Below are positions 1-64,000 of a DNA stretch of 64,000 nucleotides, in pieces. A program made the translations under genes and the position numbers. The notes under the pieces were generated by a model. The model was not told where the DNA came from. It made no database searches and saw only the letters and a list, made by a program, of their open reading frames with translations. Every line of letters starts with the position of its first letter. Position 1 is the first letter of the stretch. The stretch spans positions 43,152,001-43,216,000 of the forward strand of contig CM126209.1 in NCBI GenBank assembly GCA_052327205.1, read 5' to 3'. The DNA comes from Somniosus microcephalus. Taxonomy: Eukaryota.

Positions 1-759
1 CGCAGGAGATGCAACACCTGCCCTTTTACCTCCTCCCTTTCCACTGTCCAGGGCCCCAAACACTCCTTCCAGGTGAAACAGCGATTTACTTGTACTTCTT
101 GCAATTTAGTATACTGTATTTGCTGCTCACGATGCGGTCTCCTCTACATTGGGGAGACCAAACGCAGATTGGGTGACCGCTTTGCGGAACGCCTCCGTTC
201 AGTCTGTAAGGGTGACCCTGAGCTTCCGGTCCCCATCACTTTAATTCTCCGTTCCACTCCCACTCTGACCTCTCAGTCCTTGGCCTCTTACACTGTTCCA
301 ATGAAGCTCAACGTAAGCTCGAGGAACAGCACCTCATCTTTCGATTAGACACTTTACAGCCTTCTGGACTCAACATTGAGTTCAACAATTTCAGACCATA
401 ACCTCTGCCCCATCTTTATTTTTCTTTCTCTCACATGGCAGCTGGTGATCATCCTGCCATTGCCATTTACACTTCATCTAGAGTCATCTTTTGTTTCTTA
501 ACTTGTCCCATTGTCATCTCCTTTTGCCTTGCACCATCATCATTTTTGTCTTTTACTCTCTCCTGCCTTCCATCCTATCATAGACTTTTGTTCTTTCCTC
601 CCCCTTTCCCTGCCCCTACACGTGCTTAAAAACCTGTTACATCTCCAACTTTTTCCAGTTCTGATGAAGGGTCAGTGACCTGAAACGTTAACTGTGTTTC
701 TCTCTCCACGGATGCTGCCTGACCTGCTGAGTATTTCCAGCATTTTCTGTTTTTATTTC
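1..759 (+). mobile_element. Penelope-like retroelement 3' part: GIY-YIG endonuclease remnant plus pLTR
   Basis: ORF 73-348 reads FTCTSCNLVYCICCSRCGLLYIGETKRRLGDRF, a GIY-YIG with the CxxC typical of Penelope elements. It is frameshifted downstream and followed by a pyrimidine-rich tract and a pLTR containing a hammerhead motif. Truncated by the window edge. Confidence 0.9.
656..694 (+). ncRNA. Minimal type I hammerhead ribozyme motif
   Basis: CAGTT-CTGATGA-A-GGGTC-AGT-GACCT-GAAA-CGTT-AACTG. Stem I CAGTT/AACTG, conserved CUGAUGA and GAAA boxes, 5-bp stem II, palindromic AACGTT stem III. Confidence 0.8.
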
Positions 760-954
760 TGAACATGTTGAAGGAGAACTGTAAATATTAAGTAAGTACT
801 GAATGCAACTGAAATGCATTGGAAAAACATGTACACAGATGAGTGAATTCTGCTCTGATCAGACTAGTTTTTAAGTGGCATTAGGTGAAATGAGTTCAGT
901 TTGAATTTGATCGACACACCAAAAGAAAACAAAGATTTTACCAGCATGTAAGAG

Positions 955-1423
955 GGAAAAAGACTTGCATTTATATAGCGCCTTTCATGACCTCGGGTCG
1001 TCCCAAAGTGCTTTACGACCATTGAAGTACTTTTGAAGTGTAGTCACTGTTGTAATGTAGGAAACACAGCAGCTAATTTGCACACAGCAAGTCCCACAAA
1101 CAGTAATGCGATAATGACCAGATAATCATTTTTTTTTGTAATGTTGATTGAAGGATAAATATTGGCCAGGACATCAGGGATAACTCCCCTGGCTCTTCTT
1201 TGAAACAGTGCCATGGGATCTTTTATGTCCACCTGAGAGAGCAGACAGGGCCTCAGTTTAATGTCTCATCCGAAAGACGGCACCTCCGACAGTGGAACAC
1301 TCCCTCAGCACTGCACTGGAGTGTTAACCTAGATCTTTGTGCTCCAGTCTCTGGAGTAGGACTTGAACCCACAACCTTGTGACTCAGAGGCGAGAGTGCT
1401 ACTAACTCTGAGCCACGGTTGAC
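955..1423 (-). mobile_element. tRNA-derived SINE, SacSINE1/DeuSINE-like, near full length
   Basis: Minus-strand head has A-box (TGGCTCAG) and B-box (GGTTCAAGTCC, 1359-1369); L2-type tail AAAGGCGCTATATAAATGCAAGTC; several homologous copies in the window. Confidence 0.85.
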
Positions 1424-1797
1424 AAAGTCTCATAAGCTCCTTTAACTGATGCCATAACTCAGGCTTATCACATTGTGGTCCCAGAGTGTGTCGGGTGGTT
1501 TCAGTTTCTGAGAATGACATATTATTCCACTGGGCATTGAATTTCATTAGCGTGTTGCAGCACAGAAACATCTTTCCCGTCACATAATTACTTACAAAAC
1601 GGTGTTATTATACACAGGCAGCCTCTGCTTTTAACAGCTGCTTTTTAAATTCAGTCTTAATAATGATTAAACACCTAGTAATAGAACCTAGGTTAAGGAG
1701 CCACCTGTCTTAAGCAGATAATTTTAGTTAGACCAGAAAATGAACAACCAAGGATTTTACAATATGCAGAATCCTATAATATTTTACAAAATACGGT

Positions 1798-4223
1798 GGG
1801 CTGGAAATTGCGGTCGGAGGCTTCACGTGGGCAAACGCCTCCAAACCTCATGAAAAGTACGCACCTACCTGGTGCCTCCGTACCTTCAGATTCTTGCGGT
1901 CCTGGGCCTGCAGGCGTACACCTGTGTAAAGGCCTACGTATCCCAGGGGTGCAGGCGGTTCGCAAGGGTCCCTGGGATCATGTGGGCCAGACCAACGAAT
2001 CACAAAGGGGGATTCCCATTATGCTAATGGGGGTTCCATTTACGCACGGAATTCTCATAAGCATAATAGGAATCCTCTAAAAAAAAACACTTTCACCCCA
2101 CTTAAAAGCAAAGAAATGGCTCCTACAATTGTTCAACCACTGTCTGGCAACACACAAGCTACCTAATATCTCGCAGAAGGCACATGTAATAGCACTATTA
2201 AAGCCTGGAAAAGATCCCTCAGATCCTAAGAGTTTTCGGCCAATTTCACTGCTTTGCCACACCTATAAGCTGTTTGAACGCCTGATACTCAATAGGATAG
2301 CACCAACTGTAGATGAGAAGATCATTCCAGAGCAAGCAGGTTTCTGCCCCGGCAAATCAACAACAAGCCAACTGCTCAACCTCACACAACACATCGAAGA
2401 TGGTTTTGAGCAAGGGATGGTAACAGGTGCTGTTTTTGTAGACCTGTCAGCAGCATACGATACAGTGAACCATAGACGTCTCCTCTGCAAGATTCTAGAG
2501 ATGACAAAAGAGATTCACTGAACAGAGCTGTTAGAAAGCATGCTTCAGAATCGCCGGTTCTATGTTGAACTAGGTGGGAAGCGCAGCAGGTGACGTATTC
2601 AGAAGAATGGTCTTCCTCAGGGAAGCGTGCTTGCATCGCTGCTGTACAACATCTACACGAATTACCAACTTATAGACGGTGTTACACGCCATTTTATATA
2701 TGCTGATGACTTATGTGTCACTGCCCAAAGCACTGATTTTAACACCGTGGAGAAAACGCTTTCTGAGGCCTTGGAGGGACTAAAATCCTACTATGAAGAA
2801 AACCACCTTCGTGCAAACCCATCAAAGACGCAAGTTTGTGCATTCCACCTCAGAAACCATGAAGCCAAACGCCAGCTGAAAGTAACCTGGTGTGGAGCAA
2901 CACTGATGCATTCTGAGCACCCTATCTACTTAGGAGTCACCCTTGACCGATGCCTCACCTTCAAGAACCACATCGAGAAGACAAAGGCAAAAGTGAGCGT
3001 ACGAAACAACATCCTGAATAAGCTCACTAACACAAGATGGGGAGCAAGCCCGAAAACATTGTGAACCAGTGCACTTGCTCTTTGCTATTCCACTGCCGAA
3101 TATGCCTGCCCTGCATGGGAAAGGTCTACTCATGCCAAGAAGACGGATGCCGTTCTGAATGCAAGCTGCCGATTTATCACAGGTTGCTTAAAACCAACAA
3201 ACACCAACAGCCTATATATCCTGGCGGGTATCGCTCCCCCTGATATAAGAAGAACGGTAGCCAGCAAGAAAGAACGACTCCGTCAAACATCAGATGAGAG
3301 ACACCCTCTGCATTGTCATACACCTACATCCAGCCGCCTAAAGTCAAGAAAGACCTTCATGAACAGTGTTGTTCCATTACAATCAACCTCATCTGAAGCC
3401 CGCATCGCCTTGTGGAAAGACCGGCTCGCCAGTCTTGAACAACCCCCAGCGATGGAAATTTTACTTGATGAAAGCCTTCCCCCAGGAGCTAATTGCAACT
3501 GGACAACCTGGAAGTGCCTTAACAGACTTAGGACCGATGTAGGTTGCTCAAAGGTGTCACTAAGCAAATGGGGATATTCAACCAGCCCGACAACTTGTGA
3601 ATGTGGAACTGAGGCACAGACTATGCAACATCTCCTGCAATGCCCATCGTTAGAGGAACCCTGCACTGTTGCAGGTCTTGCCGAATTCAACAACAAGGCG
3701 CAAAAATGTGTCCAGTTCTGGCTGGGCTATGTATAGACTGTCCGTGGACACGATAAGAAGAAGACCCCACTTAAATAAAAATAAATAATCACATGTTCAT
3801 AATTAATTAAAATATCATTTAATTAAACATTTAAAACAAAAATTTAATTTTTTGAAAAATAAATTGAAACATTTTTAAAGGGGCCCAAAATAACCTAAAC
3901 TAATTTTAAAGGTTTTTGAATGTTTAAATCATTTAAAAAAATTATTTTAATATTTATTTAAACCCATATGCTGGTAAAGGGCCTTACGCCTGCTTTTACC
4001 AGGCGAAAGGGTTTTGAGGGCATTCGCTGGGCAAATAGCCCAACTCTCCGCCAGTGAATGTCTGTTTCCTGTGGATGCGGATGATCTTTGAAGCTGAAAC
4101 TTGACAGATCGCAAGTTCCAGGTTTTCACGCATGTGCGTCGCATGCGGAAACCCGGAACTGCGGGGCACTTACGACCGCGTGCGCTGTGCATTCGTGGTC
4201 ATAGGCCCCGGATAATCTGGGCC
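1798..4223. mobile_element. GC-rich non-autonomous DNA element (Harbinger-like ends) interrupted by an RTE-X insertion
   Basis: Starts GGGCTGGAAATT and ends ATAATCTGGGCC (imperfect TIR); local inverted repeats; both flanks continue the same TACAATAT-like low-complexity tract. Confidence 0.5.
2107..3763 (+). mobile_element. 5'-truncated RTE-X-type LINE (RT and C-terminal region), pseudogenised
   Basis: One reading frame to 3736 with three in-frame stops (2519, 2590, 3062). Motifs FRPISLL, EQAGF, FVDLSAAYDTV, GLPQGSVL, YADD, YLGV and C-terminal CECG..QTMQHLLQCP. (AAG)n tail; 12-bp TSD ACCCCACTTAAA at 2095-2106 and 3764-3775. Confidence 0.92.
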
Positions 4224-4425
4224 AGTATCTCACAATATACAATATCCTACAAGACATAGTATTCTACATTATATATTCTACAGTATCCTACAATATCCAA
4301 TGATATGTAGTATATATATGTATATATAATTCTCTATAATACAATATACAATATTCTGCAGTATATATCTTGCAATATGCAGACTCCTACTTCTTGCGAT
4401 ATATAGTGACCTACAATATATAAAC
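4224..4425. repeat. Degenerate AT-rich low-complexity repeat (TACAATAT/TATCCTACA-like)
   Basis: Recurrent CTACAATAT and TATATA units visible directly. Confidence 0.6.
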
Positions 4426-5624
4426 TGGTATGTTTTTGCCTAGGTGTTTTACATGACACCACTCATGAGAACATAAGAAAATATGAAATAAGATAAAGCC
4501 ATTGGACCCATCAAGCCTGTTGCTTCCACAAACCATGTAAATCCAAGCTAAACATCAACCGACAGAGGTGCTTTGGTCTCGGTTGTCTATCTGTACCAAA
4601 CTGTTGTCTCCCTCTAGATTTCAAATAGGCAATTAACCCACACGCAAAGTATATTTTAAATATACATTCTTAAATATGTCCCATGAATGACCCCATGAAT
4701 CTCCTGCTTAAGTACATAAGTTGGAGCTAATAAATCTTAAATAGTGTTGTAATGTTGCAATGCTATAGAAGATAATACATTTCACTTTGTCCTCGGGATA
4801 TGGGTGACACTGGCAAAGCCATATTTATTGCCCATCACTAATTGCCCTGATCAGGTGGTGGTGGTGGTCTTTCTTTTTGGATCTCTAAAATCCTTGTGAT
4901 GATGGTAGTTACAAGAGAAATGCCCCAAGAATTGCCTTCAACGTGTCCTCAAAATGGAGTCAGTAGTCAGACTGAATGCTGGAAAAGGAATGGGCTAATG
5001 CTAATTAAATCATGGAAGCTTATACAAAGAAAACATTCCTTACCATGGACAGAAGCCAAGCCATCAAGACCACAGACCCAAAGAAGCTAGGGAGTAAATG
5101 GGTAACCTGGAATATCTAGATGCCAGTGCTTCATTGATGTGGAGATTATCTGGGGTACTAACAGAGCTATGTGAGGTGATTGACATCTGAAGGGCTGAAC
5201 TCTTCTAACACATCTGTCATCTAGATTGGTTAACAGATTTGAGGAAGTTTCATTGGAAATTAAGGATATACAAGATGATGTTTTGGACACTGAAGTCTTC
5301 AGTTCCAAGTCCTTAGTTAAGTTCTCTTAGTAGTTCTTTTAGTAGTCATTGTGGTAGGAGTTGTAAGAGTATTTTGGGTACTATTATGGAGAAGGGCCAT
5401 CTCTGACAGAGAGAAACATTACAGAATTTAAGAATGTATGGTTACACTAGCCAGATATAAGTGTATCACTTAGATATCCAAGTTTCCCTGAGATCAAAAG
5501 GGGTGAGATGTAAGCCAGCTACCCAGATACAGCTACCAGCATGGAAGGTGAATTCACCCAGGAGCAGAGGATCCAGGAGGAGTGGATAGCACCTCTATAG
5601 ACAGAGGCTGATCGTGCTGACATT

Positions 5625-6100
5625 GAATAGTACAGCACAGAAGGAGGCCATTTGGCCCATCGAGACCGCACTGGCTCTTTCGAAGAATAATCCTATTAGT
5701 CCCACTCCCCTGCTCTTTCCCCATATCACTGCAAATTTTTCTCCTTCAAGTATTTATCCAATTCCCTTTTGAAAGCTACTATTGAATCTGTTTCCACCAC
5801 TCTGTCAGGCAGTGATCCTAACCACTCGTTGCATAAAAATGTTTTTCCTCATGTCGTCTCTAGTTCTTTGCCAATCATCTTAAACCTGTGCCCTCTGGTT
5901 ATTGACCCTTCAGCCATTAGAAACAGTTTCTCTTTATTTACTCTATCTAAACCCTTCATGATTTTAAACACCTCTATCAAATCTCCTGCTGGCCTTCTTT
6001 GTCCAAGGAGAACAACCCCAGCTTCTCTATCTATCCACGTAACTGTAATCCCTCATTCCTGGAACCATCGAGTAAATCTCTTCTGTACCCTCTCCAAAGC
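5625..6100 (-). mobile_element. CR1 LINE 3' fragment
   Basis: Reverse complement matches the CR1 ORF2 end and 3'UTR at 54450-54915 (GGCCATTTGGCCCATCGAG...CTGTACCCTCTCCAA). Confidence 0.85.
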
Positions 6101-7049
6101 AGTCATGTCCTGGCAACCAGTTCATCCAGTCAGCTCATAAGAACAAGGCCATATAAGTTTTGGAAACATGGCTAACTACAAGCATATAGACTTTAATCTA
6201 TTCAATAGAGTGGGCATAATATAAACTTGTCCAATTTCTAAGGAGTCAACTCCAAAGTTAACCTCATGAATTTATATCAATCTCAGATACTGATCTCAAC
6301 TGTAAATTTATAATCAGCAAGTAGTTAATGCTGAATTACTGTGACATAACTGAACTGCCCTTGTAACATCTTTTATTTCATCGATCAATGAATCTATTAA
6401 TTATTTGCATACTCAATGTTTTATTGCTGCTAAGATTTTAAGGTTAATAAATAATTGCTAGCTCATGATTTTGTTATCTAGCTTCTTTTATAACTGGCAC
6501 AAAAGGGTTAATTCATTCACTCAGTAAGTACCTTGTGCAGATCCTGATGGGAGTTTCATAGTGTAAATGCTAATATAATCCAAGCAGGTTGATGTTAAAC
6601 AGTTCAGAGAGCCAAGTTTAGGCATCATTAACTCCCTGGCATTGACTGGATGGTAAACCCCAGATGATTCCTTGACGAGTTGTTAATATGAAAGAATTAA
6701 GGATTTATCTGATGCCCTTGATGAATTATGCTTGTCAGGATTTTTACACACTCCCATGATGATCTTAGGTAGGGAATTCTAGGATTTTGAACAGCGGTGA
6801 TGAAAGAATAGTCATAAATGTTCAACACAGTTTGGTGCATGACTTGCAGGTGTTGGTATTCCCATGATGTTCTCAAAGTTACTATTCACTAAAGAATTCC
6901 AGGCCTGAAAAATTACTACAACAGGAATTTTTTAGCAAAATTCTTGATGCAATGTGGGGTAGATTTTATAAATATCAGCTCCCTGTACAGATCTTCGCAT
7001 GTTCTGAACATGACGCGAAACACCTCATGAATGGGAGAAGGCTTAAGAT

Positions 7050-7555
7050 GGGTCTCTTTCTTGCTGAATCTTAAACCTTATCAATATTATGATCACTACT
7101 CCCAACGTGCTCACTTGCATTTAGCTCATCTACCTGACCTATTTCGTTATTCATAACCAGATCTAGCAATAAACTCTGCCCTTGCAGTCCAATTAACATA
7201 CTGCTTGAGGAAGGAGTCCTTTACACAGTTGAGGAGTCCCATTCCTTTTTCTCCATTTACTCCCTCTCCATCTCAATTCATAAGTGAATAATTAAAATCT
7301 CCTTGGACAATAATTTTGTTATTCCTACTCATTTCTCTAATCTGCCTGCAGATTTCCTCTTCCATTTCCTTCCCACAATTTGGCGATCTGTAATGCACCC
7401 CTATTAATGTAAAAGCACTTTTTAAAATCTTGGGCTCCAACCATATTGACTCTGCATCCCTTCCTTGTCGACATCAACGATTCTCTCTTGTATCAATATT
7501 GCTACTCCACCTCCTGTCTTATCTTTTCTATCCCTCTTATATATATTATAACGCA
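7050..7555 (-). mobile_element. Old CR1 apurinic endonuclease fragment
   Basis: Minus translation contains YNIYKRDRKDKTGGGVAILI, AESIWLE and TLIGVHYRSP, the CR1 EN motifs, with decay. Confidence 0.7.
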
Positions 7556-8939
7556 ATACATTTATTTTCCATCCTTGTCCTCGACAGTACCTCGTTTCTG
7601 CTCTGGTTCAGACCGGAACTCCCCCACCCAGGAGAGTGTTCTACACAGCACTTCCTCTCTCAGCGGTTAACATTTAAAGCAGGATATTTTCCTGGGCTGT
7701 ATCCAAGTGCTTCGGATCGTATGAGCACAGCAAATATCGGAAAATTGGGCGGGCTGGAGTGCACAACTGTAGAGGAACCACCGATTACATTTACAGGCAT
7801 GCACTCCAACTTGCCTAATCTTGCAATATGTGCTGTACCTGGGTGATCCATGGACACAGACCCAGGAAAATCTCCCCTTAAATGTTTGTGGGTGCAGGCC
7901 AAGAGCATTCACACTAACTTTCCATTTAAATTAACTCAAGTTAAGTTTCAAATCAGGCTTGTCACTGGACTGGAGTTATACCGCATGTGGTGTTAAATTC
8001 AAGGAGTGGAAGACTACCTGCTTCAGGAGTGCTCACACTGCTGCCCTTGGGACTGGACTCTGGAATTATATGCAACATTAGTGTTTCTGTAAAGCAGAAG
8101 CCATTTAGCAATGATACTAAAATTGCAATATAAATGCACACTATCTCCAAGTCATCCTCTTCAACCAGCCTCTTAGGCGGTTGATACGGTAAGGTTCTAT
8201 TATACAATTATTTTGACATGGAAATGGAATAAGAGTATTCAAATGGATTTGTGGCTTCCTTTCCACCCAACATATTCAAGTGTCTTTTGTTGATCTTTTT
8301 GTTCATCACTATGACTCTTATCAGTGCCTTCAGGATGAAATCCATGTGGTTTTTAAATAAAATAATGTCTGTGGAACTTGATATAGTACAAGCTTCTTTG
8401 CTTTCACGCCTGAACACCCACCCATTGTCCAAATTCAACTTTAAACACAACAGATGAAATAAAATAGATTTTATATATAAAAAAATCCAATGCACTAATC
8501 TATTTGGGTTGTCATGCATACAGTTGTTGCAGAAAAAGCTTTAGTACTGTCACAAATAAAAGTCAAGAATATCTTGCCATTACCCAATAGTACGGCTGAG
8601 CTGTTGGGACTTTTGTTTCAGATGGTTAAAGCTTAATACTTCAGGCTTCACATAATCCAAAATTCAACTTTGAAGTTCGGATTAGAGCTCGGTTTCAACA
8701 ATCTGATTTACTATAAATCTGAATTTCCATTCCTCACTCCTATGGGTTATGCAATTGCACTTCTTTAAGGTGTTACTTTGAAACATGTTCCATTTTTAAA
8801 AACTGCAATATACTTATTAAGTTGCTGACTTGACTATATATTCAATACCAATAATGAACAGATTTGAAAATATGCTGGAAAGTGTACAGGCAATATTGTT
8901 AATATTCACTACATCTATTTCAAACAAAACCTGTTTCTG

Positions 8940-9108
8940 GAAAAACAAAAAAGCAAAAAAGCTGCAGATGCTGGAAAATCTGAAACAAAAACACAAATGG
9001 AAAATGCTGGAAACACTCAGCAGTTCAGGCAGCATCTATGGAGAGAACAGATAAGTTAACATTTCAGATGCTGACTGACCTGCTCACTGACACCAGCATT
9101 TTGTGTTC
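8940..9108 (-). mobile_element. Penelope pLTR fragment with inverted duplication
   Basis: Reverse complement resembles 680-759 (CTGAAATGTTAAC...GATGCTGCCTGA.CTGCTGAG); 9001-9040 is inverted relative to 9065-9103. Confidence 0.7.
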
Positions 9109-10557
9109 ATAGATATTTCTTGGTGCATTTGCGAGTACCTTTTTCAATACATTTCTACAAACAATGTCATTGTAATACACAAGAAGTAAGTCACTGCACA
9201 ATTAGAAATATACTGCAAAACATTAGGACGTCTAATACATTTAACATTATTATATATCATGATATGCTATAATCTGCCAATATATGAATTATGCAATATA
9301 CTACACTATTATATTTCTCTATAGTGTATGCAATAAATTTATTTCTTAAACATCATGGCTAATTTGCATATCCTCCTCTGTATGTCAGTTTTAATGACTC
9401 CATAAATGTGATGTTTGTAAATGTATTTTGAAGTTTTTTAATATAATGCACATGTGAAAGTATTGGCACTATTCTTAAATGTAGAGAGCACCCCACTGTC
9501 CACAAGTAAGGAATGGTCGGTTGGCACTAAGTTCAATGATCTTAAGGTTCAGCTGCATTGCAATGATTGTTACTGGAGAGTTACTGCAATCAAGTCTGTG
9601 TCCAAATGTGAGTTAGACTACCAGAGTCAAGCGTCTTTATATTGAACGCTAGAGTACAGGGAGTGATATCACAATCCATTTGACTCACAAATATTATAAC
9701 ATGCACCTTCACTAATGTAAGATTTCAACAAACATTTTCAAATATAAAAATATTTAAAATATCACAATAAATGAAGCATATTTCAAAATACAGAATTAGT
9801 ATATATTCACAAAAATCTGCGTAAGAATATTTAGCAATTTATGCATCCTAAACTCATTAGTAATACAAATATATTGAAACTCTATTCCCCACAAGGTTAC
9901 AGTCACTAGACTCTCGCTGTCTATTTTCCAAGAGTTCATTAAACTAATAATAAATCAAATTATAAAATTATCAGAGCTTTTTGATCATAAATGCAACATG
10001 TCCTGCTACCCCCTTTTCCTCCAAAACACAGGTCAATCTAAATTAAAACACAAATGTACAGTATGATCTGCAGGCTACACATCTCTATTTCACAGTGATA
10101 GCTACCATGGAATAACATTTCAACCAGAAGTACATTCCCACATTCCCTGAAGTCAGCTTTATTAGTTAACATCCCTCCCCTGGTCTGCAGCATCTCCAGT
10201 TAAACAGTGGAAAACTACAAATATTGACAACTTCATAATAACCATTAACATCTGTTGTAAAGGAGCAGCATCTCAGATTTAAAAACTGTGGTTTCTGAGG
10301 CCATTTTCCTTAAAAGCAGACATTCTAAGATCTAGATTTCTACCATGAATGGGGGAAAACATTTTTTTATGCAAGTTTCAGACATTTTGGAACAGTTTTT
10401 AAATGTAGATCTTTTTATTAAATTCATATTTTATTTTGAAAGCCTACGTGGTATATGTGTGATACACAATAACCGTGGGCTGCTCTCATTTCATAAAAAG
10501 GGATTTTTAAAAAATTCTTGCTTCTGACCTTCCTCAGTCTGAAATGTGAGTACGTAC

Positions 10558-10635
10558 CTCTCCTCGCTGCTGCTTTGCCTGCCAGATTGCTGCGTTCCTC
10601 TGTAGGCCGCTGCTGGTTTCCCCACCAAGCCCCCG
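10558..10635 (-). other. Candidate 78-nt alternative (cassette) exon of the CtBP gene
   Basis: Acceptor TTCTTGTTATTTTTTAAAG|, donor GAG|GTACGT, length 78 (multiple of 3), open in phase 1, GC-richer than flanks. Confidence 0.35.
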
Positions 10636-11442
10636 CTTTAAAAAATAACAAGAACATAAGGCTCCTACAGTTTGACAATATACATTTTTCATTGTAATTG
10701 GGGGCGAGGGATGGGGAAGTAGTTTTTTTTTTAAACTGTTGATTCTCTAGCTTGTTATATACAAACACGCATACACACACCTCTGTTATGCAGGAAGCTT
10801 GAATTTTGTTTTGAAATCATGCTATATTCTCACATGCTGCAGCTGTAACTTTAATAAAGCACCAACACTTTCTCTTAACTGATCTTCTCTATAGCACATT
10901 CAGACAGACACTCAGTTTGGGGTTGAGAGGATGTCACATAACAAGAATGTCAAAGCACATAATGGCAATTATAATTCATGTAACAAAGGCATGTTTATTC
11001 AAATGAAGAATTTTTAAAACAAATCATGTTTTAACATTTTATTTTTCTATCACAATTATTAAAAGTAGTTATTAAAAGCAGGTTAACAAAGCCATAAAAA
11101 GTACAAACAAAGCACTGGGGTTCATTTCCAGTGGAACAGCATTCAAAAGCAGAGAAGTTATGTTAAACTTATATGGAACCTTGGTTAGACCACACAGAGT
11201 ACTGTGCACAGTTCTGGTCTCCATATTACAAAAAAGGATATAGAAGCACTGGAGAAAGGGCAAAAAAGATTTACACAGTTGATACCAGAACTGAGGGGGT
11301 ACAACTATCAGTAAAGACTGAACAGGCTGGGACTCTTTTCTCTAGAAAAGAGAAGACTGAGAGGTGATCTGATAGAGGTCTTTAAAATTATGACGAGGTT
11401 TGATAGGGTAGACATAGAGAAGATGCTTCCACTTGTGGGGGA

Positions 11443-11746
11443 ATGTAAGAAGTCACACAACACCAGGTTATAGTCCAACAGTTTTATTTGAAATCACAAG
11501 CTTTCGGAGCGCTGCTCCTTCGTCAGGTGAAGTGGAGAGATGCATAAAGACACAGCTTATATAGTCAGAGAATAATGCCAGATGATTACAGGTAATCTTT
11601 CTAACTGCCATTTATCACACCTCGGCAGAGAGATAATCACAGCGATCAAAGGTGTGAATGGTGTCCAAACAGGTTGGACTATAACCTGGTGTTGTGTGAC
11701 TTCTTACATTTGTCCACCCCAGTCCAACTCCGGCATCTCCACATGA
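11443..11746. mobile_element. Short Penelope-type insertion (inverted pLTR plus tail) with TSD
   Basis: 12-bp direct repeat ACTTGTGGGGGA at 11431-11442 and 11747-11758; 38-bp inverted repeat 11442-11479 / 11673-11710; contains a hammerhead motif. Confidence 0.85.
11494..11530 (-). ncRNA. Minimal type I hammerhead ribozyme motif (second family)
   Basis: Minus strand TCAC-CTGACGA-A-GGAGC-AGC-GCTCC-GAAA-GCTT-GTGA. Stem I TCAC/GTGA, perfect 5-bp stem II, palindromic AAGCTT stem III. Confidence 0.8.
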
Positions 11747-12284
11747 ACTTGTGGGGGAGACCAGGACTAAGAGAATATATAAATATATAAGATGGTCACT
11801 ACTAAATCTAGAAAGAATTTCCAGAGAAACTTCTTCACTTAGAGAGTGGTGAGAATGTGGAACTTGCTTACCACGTGGAGTGGTTGAGGCAAATAGCATA
11901 GATGCATTTAAGGGCAAGATAGATAAATACATGAGTGAGAAAGGAATAGAAGGATATGTTGATAGGGTGAGAAGTAAATAGAGTGGAAGGAGGCTTGTGT
12001 GGAGTATAAACACTGGCATAGAGTGACTGGGCCGAATGGCCTGTTTCGGTGCTGTAAATTCTATGTGCAATTGGTGCAAATAGAACATCCAATGTAGTAC
12101 AGTGCTCAATTAGCCCAGTCCTGAGGAAAACCTTTACTAATAACCAGTTAACTCTCCATGCACATCTATGTGAAGCATGCTTATTGACACTATCTGTACA
12201 AGCTTGTGTTTGCAATCAGAACAAAATGTCTCAGGGACCCAACGGAAAAGCATTACACTCGTGAAATAGTATTTTTGTTTTCGT

Positions 12285-12560
12285 AACAGGAAAAGGCCAT
12301 TAGGCCCATCCTTTTCTCAGAGATCAACCCCATCTGCACTCCTCAGCATAATCCCTTCTCTCTCCGCCTGTCTCTTGAACCCATTTATATTGTCGACTTC
12401 AGTGCCCTTCCCTGTTATACAACTCCACAGGAAAAAGCTCTGCCTAACTTTCCTTCTTACTTCTAACCTCCTAATATTTAGTTTATGTATCCTAGTATTG
12501 GAACCCTTCACCATTATGAACAATTTGCTTCCATCAATTTTGGCAACTCCTTTCAGAGAA
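12285..12560 (-). mobile_element. Old CR1 3' fragment
   Basis: Minus ORF 12317-12580 contains KLFIMVKGSNTRIHKLNIRR..VRQSFF, a decayed CR1 C-terminal motif. Confidence 0.65.
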
Positions 12561-12715
12561 TAGATGAAAAAAGAACACATGACTGCCCTTCGGACCTCCC
12601 AAAGTACTTTACAGTCAATGGATTACTTTTGAAGTGCAGTCATGTTATTATGTAGACAAACCCATAGCCAGCTCACAGTTTTTTTTGCAGCATATCGTTT
12701 TTGCTCTTTCCTTAC

Positions 12716-12890
12716 CTAACCTGCTCCCCCCAAAGTGATTGTCCAGGATAGCAATGGGGCAGCTGAGCTCATGGGCTGCGTTATGGACATTATCAATGAA
12801 CCCGAGCACCACTCACAATAAGGTGAGTTTGAATACTGTTGAAAGTGCTCCCAGCCTGTTCCCCGTCCCAGTCGAAAACAGTGAAATTCA
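12716..12890 (-). other. Candidate alternative exon of the CtBP gene (two tandem donors)
   Basis: Acceptor CTTCTATTGTCAG| at 12890; donors CAG|GTTAGG (exon end 12721) and TAG|GTAAGG (exon end 12716); ATG at 12790 gives 23 codons plus 1 nt to the first donor. Confidence 0.25.
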
Positions 12891-13069
12891 CTGACAATAG
12901 AAGCATAGCTGTGAGTTTCCAATTTAAAACAGTTAAAAGTAACAAAGAAACCTGCAATTATATAGCTCCTTTCACGACCTCAGAACATCACAAAGTGCCT
13001 TTACAGCCACTGAATTACTTCTGAAATGTAGTCATTGCTGTTATGTAGGCAAAGTCCTCCCTTTCTTTG

Positions 13070-13325
13070 TTAATTTTCTCCCGAGTCCTCCATTCTCCTG
13101 GTAACACCTTTCTGAGGCAGTCTTAGAGGCACCAGGCACCCTCTCTTAACTCATTCCAAACGGCTGTTCTTCAAGTGCAAGTCTAGGATATGAGTGCCAG
13201 CAGGCTATTTTACTGCAGTAGGTATCACAGCCAAGCCCAATCCTGTTGTTGCTCAATATCCACAGGTGCACAGTTCTAGGAAGGACTAGGATTCAATTCC
13301 AGGACCTTCCTAGTCTGTATGGCAC
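13070..13325 (-). mobile_element. AmnSINE2-like tRNA SINE, internally deleted
   Basis: Head CAGACTAGGAAGGTCCTGGAATTGAATCC on minus; body homologous to copies at 17100-17490 and 61170-61520. Family name from recall. Confidence 0.55.
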
Positions 13326-13334
13326 AGATAAACC

Positions 13335-13715
13335 ACTGCATTGGCTCCTGGTCTGGCAACGCTTCCATTTCAAAAGTCTCATCCTTGTTTTCAAATCCCT
13401 CCATGGCCTCGCCTCTCTCAATCTCTAGAACCTCCTCCAGCCTTACAACCCACCGAGATCTCTGCGCTCCTCCAATTCGGGCCTCCAGTGTACCCCCAAT
13501 TTTAATCGCTCCACCATTGGCAGCCATGTCTTCTGCTGCCTGGGCCCTAAACTCTGGAATTCCCTCCCTAAACTTCGCCGCCTCTCTATCCTCCTTTGTG
13601 AAGCTCCTTAGAACCTAACTCTTTGACCAAGCTTTTGGTCCCCTATCCTAATATCTCCTTACATGGTCCAGTGTCAAATTTTGTTTGGAAACGCTCCTGT
13701 GAAGCAACTTAGGAT
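13335..13715 (+). mobile_element. L2 LINE 3' fragment
   Basis: LHWLLVWQRFHFKSLILVFKSLHGLA motif; homologous to the reverse complement of 23040-23500. Confidence 0.85.
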
Positions 13716-14843
13716 GCAGGAGGAAACTAGCATATCACCGATATTACAGAAACTAAAAGCATAGTTATCCACATACAAGCAAATGTGCTAGGGCACCAGG
13801 ACACATTAAAAGAGCAATTACATTTTTGAAATAACTATACAAAAAATATTAAAATGACTGTAACATTCATTATATAGTGAACATCGTCAGGAGTTGAAAA
13901 TTACAACTGCCTGACTGCCTATCCAGGATGGCAAAAATATAATAAAAATATAGTGGCTTATGATTACTTGTCTTTGGTCCCCCATATACCTGATTGACAG
14001 TAATCAGTTTAAAAAGGGAGTCCTTTATACCCACCAGTATACCTTACAATGAAACAGTGGCACAGAATTATGACTAACTTTAAAATCTTTTTTTATAAAG
14101 TATATTTGTTAAACTTTTCAAACTGTTTTTGAAACAATGAGTTCTGCTATTATAGGGTGAAATTGTTGGGAGAATTACATTGTGACTAGTGGGAGGGATA
14201 TAAGTTAATGTACACAGCTAAAATGATGCAATTGCTTTAAATACCCTGGTTTGATGACTGTACCTCAATTCATGTTAATTCAGATCCATCACACTGATGG
14301 CCTTCCTAATTCTGGCTAATTGCACCTCCCCAGTGATGTCATCGACAACAAACATGCGAAACAGAATATTTTTAAAGAATAAAATCAGAGGAAAAGAACA
14401 AAAATTAAATGCAATAATAACTTTTTGAAACTGATTTTCAAAGAGTTAGCAACTCAAAGGCCTCTGTAATTAGTGGGACTCTAGCAGAGATCAAGGATTG
14501 GGTCTCTGCTGTGAAACGGTTCTCTGTGTCTATGCATCTGAGGTCAGTTCAGTTGCTTCCTGGACAGGTGCAATTTAATTGGGGCAACTGATTGCTTTAG
14601 CTCCTGATACCGACCCTACTAGCTGATGTCCCTTTCTCAAACAATATTCGCCTCTAATTTTCAACAAAGAATATTAGCACAGTGGAGAATACAGCTTAAT
14701 CAGGCTTCAAATATAATCATGGGGTATAATAAAGCAGTTTTCTCAAAGCAAGTAATATGCAATAAGCATTCAACACACTTGAAGAAATACTTGCATTTAT
14801 ATAGCACCTTACCACAGCTCAGAAATCTCCTGAAACACATGTA

Positions 14844-15185
14844 CAGGAAACTCTCTTTTAAGGCAGCTAAATATTCGGAAATCTCTCTTAACCGGCAAAA
14901 TTCAGGAGTAGGTTCAGGTAAGTTTTACTATATATTAGTGGCCGTGTAACTGGGGTTCCTGGATCTGTGGCCGTGTAACCAGGGTTCCTGCACCTGTGGC
15001 CGTGCAACAGGGAGTCCTGGATCTGTGGCCGTGCAATCGGGACTCCTGCACAAGTGCCGTGTAACCGGGGCTCCTGCGCCTGTGGCCGTGTACGGGGCTT
15101 TCGTACCTTGGTAAGTATACCTCTCTGTAATCCGGACTTTTTGATCAACCGGCACCACGCCGGTCCCGTATAAAAAAGTTTCCTG
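14844..15185. mobile_element. Tc1/mariner (Tigger/pogo-like) MITE, copy A
   Basis: TA|CAGGAAACT...AGTTTCCTG|TA; subterminal sequence matches the reverse complement of copies at 41749 and 53340. Confidence 0.85.
14938..15097 (+). repeat. 29-bp minisatellite, about 5.5 copies, inside the MITE
   Basis: Units GTGGCCGTGYAACNGGGNNTCCTGSANCT start at 14938, 14967, 14996, 15025, 15054 and 15082. Confidence 0.9.
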
Positions 15186-15489
15186 TACAATGAATTACTT
15201 TGAAGTGTAGAGGCCAAACACAGCAAGATCCCAGAAACAGCAGTTAGATGAATGACCAGTTAGCCAGGACACAGGATCTTTAACATAAGCCTGAGCTAAA
15301 AGAGCAAGCAGATGGAATGTTGGTTCAATATCTCATCTAAAGGATATCACCTCTGGAAATGCAACATTCGCTTAATACTGCACTAGAATGTCTGCTTAAA
15401 TTACGTGCTCAAGTTCTAGGGTGGGGCTTGAACCCATAACCTTCTGACTCAGAGGTGAGATTTAACAACTGAACTCAGCTGACACTTAA

Positions 15490-16076
15490 AGGTCCATTTT
15501 AACCCTATCTACCCGGCAGGAACCGGCAGTTAAAAATCACAGGGTGACTAACCCGCCGACGTCCCGCACCAATCTCACCGTCTTCTATTTTAATCTGCTC
15601 TTCTGAGCAGACGGCAAGGACACTGACCTGAATGACATCGTTGGGCCCCGGCTGGTAATTTAACTGTGGCCTGAATGGAGAAGCTGTTGCGACTTTCCCG
15701 CCAGGTGATGACAGTGGGAATAGGATCCAGGACCAGAAGAGGCCCAAACAGGCAAGAATGCTCCCCCAGGGCCCCACAAGAAAAGTTGAGGCCTTCCCCG
15801 CCCCGGGCTCCAACCTTCCCTCTCTCAATTCCCCCCAGAAATTCCCCTAGCTGCGGCTTTCCTTGTTGCCAGCCGATGACCTCCTGCCACCTGAAATTCC
15901 TCTCCCGCCAGCTAGCTGCCCGTTTGGACTAGTTGCATACAGATAAGGCCTGGGAGTTAAAATCGGCTGAACTGTGCGCTACCGAGGTCCGGGGGGGGGG
16001 GGGCGGGTGTGTGAAAGAGAGCTGGCACTCGTCCACCTCCCCCCACCCCACCCCTACTCCCAGTTAAAATCAAGGC
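15490..16076. mobile_element. Non-autonomous DNA element, Harbinger-like
   Basis: Ends AGGTCCATTTTAAC / GTTAAAATCAAGGC are imperfect inverted repeats; GC-rich interior with repeated GTTAAAA subterminal motifs. Confidence 0.55.
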
Positions 16077-17099
16077 TTCAAATGTAAATTGCACTGAATT
16101 TCTAAGTTTTACATTTGAAGTACAATACTTCTGCCCCATTTTTATATTTTAAACCTTGCTGCCTCTTCCCTTTAGAGTTGCTGAGCCACTCATCCAATAT
16201 ATAGAGAGAGCAGGTGGCCTAGTCCCAGATGCTACCTGATAGAAGGCGAGCGGCTTAAAGCCACTGAGGGAAGGGGGGGAGCGGTTCACCCTTTTCTTTG
16301 CCCTTTGTGTGACAAAACACCTTGACACCCGAGACTGGAAATTCAATAGGGAATTGCAGAGGACGAGGGGAAAGGAATGGGGTCAATGCTTTGCTACACC
16401 TTCATTGCTTGTGTATTTATGTTGCAGTGTAAGAAACTAATGCCTCCATCTGATTCGATTTTGTTGCCAGCTGCGTAAACAGACAGACAGACAGACAGAG
16501 GTGCTGCAGGTCCCTTTCTCCTTGGTTAAAGCTGCTCAACATGCTGAAGTGTGGTTCAGTGAACTGGTCCCCTTTAAGAGGAAACAACAAATTAAAGCAT
16601 GCAGCTGGAAATAATCTCCAGTCGTAATCAAATCCACAACCGTGGAATTTTTACAGCCATTCTTGTTCCCTCATTCCAGTTATTCTCAAATCTGTAGCTA
16701 TCAGATCTGATGAAAAACATCAGACAGAAAGGCAAATTTCAAAAAGCCCAATGTCTGCTTATTTGTTCTCTTTTAACTTTGCTTCAAAGCCACTTTTATA
16801 AAAGAACAAAGCATGATTACCCTCAAATGTGGATGTAACTTACTTTAACAAATTACGGGCAAAAAGGACTCTTAAGCTGCTTTAAATATATTTGATACAA
16901 AAGCAAAGAACAAATGAAAGACACGCCGTGGGAACGCTGCCTTTCTTTCACATCTTGCCGCACACCAGCATTGTTTTCCACCACAACAATCATTGGGACG
17001 GTCCCTTTGCCAAACTATAAATGAGCTGTGGCCGTAATGTATATAATATGATTAAATAGAACATGTTCATCATTTTGCCTTGGAATTCCATTCCCCTCC

Positions 17100-17490
17100 C
17101 CGCCCCCCCCCCTTCTAGTTCTCTCCTGAAGGCGTTGAATCATGTTAGGGTGCAATTTCGCAAGTGCCAGTTACCCGCCAGTACTTCACCCGAGTGCCCA
17201 CCCTTCATTCCTGAACCCTAACGAGTGCTAACGGGTTACTTGGCCAGAGGGAGAGTCACAGCCAAGCCTGATCTACTCCTCATTCATTGTCCATAAAGTG
17301 CATTTTTGCCAGCAGGGGCCACTGCAGAACAATGGGAGCAGGAAGCCTGGCTGATTTCTCTGATTCCTGCCCTCGAGGCCTTGCAGCCAACTGTTCTGTG
17401 CCTACTGCCACCCCAGACAAAAACTGACCATCTCAGCAGAGAATGGGGACTGAAGCCAGGACCTTCTGGGTCTGTTTGGTGGTGCACCAA
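17100..17490 (-). mobile_element. AmnSINE2-like tRNA SINE
   Basis: Homologous in reverse to 61690-62020 (AATCAGCCAG.CTTCC, CCTGCTG, GG.TGTGA); decayed B-box-like head near 17445-17475. Confidence 0.6.
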
Positions 17491-18682
17491 CCCACTGAGC
17501 ATTTCTTTTCATTCTGGACAAGAAGTCATACAGAAATGGATTAAAAATGACCTAAAACTTTTCAACCCCAAAAAAACAATCACAAATTCAACCTCAGGAT
17601 CAGAGGCCCTGCTAAATCAAACACAAAAGGATGTAAATAGCGCATGAATCCAAAATGGCTTTGCATAAATCATGGTCAATTAATGCCAAAGACTTGCATC
17701 AAGTGCATTGTTGTAGTTGCATACTTAAGTGAAATGACTTAAGGGATTTTACTGTTAAGAGTCCAGACTTGCTCATAATACACAATCACTAACTGAACAC
17801 TGGGAGATCTGTCTGCCACGATTAACTGGAAAAAGCTAACCACTATAGCAAATATCTTGATGGAGCAAACACTACTGGAGGCTGCTAAATTACTTCATAG
17901 GGGTATGAGTACAAAATGAAAGTGCTTTAGGAGACTAGATAATAACATTGCCCTAACAATGGGGGACACATATTTCTGTCCCAACCACTGGATGAGTACT
18001 CATGACCTCTCACTGATGGTTATTCAGAGGTAGAATTAATTTACACAAGTATATACATGTCTCTGGGCTATTGCTTGTCCTGATTAACTTTTACTTGTCT
18101 CAGATACAGTCGAAATAAGGTCAGATGCGGATGTACAAACACTTTCAGATCAGGCTGATTTTTTTTTGCCCTCTTTTGTCACAATTGAGCCACCTTCTAA
18201 TATAATTATCAAGAATGTATAGGCTGTGAAATAACCTCAGGTTCGATAATATAATCTTGGAAGAGTTGGCCTAAAGACAGGCAGCTGTACAAATAAATCT
18301 GTCCAGATTCCAGGACACTCTTGTTCACCCATTCCCATAAGTTCCAATTGGAAAAAGTGGGTGTAATAGATGACCCACTGTAGGTAGAGTCTACAAGAAG
18401 TATTGTAATCTGTTATGACAAAACAACGGCCTAAGCATACAGAGGGTTCTGTAGACCATTTTATGTAGCTACTAAATATTGTTTATTGAAACTAGAAAGT
18501 GTATTTTTTATCTTACTAAACATGAATGGAGACTACTTGTTAAGTATAAATTCAGAAACCACTCCTCAAAGGATTGTCCTGTAATAGTGCATGCCATTAC
18601 AAGAGGTGGGCAACTCCACCCTCTGTTCCACCCAGTGATAGATCTATTGGGCCATGTTGATTACTGTTACTGAACCAACAAA

Positions 18683-18869
18683 GGGGGGAAAACATTCTCT
18701 CAACTTTAACGGGGATGTAAAGCAGGCGAGACTGGGTCAGCCGCCCATTATACACTCCAGCTCGATTTACCTTTCCATTGACTTGGAAAGGAAAATCGGG
18801 GAGCGTATAACGGGCGGCCTATCTGCCATCACCCATTTTACACCCCCACCGGATGTTGAAAGTTCTGCC
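18683..18869. mobile_element. Palindromic MITE (long hairpin)
   Basis: GCCGCCCATTATACACTCC..GATTTACCTTTCCA-TTGACT-TGGAAAGGAAAATC..GGAGCGTATAACGGGCGGC; outer arms TCAAC..GGGGATGTAAA / TTTACACCCC..GTTGA. Confidence 0.75.
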
Positions 18870-19164
18870 TATTTCTCTGTACAAGCACATCCACACCACC
18901 CCTCCCAATAAATAACACAAGAGTTAGAATGTAAAATCGCAATTCATTTTTAAAATAACAATTTCATTGTAGTTGAGTGTTTAACGAGCATGTGCAGGCG
19001 AATAAAAGTCACAGTTGTTACTTGAATTTTGTGGCTGTGGGCCTTCTTCAGTGTGGGGATAGGAAAGGTCCGTGAAGGCCAGCAAGTGGCTTCCTGTGCA
19101 GGTTGAGGTGGCTGTATTATGTTTACCGGGCACTATTATCACCTCATTTATATTACAGCACTGA

Positions 19165-19588
19165 AAGAACTTTCATTTATATAGCACCTTTTACACCCTC
19201 AGAAAGTCCCAAAGCATTGCACAGCCAATTATTTTGCAGTGTAATACATGTTGCTGTGTAGGGAAACACAGCAGCCAATTTTCACATTGCAAGATACCAA
19301 ATGATAGGTTAATCTGATTTGGTCTTGCTGATTAAGGGAGGAATGTTGGCCAGGACACCAGGAAAACTCCCTGCTTTTCTTCGAATAGTGCCACGGGATC
19401 TTTTACGTTTGTCTGAACACAGACAGGGCTGTGATTTAACATCTCATCCAAAAGACTGTTCCTCCATCAATGCAGCACTCCCTCAGTACTGTGCTGAAGT
19501 GTCAGCCTAGTTTTTGTACTCAAGTCCCTGGAGTGAGGCCTGAACCCACAACTTTATGACTCAATTACCACTGAGCCAAGCTGACACT
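19165..19588 (-). mobile_element. SacSINE1/DeuSINE-like SINE
   Basis: Colinear with 955-1423 from tail (CATTTATATAGCACCTTT) to head (CACTGAGCCAAGCTGACA). Confidence 0.85.
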
Positions 19589-19762
19589 GCTATTATAGAT
19601 GAAGCAAAATGCAACCTAAGATCTAGTCTAGGTTTTCATTTGTTCTTCCACCTACAGCTTAGCAAAGCTGCCAGCCCAGTTTAGCAAATCTAATGAGCTC
19701 GGGATTCTTCAATAATTACTTGCACTATTGCTGAAGACCAAATGACTGTACAATCTGCTTAC

Positions 19763-19820
19763 CTTCACAAATTCGATCCAATCGTTGCCGCTTCACTTTG
19801 TGCTTGTCCATCAGAGACAT
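19763..19820 (-). CDS. CTBP1: First coding exon of C-terminal-binding protein (CtBP); CTBP1 favoured over CTBP2
   Basis: ATG at 19820 gives MSLMDKHKVKRQRLDRICE-G, then donor AAG|GTAAGC: 58 coding nt, phase 1, matching the known CtBP N-terminal exon (human CTBP2 MALVDKHKVKRQRLDRICEG). The LMDK variant is recalled from non-mammalian CtBP1; paralogue assignment is uncertain. Not present in the ORF track. Confidence 0.88.
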
Positions 19821-19931
19821 CAGCGATGCTACTTAATGAATTCCTTTCAATATAACAAGCAAACAGCGTTTGAGGTGTTCACAATTCAGATGAATCCACA
19901 GGAGCTCAAGTGCATAACTCTAATCCAAATC
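19821..19931 (-). other. CTBP1: 5'UTR portion of the CtBP exon, containing a short uORF (19886-19915)
   Basis: Acceptor TCAAATTTCCTTTCAG| before 19931; uORF ATG CAC TTG AGC TCC TGT GGA TTC ATC TGA. Confidence 0.7.
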
Positions 19932-21834
19932 CTGAAAGGAAATTTGAAGACACAAAAGTAGTCAGTGAAACTGGAACCACACGGACAATTAAAATAAAGC
20001 CTACACTAAGATGGTGAAAAACAACAAGAACTCTTAGAATGTTGCGCGACATCATGTTTTTGTTAGGATATCCCAACATCCCATAATAAAAATAGTAAAT
20101 TAAATTTACAAATACACAGCAAAGCGTAACTTCAATCAAAAATCTTTTTGCCTTTGTGTTCTATTACTAAACACCATACAGGATGAGAAAATTTCTTGCT
20201 TTCTGATCAGCACAGAGAAGGCTTTTCTCTTGCTTATACAATGAAACATTTAGTGGGAAAGTGACCATGTGCAGCATTTCCAGTCATTTAAAGGTTAACC
20301 AACCTATTCAGTGTGCAACAAAGCCTTGTGCCTCACATACACAAAGCCAAGACTACAATAGTTCTCAGCTAGAACACTGGCTAAATCAAGGTCAGAAGCC
20401 TTCCTCATATCTTGTGACCTTTGCTGCGACCATAATAATTAGATGTCCATGAAACTCTGTGAGACCTTCATTAATAAGCAGTTCAACAGCTCAAGTAGAT
20501 GCCCAAGAAACCGGGTTACCATTTGTACTCTCAGCCAATCCACCGCCATAGTAAACGGAGGTCAAGGGTTAAAATCTATGCTGATCTTGATGCAAAGCTA
20601 GAGGTAAATATGTAACTAAAACCCATACATGCTTTCCTTGTGATGCATTTATTAACCGTTCAAGTAATGCGCTGACACGTTACTGGAGTAGAACTCAGAC
20701 TCAATTAAGCTGTGCTACATACCACTGCATATCATCGCATCCTGCTGTCACTACTGCAATTGTATGATGTAATCTCAGACCAATCACAATACAGAATGAG
20801 TCATTTGACTGATGGATATTCAAGCAATGCAATAACCTCCTTTGCTTGAGAGAGTATGAAGCTCATGTGTTGATTAAATACATTGTTCAGCCCAAGAAGG
20901 CCCAGGATAAATAGACACTATTGCTGTTATGATCTTGTGAGAACAAAGGTTAAGTTAGAACAAGCTCACTTAGATTAGTGCTGGAATTTGAAAGGCCATC
21001 CACAAGTATTTGTCATTATACATCATGTTTTTTCTTCCACTACAGTCTCAGAAGTGTTTATGTTGACTTTTATGAAGTAGTGACGTTAAATTCACTAAAC
21101 CTCGGAAACAATTTGTGAGTGATCACAAGCAGTAGTAACACAAATTGTTGCAAGAAACCTACCTAATTCCCAATTTTCACAGTCCATGTTACTGCCATTA
21201 TTTGAAAACACTTCAATGGTAAAAGAAATGGACTTAAAAGAAAAAGAAAATTGTGTTGGGTGTACGGCAAACACTGTAGTCAGCAATAATCAAAATTACC
21301 ATCAGACTGGGGCCAGTGGAGCTGACTGAGAGACGGTGCTATATACAACTACCTAACATATGGCTTCAATTTTCTTTAGTTTAAGATAACAGGACGAAAA
21401 GAAACAATTTCTGGTAAAAAGCTGTTGTCACCACACTGAAACAATTTGCTCCAAGCTCTCAGGTCAATGCACACCATGTCGGCTGCTGGGGAAGATGGTG
21501 CCGCAGCATTGCATCTTTTACAATGTGGCTTTCACTGATTATTTTAGACTTTATCTACTTTTAAGCCGACACAGCATAATTGTTGTAAATACCTGTGGTG
21601 ATATCATTTCACTATGAAATCACTGACCCTGCTTTTGCAAGTTCCAGCATTCACAAAATCAGTAAAGTATCAGTACTTGCAACATTCAGAAGACTCTACA
21701 TTCAGGGGAATTAGATTTTCAATAGTATGGTGGGTGAGAAAAGCCAACAGATTTAAATAATTTGACCAATATATTTAGTAAGATCAAATTAGCATTGCCG
21801 TCCATTGACCAATTAAAGGTACAAAGACTTTAAT

Positions 21835-22145
21835 AGCACAGAAGGAAGCCATTCACCCCATTGTGCCTTTGCCAGCTCTCAAAAGAGTTTTCCACTTCAT
21901 GCAATTCTCCTGGCCTTGTTAAATTTAATTTTTCAAATATTTATCTACTTCCTTTTTAAAAGCAATTATGGAGTCTTCTTACACCACTGCTTCTGGTAAC
22001 AACCCTGTGTGAAATAAATTCTTTTAACCTCTCTGCCTTTATTCTTTTGGCGATGATCTTAAATTTATACCCCTTAGTTACCAGCACACTAACCAGTGGA
22101 AATACTTTTTACCTTTATTGGATCTCCTCATAACCTTCTTTGTTT
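21835..22145 (-). mobile_element. Old CR1 3' fragment
   Basis: AGCACAGAAGGAAGCCATTCACCCATTGTGCC... homologous to 5630-5950. Confidence 0.7.
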
Positions 22146-23017
22146 TAATTAAATATAACATTACTTGTAGATCACAATGTATGCAAAGACCCCATAGACA
22201 TTGAAAATAAATGCAGTATCTCAGCTTTCTGTCAGTCTAATTACTAAGCCAGACAACCATATTTACTAATCCAAGACCAGTTTGCTGTTAGAGCTGATTG
22301 GATCATTATATGGTATTGTAATCCTGTAAGTACCTGAACTGCCGTATTAGTAACACAGCCAAAGGAAATGTCTCTTAACGCCCAAGATACTTGAAGGACT
22401 GTTAACGCGCTGGTGCACAGTATTAAACTGTATAACCAGCCAGGGAAATGTAGGACATACTCAATCATTGCACAGAACTTGTACTAGAACAGTTCCACTG
22501 ATACTTAACATATAAAAATAACAGTATTCATTAACATGCTCTAGAAGACAGGCTACCTGATCATTCAGAATGTAGATTTATGTCAGGGGAAATAAAGTAC
22601 ATTTTAATAATTAAAGGATTTCTATTTATCTGCTGGAACAATTAAAGAGACTATCCTGTCCAAGTGCTTCCAGAAGAGGACAGTAATATAATTTGAGCTC
22701 TTGAATTGCTATGCCTTTTTAATGCCGAAGATTACAGAGCTGAAGTGGAGAAATGCATAGAACCTGGCTCCTTTTCTGCAGTTGTTCTGAATGAAGTCGG
22801 TTTATTTCTATCATATTCTGCACATAAAAAAGAAAGCTATTTTTCATCCCAAAGCATGCAGCTGATTTTTACGTCAGCCATGTGAAGGATTGAGTGGCAC
22901 AATGTGTTGCAAACTAAATTGTCCCTTCTGCTCTGAAAACATTGTTCAAATCCCATCCGGAAGGAAGGGATCAAAGACAGACTTTACAGTCTACTCCTGA
23001 TAATTCCGTTATTTTAT

Positions 23018-26000
23018 AACAACAACAACCACAACTTGTATTTATATAGCACCTTTAACATAGTAAAACATCCCAAAGCGCTTCACAGGAGTATTTCAAA
23101 CAAAAAATTTGACAGCGAGCCACATAAGGAGAAATTAGGACAGGTGACCAAAAGCTTGGTCGAAGAGGTAGGCTTTAAGGAGCATCTTAAAAGGAGGAAA
23201 GAGAGGTGGAGAGTTGGAGAGGTTTAGGCAGGGAATTCCAGAGCTTAGGGCCTAGGCAACAGAAGGCACGGCCACCAATGGTTGCGCGATTATAATCAGG
23301 GATGCTCAAGAGGACAGAATTAGGGGAGCGCAAATATCTCAGGGGGGTTGTGGGGCTGAAGGAGGTTACAGAGATAGGATCTGCTCATCAGAGCTGAATG
23401 TTGGACAAGCAGCCTGACAATTTAGAGGCCATGGAGGGATTTGCAAACAAGGATGAGAGTTTTGAAATCGAGGCGCTGTTTAACCGGGAGCCAATGTAGA
23501 TCAGCAAGCACAGGGGAGATGGGCGAACGGGACTTGGTGCGAGTTAGGACACAGGCAGCCGAGTTTTGGATGACCTCTAATTTATGTAGGGTGGAATGTG
23601 GGAGGCCAGCCAGCAGTGCACTGGAATAGTCAAATCTAGAGGTAACAAAGGCATGGATGAGGGTTTCTGCAGCAGATGAGCTGAGGCAAGGGCAGAGACG
23701 GGCGATATTACGGAGGTGGAAGTAGGCGGTCTTTGTTATGCTGCGGATATGTGGTCGGAAGCTCATTTCAGGGTCAAATATGACACCAAGGTTGCGAACA
23801 GTGTGGTTCAGCCTCAGACAGATGTTAGGGAGAGGGATGGAGTCAGTGGCTAGGGAATGGAGTTTGTGGCGGGGACCGAAAACAATGGCTTCGGAGTTCC
23901 CTAAATTTAATTGGAGCAAATTTCTGCTCATCAGAACTGTATGTCGGACAAGCAGTCTGACAATTTAGAGACCCTGGAGGGGTCGAGAGAAGAGGTAGTG
24001 AGTTAGAGTTGGTTGTCGTCAGTGTACATGTGGAAATTGACGCTGTGTTTTCGGATGATGTCGCCAAGTGGCAACATGTAGATGAGAAATAGGAGGAGGC
24101 CAAGGATAGATCCTTGGGGGACACCAGAGGTAACGATGTGGGAGCGGGAAGAGAAGCCATTGCAGGCGATTCTCTGGCTACGATTAGATAGATAAGAATG
24201 GAACCAGGCGAATGCAGCCCCACCCAGCTGGACAACGGTGGAGAGGCGATGGAGAAGGATAGAGTGGTCAACCGGAAAGGGAGGTTGGAGATGGGGTGGT
24301 AGTTTGCAAGGACGGAGGGGTCAAAGGTTGTTTTTTGAGGAGAGGGGTGATGGCGGCAGATTTGAGGGAGAGGGGGACAGTACCTGAGGAGAACTGTTAA
24401 CAATGTCAGCTAACATGGGAGCCAGAAAAGGAAGTTGGGTGGTCAGCAGTTTGGTGGGAATAGGGTCGAGGGAGCAGGAAACGGGTCTCATGAACAAGAT
24501 GAGCGCAGAGAGGTCATGAGGGGAGATTGGAGAGAAACTGGAGAAAGATGAGAGTTCAGGGCTAGGGCAGGGGGAACCTGAGAGGAAGTTTGGCCCAGTG
24601 AGCTAGGGGAAGGAAGGGAAGTGGCAGAGGCAGCTGAACGGATGGTCTCAATCTTAGAGACAAAGAAGTCCATGAGTTCCTCACACTTGTTATCGGAGGC
24701 GAGGGTGGAGGAGACAGGGGAGAGAGGTCTAATAAGACGGTTAGCAGTAGAGAATAGGAGCCTGGGTTTATCTTTGCATTCCAGAATGATTCTGGAATAG
24801 TGAGCAATTTTTGCAGACGAGAGCAGGGCCCGCTAGTGCTTTATGTGGTCCAGCCAGATCTGGCGGTGAATGGCTAAACCAGTTGTCCGCCATATCCGTT
24901 CAAGTCTGCGTCCCTTGGACTTAAGGGAGCAAAGATGAGAGCCGTACCAGGGGGCGCAGCCAGGGTGAGAGAGGGTAATTATTTTAGTAGGGTCTAGGGC
25001 ATCAAAGGTGGTGGTGAGGGTGTGGTTGAGCAGATCGGTAGCTGCAGAAATGTCATGGTGAATGGCGGGCCAGAGGCTGGACAGCTAGGATTTCATAAGT
25101 GCAGTTGAGAGAGAGTTGGGAAAGACATTTTTTCCAGGGACGGGCACAGAAGGAAATAGGGTTGGTGGGGGGGGGGGGGCGGGCGGGTGTGGAAGGGGGA
25201 TGTGGGTGGAGAGCGATACAAGGAAATGGTCAGAGATGGCCTTATCTGCAATTGTCACGATTGGAAGTAGCGAGGCCACGAGAGATGGCAAGGTCGAGGG
25301 GGTGGCCGTGAATATGGGTCGGGGAGTTTACATGGAGGGAGAGATTAAGGGAGGATAGGTGGCTAGTGAACTCAGAGGAGAGAGAGCATGATGAATTGAG
25401 ATGGAGGTTGAAATCACCGAGGATGAGAAGTCGTTCAGTGCAGAGGCTGTGGGAGGAGAACAGTGAAGATATCTCAGTAATAACATTTTTATGGTACTTG
25501 GGTGGGTGATAGAGAACAAGAATTTTAAATGAGAGGTGGGGGGATGGAATAAGGTGAGATGCTCAAAGGAGGAAAACTGCCAGAGGAATAGCGGGACAGA
25601 CCAAGGTGTGCTTTGGTGATGGGAGCCACACCGCCACCGCAGCGGTCTGAGTGATGGAAGATATAGCCAGGTGGGGAGGCTTTGTTAAGGGTAAGGTGTC
25701 ATCACCCCTCAACCAAGTTTCCGTCAGGGCCATGATGTCGATGCAATCATCCACAATAAGCTCATGGATGACAAGGGCCTTGTTCGCAAGTGAACAGACA
25801 TTTTGGAGGGAGATGCGGAGAGGGTCAGTGATGGCTGACCCACTGCCAGAGTCCACAGGGTCAGCGCTGGGGGCGATGAGTTGAACGGGGAGGAGATTGG
25901 CAAGATTTGCCCCTAGTGGGCGCGCTGGGCGGGAAGGTCGGTGAGCGAGTAGGATGGGACAGTTGGGGTTGCTGCTCGTAAGGATGCAGCGACGAGTGCC

Positions 26001-26260
26001 TCAATGGGCCCTTCGTAGGATGCCAAGAGAGGCACAGGGGGAAGCTGTAGGATTATCTAAGAGGGAGTCAAGCCTGGGATGGCAGCAGGAGAGTAGGAAG
26101 GTCGAAGAGTAATGAAGGATTGGGGTACGGATTTGGGAGGGCAGTGTATCCGAGAGAGGAGAGATGAAAGGGGGCATGACAACAGGAGAGTGCGGTCAGG
26201 GAGGGATAGCGAGGAAAGGAAAAGAGGGGGAAAAAGTGGAATGGCTCAGGTCTCGAGCGG
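23018..26260 (-). mobile_element. L2 LINE, long copy with EN and RT remnants, internally deleted
   Basis: EN: ISLQNVCSLANK..DIMALTETWL, ISDHFLV. RT: NYHPISNLPF, LLQLNLGNSEAIVFG, VRNLGVIFD, LHWLPVKQR. (GTT)n tail at 23018-23036. Multiple frameshifts; deletion near 24272. Confidence 0.92.
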
Positions 26261-27139
26261 TAGTATACACTAAAAATACGAATTATCCAGTTATTTTGAA
26301 TTAAGCAATATAAATAATATAGAAAAGTAGGAATTTAATGCGTTAAATTATCAGATCATTTGAACTAAGTGACTTTGAATTAATAGCAGACTGCATGTGG
26401 TTCTTTTAATTCAGATTCTGTCAGTCTTCTGTCAAGTTTGCTCATGGTGTTTCTCCAGTTTTGACTTGCAGACCCAGTTTGGGGTATAAAGGCCAGGAGC
26501 TGGCTTACAGATACCAGGGTCCCAGAACCCAAGTCAGGAGAGAAAAACAGTTAACGTCTCCTCTCTCAGACAAAGTCAATGCATTTCAAAACAAATTTCA
26601 GGATGATCTGCCATTTTCTCCTGTTCAACAGTTTGCCATTGATACCTACTGACGTATCTCAATTTTTCTGGAGCACTCTTGACACAGTGGGGTCAATTTG
26701 AAGGGCAGGAAATGTGTTGTTGTGAAAAACTTTGCTATGGTGATAGCGAAATGTCTTGAAATATGTAAAGGATTTGCTGCTGACTTTGAGAGAACCAAAG
26801 CAGTGGCCCCTTTAGGATACTTTTAATAAAGATTGCTTTGATTTAAAGCCAACTTACTTCTCCTCTGTCACAGCGTCAATGAATCATCAACCCCGCCCCC
26901 CATAATTATTAGACATCATTTTTCTTTCAACGCACAGACACTTAGCAATTTAATTTCCTCTTGGTGTTGTGAATTCTTTTTAGTGCACCTGCAGGTACGC
27001 ACTACTTTACTCACTGCTTTCTTGGAGGTCGGATGTGCTGCAACTTAGCAATTTGTAGTAACAATGCAGTCACTCATTAACCATCATAACAGGAATGCAA
27101 CTGGTATAAATAGCGCACAGTGCATTAATTCAACGCTGG

Positions 27140-27365
27140 AATGTGCAAATGTGGGCGCTCATGGAGGGAGCAAGGGGATCCGCAAAAGCCTGCTTCACAA
27201 AAGAGGCCCTTTAGATTACTGTAGATGGCACGAGGGAACAGCAAAATGCTTTCCACAGGGTTGAAAAAGCAATCCACTAATAAACAAGGGTTCTCAGCAG
27301 GTGTGGGATGCCATTGTGTGGAGGGTGTGTACAGTGTGCCACATAAAATGATGTGTGAAAGGTGG
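27140..27365 (+). pseudogene. Highly decayed Harbinger Myb/SANT-like ORF remnant
   Basis: AKACFTKEAL and QQVWDAIVWRV segments resemble the N-terminal F and conserved W helices of Myb/SANT-like Harbinger proteins; stops and frameshifts present. Confidence 0.35.
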
Positions 27366-29574
27366 TGTCATATTTGAAGAGAAATACCAAAGTAAGCAAA
27401 TGGGATCACTCCTACTGCTATATATGGGTATGCCTCAATTATCTGGGGAGTCCAAACTAAGGGCTGTGGGCCATTTATAACCATTGAGCTCGGGGGAGCT
27501 GGCCCACGGAGCACACATCTCATTCAATTTGAGCTTTTATTTATTACTCACTGGATTTTACGGTTTAAGTTTTATAGGCCTCGAGCTTTGGGAGAGATTA
27601 GATAAACCCTAAATCAGGACATGAGAATCTTATTATCCACAGCTTGAGGTATATGCAAAATAATGGGAGTATTGATTTAAACTTTCTATATGGCCCACAA
27701 GGATCCATAGTATGCACTTGTGCCCTACAAACACAAAAGCTTGGGATACTTCTGTCCTATGTGATAAACTATTAGAAAGGGAGGTTGTGGGCAAGGTTTA
27801 AATGTGGAGGATTCCTGGGAGATTTTCTGAGGACCTGCTTGCGATTCTGCTGGCTGTGTACCTCTGAGCTGCTGACCAAGATGTTCCCAGTTGTGCACAA
27901 AGAGAAGGTGCCCTATTCCAGTTATGGCCTGCATGTTTTGGAGTACTCCTACAGTTACTTACTTAGAGGCCTGTTCTGCTAAGGGGCTGTTAATGACTTC
28001 AGAGCTTGCCATCCCTTCCTGTGCTTCTGCGCACATGCCAGTGTAGGAGGCCGAGTCCCAATGACAGCCATTGGTCTCTACGACCAGAGGCCATTGCTCT
28101 ATGAGGTCTCTGGATTGCTCCTTTGTGGCTTTGCTGAATGCATTTCCAAGCGTCTCAAAATCAATCTTTACACACCTTGCACTGCGGATCTCAGCACTCA
28201 GTGGGAGCTTTCATGAACAGATGCTCCAGTTCGGTTTGCTACCTGCATGCCCGAGGTCTTCCCTGCAGAAGCTACTGACGTTGCTTATTGCTCAATGACA
28301 GTCTGCAGCACAGAGAACTCTTGTTGCATGACGGTGCATAACTGGATGGTAGGATCCACAATTCAAGCCAGATTCAGCTTGCATCATTTCACGCAATGAA
28401 GCAATGACTTGTTCAGCAGTTCACGCTCATGGAGTATCCTCCATTTCACTGGTCAAAATTACAAAGCAAATCAGCAGGGCCCCTGCCAGGCTGGACCTCA
28501 CTCAGCAACACCGCTTCTCCCCATTTTCACCCTTGACCAGTGAGTCCTGAATACAGTGTACTTTGGCCCATGACCAGTAACTCCTGATGACTGTGAACTT
28601 CGACCTGGGCAAGGATTCAAAACATACCCAGTGAAATCAGACATTTAAGGTGTTAACCCCGAGATTACTCTACGTGGGTAGAAAAACTATATTATCGCAG
28701 CCCTGATATGCCAAAAGCACATGTTTTCTGTACAAAAGTAAGTAGCCAACTGGAATTCTGTATTTGTTGCGAAATGCAGAAGTGCTGCTGCAGCCTTTTC
28801 TCCAATAAGGGAGAAAAAGGAATGAAATAAGCTGTAAACATAGTTGAACAATATAGCTGTATGTATTTCAATCAATTTGCATGCTGCAAAATAACATCAA
28901 TGCTATTATAAGCCTTCTATTTGGTTGAGCATCGGATTAATATTCTGATTTCTGAGTGTTCCTACACAACACACATCAGCAGTGCTGGACTTGTTGGTAA
29001 ACTCACTGCCGGTTCACAAGTGATAAATTGTATTGGAAGTCCAATTTCCTGGTGTTCATTCAGTACAAAAGCCGTATTTCCCCCCTCAGTCTTATTACCA
29101 ATTGAAAGATTCCCTCCATTCAGTACATTACACAATGATAAGACATAAAATCTGACCGGGAAAGACAAAAGCTTTCAGAACTGCAGGGCGAGAACATTTG
29201 CATGTACTTTTAGATAAAGAAGTAATTAGTACTTGAGGAGATAAAGGTCGTTTGAGTTAAAATGTTTTATTTTAGGCACAAGATAATAATCTGGAGACCT
29301 GGTAATTGCATAATAATTCTCATATCCCCACTGTACAGTTGATGTTTTCTCAGTAGATCATGTTCAAGACTCTCTTAATGACACTTCACACATTCTTATA
29401 AATAAAGATCTCATAAATGCTCTGCGCTTAGCAAACTCACAGGATTTTATTGGAATCTATAACCTTGTTTTTTTTTTAAAGAGTAGTTTCAAAATGTCCT
29501 TTAAAAGAAAATCTGTTGTCTGTTTTAAATTACTCTGTAATGACTGGGTCTTTTACACACAAAAACTCTGTGCT

Positions 29575-29760
29575 ACGGTCAGCCTGGGTGATATATGTGA
29601 AAGAGGGAGTGGTTGTACTTTCAACTCTGGCACCTGGGTTCAAACTCAATCCAGATGAAACTCTGCCTCCATCCATCTCTCTCCCTCTCTTTCTGACAGC
29701 TGTTAGGAGTCTTAAGTGGTAATGAGTTTAATGAATTCTGGCAGTATCCAGTACAATGAG
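29575..29760 (+). mobile_element. Ancient SINE fragment resembling the LF-SINE head
   Basis: CTTTCAACTCTGGCACCTGGGTTCAAACTC...CTGACAGCTGTTAGG..TAATGAGTT resembles the recalled LF-SINE 5' region, with B-box-like GGTTCAAAC. Confidence 0.45.
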
Positions 29761-31919
29761 ATTTTAGCACTAATTCACTGGTGTCGAGATAGAAAGGACA
29801 GCAGAATGGAAATGTCTTGCTGGTGCTGCAGACGGTGCTCATTGGATTTCTGTATGAATTCGTAGACTGATGTCTTTCACACGATTTACACTTCGTCTGA
29901 CCCAAGAAGCCTTCGTTCTTTAATTGCCTGTAAAGGGGAAAAAGTTGCCCTTCACGTTATTTGTTTATACTGTTACTATTTATTTTTACTGAAAGATATT
30001 TAGACAGGATACTGCAGTTAAGCTTGAGAGCTTACTTACAATGGGTTCCTGCCAACATAATTATTTAATTAGTGTATATTACTAAATGTAAAATCAATAA
30101 AACTTAAAGGGGAACTCCACTTATTTTATCAAAACTATTGATTGCTTTCCACGTGAGAATCAGAATGGCACCTTGCAATGCAGTGGGGTCCAGGAGTGAG
30201 AGGCAGGAAAGTGCAAAAATTAGTTTTAAAAAAATGTATGTAATAGATTTTGTTTTAAGGTTTCATGTATGAGGGATGGGTGGGGAAGAGAAAGAGACAC
30301 GCACAAAAGTAAAGCTTTCTTTTAGTGCTTTACAGGGCCGATTTTACACCATGCATTGTTTTTTCTTCTGCTTCCTTAGTTAATGCTTCAGAACCTGAGA
30401 GAAGCCAGACTGTAAAAAAAAAAGTAATTAGAAACCAAGTGTACACACAGCCAGGAGAGGTCGTGGGAGGCAGCCGGCAATGGAGGCGTGCACTTGTATA
30501 ATGACCCCCCCAACACCAAGTTGCTTCAGGGACCAGACCTAATTTGCGGACCTTTCTGTCGCACTCCTGACGGAGTGACATGGGGAGAGTGCCGGAAGGG
30601 TCACGGATTTTTGACTCTTAAGGCAGTGTTCTCATTCACACCGGCAATCGTAAAATTCTGTACATAAACGTGGCGTATTTGAGTGCATCGAAAATAGTGT
30701 CCACCATAACCATCACAATAATGTGTTTCGGATTGCATTCAGAGGGCATTTTTTCAAAATGGGTCTTGCTGGATGTCGGCATTAGCAAATATGACTGGCT
30801 TACACTGTAACTGCCGATGGCTGCACTAGACCCATGCTTCAGGAACTGGCCACACAAACAGCCCACTGATACCAATATAAAAGCAGCTAAATACCTGTAG
30901 TGGGACAATCACACCCCTAAATGGCCTCTACATGAAGGAACATCTGGCTACTAATTTCTGTCTAGACACTCATGATTGTAATACCCCTTTCCTACATCAA
31001 AGAGGGGGTTTCTACACTTGCCTGTATAAATGCCCTGAAGCTTGTGAACAATTGCTCATTTGAGACCATTTCCACAAAATGTCTGGGCTATTTGTTGGGC
31101 CTAAACTAATTTATTTCTCAGTTTATTACAATAGTTTTCCTACCAGACGTCAGATCAGTGCCTTATACTCCTTATTTAGAACTACTCTCTTATAATAGTA
31201 CTGGCTCCAACTTAGTGCAACTGTGTCCTCGACTCGGGGCTCTTCAATAACTGTTTTCAATCTGCCCAATAGCCAAGCTCCCATTCCAACCATTGAGACA
31301 AGCTCAGGGTCTGTTGAGCTGGAACTGTAACCCTGCAATATCCATGCATTAGCCAGTTAAATTTGTTTTATATTCTGGGGCCAGTTTATTCATTTCAGTT
31401 TTATCGGATCAATAAATACCTTGCTGATAACACAATGCCAGTCCTTAATGTCTGCATGAAAACACACCAAAACACACTTTATAAGACAAATGAATAGTCA
31501 AACCAATTCACCATCGGGGCTACAATTTAGCTTTATCTAGGTGGACCAGCAGTTTACAACCTCACGTACCCAACCTTGTTCCTTTACTTCCCTTGGGCAA
31601 GCAGACTACTCCTAATATAGTTCTGATGAAAGGTCACACCCAAAACCAGTATAGTCACTAAGATTTCAGTAAAGTGTAGGTTTGTGATTAAAAAATTTTT
31701 TTTTTTTTTTTTTTTTTTACTGTATCCACTTGAATTGTGAAAATTACTGAGCGATACAATAAGAAGTGGCTTTTATACCAGTGCTTGTTCAGATCTGATC
31801 CATGAGCTAGCACCCCCCCCCGACCCCCGGCAGTTACTCCACTAAAACTGACTCCTTTACCCCAATGGCAGGCTAGCAGGCCTACAAAAAAAACTGTCTC
31901 TGCCATACTACCACTGGGA

Positions 31920-32246
31920 TCAACAACAACAACTTGTATTTATATAGCGCCTTTAACATAGTAAAACGGCCCAAGGCGCTGCACAGGAGTATTATAAGAC
32001 AAAAAATCTGACACAGCCACATGAGGAGAAATTAGGGCAGATGACCAAAAGCTTGGTCGAAGAGGTAGCGTCTTAAAGGAGGAAAGAGAGGTAGAGAGGC
32101 AGAGAGGTTTAGGGAGGGAATTCCAGAGCTTAGGGACGAGGCAACAGAAGGCACGGCCACCAACGGTTGAGCGATTATAATCAGGGATGCTCAAGAGGGC
32201 AGAATTAGAGGAGCGCAGATATCTCGGGGTGTTATGGGGCTGGAGG
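31920..32246 (-). mobile_element. L2 LINE 3' fragment
   Basis: Very similar to 23020-23365; (CAA)n tail at 31921-31933; RYLRSSNSALLSIPDYNRSTVGGRAFCCL motif. Confidence 0.9.
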
Positions 32247-32513
32247 TATAACAGTGTGCCCACCATCAGCTGACTCATGGATGCTGCTCTCCAAGAGTCT
32301 GAATTAAAGCAAGGCCAATATAAAAGATTAGGTGAGGTACTGGTGATGACAGATCTTTTGCTGGTGGGGGTGTTGGTAGCAGCAATTTGAGGTGATGGAC
32401 TAAGAGTATCACACAAAAACGGGTATTGTTATAATGCTAAGATGTATTGGCTAAAGTGTGATTTTTCCTATAGTATGTTGATAGCAATATACTGAATAAA
32501 CCCAGTGACAATT

Positions 32514-32600
32514 CTGAAATGTTAACCTTTCTTTTCAGATACTGATTGACCTGCTGTACAGCATTCTCTGTTTTTATTGCAGATTTTCGAGCATGCTCGT
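32514..32600 (+). mobile_element. Penelope pLTR fragment
   Basis: CTGAAATGTTAACC...CAGATACTGATTGACCTGCTG...GCATTCTCTGTTTTTATT aligns with 680-759. Confidence 0.65.
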
Positions 32601-32620
32601 TTTTTTCCCCCTTTCAACTG

Positions 32621-32899
32621 TTAAAATAGAACTGGGGAGTTCGAAGGAACAGAACCAAAAGTCATGGTATTCGCCAGTTCATTCCCCCCCAGATAGGTTG
32701 TAATTTTCTTGCAGCTCCACAAGAGGTAGAGAAAAGTGCCAGAACCCTGCCGACAGCTCCAACACCTATTTGTAACATTCATGCCACTCTTTTGTAAGTC
32801 AATAGCTGTAAAATTAGTTCTGTGCAGCTTTCGGAAGGGAAGATCATCACTGGGTTGGGCCCTTTGACGATTTTTTTTTGCCCTGTACAAAATACACAA
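32621..32899 (-). mobile_element. L1/Tx1 ORF2 C-terminal zinc-knuckle fragment
   Basis: RCWSCRQGSGTFLYLLWSCKKI matches the L1-clade CWxC..GT..H..WxC motif (H lost). Confidence 0.7.
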
Positions 32900-35800
32900 G
32901 CGTATGACTGCAGTCTCCCAAATCTAACACATTACTGGCATGCACTTATCTCCTAGGTGCAATGGAAAAAATGTCACTCGCGTTCAACATGACAATCTGC
33001 AATGCTTGTCTATACTCAACCCTTTTTGCCACTTCATGAGAATTTTTAAATGGAGCACATGACGTGTTAAAAAGCCTGCTGAAATTTTTTTTTTTTAAAT
33101 CATAGGAAGATTTAAATGCAGAATTAAACAGCTGTTATAAAGGGTGTATAAAAATACCAGTAAATTGATAGACGGCAAAATGTTGAAGGTAAGATAGGAC
33201 AGCTAGGTAATAGGGTGTAGGACTGGGATCCAGACTGACAAACACGCACTTTGCAGCAGGGAAAACAGTCAGGTGTGGAAGCCCTGGCCGTTTTCTTTAA
33301 CTCCCTAGCTCAGGGACACTGAAGCTAATTAAGGGGCCCCCGCGGTCGAAGCTGGCTAATTCAGTGCAGGCTAGCGATCAACGTGGGACTATATTGGTTA
33401 GTGTAGCTTAATGTCACACTGTTAAGATTTAGAGCCAAGCCTAGATTTGGTCAAAAATGTGCAGGAAGTGAAGGAAAAAACATACTTGCTCATTTTAAAT
33501 AAATTATTTGTCTTGAGCCCCTTGCTTAATAACACGTTAAGAGGATGAATGTGCTCAGTCTGAATATTTAAGGAACTTTTTGACAGACATTCTGCACTGG
33601 AGACTCTAGTAGTGTAAACCTGGTTCCAGTTTACAAGCCTCCTTTGTGAACAATCGGAAACAGAGCTGCCCTTCCATTTGCACTGGTATCTGGGACTGAT
33701 GCTCGAGGCAGCAGCTAGAATAACATATTAATCAGCCCAGTTTAAACTGTAGCTCACAACATGGAAGTCAGCAAGGTAAACTCTCGAAATATGAAGAGAA
33801 TGCAAATGCAGAAAAGGATTAAAAAGCAATTAATATCACAGCATATATACATATTCTGTTTATAGTGGCACAAATTCACTTGCACTAAAGCTAAACTGGT
33901 CTAACACCAGCAAAGAAACAGAACCAAAGGACTGCATTGTTATAATGACTGTGCACTAGTAGATTAATCAGGAAGATTTATACCCGATACTTGAAGATTA
34001 ATATCAGATTTATGCCAAGATCTCCTGTGTAAATGGGACTTTTGACTCAATAGCAGTTTAACATCCTCTAATGTTTCTAACATCGCATTCAAACTGCAGA
34101 AATGCTTGAAGCTACCATTGCCATGGCATGATATAAACTTTTGTATCGCAGTGAAGTGATGTAGTATCACTTGACTTCCACACAACGTGCCAAAACTATA
34201 TAGAAAAGTGGCCGCCGCCTCGCAGGGAGGTCGAGGCTCATTATTGTGGGGCTGTTGGGGTGTTTCACAAATACACCAACTCTCTTCCCTACTTTGATGC
34301 TGTCACTGTATGGAAAAAATGCCTCTTCCATCATCCCTCACCTTATGGAGCGCATGCATTTACACACACGTACGTGCATTCTGTGAAGGAGTCCCGTAAC
34401 TAAATGGGGGATTACAATAAACAAAAGAAAGCACACCTCATGTACCTGCTCATACAGTAAATGTATGAAATGGATTATACTCTTCCTCTCCCTGTACTGC
34501 TTCGGCTCAGATTTAACTGAAATCTTCTTTCCAAACTTTGTAAATTTGATTCAGCTTAACCTCAAATGATAATTGTAAACTGCAGATCTTAAATACACCC
34601 TGGAGGAACAATTTTACACATGCTGTACAGTATATCTCAAACACACAACAAAGGCAAGGCTTTTAAGTGTGAAATGTTGGTATGGAAAATATCTAAGCAT
34701 TTGCTTCTGGGGCTTGAAATTCAGATAGGACTGGAAACGATTCTCTGGTTACAGTACAAAGCAAGAAATGAGAAAATTCTCCTCACGACCTTCAGTATAA
34801 TTAAAAACTCAGGAAAAACACTCGTATTACTCAAATCATATTCAGCCATAATTTAACTAGAATCAGGTAATGTGCTGCAAAACACAGATAAAATATACCA
34901 CAGAAACAAAAACACATTTGAAATGTGTTTGCTGTCTTCCTAAAGTCTATCTGGGATGCTGCTATAGATATTTTCATGTTGAAGTGACTGCACTGTGTAA
35001 TATACAGATGAGGACCTCTGTAGACCCAGTGATACTGGGGACCCACATTTTCACAAGCTGCCTTCGGTCTCCAGTTACCTGCAAATGCACAGACCTTGAT
35101 CAGGAGCATTAGCAGGAACAAAGGTAAATAGAGGAGAGAGCTGTGCACGGAGATCGCTGATCTCTGTTTGAGCACTGCTCTCCCAAGTCTCTTACTTCAA
35201 AATACAAATGGCTGATGTGAAAAGACTAGGAGGCAGTTTCCCCCAAGTGGTGAAACTAAATTTCAGGCCTTGACTTGTAATAGCATCAAGAAATGCATTA
35301 TTATGTAGACAATCAAACAAATGACCTTCAAATTGATGCTGCAAAGTACTTTCAGCTGAACAGACAATTATAAACCTTTCTTGTAATACCTTCATGCTAG
35401 GTACCCGTATTCTTCACTTCCATCACTGAAAATGAGCAGATTGAGAAATTGCTCCAAATCTAAATCCAAGTCCAGCTGTTCTGTCTGGTTACCACTTTGA
35501 TGTGACTACAGTATTTATTTCTGTCACATCATTAATACACTGAAGTGCTGCACCAATGAGTGGGTTCTACCCCACAATAGAATTCTCAACCTTAACAGTC
35601 TGGGGAGGCAGGTGATTTTAAAATGAGCTGCTTGTTTAATACTTTCTAAAAATAAAAATTGGATTTATCTTTATTCATCCTAAATGACAATGTATTTTTT
35701 TTTTAAGTTTGCCAATTTAGCACAGCAGACCCTCAATACTTTTAGACCAACTGGCTCCATCTCTGCTGCTATGGAAACAGGGTCAAACTGAAAGTGAATA

Positions 35801-36336
35801 AGGAAACTGAGGCAGATACAAAATGAACTGGCAGGAATTCAGAAGCACTCTTCTGATTTTTTTTAAAAAGTAAACTCTTTCTAAGAACAGTTGCCTTTAA
35901 AGACTGCTAGCAGTTCAAGTACAACAGTACTGTACACTACTGCTAACAGCTCACCCTTGCCATAGGGCACACACGGTAGATACTGGGTAAAGTTCCCTCA
36001 GCTGCATAAAGTGTCCTCACTGTGCTGCTTTAAATAAACAAAAGTTTTATGTGTACGTGTGACTGTCAAGTGAAGAGATGTCTAAATGCTGGGTAATGGA
36101 ACAGACTTGTTTTTAACACCAAGCACCCCCAGGTCAGATACAGTAGTTTAAATGCTGAGTAAATGGGGTGAGATTGTTCTTGGGCAGTAGTGCAAAACAG
36201 CTGGCCCGATTTTCTTGCCACTGGAAAAGAAAATTGAGCAGGGTATAAAATGGGCTGCCGATTCGCTATTGCCCGTTTTGTGCTGCCGACAAAGACCAAT
36301 TTCACCCCCAATATCACTCTGCAAGACCCAAATAAT

Positions 36337-37311
36337 GGGGCTTAATTTTGACAGCGTCCAATATCGGGTGCAAAATGATTGGCGCACTGAACTCGCGTGC
36401 TTGAAGAGAGGGGCTCAAGGCTCATCCTAAAATTGCTCGCGGGCCTCAGTGGAATAAATCCAGCCCTTCCAGACTGGATGCAGGGAGGATGTTCCCGATG
36501 GTCGGGGAGTCCAGAACCAGGGGTCACAGTCTAAGGATAAGGGGTAGGCCATTTAGGACAGAGATGAGGAGGAATTTCTTCACCCAGAGAATGGTGAATC
36601 TGTGGAATTCTCTACCATAGAAGGCAGTAGATTCATTAAATATATTCAAGAAGGAGTTGGATATATTTCTTAAGGCTAAAGGGATCAAGGGATATGGGGA
36701 GAAAGCAGGGACAGGGTACTGAATTTGGATGATCAACCATGATCTCAGTGAATGGCGGAGCAGGCTCGAGGGGCTGAATGGCCTACTCCTGCTCCTATCT
36801 TCTATGTTTCTATGTTTCAAATTTTGGCCAACATGAACGCCAAGTCGGCCGCAGTTAGGGCCGGAGGCGAACGGGATGGGAGCCAGCGCGGGCCGACAGC
36901 TGCTTGCAGTGTTAAGTTGGAAGCTGGAGGAGAATTCCTGCTTTTCCTAGCTCCCAAATTAAGGCAAGTTATGAAAACTTACTTGCTGGTTTCGACCGCT
37001 GCCGCCAGCGGTCACTCAGGACAGCTGGTTAGGCCGCTGCAGAGCCTGAGAAACTAGTCTTAACGAATTTCCCGAAAATAGGTGCAGGACAATATTTTTA
37101 TTTTACGACCGCCTAAAAAGAAGCCCTGACGATTTAGCTGTAGCCCGAATGCATGCGTAAATCAGGCACGGACTGCCGCACTGCTAAACATGTTGTTGCG
37201 CCTGTTCTACAACTGTAAAACGGACACTTCAATGTTGAACTTAGGTCCAAGGTTTTTAATCCAGCCTCAAAAACACCCCTTACCACAGCACCCTGACACC
37301 ATATTCTACCC
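36337..37311. mobile_element. GC-rich Harbinger-like non-autonomous element interrupted by CR1
   Basis: Starts GGGGCTTAATTT, ends ATATTCTACCC; CpG-rich interior; right part resembles 56170-56290. Confidence 0.45.
36471..36818 (+). mobile_element. CR1 3' fragment (young subfamily)
   Basis: RMFPMVGESRTRGHSLRIRG..RNFFTQR; tail (TTCTATGT)n; near-identical to the reverse complement of 60688-61035. Confidence 0.92.
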
Positions 37312-39309
37312 TAGTCATTTTTTGTGATCAGAGTTAGAAAATACCTATTTTCCTGCAAACTTGCAATTCAGTCGCAGTGACTTTTATACCATCAGCCTGG
37401 ATCAAACCCAGCTTCCAGAGGTAAAACAATATTGTTGCTAACTACTGCAGTCCAAGGAACAAAAGTGGTTTGAAAGCAGCTACTACGGATATACCCAGCA
37501 CAGCTCAATCTGCTGTCAGCTACATTTACTGTTTTAACAACTAGTTGAGAGGACGATGATGGCAGAAGTGGTTTATTTGTTATTTTGTCAGAAGAACAGG
37601 GAACTTGTCAACAAATGCTGCAAACTCATTCAGAATGGTTAACAGAAAATGGCTGCCTGTGTCACTAAGCTGCTTGCCCGATTCGATCCGTGGCAGGCAT
37701 TCGTTGTGAGGATTTTTCTTGCCCTTACCAGATGTTGGAAAACTGCAGAATTACTTTTGCCAATATAAACTGACACAAAACTAGTTTACAAAACATCAAC
37801 TAAGTATAAATGAACAAAGATATTGAGGGACTTTTGCTTTATGCAGTGGATTCAAACTGTTCCACAAAGAAAGCATGATCAAATTGATTTAAGTAGGATC
37901 AAAAGGATGGTGGAATAATAAAGACTGGGTTGTTTCCTTCAGTAACAGACTTCATGAAATTCACACAGAGTACAACCAACTTGTGCTTCTGTGCAACAGC
38001 TTGAACTGGCCCCGCAAGTTTCATTCCCGTCAATGTTCTAATATGGTTACTGAGGCTGGAGCACGTTCCCTGGGTGGTGGCAGTACACCGGTAACTCGTC
38101 CAAGTAGTCATTCTTCATGCCCAGACAGAAAAAAATTTGGTAGGCTACTCTGGGCTGAGGTCCCCGCTGGCCATGGGGCTCTGAAACTACTTGCTGTATT
38201 CTCACTGCCACCTCAGCAGACTTTGGCCTACTCGAGGGGGGGGGACACTGAAAGGGGAATAAGAACACCAGGTGATATCAACTAACTCAGCATAGGGCGA
38301 GGATAGAACCTGGGCCCTTCCTGCTCTGTGTGGGGGCCCAGTACCACACCGGGTGAGATCAGGTGACCGTGAGAGAGATGGGTGTACAGGACAGCAGATA
38401 ATGAGACTTATTACAAAGAGAGAGACTCCAATAAAGAAAATCTTCACATTGTTAGTAATAAATCCTGCATAGTATAGGAGCAAAAGTAAATAGTTGAATA
38501 ATCAAGAGAATTTTATAATGTTATTAAGACATACAAATTTTTTTTTTCCCAATAGCACAATCTGAGGGTTAAGAGAAATGTAAAATATTGAATCAGTGGA
38601 CAAAGGCATCTAAACAATCTCAAAGGTGCTTTCAACAAAGGACACCCATTAATGAAATAATGCTCTAAATGGAGATACAGATAAAAATAAAAATTAAATG
38701 TAACCAATTTGGGATAGTTGAGCAGCACTACCCATGGCAACACACATAAGTGCAGTGCCTCGAGCTACTTACCCACTGCAATCATCAAGTGCAAAGCATT
38801 GGCGAGCGGGCATTGAGGAATCATTTGAAATGTATTTTGGCTGCACAATTGTGTCTGCAGCTGGAATCTAGGAGGGGGGATGAAATAAGGGAGGAAATGG
38901 TCTCACATGACGTATTACAAATTTAGAACTCATTTCCTCCTTGGATAGAAGAAAGAATTTTGAGGGAAAAAAAGCACAAGGCAACTAAAGCATACTTGAC
39001 TGACTAAGCAGCATGCTATACAGGAGGAGGAGTACAATTAGTGCCCCACCGTAACAATATATTAGTACCTGTACAGCATTAACACCACTACTGATCTCTC
39101 TGTAATTAAAGCACACCATCGCAAATGGCTGGGAGGGGGAGGAGAGGAGGGTTCAAGGTTTATATTGCACCACAATATATTTACTTCAGAAAATGTGCAA
39201 AACCTTTTTTATTGCTGCGATAGATACTAAACAAAGTACCCGAGTTTCATCTTCGCTGGCACTCCACAACATTGCACCCCAAACCCTTTGCCAACAAAAT
39301 CCTCTTGCA

Positions 39310-40275
39310 TGCCTTCAACACCTCCACACTTGAGTACACCAACACTCGCCTTCCTGGCCTCCCATCCTCCACCCTCCATTAACTCCAACTTGTGAAAAAC
39401 TCTGCTGCACATATCCTGCTCACTAAACCCATAATGCTTCAAATTTTAAATCCCTGTCTTCATCTTTAAATTCCTCCATGGTCTCATCCCACCCAAACTC
39501 TGCAACCTCCACCAGCCCTATAGCGCCCCCCATCCCCCCCCCCACCAAACTCTCCATTCCTTTGACCCGCTTGCACAACTCCCTCCCTTCGTCCCACTAT
39601 TGGGAGTAGAGAAAATGAAAGACTTGCATTTATATAGCATCTTTCACCACCTCAGGATGCTTTACATCCAATGAAGTACTGTTTGAAATATAGTCACTGT
39701 TGTAATGTAGGAAACGTGACAGACAATTTGCGCACAGCAAGCTCCCACAAACAGCAATGTGATAAAGATCAGGTAATGTTTTTTTAGTGATGCTGATTGA
39801 GGGATAAATATTGGCCAGGACATGGGGATAACTGCCCTGCTCTTCTTCGAATTTGTGCCATAGGATCTGTTACGTTCACCTGAGAGGGCAGACGGGGCTC
39901 GGTTTAACGTCTCCTCCGAAAGACGGCACCTCCGACACTGCAGCACTCCTTCAGCACTGCACTGGAGTGTCAGCCTAGATTTTTGCGCTCAAGTCTCTGG
40001 AGTGGGACTTGAACCCACGACCTTCTGATTCAGAGGCGAGAGTGCTACCCACTGAGCCTTTAGTCGCCTGAGTCCGACCCTCTGGAATTCCCTCCCTGAA
40101 CCCCTCCACTTCTCCCTCCTTTAAGAATTACCTCAAAACCCATCTCAGTGACTCAACTTTTAGTCACCTTTCCAAATCTCTCCTTCACTGGCTCGGTGCC
40201 CACTTTCCATTCACTTGTCTGTGAAGTGTCTTGGGTGGTTTTTACGTTAAAGGTGCTACAGTAATCCAAGCTGAT
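39310..40275 (+). mobile_element. Old L2 3' fragment split by a SINE
   Basis: CTGGCCTCCCATCCTCCACCCTCCAT, CTCCATGG.CTC before the SINE and CTCTGGAATTCCCTCCC..TTACGTTAAAGGTGCTA after it. Confidence 0.7.
39612..40037 (-). mobile_element. SacSINE1/DeuSINE-like SINE
   Basis: Colinear with 955-1423; intact B-box (plus strand GGGACTTGAACCC) and A-box. Confidence 0.88.
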
Positions 40276-41128
40276 GTTAGGAGCTTCATGGGCTATAAAT
40301 TATGTTGAAATGATTAATTTGCATATATCTCAAACTGCAGATACTAACTTGGTGTTCCGATTTAGGATTTGTCAACCAATAAGGCACACCCACAAAATTC
40401 AAAAGAGGAGAAACCAGTAAGAGATAAAAGTACAAAGAGTCTGAGTTGTCTGGGCCTCAAGGGCTGAATTGCCAGGGGTCATGGGCTGCATATGACCTTT
40501 GGGCTATAGTGTGCACACTGCAGCCTTAAAATGATTCCTCATCAATATGAACAGATTTTGCATCTCAATGTTTTTCAAAGGTGCATTCTTGTTTGAAAGA
40601 AATCACAGTAACTAGGAATCCAACGAGAGCGTTGAAAGAAGGTCCTACCAGTATGATTACAGTGATGCTCTCAGCTCATTCCAGGAGTACAATAGAAGCT
40701 CATGTTTGCAGCAGTCTCTTATTTTTATTTGTACCATGTGTATGGATCGCTTTCCAGTGACGCATGTGTATTTCTGGCCTGCATTACTTTTCCTCACAGT
40801 GAGTGCCGCCAATGAGACTGTGTGATCATGCTTTAACAGGAAATCACTCATAATCTAGCTTCAACTGCTCAGAAGACCAGTCAGTCAAACTAACCACCAG
40901 AAAAAAAAACAATTCAATATAGCCTGGATGCTATTCCTATATCTCCCAGTTGATCTCCAGTTGTAGCAGGCAACAAATTTCTGCGAGACTAAATCTAACC
41001 AGGCCCGCCTCACACCACGCACTGATATACTGACACTCACAAGTGGATCTTATCACACTGCACTTGCCAGCTGTTGAAATACGAACTACAACTCAGACTG
41101 AGCACCAGATGTGAAAATGTTTTGAGAG

Positions 41129-41153
41129 ACACACACACACACACACACACACA
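41129..41153. repeat. (CA)n microsatellite
   Basis: About 12 AC units. Confidence 0.95.
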
Positions 41154-41247
41154 ACCATCCTTCTGTTACACTTCTGTGGCACAACCTTAGGCAACATTTA
41201 TTCTAGCAACATTCTTGCAGCTGATTGGCTCATGCAAATTTCTTATA

Positions 41248-41600
41248 CAGGAAACTTTGGTTTATCCGGAGGTTGTATGTCCGGAAACCTCGATCTAACG
41301 GCAGAAATCAGCAGCCGTTTTGTTAGGTTTTTTTTCTTCCCCTAGGTATTTTTTCTTCCCCTAGCATTTTTTTAAACAGTCAGGCTGTGGAAAGCGTCTC
41401 TGTAGCTTAGCAACAGCTTCAGAGACGCTTCCAAGGTACGGGCCGAGTGTTTACAAGCTGTTGCTAAGCAACAGTGTTTGTTGTCAGATACGGAGATGAA
41501 AACCTCCGTATCCTTCAACATTAGCGCTGGTCTATCCGGAAGTTTTGATCTAACGGCACCAGCTCGGTCCCGTCGGTGCCGGATATCGCGAAGTTTCCTG
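41248..41600. mobile_element. Tc1/mariner-type MITE, copy B
   Basis: TA|CAGGAAACTT...AAGTTTCCTG|TA; internal repeats TCCGGAA..GATCTAACGGCA. Confidence 0.85.
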
Positions 41601-41748
41601 TATTGGATTCACTAATACGTAAATACGTTAGCTGATCAGTAGCAAACTAAAATCCTGTTTCACGGTTTCAATGTTTAATAATAAAATTAATCTTTGACAG
41701 TATTTTTTCTTATTTAATAGAGTTGCAGAACAGGAACTACTTCTACCA

Positions 41749-42058
41749 CAGGAAACTCTTTGGTATCTGGCACCGACGGGACCAGGATGGTGCCGGTTGA
41801 TAAAAAAATTCCGGATAACGGAGAGGTATATCTACCAAGGCTATTTTTAACAAACAAAAATAAAAAAATCAAGAAATGTGCAGTATAATTGGGTACTCAC
41901 CTACAGAATGTTGTGTTAAATGGATGGTGGAGTACAGTAATGCCAGTTGAGGGTAATCCATAACTCTTTAATTACTTAACAGTAAAACAAAACTTATAAA
42001 CGACTGTATACTGTAGTTTTCGGAGTGAGAATTGTGCCGGTTATTAGAGAGTTTCCTG
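41749..42058. mobile_element. Tc1/mariner-type MITE, copy C
   Basis: CAGGAAACTCT...AGAGTTTCCTG|TA (left flank CA); first ~230 bp closely match 53340-53590. Confidence 0.85.
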
Positions 42059-43374
42059 TACACGGTTCTCTTCAACTTGCCCACATTACAGAACTCCCAC
42101 CAGCAACTCTTATCAGCTCTTTGCTGATAGATACATGGAGCCCTTAAAGGTAGCCACCCATTCACCTCCCCCAGGCCACATTACTCCAAAGTCTGTCTCC
42201 TGCCTGCCTTAACCTCCGCCGCTTCCCACTCCGCACCCAAGCTTTAGGGCATCACCTACTGCTAACAGTGCACCTCCTCACCCTGCTGGCACGTGCAACT
42301 AAAATAACTCCTCCTGCACCATTTTCAACCTACTTACCTTTCATAGCTCTACCACCAGGTCCTCTACAAATAGTGCCGACCTGAACTCCAGCCACTCACC
42401 CTTCTCATACTCCTCCCCCAGGCCCTGCTGCTCTCAATTCCACCTTCTGGTGGAATGCAAGTTGTTGTTGTTGGTATTGTTGCATGTTCCGCCATCATTG
42501 CCACCATTTCCCTCGCCTTTTCTCTCTTTTCCCTTTGCTGTTTATCTCTCATATTGTCGCTCAACCTGCCCACACTCGCTATCTGGCCCTCCAGGTGATG
42601 GACAATTTAATTTCTTCCCCGTTTAACGCAACAACCAGCAGGCTTCATTACTCTGCATTTTCTTAACAATGTCTAAATATTTGTATCCAAGTGCATCCCT
42701 CTCTATTTATCTATTTTTTATTTCCTTTCATGACTGGTCCCCTGCATTTATATCAATCGTAGCCCCACTTACTGTATTTCCTTCTTTCCCATCTCACACT
42801 TTTACTTTCTTTCACTCATCTTTCGGTCACAGCCTTTCTTCTTTTTACGACTTTCCTAGACCCTTGCTCCACCATCTGCCACAACAAGCGACAGGTAACA
42901 CCCAACCCATCCAACTCCATCAGCAATGCCACATAAGCTCCACTGCATTATACAACAATGCATTATATTCCACATAAATGTCATTTCTAGCATTATACAT
43001 CAGCGTATCCTCTGACTCACTCAGGGATTCACTAAATGGTGTACATTACAAAAATATATGTCTGGAGTGCATTTCTTGTCCATCACACTTCAAACGACAC
43101 AAATAAATTTCTGCATTACGCTTCAGAGTATAAAGGAACAGGCAAGGAACGCAAAATGCTGGAGCCAGGATGTCTGCAGCTTCTCAACTGATATCTTTAC
43201 AAACTCACTCAGTCTTTCTTTGACACCAACTGGACTCTGCAGCCTTAAGGGGACACAAGCCTACACTTTTGCAGAGCAACCATACATTACGTTTTACATG
43301 ATTGTATGTTCCTGTCCGTAAAAAAAGGCACTACTTTGACTTACCTGAAACAGCACTACAGATTTGCTTGTTTA

Positions 43375-44161
43375 TCTATCTATATATATAAACCGGTACG
43401 TCTCTCTGTCTGTCTGTCTCTCTGTCTGTCTGTCTGTCTGTCTGTCCGGCTATACAATCAAAAGTTATAGAGCGTACCTACACGTATGTTATATCAAAAG
43501 AAACCTTATCGTTAGGGGACTCTCGTAGGCGTATTTACTTTTTCATCAGACAAAAATTGTTTGGACAGTATACAAAAAACGTTCAAAAATCCGCAAAAAT
43601 CCACTCATTAGCGGTTGACCAATCCTACCTCTCATTAGCTTTGAGTGACGTGCTGCTTGACCAATCCTACAGTTCACTCACCTGATGGTTGACCAATCAG
43701 TGCGTCACGGGCGGGTCCTAATCCTCCAGTCTCCCTAAACTTCGCTGCCATTTTTTCCATCCCCACAGGGACAGCAGCAGCAAAAGAAACCCCCACATTG
43801 CGGCTCCCGATCCCGCTCCCGCCCCGCCAGAGCGGCAGGTAAGTTGGGCTCACTCGGGCCGCGCCTCGCAACCGCTCGGCCCGACACACACAGCGGTCGG
43901 GGGAGCGGCAGCGGCCGGCCATCAGCCACGCAATCCGCGGGGGAGCTCAACTCGGGTCTGTCTCGGCCCTGAAGCGCTAGGCCCCGCACGGCCGGTATCA
44001 CAACGGCACCGGGCCTCAGGCGCTAGGCAGGGAGAGGGGAGGGGAGGGAGCGAGAGGACAGCACAGGGAGAGGGGGAGAGGGAGAGAGAGGGGGGACAGA
44101 CAGGGGCAGGCAGACCGCGCGGCCCAAAATTGCCCTGGCAACGCCAGACACCCCCTGCTAG
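43375..44161 (+). mobile_element. Non-autonomous Helitron with promoter-like cargo
   Basis: 5' A|TCTATCTATATATATAAA, (TGTC)n microsatellite 43401-43446, 3' hairpin CTGGC-AAC-GCCAG (44135-44147) 10 nt before terminal CTAG|T; inserted between A and T with no TSD. Confidence 0.88.
43615..43844 (+). promoter_or_regulatory. Pol II promoter-like cassette and first-exon donor inside the Helitron
   Basis: TTGACCAATC three times (CCAAT at 43619, 43661, 43693), CRE-like GTGACGTG (43645) and TGCGTCAC (43701), GC box GGGCGGG (43709), YY1-like GCCATTTT (43747), donor CAG|GTAAGT at 43838/43839, followed by CpG-rich sequence. Confidence 0.65.
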
Positions 44162-44220
44162 TGTATGTATAAAAATGTTGCATCGAGTGTGCACTTCATC
44201 GTTCACATTTCAGGCTTTGT

Positions 44221-44285
44221 ACTTCCTGCGTCACACCCCAGGCATCACACTTGATATGTACATCATGCTTTCACATGATTGGCTC
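44221..44285 (-). promoter_or_regulatory. Candidate host-sense promoter (CCAAT plus CRE-half/ETS)
   Basis: Minus strand GAGCCAATCA (CCAAT 44278-44282), then GTGACGCAGGAAGT (44221-44234); strong minus donor CAG|GTAAGT at 43345 just beyond the Helitron. Confidence 0.35.
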
Positions 44286-44357
44286 AAATTTCATATTCAT
44301 AAGGCAGCACTCAAATCACAAGTGGTGACATAGGGAACGTATAAATCAATTACAGTA

Positions 44358-45370
44358 TCGAATTACAGTATGCAGACGACGCTTGTGTCTACGCTCACTC
44401 AGAGGTCGAACTCCAAGCCATCGTCAACACCTTCACCGAAGCGTACGAGAGCATGGGCCTTACACTAAACATCCGTAAGACAAAGGTCCTCTACCAACCT
44501 GCCCCCGCCACACAGTACTGCCCCCCGATTATCAAAAATCAAGACAAGGCCTTGGACAACGTGGACCACTTTCCAAACCTCGGGAGCCTACTGTCAACAA
44601 GGGCAGACGTCAATGACGAAGTCCAACACCGCCTTCAGTGTGCCAGTGCAGCCTTCGGTCACCTGAGGAAGAGAGTGTTTGAAGACCAGGACCTCAAACC
44701 CGGCACTAAACTCATGGTCTACAGAGCAGCAGTGATACCCGCCTGTTGTATGCCTCAGAGACATGGACCATGTACAGCAGGCACCTCAAAGCACTGGAGA
44801 GTTACCACCAACGCTGCCTCCGCAAGATCCTGCAAATCCATTGGCAGGATAGGTGCACCAACATCAGTGTTCTTGCTCAGGCCAACATCCCCAGCATCGA
44901 AGCTTTGACCACGCTCGATCAGCTCCGATGGCCTGGTCACATTGTCCGCATGCCCGATACAAGACTCCCAAAACAAGCGCTCTACTCGGAGCTCCGGCAC
45001 GGCAAGAGAACCCCAGGTGGGCAGAGGAAATGCTTCAAGGACACCCTCAAAGCCTCCTTGAAAAATTGTAACATCCCCACTGACACCTGGGAATCCCTGG
45101 CCCAAGACCGCACAAAGTGGAGAAGCATCCGGGAAGGCGCCGAACACCTTGAGTCTCTTCGCCAGGAGCAAGTAGAAGCCAAGCGCAGGCAGTGCAAGGA
45201 GCGCACATCAACCCAAGCACCCCACCCACCCACCCACCCCTTCAACCACCGTCTGCCCCACCTGTGACAGGGACTGTAGGTCCCGCATTGGACTCATCAG
45301 TCACCTGCGAACTCATTTTTAATGTGGAAGCAAGTCATCCTCGGTTCTGAGGGGCTGCCTAAGAAGAAGA
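44358..45370 (+). mobile_element. 5'-truncated RTE (BovB/RTE-1-like) LINE
   Basis: LQYADDAC, GLTLNIRKTKV, YASETWT..YHQRCLRKILQIHWQDR, GHIVRMPDTRLPKQALY, C-terminal CPTC..CRSRIGLISHLRTH; tail CTGCCT(AAG)n. Confidence 0.93.
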
Positions 45371-48300
45371 CTTTCCTGTCACACTAGTTCCATCATGTTA
45401 TTTCCATCATACCCGTCTGTCATGATTAAATTTACCTATACATTTACTTACTTCTGGGTCCTCCAGCTTCACCTCCAAAATACACTTACCTTCGAGGCCT
45501 CCAGCTCCATTCCCAAGACTGTTCGCCACAGCCCTACCCACCCGAAAGCTTACAAAATCGGCCTCTGTCCCGATGCTTCCTAGGTGCTTTCTCCCTCATT
45601 GATAATACCCTCCTCAGCCTGATGTGACCCTAAGCCCCACCTGTCTGTATCCACTGTCACCCCCGCCTGAACACCCCGAACCTGTGCGCCCAACCCAATT
45701 CCCCTGCCCGCATCAGAGTTACAGCCCAAGGCCCCACCCTCACAAAATGCTCTTTTGTTGCCTTAAAAGTCCGAAAAGGTCTTAAACAACATTGAACTGG
45801 TTCCTGCTAATGGCCGGGCATGTGGCTTTCCTGACCAGTGAGGGAAGAATCCCCAAAAGGTTTTCCCCAGCACTGTGCACAGGCGAGCTTTTATTTAAAA
45901 TATGTCCTCACCAGTAAGCATGGAGTGACAGATTTTGCAGCTCAGTGCCGGGGAAACCCTTTTCTAGACGCCTGGGAAGTGAAGGGAATTAGTTTTCCTT
46001 CAGCTGCTCTCCCCCACACTGGCTCTCCGTAGCGGTATCTTCCTGCCTCCAATCTCCTTCCTACAATGTCTCCCTCCTCCCATCCCCACCCTGTGTAACC
46101 ATAACTTCCCTCACTTCCTCCTCACCTAATGTGGACCCCCCATGTCTTTCTCTCTGCTGCCACCTTTCCAAGAAAACCCCAATTGCGCTTTTTATTTTAA
46201 GCAGCAGCTGTAACCACTCCTGTACTCTGCCGGCACTATCCCAGTTCTGCCACACCCAAGTCAACATTTCCTCTCCCCCTCCAGTACTCTCACACCCCAA
46301 CCTCATTACTCCCAAATACCAGAACCCCCCCCCCCACCCCCACCAAATGCTCCAACACCCCACAACCAATTCCCTGCTTCTCCCAGACCCTCACCGATGC
46401 CACACCCGCCCCCCACCTTCAAGTCTCCCACATTTCAGAATACCCTCTGACTCGCAATGAGTGCCATCATAGGAGAGTTACTAGTTTATTTCCTCTATCT
46501 AAACAGACAGCACAAAAATGCAGAGGGGGGAAACCAGGACTTGGTTTTAAGAGGCAAAAAGCATGTTAAAATGCATGTTAAGTAAATACTGATTCTTTTG
46601 CAATGCCTATTACATTGATCTTCAAATTCTTCAACACTTTGACAAATGCTAGAAATTAGCGGTTTTCAATTCCTGCATCATGTCCTTAGTGCTGCAATTT
46701 TCTATTAAAGAAACCCATTATTATTGTACTCCCATCCAATATAAATACAGTTAGATTAAAGATATAGTGGCCAGATGCATATTATTTAGTTTTCCTTTTT
46801 ATTGTTAGCGGTCTGCTCCATACAGTCTGCAGCAACTCAAAATTCAACCATTGTTAAAGAGGGGGAGTTTCAGAAAGCATGGTGCTGCTTGCGTGTGACA
46901 GATGAAAATGACAAACTCTCCATCCCCAGAAACAAGAATAGCACCTCTTTAACAAAGGAAGCAAAAATTTAAACAGTGATGACGCCAGTGCAATACCACC
47001 TCTTTCAGAATCGCTATGAATCTTAGCAACGCACCATAGCAACAAAGTGTGCTAGACTCTATCACTGGATTCTGCTGGGTACCACTTCACCTTGGTGGGA
47101 GCGAGTGCCCGGACCAAAACCCAATTATAGAACAGGAATTCTGAGAAACGTCAGCAGTTTCTTTATATTGTAGAACTGCGATTGGATAAATGGTTCTCAT
47201 TTGTAACCTCCAAACTCTATTTATTTATTTAATACAATAAAATATTATCTATCTTCTGCTGGATCAGAAGAGATCAAAATGTAAGTTTATTTTGAATAGA
47301 TTAATTGCAAAAAATTTTAATATTATTATTTTTTGGCTTCTTTCTACGCAATCATTAAGGGTATTGGATCTTTTTATGTTAATATTGAAGACCAAAGATT
47401 TTTTCTGCGGAAGGGGAGCTTCTTACAAGAAGTTGAATCACATAAAATGCTTTTTTTTTGCAGGAAATTAGCAATTAAATGCTAGGACAGAAAGGTCTTC
47501 TTTAAACTCTACAAATTGTGAAGAGACAGTTTTTTCCTTGGGGGCAAATAATGCAGTCTTGGCATGATGCAGGAGTGATGCCATAATTACACAACTCAAG
47601 GACCCAGTTGAACATAGCACACTCACAATCACTTGTATGTTATGTGACGTCCCACCTGCAGCATGCGATATTCTCGATATCCCATGTATTGCCAGTCAGC
47701 ACAATTGGATTAGCAGGATTTTATTTCACCAAACCACTTTTTTCCTGACAGACGTGCTCCTCTGTTACTGTGTAAGTTCAGACTCAGTGAGGAGTGCTCA
47801 GTGTGCTATACGGGAGAAAGCTATACCTGAGGTTCAAAACGAGGCGAAGTGTTAGAATTCAAAATGGAATCACTGTGCACACTGCTCGTCAGCTCCGCTG
47901 TCTGTATTGGACTGTAAAGTTGTTTCAAGAACTGAAAAACTGAAATGGCTGCAGATCTTTATAAAACACAAAGTGAACTCTGTCTTTCACCATATGTATG
48001 AACATCTAACAGTGCAATTTATTAGTTTCCAACTGAAAGGATCGCCCACCTCATTGAAATATTTAGGGTAACGGAAATCAATGGCCCTACTGGATTACCA
48101 GAAAAATAACAATAATTATGTTAGGAACATTTTTGAATCAAAACTCCCTTTGAGAATTGAAGGTTAAAGAATATATTCACATTATTAAATCAACATCAAC
48201 AGAAGTCTGCCAGATGCCTGTATGCAGTTTCCATAGACATCCATAAGGGGGCACTTTAATCTGCAACTGATCTCTAGTTACACTGCAGCAGCCTCTACAG

Positions 48301-49463
48301 TGACAGCCGTCTGGTATATATCAAGCTGTGCTGTGTCAAAGAATGGATCTGCTCTGTGTCAGGGACTAATCTTTTTAATTAAGAATACAACATTAAATAA
48401 TAATTATTAATACATACATACAAAGAAAACAAGTATTATAACTGGTGAGAAACTAGAAGTGATTATGTTTCCCCCAATTAAACCTTCAAACCAGCCTGCA
48501 GCAGGATGATGTCAGAACATTTTGACACATTACCGTATGCAGCATGCTCTGCTCCGTGAGTCAAACTCCACTCTGAATAACATGACAGCCACAGCATTTC
48601 ATTCTGTTATAATGTGCTCTGTGACCATTTAGCGCCTGCTGGTGTAGCACTAAACTAACTTGCTTCACACAGCTGTAGTCACAGGGACAACTTCCAGCAG
48701 TGACCGAGTCTAGAACGTGTCACCCACGTGTGGTGGTGTTCATCAGTTCTTAAGGAGACCACAGTGCCACTTAGTATCTATGTCAGCTAACCTACCTGCC
48801 CTCTTCCCCCCACACCCTCAGTCTGGATTGACTCCATCGTTTAAATTGCGGTGTATTAAGGACCCATTTATTCATCTTCCAATGACAGAACATGAGGAGA
48901 GCAAAACACACACACAGAGTTCCTTTACCAATAATGCATACATTGAAAAATTAATTAACAGCAAAATCTAAGCGCTTCTCTGAGAATTTCACTGCAATGT
49001 TTTAAGACCAGTGGGAACGGGAAAAATGCAGACACAAAATGAGATTTAACCAACTCAGAACCAAAAGATTAGAAAAAAACCCTAGAAATCCTTAAGTCTA
49101 TTCCAAAAATGCTGTACCAGATGTATCTTTCTCCAGTTTTACTTTATATAATACTTCCCACTTCAAACTTACAGAAATGGAACTAACGTTCTGCAACAAA
49201 ATATCTGAATTTTAAAAGCTTGATAAACCCTACCAGCCTATGGGATCCAAAACCTTTCCTCATTTATTCCCATGTTGCACAAAAGTAAATTATGAATTTA
49301 AAAACTTTGCCAAGAAACTAGGTATTAATTTTACATAAATTTAGACGTTTGTGCAGCACAGACCACTGAATAAATGTCTGTGCCTCGTTTGTGGTAACTG
49401 AGACAATTTCTTATTCTACTTAATCCCATTAACTACCTCAGTTAACTGATGTGAAAACAGTAT

Positions 49464-50149
49464 CGGCTGAAAATTCAGTAGCCTTAGCGCCTCATTTGAG
49501 GCGCTAGAGGGCCTTGCGCCGGAGTTATGGCCAGTAGTGAAATTCCCTGGGGCCCTAAATCGGCGTTGCTCCGGTAGCGCTGCGCCGGCACCGATGACGT
49601 CATCGGTGTGCGCAGCGTCCCGGTTGCCGTGGTAACCCGCCCGAACTCCGAAATTGAGTTGCGGCCGCCTCGCCCATGGCAGCCGCAACCAGCGTTTTGT
49701 CAGAGGTGCCTTACTGCAGTTAGCGCCGGCGCATTAAAGGCCCCACGGCGGCCGGCCGCTTTCCCGCCGGCCGCCTGCCCGCAGCTCCCTCCCCGGACTT
49801 CTCTCCCCCCCACCCCCAGAACAGATGCAAGCCCGGCACTTGTCCGAGGTGCCGGGCTCATTTTTAAGCAGATTTGCGCGGGCCGCGGCCAGGTGCAGGC
49901 AGCTCCTCCTTAACGGAAGGAGGAGGCCTGCACTTCCCCAGCCTGCCGCACCGCATCGGGTGCCGCAGCGCCGGAATTGCGGCGCGAAACGGCAGTTAGC
50001 GCCCTTTTCCAGGCGCTAAGACCCTTCAGTAGCGCCGGCAGCCGTTTGGGCGCAGCGCCACTGAATTTTTGGCGCGCGCAGGGGACTTAGCGCCGGCACT
50101 AATTTCCGGCGCTAAAGCCCTGGCTAAGCCAAAACCCAATTTCTAGGCC
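49464..50149. mobile_element. CpG-rich PIF/Harbinger-type MITE
   Basis: TAT|CGGCTGAAAATT...AATTTCTAGGCC|TAT: imperfect 12-bp TIR and 3-bp TSD; many TAGCGCC/GGCGCTA inverted motifs. Confidence 0.7.
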
Positions 50150-51114
50150 TATATTTTTACAGTTTGTCTCAGTGTTAATCTAAACTTCTATTTCTGTGAC
50201 ACACTGTCACTGTAAATCTAAATGTATGTGATAACTGGCAGTGTGAGGAGGAGCTGAAGCAAGACGTGTTACCAACCAACAGCGATAAGTACCAGATTTC
50301 TTATATACCCGTGAAATATACAGAGTTCCAAAAATTAAAGCAATTATTAAATGAAATATAGGAACAGGACTATATATTCCCTAATTTCTAACTGCAATCC
50401 TCCCTAGCAGGATCAGTGTATGTGGGATATAACAACAAATGGCAGATAAGCATTAAATGTTTTCAAATTCAAACAACTCCAGTTACTTTGTGCCCAGTGA
50501 CACCTCACCAATGGATGCTCCGAACCAGCGGAGTAAGGCAATAGCTGCAGCTATACTACTCGCTCATATTACGGGCAGAGCGGGATGAGCTTTTCCAAGT
50601 AGTTTTCCCCAAGTACAGCTGCAGTGCCAGACTGACAGTTATGCAGCAGGTGCAGAAGATCAGGCTGCTGCAACACAAAACCACAATATAAGCGGAACAT
50701 TACTCATGTGGGAGTGTGTCCTATTGTTGCAAAATATCCGTTAAATTATCACTGGGCATTAATTACATGAACTAAAGGCTGCAAGCTTTAGCAAATTATC
50801 AAAATACTTTTTTTTAAATAATAGGTAGGGATCTGGATTGGCAGCATTTTATGACGTCAAACCTTACTTACCAGTCAGAGGAATTAAATATAAACCCCAA
50901 TTTTAACTCGGAGCACAAATCGGGTAGGGAAAGCAGGAGGTTCCACATGAGTTTGCCAGCGTGAGTGAGGCCTGGGCGATTTTAACTCCCGATCCTCATT
51001 TCAATATGACTGACGGGCTGACCGCTTTATTTACGCAATGTCCAGCAGGACTCCTGGGGCCTATTTAAAGCGGGAATGCAACTCTTACAGCGAAGTTGCA
51101 CTGACTGAAGACAG

Positions 51115-51955
51115 ATGTCCGTCAAATACTGCAGCAAGCAGGGGAATCTAAGAAATGTCAGAGTGCTGCCCCCTGGTTTTCTGATGTCTCCTTGGAGGTC
51201 CTCGTGGAGACGGTCAAGGTACGGTCCCCCAGCACCTGTAGGAGCATCCCCGAGGTCACTATCCAGCAGGGCTGGACACAGGTGGCCGACAGGGTCAGTC
51301 CAGCAATATCACCCCAAGAATCTGGCTTCAGTGTAGGAAGATGTTCAATAACCTCACAAGAGCAGTAAGGGTGAGTACAGCTCTTCATCTCTACAGCTCT
51401 CTCAACAACACCTGACTACACTCCTTTCACATCCTCCCACCACTCTCAACAATTCCATCCCCTCAGTCGCATCCTTCAACACACAATCACAAGGATGCAC
51501 TGCAACATTTCTCTTTCTCTTTCCAAACACACTCACCTCATCCTTTCCTCTCTTCACACCACACACTAACAGCATTCTCTTCTCACATCCTAGCACTTGC
51601 AGAACCAGCAACTCCTCCCAGGACTCCTTCCTCACTTGTCATTCCACATGCTTGGCTTTACATTCATCACCTCCCAATCCTCATCAATCTTGCTTATTCT
51701 TCAGCGCTCAGCACATGTACTATATACACAAGCCCTACACATCTCCACTTAACTTTTCATTAGCCAGTCACTAACTCTCACCCTATGTTTTTGCAGGACA
51801 AGACAGCGCATAATGCGAGGGAGAGGACCCAAGACCAGGGTGAGGAGCACGCAGCATTATAGCCCTCACCCAAATGGAGCAGGAAGCCCTGTAGATACTG
51901 GGCAAAGCCCTGAGCATCGGGGAAGGTGAGGCTAGAGGCTTATCTGATCAGGGTG
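51115..51955 (+). pseudogene. Harbinger Myb/SANT-like DNA-binding protein gene remnant (two exons)
   Basis: SAAPWFSDVSLEVLVETVK, QQGWTQVADRVS, QCRKMFNNLT; donor GTGAGT at 51371; acceptor TTTTTGCAG at 51796; second exon DKTAHNARERT..ALTQMEQEAL. Frameshifted. Confidence 0.8.
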
Positions 51956-52162
51956 TCTACATATTACTTGCAATCCTTCATTCACCTCAGCAAATATTCA
52001 GTAAGCTTCATAACTGCAAACTGCATCTGAAGATAGTTATGAGCTAACGTTCAGCCTCTCAATGCCATCGTAATTCTTGTCCCTTCACCCTTTCCTTGAG
52101 GTCCTTCTCAGCAGCAAAAGCCTCATGAAGAAGACACCTCAGAGGAGGAGTCACATGCTCCA

Positions 52163-52350
52163 CACTTTGTATAAATTTGCATGATCCTGTTTCTGTGATC
52201 ATACACTGCCTGGGCATCAATGGAGTGGTAGTCTTTCCTATTCACGAATGCCACTGGCTGGTGTTCTGGTGCCCTGATGCCAACGTGTGTGCAGTCAATG
52301 ATGCCCTGGATGCGAGGGAAGCCAGTGACTGCTGCAAATCTCCAAGCTCC
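52163..52350 (-). pseudogene. Harbinger (HARBI1-like) DDE transposase fragment
   Basis: Minus translation FAAVTGFPRIQGIIDCTHVGIRAPEHQPVAFVNRKDYHSIDAQAVYDHRNRIMQ matches the GxIDCTH / NRKG.HS motifs. Frame not in the ORF track. Confidence 0.88.
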
Positions 52351-52404
52351 CTTGTGTGGACTGTTGGAGGGAGTCTCAATCCAAGGTGTTCTCGTGCACC
52401 TCTT

Positions 52405-54915
52405 AGTTGGTCAGGTACAGTCAAGGTACATACCCATGAGGGGGAAAAGTAGGGCAAACAAAGTCAGAGCTCCCTGGATGATGAAAGAGATAGAGAGTAA
52501 GATGAAGCAGAAAAAGAGTGCGTGTGACAGATGTCAGGTTGAGAATACAAGTGAGAACCAGGCTGAATATAGAAAGTTCAGAGGGGAAGTGAAAAAGAAA
52601 ATAAGAGGGGCAAAGAGAGAGTATGAGAATAGATTGACAGCTAACATAAAAGGGAATTCAAAAGTCTTCTATAGGCATATAAATAGTAATCGGGTAGTAA
52701 GGAGGGGTGGGGGCAATTAGGGACCAAACAAAAGTTCTACGCATGGAGGCAGAGGGCATGGCTGAGGTATTAAATGAGTACTTTGAATTTGTCTTTACCA
52801 AGGAAGAAGATGCTGCCAAAGTCATGGTGAAAGAGGAGTTAGTGGAGATACTGGATGGGATAAAAATTGATAAAGAGGAGGTACTAGCAAGGCTGGCTGT
52901 ACTTAAAATAGATAAGTCACCAGGGTCGGATGGGATGCATCCTAGGATGCTGAAGGAAGTTAAGGTGGAAATCGCGGAGGTACTGGCCATAATCTTTCAA
53001 TCCTCCTTAGATACAGGGGTGGTGCCAGAGGACTGGAGAATTGCAAATGTTACACCCTTGTTCAAAAAAGAGTGTAAGGATAAACCCAGCAACTACAGGC
53101 CAATCAGTTTAACCTCGGCAGTGGGGAAACTTTTAGAAACGATAACAGGGACAAAATTAATAGTCACTTGGACAAGTGTGGATTAATTAAGGAAAGCCAA
53201 CATGGATTTGTTAAAGGCAAATCGTGTTTAACTAACTTGATCGAGTTTTTTGATGAGGTAACAGAGAGGGTTGATGAGGGCAATGCCGTTGATGTGGTGT
53301 ATATGGACTTCCAAAAGACATTTGATAAAGTGCCACATACAGAAAACTCTTTGGTATCCGGTACCGACGGGACCGGGATGGTGCCGGTTGATTAAAAATT
53401 CCGGATGATGGAGAGGGTTATCTACCGAGGCTATTTTTAACAAACAAAAATTTAAAAAATCAAGAAATGTGTAGTATACAGTAATTGGATACTCACCTAC
53501 AGAACGTTGTGTTAAATGGATGGTGGAAGATGCTTGATTAAGTACAGTACTGCCAGTTGAGGGTAATCCATAGCTCTTTAATTACTTAAAGTGTGGTGTT
53601 CGGACTTCCGACTGCACCAAGAAGCTGAGTAGTGGCAGTTTGGAGAGCTATCCCCACTGACTAACTCGGCCACCGCGGGAGACTCAGACTCGAACTCGGC
53701 AACATTTCCGGTTATTGAGGTGTTGTTTTCGGAGTATGAATTTTGCCGGTTAATAGAGAATTCCGGATATTTGGTGCCGTTTAAACGAGAGTTTCCTGTA
53801 ATATGCGTGCCAGCAAAGTTGAAGCCCATGGAATAAAAGGGACAGTGGCAGCATGGATCCGACTAAATGACAGGAAACAGAGAGTAGAGGTGAACAGTTG
53901 TTGTTCGGAATGGAGGAAGGTATACAGTGGTGTTCCCCAGGGGTCGGTACTAGGACCACTGCTTTTCTTGATATATATTAATGATGACTTGCACTTGGGC
54001 GTACAGGGCACTGTTTCAAAATTTGCAGATGACACAAAACTTGGAAGTATAGTGTACAGTGAGGAGGATAGTGATAGACTTCAAGAAGACATAGACAGGC
54101 TGGTGAAATGGGCGGAACACATGGCAGATGAAATTTAACGCTGAAAAGTGCGAAGTGATACATTATGGTAGGAAGAACGAGGAGAGGCAATATAAACTAA
54201 AGGCACAATTCTAAAGGGGGTGCATGAACAGAGAGACCTGGGGGTATCTGTGCACAAATCATTGAAGGTGGCAGGGCAGGTTGAGAAAGTGGTTAAAAAA
54301 GCATACGGGATCCTGGGCTTCATAAATAGAGGCATAGAGTACAAAAGCAAGGACTTTATGATGAACCTTTATAAAACACTGTTTCAGCCTCAACTGGAGT
54401 ACGGTGTCCAATTCTGGGCACCGCACTTTAGGAAGGATGTGAAGAACTTAGAGAGGGTGCAGAAAAGATTTACGAGAATGGTTCCAGGGATGAGGGACTT
54501 CAGTTACGTGGATAGACCATAGAAGCTGGGGTTGTTCTCCTTAGAGCAGAGACGGTTGAGAGGAGATTTGCTAGAGGTGTTCAAAATCATGATGGGTCTG
54601 GACAGAGTAGATAGAGAGAAACTGTTCCCATTGACGGAAGGGTCAAGAACCAGAGAGCATAGATTTAAGGTGATTGGCAAAACCACGCAGTGAGTGGTTA
54701 GGATCTGGAATGCACTGCCTGGAAGGGTGGTAGAGGCACACTCAATCATGGCTTTCAAAAGGGAATTGGATAAGTACCTGAAGGAAAAAAATGTGCAGGG
54801 CTACGGGGAAAGGGCGTGGGAGTGGGACTAGCTGAAATGCTCTTGCAGAGAGCTGGCACGGGCTTGATGGGCTGAATGGCCTCCTTCTGTGCTGTAACCA
54901 TTCTATGATTCTATA
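52405..54915 (+). mobile_element. CR1 LINE, 5'-truncated, RT region, interrupted by a MITE
   Basis: [83 protein letters not shown]; 3' tail TTCTATGATTCTAT; several frameshifts. Confidence 0.95.
53340..53798. mobile_element. Tc1/mariner-type MITE, copy D
   Basis: TA|CAGAAAACTCT...AGAGTTTCCTG|TA, inserted just after the KVPH codons of the CR1 RT, which resumes at 53801. Confidence 0.9.
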
Positions 54916-55654
54916 ATGGCAACCCTGGAGCCCCAGCATGAAGCTTTCTGACTGCTATTTGAACAGGGTAATGATGTATGATGGGGAGGGGGAAGAGAAA
55001 GAAACTTAAAGGGGAGCACAGTAGTTTCTCTATTAAGAATAGAATGAGCAATAGGAGGATACAAAAATAAGTTAACAATCCAGAAATCAACCTAAATTAT
55101 TCCAGTTGATAACTTATCTAAAATTGTGCACTGCATAGTGGCAAATATTTCAGGAGCTTTACTCCACTTAAAATCTTCGTTGTCACTAACAGAAGTTCTC
55201 CAAACTTTAATTGCCTGCAGCAGCAAAATATTACTAATTGCCTAACACACCGCCTGTGCTCAGTTGCTATGGCATTGGGAAAATATTTGCCTGGACAAAT
55301 CTCCACATTCAGCACTTTCATCATTTTTGGGAGTTGCCAGTAAAAGGAAACACTAATTATTAAAATACTTAAAATAATAATGCATAATATGTAGTGTCCA
55401 GCAATGGTGGGAGAGGGTAAAATGCCCAGCAAGAGGAAACAATATAAAAAGAGACAAAAATAGTTAGCATTTGATGATTAAAAACACTGAGTAAGCACAA
55501 ATAACAAAATCCAAATAGGGAAAGTCCTTTCCAGAAATAAACTAGTTAGAAAAGTTAATAACTACACGCAGCGGACTTTAGTAAAACAAAGTTCCCACTA
55601 GCATGTCAAACCTATCCGGATTTAATTAATTTAAAATTGGATCCCCATGATTGT

Positions 55655-56291
55655 TGGGAGCTATTTAAATTTAAGATAGTTAAATCGTGTAAATTCGTTG
55701 GTACCTGGTTCTGGTGATGATAGGGCCACAAAGAGTACCCAAACCAGGAGGCCCGAGGCTGGCCCAAAACTGGGTAAGCTGCCTGTGGCCTTCGCATCTC
55801 CAGGGGCAACTCGCCCATTTGAAGAAATGAAAATCGGGCTGCTTATCTTGTCGGCAGCGGCCCAAAGTTAAATCCTGGGGGAGGGGGAGGAGCGGCAACA
55901 AGGGAGGGGGGGTGGTCAGGAGACTGTGGGGTTCAGAGGAGCACTCTGCTCCTCCCAGCACCACAGCAATGCTTACTTTAAAAAAAACATACCCTTTGTT
56001 GATGGGTCACCCAGCGACTGCTTAAGTAACCCTAAGAGGAGCGGGTCAGGCTCTTGCATTTCTGTAGTATCAAATTTAGCAGCGGGGGCACAAAATAGAC
56101 ATTAGGCCCCTTACATATGTAAATGAGGAGTCTAACATCTGTTTACACGGTGCCAGGGATACCTGAAAAATCACACAACTAGGCCTCCTGGGCGCGTCTT
56201 TCAGGCATCCTTTGACTGTGGGACGTTGGCCCCCAAAATAGGCCCTCGTCACGCCTGTAAAACGAGCACATCAAGGTCGAATTTCTACCCC
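55655..56291. mobile_element. Harbinger-like non-autonomous element fragment
   Basis: GC-rich stretch ending CGCCTGTAAAACG..GAATTTCTACCCC, similar to the ends of 36337-37311 and 49464-50149. Confidence 0.4.
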
Positions 56292-59200
56292 ATATTATCC
56301 ATTTCTTGTTGACTTATACTGGTTACATTGAAGTATTTTGATATGTTTTACAAAATCCTTCCCCTTATATAATCCCTCCCAAATTGCTATAGATAGTTTG
56401 TGGATAAAGTCAGCTTAAAAAAAGGCGTCAAAGATCAGCATTTTTTTTGAAGTACTAAATACAGGGAACCTCAAAGCAAAGATAGCAAGGATGTCAGATC
56501 TGATGCAAATTCATAATACTTCCACATTCTAGGCAGGGCTCAATAGAAAAACGAACGCCGCTCCTTCAAGACAAATGTTTTTAGATGGTACAAGACTGCA
56601 GGTCGTGTTTTTCAGGGCTGTTTTGCAAGTACAGTCAAGCATATATCGACCCCTGACATTTGAACCCAACTCGCCTCCGAGGTCTCTACAACTGGCAAAT
56701 AACCCGCTGGGGATCCTGGAGGAAACATGTCAGCTCCACTGTGTCACGTTCCTGCTCAGACACAAATAGCACCAACAGCAATACAAGGTATAAATCCATA
56801 GCCCGACTTTCATTTCCTGTTAGCAGAGCTGGGACTTTCACAGGAAACCATAATATAAAACAAGCAAATGTATGAATCAGTATTTCCTTGTTGGAAAACA
56901 AGATGGTGACAGTGCTGATCAAAATGTGCAGCAAAGACAACTGTATTTGTAACTGAACAAAATCTGGAAAAACTTTTTTTTAAACTTAACTTCTGAAAGG
57001 GTTAAAGAGAGACCGGGGGGCTACTACACTCTTTAAAGAAGTTTATTTGTCTTGAGCATCATACTCCTGGCTGCTGATTGCTTCCACATATCAAACACAA
57101 CAGATGGATTAAGTAGCAAATGATTAAAGAGATGTGCAGCCTGCGAGGGTTTTACTTATAGTAGGCGAAGACTATTCTGGCTTTGTTAAAATGAAACCTC
57201 AAATGCTGAAATATACCGTGACTGCACGATTTTAAGTCTGTTTTTAGCACACTGGAGAAACCTGTACAAAAGAGTGACATTAACATTTCCCAAATCCTGG
57301 GAATATAATTACATGGGTTGGCATCGCTCACCTTAAAATGCTACAAACCTCAAACTATTGCTACAATCAGGACGTTTGCAGTTTTTAAAAGTGTAATTTG
57401 AAATTCAGGAACAGCATTTAAACTGGTACTGTATACTTAAAAATGGAACAATGCAAGTCATTGCATGCACTGCCTAGCTACTGTATTTAAAAATTCCCTG
57501 GTGCTGGGATTTATTTAGACTTTTAAGTTAATTCTGTATTAATGTACAGGTATGGGCACAATTGTGGGCAGTTTTATCTTACTAATAAAGAGCTTTCAGG
57601 GAAGCCCCTAGGACATTAGGCAGAAGGTACCTATAGGGCTGTTAAGCACAGCATGCTTAATCAGTTCCACTGGGATACATAATTAATCCTGCAATGGTAG
57701 GACCTAATAACCCAAGAGCCACTGTCTTACTCACAACACAGCCAAATTGGGTTCAAATTTACCTAATTGTTTGATCACAAGCTCTGTGGTCACGTTTACC
57801 AGTGCACTACAAACTGAAGGGAGTACTGTATATAGAAATGAATCAGTTTACAAAAAATAGTGCATCACCAGAACACTCACTTTTCACATCTCAAATTTTA
57901 TCATTCATTATGTAAACGTATGAATCCGTTGTGTGAGGTACAGTGAATACAATTCCTGCCAAACTTAATCAAAACCTGCTGGGTTTTTTTTGTTGCAAAT
58001 CGTTCAGTCTAACAATAGGATTGGAACAGGATGAAGTGCCCAGGAAGATATTCAGGGTTTAACCTCGGGGTCATGGGCCTGCAGTCAAGCCACAAATTCA
58101 ACAATCTCATCTAGTGGGTAGGGACTCAGCAGAACGAGAACCTCCCACGATGAAGGAGACAGTATGAGTCAAGGTTAAGCTGCCTGGCACAAGATCTTAT
58201 AGAATACGATAAGTGAATTGCTTACAGAATCGGTAAAAGTTGCTCATCTTTTCGAGTAGGTCGGGGAAACCTAGAATACCGCTAAAAAGTTAAGACTCCT
58301 CTGTACGAGAATGTGACTTCCCAATGCAAGATTCATAAGCACGAGGAGGGAGATGCAGAGGTAAATGCAAAGATAAGTAGCTACAGAACGTACTTTGTGT
58401 TCTACCACCATTAACATTTTCCATATCTTTACAAACGCCTCTCTTATTACAATGCAATAACAAACTGCACAAGTAAAAAATATAAATAATCAGGAAAGGT
58501 AGGCACATCACTGAGATCAGATCCTAGCTTGCACAAGTAAAACATTTTTATAAAAAGACTGCAAAAGGGAGCGAGGCAGGAAAACTGACCACATCCCTTC
58601 AGTTAAAGAAAGCAGATAACGCCTCCATTTGGCAAAAGGTTGTTGGCTTGGCCTTGTTCTACCTAAGGAAACAAGTTGATTTTTTATGAGCTTTTATGTT
58701 ATGATTCTTATGGCAGAGAGGGATTCTCTCCAGTAAGACAATATCCAACATTTCTTTCAGCCAATCTGTGTACTTAGTAACACACAACGTCTTCTCCAGC
58801 TGTGTAAAAGTGTCTTGAGGGCCACTAAGAATCTCATAAACAGTAATCACACATTATTGCCTACTCCACTATCCAAGTCCGAGTCTCGTGGTATCCCCGG
58901 GTGAATGAAGGATTTTACTAGGCATTTTGAGAAAGGTGGAAAGCAAATCAAAGACCTCTCCCGCCAGATGGTAGCCTCCATCGGCCTCGGAGGGCCTGGC
59001 CTGCCCCCTCTGTCCTGCAGAGCCTGACAGGCACAAACAACGCCACCCTTTAAAAACAGATGTCACATTACATACTGCTGCACTGAGCCATGCAATAAGA
59101 TTGGATTTCAAGAGGCCTTGCGGGTTATTCCCAACTACCTCATTCAGCTGCAGGGTTTTCCCTCTGACAAGTCACGAGGCTACAAAGAGTTAGCGTAGCG

Positions 59201-60293
59201 GCTCTCTGGGAGCAAGAGCAGAAGCAATCTTCGGCAGAAGAAAACCACAGTGTCCCCTTCAAGATATTAATACAGGAACAGCTCACTGTACTTGCCAAAG
59301 GACTGCAGACATGTGACTACAAGACCAACAGTAAGCAGCTTGTTTATCTGACTTCCAGCCAGAAGTGCTCTCAAACTATAAATAGGCTGGATCAGTCCCA
59401 ATGCTCAGACTTTAATTGAACTGAAAGGTAACAAAGCCTAAAATGATTTACAGAAGACTCCTTGAGCATTCTTTACAAATACAACCATCTAACTTTTGAA
59501 AAACACATTCCCATTTGAAAGGAAAATTTCATTGCTCGTCAAATCTAACAAAAAATGCCTGACAGGCTCCCTTTTCTAACATCCTACAGAACATTTCAGA
59601 TCCACGCAGAATTTTAAAACAATTCCCGCAGGACCCGGGAGCATCATTTATTTTGTGTGTGAAACGTGTAGGATTGCACAATATCTCATGAATCTCAATA
59701 GGTTCCAACTGCAACATCTTTTAATTTTTGACAATGAACAGTGCGTCATGTAACGCAAGATACCAACCTGAGCCAAACGCAATATGCAAATCAGGCATCC
59801 CGTTATGTTTAAAATCCACTGCAATTTACAAAACCACAGACTGCAACCCTTTGTGGTCTGTGACAGAGCCATAAAATTCTATAATACTTATTAGATATTC
59901 CCATAAGATTCGGAATACTTAGACAAGGTAGTTGTAGATTTTTTTTAATGAAAATTGCCATTTATTTTGACTTTACTTCCTCCCATAATAATTAAAAAAA
60001 AACTTTTAATGACATATATCAAACTCCATGGTGCATCACCAATGGCAGAGGTCACCTTGACTCAAATTCAGTGACAGATATGGGGATTTGGATCGTAATG
60101 CGTCTGTACCATAGAGGGCAATCTGGGCATTGGGTGAACGAGGGGGAGGGGGGAAGAAATAGATAGTCATACAGATGTAGAATACCTGTAGAATCTATCC
60201 AAATGATGGGCCTGGCAGAGGAGAATTCCTTCTTTTTTTAAATCAGTGATGTGTTTTTAACATGGATAAGCAATGCCCATCGCTAATAGCATT

Positions 60294-60640
60294 CATAAGA
60301 ATATAAGAACATAAGAATTAGGAGCAGGAGTAGGCCATACAGCCCCTCGAGCCTGCTCCGCCATTCAATAAGATCATGGCTGATCTTCGACCTCAACTCC
60401 ACTTTCCCGCCCGATCCCCATATCCCTTGATTCCCCTAGAGTCCAAAAATCTATCTATCTCAGCCTTGAATATACTCAACAATTCAGCATCCACAGCCCT
60501 TTGGAGTAGAGAATTCCAAAGATTCACAACCCTCTGAGTAAAGAAATTCCTCCTCATCTCAGTCTTAAATGGCCGACCGCTTATCCTAAATATATGACCC
60601 CTGGTTCTAGGCTCTCCAGCCAGGGGAAACAACCTCGCAG
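60294..60640 (-). mobile_element. CR1 3' fragment
   Basis: RLFPLAGEPRTRGH..RRNFFTQRVVNLWNSL; (CATAAGAA)n tail on the plus strand. Confidence 0.92.
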
Positions 60641-60687
60641 CATTTTCCTTCAGGAAAAACAGCTCCTTTAATAACACAGCTGTCATT

Positions 60688-61086
60688 ATAGAAACATAGA
60701 AGATAGGAGCAGGAGTAGGCCATTCGGCCCCTCGAGCCTGGTCCGCCATTCAATGCGATCATGGCTGATCATCCAAATTCAGTACCCTGTCCCTGCTTTC
60801 TCCCCATACCCCTTGATCCCTTTAGCCTTAAGAAATATATCCAACTCCTCCTTGACTATATTTAATGAATTGGCCTCTACTGCCTTCTGTGGTAGAGAAT
60901 TCCACAGGTTCACCACTCTCTGGGTGAAGAAATTCCTCCTCATTTCTGTCCTAAATGGCTTACCCCTTATCCTTAGACTGTGACCCCTGGTTCTGGACTC
61001 CCCGGCCATCGGAAACATCCTTCCTGCATCTAGTCTGTCCAGTCCTGTCAGAATTTTATAAGTTTCAATGAGATCCCCTCTCATTA
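60688..61086 (-). mobile_element. CR1 3' fragment
   Basis: MRGDLIETYKILTGLDRLDAGRMFPMAGESRTRGHSLRIRG motif and 3'UTR. Confidence 0.92.
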
Positions 61087-61169
61087 TAGTAAAAGTAAGG
61101 TTTATAACTTGAAAGTTTGGCAGAGGAGTACAGTATTGTTGGTCTAGACCATGTGTTGCTTTTAGTTTT

Positions 61170-61520
61170 GTTCCCCTCACCAATTTTCTGCCCTCTCCCG
61201 AAGGCACGGATTCCTTGCTGGGTGACCTATCCACAGGTGATCCTCTCTCCAGTAGCTCAACTGAGTAGTCTAATGCGAGTCTTGACAGTGAAGCTCAGCA
61301 AGCTATTTTGCCACAGGGAGCTTCACATACACACACTTCTAGCCGGGGTCATTGGACAACGATCAGGAGTGGGAATGGTGACTAAATCTCCTCTCGTTAA
61401 CCCGGGGCATTGAAGCTGATCTTAGTGCTCCTGCCACCAGCCTAGCTGAGATCAGCTAACAACACAGAGCAGGGACTGAACCTGGGCCCTTCCTGGTCGC
61501 TATGGCTCAGATACTTACTC
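61170..61520 (-). mobile_element. AmnSINE2-like tRNA SINE
   Basis: Minus strand ACCAGGAAGGGCCCAGGTTCAGTCCC..GTTAGCTGATCTCAGC; related partial copies near 33230-33420 and 38130-38350. Confidence 0.6.
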
Positions 61521-61689
61521 ATTAGATAAGTTCAGTGGCATCGGGGAAGCCCTGTGCAGCTTTTATTATGAGTATTGAACTTTGTTTCTCTTGAGATCAG
61601 TGGATTACTCCTCCCAGCCCCCTGTGATAACCTTTGTGAGTCATAGTGTGAGAATCAGCCAAGCGACCAAGACCATCATGCTTTCATTC

Positions 61690-62020
61690 TAAGTTAGCTG
61701 CAGTCAAGCAAGGAACAGTGGTTGGGGGGGGGGGGGGTTTGGGGGGGTGTGCAGGAGGGAGTTACAACTGGGCTCAGGGCCTCAGGCTTGGAACGGGGTG
61801 AAGAATCAGCCAGCTTCCTGGCCCTGATGACTAGTCACGACTCCTGCTGTCAATGGACGCGAGGGTATTGGGCGAGGACGGGATCGGCTTCGGTTGTGAT
61901 GCTCCCAGCACTCGGACAGCCCGCTGACACTCACCATCAAAGTTCATGCGTGAATAATGTCACTCGACTGACCCTACCTGTGGAATAGTACTCCGGCGGG
62001 ACCTGCTGCCTATAAGAACT
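61690..62020 (+). mobile_element. AmnSINE2-like SINE body
   Basis: AAGTTAGCTG..TACAACTGGGCTCAG..AATCAGCCAG..GGGCGAGGACGGGATCGG..TGTGATGC, homologous to the minus-strand copies. Confidence 0.6.
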
Positions 62021-63092
62021 TTCACATTTTTATACTCTGGGACTGTCGACAGCACAGAGACACAGCACACTGAAGAATTGTTGCGGTTGCAGGTCTGTAG
62101 CCATAATTGCTGTCCTGAGTTACCAATATCAACTGTGCTGTTGCTGGGAAGCTCAGAGTCAAGTTCAGGTACTTCTCAAGAGGAAGGCGGGGCGAATTCG
62201 AGCAGCAGGCCACTCATACACCTTCAAGTGGCTAGCTCCACAGCAACATTGGTGGAGGGCAGGGGTAGGTCACCTCCCTAACCTCTCAGCTGGAAAAGGT
62301 GATTGGAATGGAGAAACCTCAAGTTAAATTTGGGGGGGGGGGGGGGGGCGGAGGAAAGGGGGAAAGAAATGTAAAAATATCTCATTTGGGGCTTTCACTT
62401 TACCCAATCTTATAGCAGCAAAACAAAGTCAGGTATATCCAGAATTATAGCTGCAGGTCTCACATTGCAACCCGAGATCAACCTCAATGGTAGGTCTCAT
62501 ACCAACAAGTTAGACTATGGCTCAGCATCGCGTACCTCCGTTTTTGAAGTCTGCATACACAAATATATATTGCACGTCTTTTTTCACCCAAAATGTGAGT
62601 TTTCAGTAGAGCTGCCCACTTGTATAAACAACGAACTTCCACATTTATCTACCTAGTTTATGGTATCAGACCCCAATGTAAACTAAGCTCGCACCCATGC
62701 TGTATTACATATTCAGGCCTGGAGATGCACTAACATCTGGCCACCTCAGGTCCCAGATGTGCAGTAGATACTAATACGCGCACTCTCCGTCAGTGGACAC
62801 AAGGTCATCATGCTTTCAATACTCCTCCCCTTGCGCTGATTACTAAAAGCTGATGTGCGGCTCATATAGCATCATTCAATGATAAGAAACAAGCTCCACT
62901 GTATCTTCTCTTGTTGTTGCCTTTTCCAAATAACCAGTATGCACTCACTCTCAGTCTGTACGTGTATACAAACTCATTTTTGTTTGCTGTCTATGTTTTC
63001 TAAAAGTTTATTCGGACGTTCCAACCCATGGAAAATGTTCGGAGGTTGAAGATTCAGCCAACTGGCAAGGATGTGAGGTGTAGCAGGTTACC

Positions 63093-63325
63093 ATAGAGGT
63101 TTACAGCACAGAAGGAGGTCACTGGGTCCATCACGTCTGTGCCAGCTCTTTGCCAGAGAAAGCTGAAATTAATCCCACTGCTCGCACTTTCCCATAGCCT
63201 TAAATCTTCCTCTGCTTCAAAAGTTTATCCTATTTTCCCTTAAAAGGTGCAATGGACTCTGTGTCGACCACTCCCTATGGCAAATCATTCCAAGCTCTAA
63301 CAGTTCTCTGTCTAAAGAAATTTGA
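63093..63325 (-). mobile_element. Old CR1 3' fragment
   Basis: TACAGCACAGAAGGAGGTCA..CTTCAAAAGTTTATCC..CATTCCAAGCTCTAAC, homologous to 5630-5840. Confidence 0.75.
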
Positions 63326-64000
63326 GTGCCGGGGGGATGGGGAGTCAGGGGTGTTTTCAGCTCCCAGGAGCTTTGTTATTTTGCTTAATACGAAATATAC
63401 CACTAAACTTAAATTAGGTTATGGTTCAGAAGTGAGGGCGAGTTGGAAGGTCTCATTATATATACACCATTTGAGTATTTAATTCTGGCTCGAGCCTGTT
63501 ACAATATCTCCCCAACAGTAAATCTTCCAGCAGAATGAACTAGATAAAGCCCATAATTACCTCATTAAATATTTATTTTAATGGAATTATATTTAAAAAA
63601 ACACCTGAATTTAAAGGTCGAAGAACTATTTATACCTGCAGAAGAATCATAAAAATGCTCAGTGCATTGCTCTATTTTCAAGACTAAAAGCAAACATATT
63701 CTTAAATGCAGTTACTCTGTTCGCAGCTCTTCTGAAAATTAAATTAATGGAGTGTGAATGGCTTTTTTTTGTCCAGTAGGTCAGTAAATACATGAACTTA
63801 AAAAAAAAAATTTTTAGGTTCCACATTTGTCTCCTGTTGTGTCTGTGCAACAACACGTGATCAGTTCGATGAGTGCAAGGGGCTTTTTGTTTGTTCCGCC
63901 AGTGTCGAATGTACAGCCGTTAAAACAGGGCTGAATTTGGTACGGGCAGTTATGTGGGTTTCTCGGTATAAATGAGGTATCAGAGGCCTCCATTTGAATA

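Follow-up and report, generated by a model that had tools for sequence, protein, structure and literature searches.

We found that the element on the plus strand at positions 43375/43379 to 44161 of the window (the whole 64-kb stretch of DNA analyzed here) is a real non-autonomous Helitron1 copy. We read it as a short internal-deletion derivative of a native Helitron1 lineage that carries the lineage's own promoter and that is most likely silent at this locus, and we give this reading a probability of about 0.8. The preliminary description had proposed a mobile promoter and first exon, either captured from a host gene or the element's own, that could drive spliced transcripts antisense to CtBP.

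Helitron1 elements (HLE1) are described as having a 5' TC, a 3' hairpin followed by CTRR, and an A|T target without duplication (PMC11417382, PMC4224331), and the window family has all of these terminal features. At the 5' end (43375 to 43392), an A precedes the TC start and a TA-rich run follows. Among 97 aligned copies, the A precedes TCTA(TA)nAAC in 51 of the 56 with a readable start. The start had been placed at 43375. The A|TC start stands, but its exact position is either 43375 or 43379, since the window copy has an extra TCTA that is present in just 17/56 of these copies. The 3' end (44131 to 44161) closely resembles the last 30 bases of RepHel-coding elements. The window copy terminates in CTAG|T at 44158 to 44162, as do 73 of the 76 readable 3' ends (the pattern missed 21 of the 97 copies). 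The hairpin CTGGC-AAC-GCCAG is present at 44135 to 44147, as proposed, but its 5-bp stem has decayed from the 8-bp bulged stem typical of the family, which we observed in both of the other copies folded. The window copy folded at -5.4 kcal/mol versus -7.5 kcal/mol for the family stem, and the three hairpins folded were not far beyond shuffled sequences (z, -0.2 to -1.7). In agreement with the preliminary description, we found no target-site duplication of 3 to 12 bases at the element ends, and we found no terminal inverted repeats. DNA contigs of organisms A and B (two DNA runs) both bridge the 3' junction, and neither run showed an empty A|T site. An Rfam search of the element returned two sub-threshold matches only.

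All of the interior motifs described previously were found in their places on the plus strand. The 5' end is followed by a (GTCT)n microsatellite (43400 to 43446), which varies in length among copies and occurs in RepHel-coding elements too, and by a 5' subterminal region common to RepHel-coding Helitrons (43449 to 43599), where HMM matches lie upstream of the RepHel start. A putative NF-Y array of the RepHel promoter (43615 to 43698) comprises three CCAAT boxes (TTGACCAATC at 43615, 43657, and 43689, spaced 42 and 32 bases apart and the only three in the window) with an interleaved CRE-like site (TGACG at 43646). The CCAAT triplet is an internal tandem repeat. The probable start region (43703 to 43754), collinear with the RepHel-coding element L227, holds a second CRE-like half-site (CGTCA at 43703), a GC box (GGGCGG at 43709), and a YY1-like GCCATTTT at 43747. 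Behind it lies a putative noncoding first exon (43755 to 43838), of which 43769 to 43827 is homologous to the leader of a RepHel subfamily (E, 2.7e-9). We found no ATG in 43715 to 43838. The predicted donor CAG|GTAAGT (43837 to 43844 for AG|GTAAGT, with the cut after 43838) has a GTGAG form in sibling families. The CpG-rich stretch at 43839 to 44030 would be the start of a leader intron, and its first ~100 bases are common to sibling non-autonomous Helitrons. Positions 43790 to 44030 are 73% G+C, with a CpG observed/expected ratio of 0.94 versus 0.41 for the whole window. A purine-rich low-complexity tract (44028 to 44105) varies among copies. As previously proposed, the element appears to carry a promoter-like block, a first exon, and a donor; the exon would be noncoding. 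We also considered that 43769 to 43838 might be an internal cassette exon, with CAG|G at 43768, and rejected this, since the AG is not kept in RepHel relatives.

We compared these motifs with 2,000 dinucleotide shuffles of 43450 to 44030. At least three CCAAT motifs were present in 249 of the shuffles, a GC box in 999, two CRE half-sites in 525, the YY1-like motif in 70, and an AGGTRAGT donor in 12. Taken singly, the CCAAT, GC-box, and CRE motifs are unremarkable in sequence of such composition, and the donor is rare. Several of the motif counts are thus within chance. The case for a promoter rests not on these counts but on the order and position that the motifs have in common across diverged RepHel elements.

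A search of the genome found 407 RepHel candidates, and the Helitron_like_N profile matched 150/150 of those scored. Open frames of the matches reach 2,221 amino acids. One RepHel frame matched Helraiser with an E value of 7e-173 and contains PIF1 and Helitron_like_N domains over the cutoff; this partner and the TA-rich 5' end make the lineage resemble Helraiser/Helibat1. We examined the upstream regions of 50 of the 150 listed matches, together with 12 relatives of L227 found by a search with the L227 leader. The RepHel start was in range in 27 of the 50 regions, and 19 of these 27 have their own 5' end homologous to 43449 to 43599. The CCAAT segment was found in 16 of the 19, the GC-box/GCCAT segment in 2, and the exon in 1 (L227). 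We found that 43431 to 43827 is collinear with L227 (308/426 identities; E, 3e-71), whose RepHel ATG lies ~770 bases beyond the aligned part. Among the 12 L227 relatives, 11 have a RepHel start, 10 have the exon and the start, and 9 have all four segments and the start. This collinearity with RepHel 5' ends indicates that the promoter motifs and 59 exon bases are Helitron sequence. A match to the 5' region of autonomous Helitrons had been named beforehand as the result that refutes capture, and for 43431 to 43827 it is what we obtained. Of the two origins first offered, that of the element's own sequence is the one upheld for this part, and homology makes it likely that the promoter-like block of the window copy belongs to the element.

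The 16 elements with a CCAAT segment from the first set and 9 L227 relatives gave 25 RepHel elements for comparison. Three RepHel elements with neither a CCAAT array nor an AG before the ATG were kept out of the 25; their existence indicates that the array is not required by every subfamily. The 42/32 box spacing recurs in 9/25 elements and a pair spaced 31 to 33 bases apart in 20/25. A consensus donor (AG|GTRAR) lies no more than 900 bases from the 5' end in 13 of the 14 elements with at least two boxes. In all 25, a polypyrimidine/YAG acceptor lies one base before the RepHel ATG. The leaders are 0.5 to 5 kb long, end in a conserved T-rich tract, contain upstream ATGs in 22/25 elements, and contain G+C-rich variable units similar to that of the window copy. 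Four of the five partner loci followed downstream terminate in CTAG|T behind a hairpin, nearly identical to the end of the window family. From this anatomy we infer a promoter, a noncoding exon 1, an intron, and a coding exon. Column conservation of the CCAAT pair across these elements was discarded as a line of support; the rows had been picked for having the pair, so it is no evidence.

Several other features of the RepHel matches were observed. One subfamily (L112, L114 to L116, and L077/L078) has a leader of 320 to 510 bases, lacks both the CCAAT array and an AG ahead of the ATG, and appears to be a second way of expressing RepHel. Loci L256 to L259 carry extra degenerate helicase fragments between the RepHel stop and the 3' end. 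An uninterrupted 1,580-amino-acid RepHel frame starts from an ATG at L065/L066 (G000:C2:27.02-27.03 Mb), and the many long RepHel open frames suggest a young lineage. A cluster of RepHel matches at G000:C4:135-145 Mb, C157, and C174 with the same 351-amino-acid open frame is likely a segmental amplification.

The element has been amplified, and the genome contains at least 204 copies, counted with a 26-base exon pattern (204 matches; control, 0). The best 40 of 5,659 genome candidates, the self match aside, match 43480 to 44161 nearly full length at 88 to 95%, and the median identity of the 97 aligned copies to the window copy is 92%. We read 60 of the 100 listed exon loci (of the 204 matches), picked among those new to the analysis. 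All 60 are Helitron copies with the CCAAT block upstream; 58 have the 5' subterminal region and 56 have the 3' end. The four without a 3' end are shortened or interrupted and have no RepHel link. The copies are dispersed, their flanks are unrelated, and the ends of a RepHel partner are related to theirs. Among the first 30 family loci, 5 have common flanks and are duplications rather than separate insertions. The donor context in sibling Helitron families gave 926 motif matches (control, 0). We sampled 30 of these 926 loci and found that all 30 are Helitron copies in which the GC-box segment and the ~85 bases following the donor are present, that 28 have the 3' end, and that none has a RepHel nearby. 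The earlier proposal had set many copies with Helitron ends against a single non-Helitron locus at a gene 5' end. Many such copies were found, and no stand-alone, non-Helitron cassette locus was present among the 60 exon and 30 sibling-donor loci sampled. The 3' flank at the insertion sites is A+T rich, as at Helraiser insertions (PMC4778049). Helitron copies often lie head to tail with other Helitrons (L004, L005, L009, L029, L139 to L141, L169, L183, and L187), in keeping with an A+T-rich target preference.

The donor and 43828 to 44030 have a less direct history. The alignment with L227 breaks off 11 bases short of the donor, and in the closest RepHel subfamily this place holds a weaker AAG|GTGCAG instead of a consensus donor. 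We found no HMM match to the donor and 43828 to 44030 in 62 upstream (50 plus 12) or 5 downstream RepHel regions, and no RepHel parent with the exact donor in the 30/926 sibling loci or the 62 upstream regions. These gaps would fit a mosaic, in which the element supplied the promoter and most of the exon and an ancestor captured the donor and 43828 to 44030 from a host first exon and intron; 5' gene ends are described as preferentially captured by Helitrons (PMC4224331, PMC12001565). We consider such a mosaic improbable. All of the sampled exon and sibling-donor loci are Helitron copies, a donor of their own closely follows the GC box in other RepHel subfamilies, similar G+C-rich units occur in RepHel leaders, and the 50 upstream regions represent 50 of 150 listed matches among 407 candidates. 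The simplest source of this part is an unsampled RepHel subfamily.

A capture could also lie further back: an early member of the lineage would have acquired a CCAAT/GC-box promoter from its host, along with the first exon and intron, and the lineage would have used it for RepHel from then on. The motifs are laid out as in host promoters of cell-cycle or housekeeping genes, and one RepHel subfamily has no CCAAT array. A 32-base CCAAT spacing may be typical of NF-Y arrays in cell-cycle genes. NF-Y-binding CCAAT arrays have been reported for cyclin B2, cdc25C, and thymidine kinase (PMC1802594). Against this, the boxes lie in internal tandem repeats whose number and spacing differ among subfamilies, which fits an origin within the element. 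Two genome DNA searches for a host source (best 40 of 5,659 and best 40 of 2,116 candidates) gave family copies, and no host locus was found there or among the 60 exon loci. An ancient capture is very unlikely on this evidence, and we retain the reading that the cassette is native to the Helitron1 lineage.

We asked whether the window copy shows signs of function. All of its motifs and its donor are intact. Within the family, the CCAAT boxes are kept in 87/95, 92/96, and 93/97 copies and the donor in 88/97. Background retention has medians of 0.93 and 0.89, and the boxes and donor are at this background, so we rejected selection on the motifs within the family (97 copies). CpG transitions were found at 859/9,336 sites (9.2%) versus 0.94% at other C/G positions, and CpG sites thus decay about 10 times faster. 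The protection of CpG from deamination seen in functional CpG-island promoters is absent from the 97 copies. Together with the background retention of the motifs, this decay indicates that the CpG richness reflects youth, not protection. The window copy differs from the consensus at 15 positions, 9 of them CpG positions.

As a weak test, we also looked at RNA from two stranded runs (X7 and X8) of organism A, of which 24% and 31% were read, with tissues unspecified; 15/42 joints and 24/2,142 loose ends were listed. The preliminary description had called for junctions from 43838 and starts at 43730 to 43760. No junction from 43838 was found among the 15/42 joints listed, and no pile-up of RNA 5' ends at 43730 to 43760 was found among the 10/11 rows listed. 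Sense depth on the two sides of the donor was 36.7 and 37.1 in X8 and 5.4 and 2.6 in X7. Depth on the unique flanks of the element was 0 to 0.9 in the two runs. At 43950, the private allele of the window copy was present in 0/30 reads and the family letter in 30/30. Family alleles were likewise found in 33/33 reads at 43932, 28/28 at 43959, and 92/92 at 44148; a non-family letter was found in 15/180 reads at the private site 43593 (letter not given) and in 17/307 at 43746. The family alleles in these reads indicate that the reads come from other copies. Family-level sense RNA in X8 was 268 versus 13 at 43708 to 43791; it extends over the CCAAT boxes and so resembles read-through that began at other loci. 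In the same run, 76 sense-strand molecules end at 43793 to 43794, where depth drops from 268 to 37; a truncated expressed copy, a true 3' end, or library bias are options for these ends.

Activity of the window copy is not supported by these data. The view that this copy drives spliced antisense RNA or acts as a CtBP2 regulatory element could draw on its intact motifs and donor, on the presence of the insertion in two differently labeled organisms, and on HelibatN3, a bat Helitron whose captured NUBPL promoter, exon 1, and donor demonstrate that such cassettes can trap exons (PMC4778049). The CpG-type differences from the consensus, the empty flanks, the family alleles at diagnostic sites, and the even X8 depth on either side of the donor all argue against it. 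We regard such a co-option as highly improbable and give little credence to any function of this copy; the spliced antisense transcripts first suggested are unsupported.

The antisense orientation to CtBP that had been described is correct. An ATG exon with an acceptor and donor lies on the minus strand at 19931 to 19763, and we take it to be the N-terminal exon of CtBP2. A PDB search with this exon gave no match. A further exon on the minus strand, 202 kb away, has CtBP2 as its best match (E, 2e-42), and this CtBP2 exon downstream on the same strand supports the naming. The element lies antisense, 23.4 kb upstream of the ATG exon, and probably sits in a CtBP2 5' untranslated region intron. 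Any transcripts that it produced would lead away from the coding exons of CtBP2. Beyond the element, 49451 to 50150 is the only other strongly CpG-rich stretch in the window (observed/expected ratio, about 1.0); it holds an internal 42-base palindrome and is probably another repeat. A high-copy repeat, LINE-like by reading, lies at 44357 to 45200 and has strong family-level sense RNA depth. At 44321, both DNA runs have a 17-base tandem duplication that is absent from the window. A weak minus-strand match to the CCAAT segment model at 22326 to 22415 (E, 0.0075) is either an old fragment or chance.

We propose the following history for the family. The coding elements have a 5' TC end, the microsatellite, the CCAAT array with CRE-like sites, and the GC box, and continue into what would be a short noncoding exon, a donor, a leader intron, and an acceptor before the RepHel ATG; the use of this promoter and splicing in the coding elements are presumed. 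The window family retains the 5' block up to the first exon as well as the 3' hairpin and CTAG end and has lost RepHel; it appears to have kept the donor and a piece of the CpG-rich intron too. Mobilization of non-autonomous copies in trans by RepHel is established Helitron biology. RepHel would have copied the family in this way into A|T sites at no fewer than the 204 places counted. The mutation spectrum suggests germ line methylation and neutral decay of the copies. In the window copy we most likely see a silent passenger that lies upstream of the CtBP2 ATG exon.

In comparison with known systems, the window family is unlike other non-autonomous HLE1 in keeping the whole promoter-like block, the noncoding exon, and the donor. 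It resembles HelibatN3 in having an amplified promoter, first exon, and donor between Helitron ends, and it would likewise work as an exon trap if active. However, the HelibatN3 cassette matches a conserved host gene and encodes six residues in the published account (PMC4778049), whereas the window cassette has no ATG and no transcript was seen. The host source that defines the HelibatN3 class is replaced here, at 43431 to 43827, by the RepHel elements' own 5' end, and this part of the cassette, which a capture of the HelibatN3 type would leave absent from autonomous elements, is present in them here. For Xenopus Heli1Xen1, a 5' promoter marked by ChIP peaks is presumed (PMC12001565). The available portions of the Helraiser and Heli1Xen1 accounts mention neither a CCAAT array nor a leader intron ending one base before the ATG, and this build may set the present lineage apart. 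Caenorhabditis Helitrons with heat-shock elements are described as spreading transcription factor motifs, with binding and gene activation demonstrated (PMC6927752); the window family is alike in its spread of motifs, here known from sequence. Our literature search (titles and abstract openings, with few subscription journals) found no Helitron promoter of this build and no study of such a family in cartilaginous fishes, and the dogfish genome paper names Helitron in its references only.

In itself, this locus is an ordinary copy of a transposon. A promoter-like cassette in a non-autonomous Helitron should be compared with the 5' end of the autonomous element before it is taken as captured. 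More tentatively, the lineage may express RepHel from an NF-Y-type, possibly cell-cycle-coupled promoter with a spliced leader, and its more than 1,100 scattered cassettes (204 plus 926 motif matches) may include some alternative first exons of host genes. If so, the effect of HelibatN3 would have been attained with the element's own promoter instead of a captured one. The RepHel 5' ends give a picture, at the level of sequence, of the way in which transposase expression may be driven within a vertebrate Helitron, with the CCAAT array, the short noncoding exon, and an intron that stops one base short of the ATG as candidate elements of transposase control.
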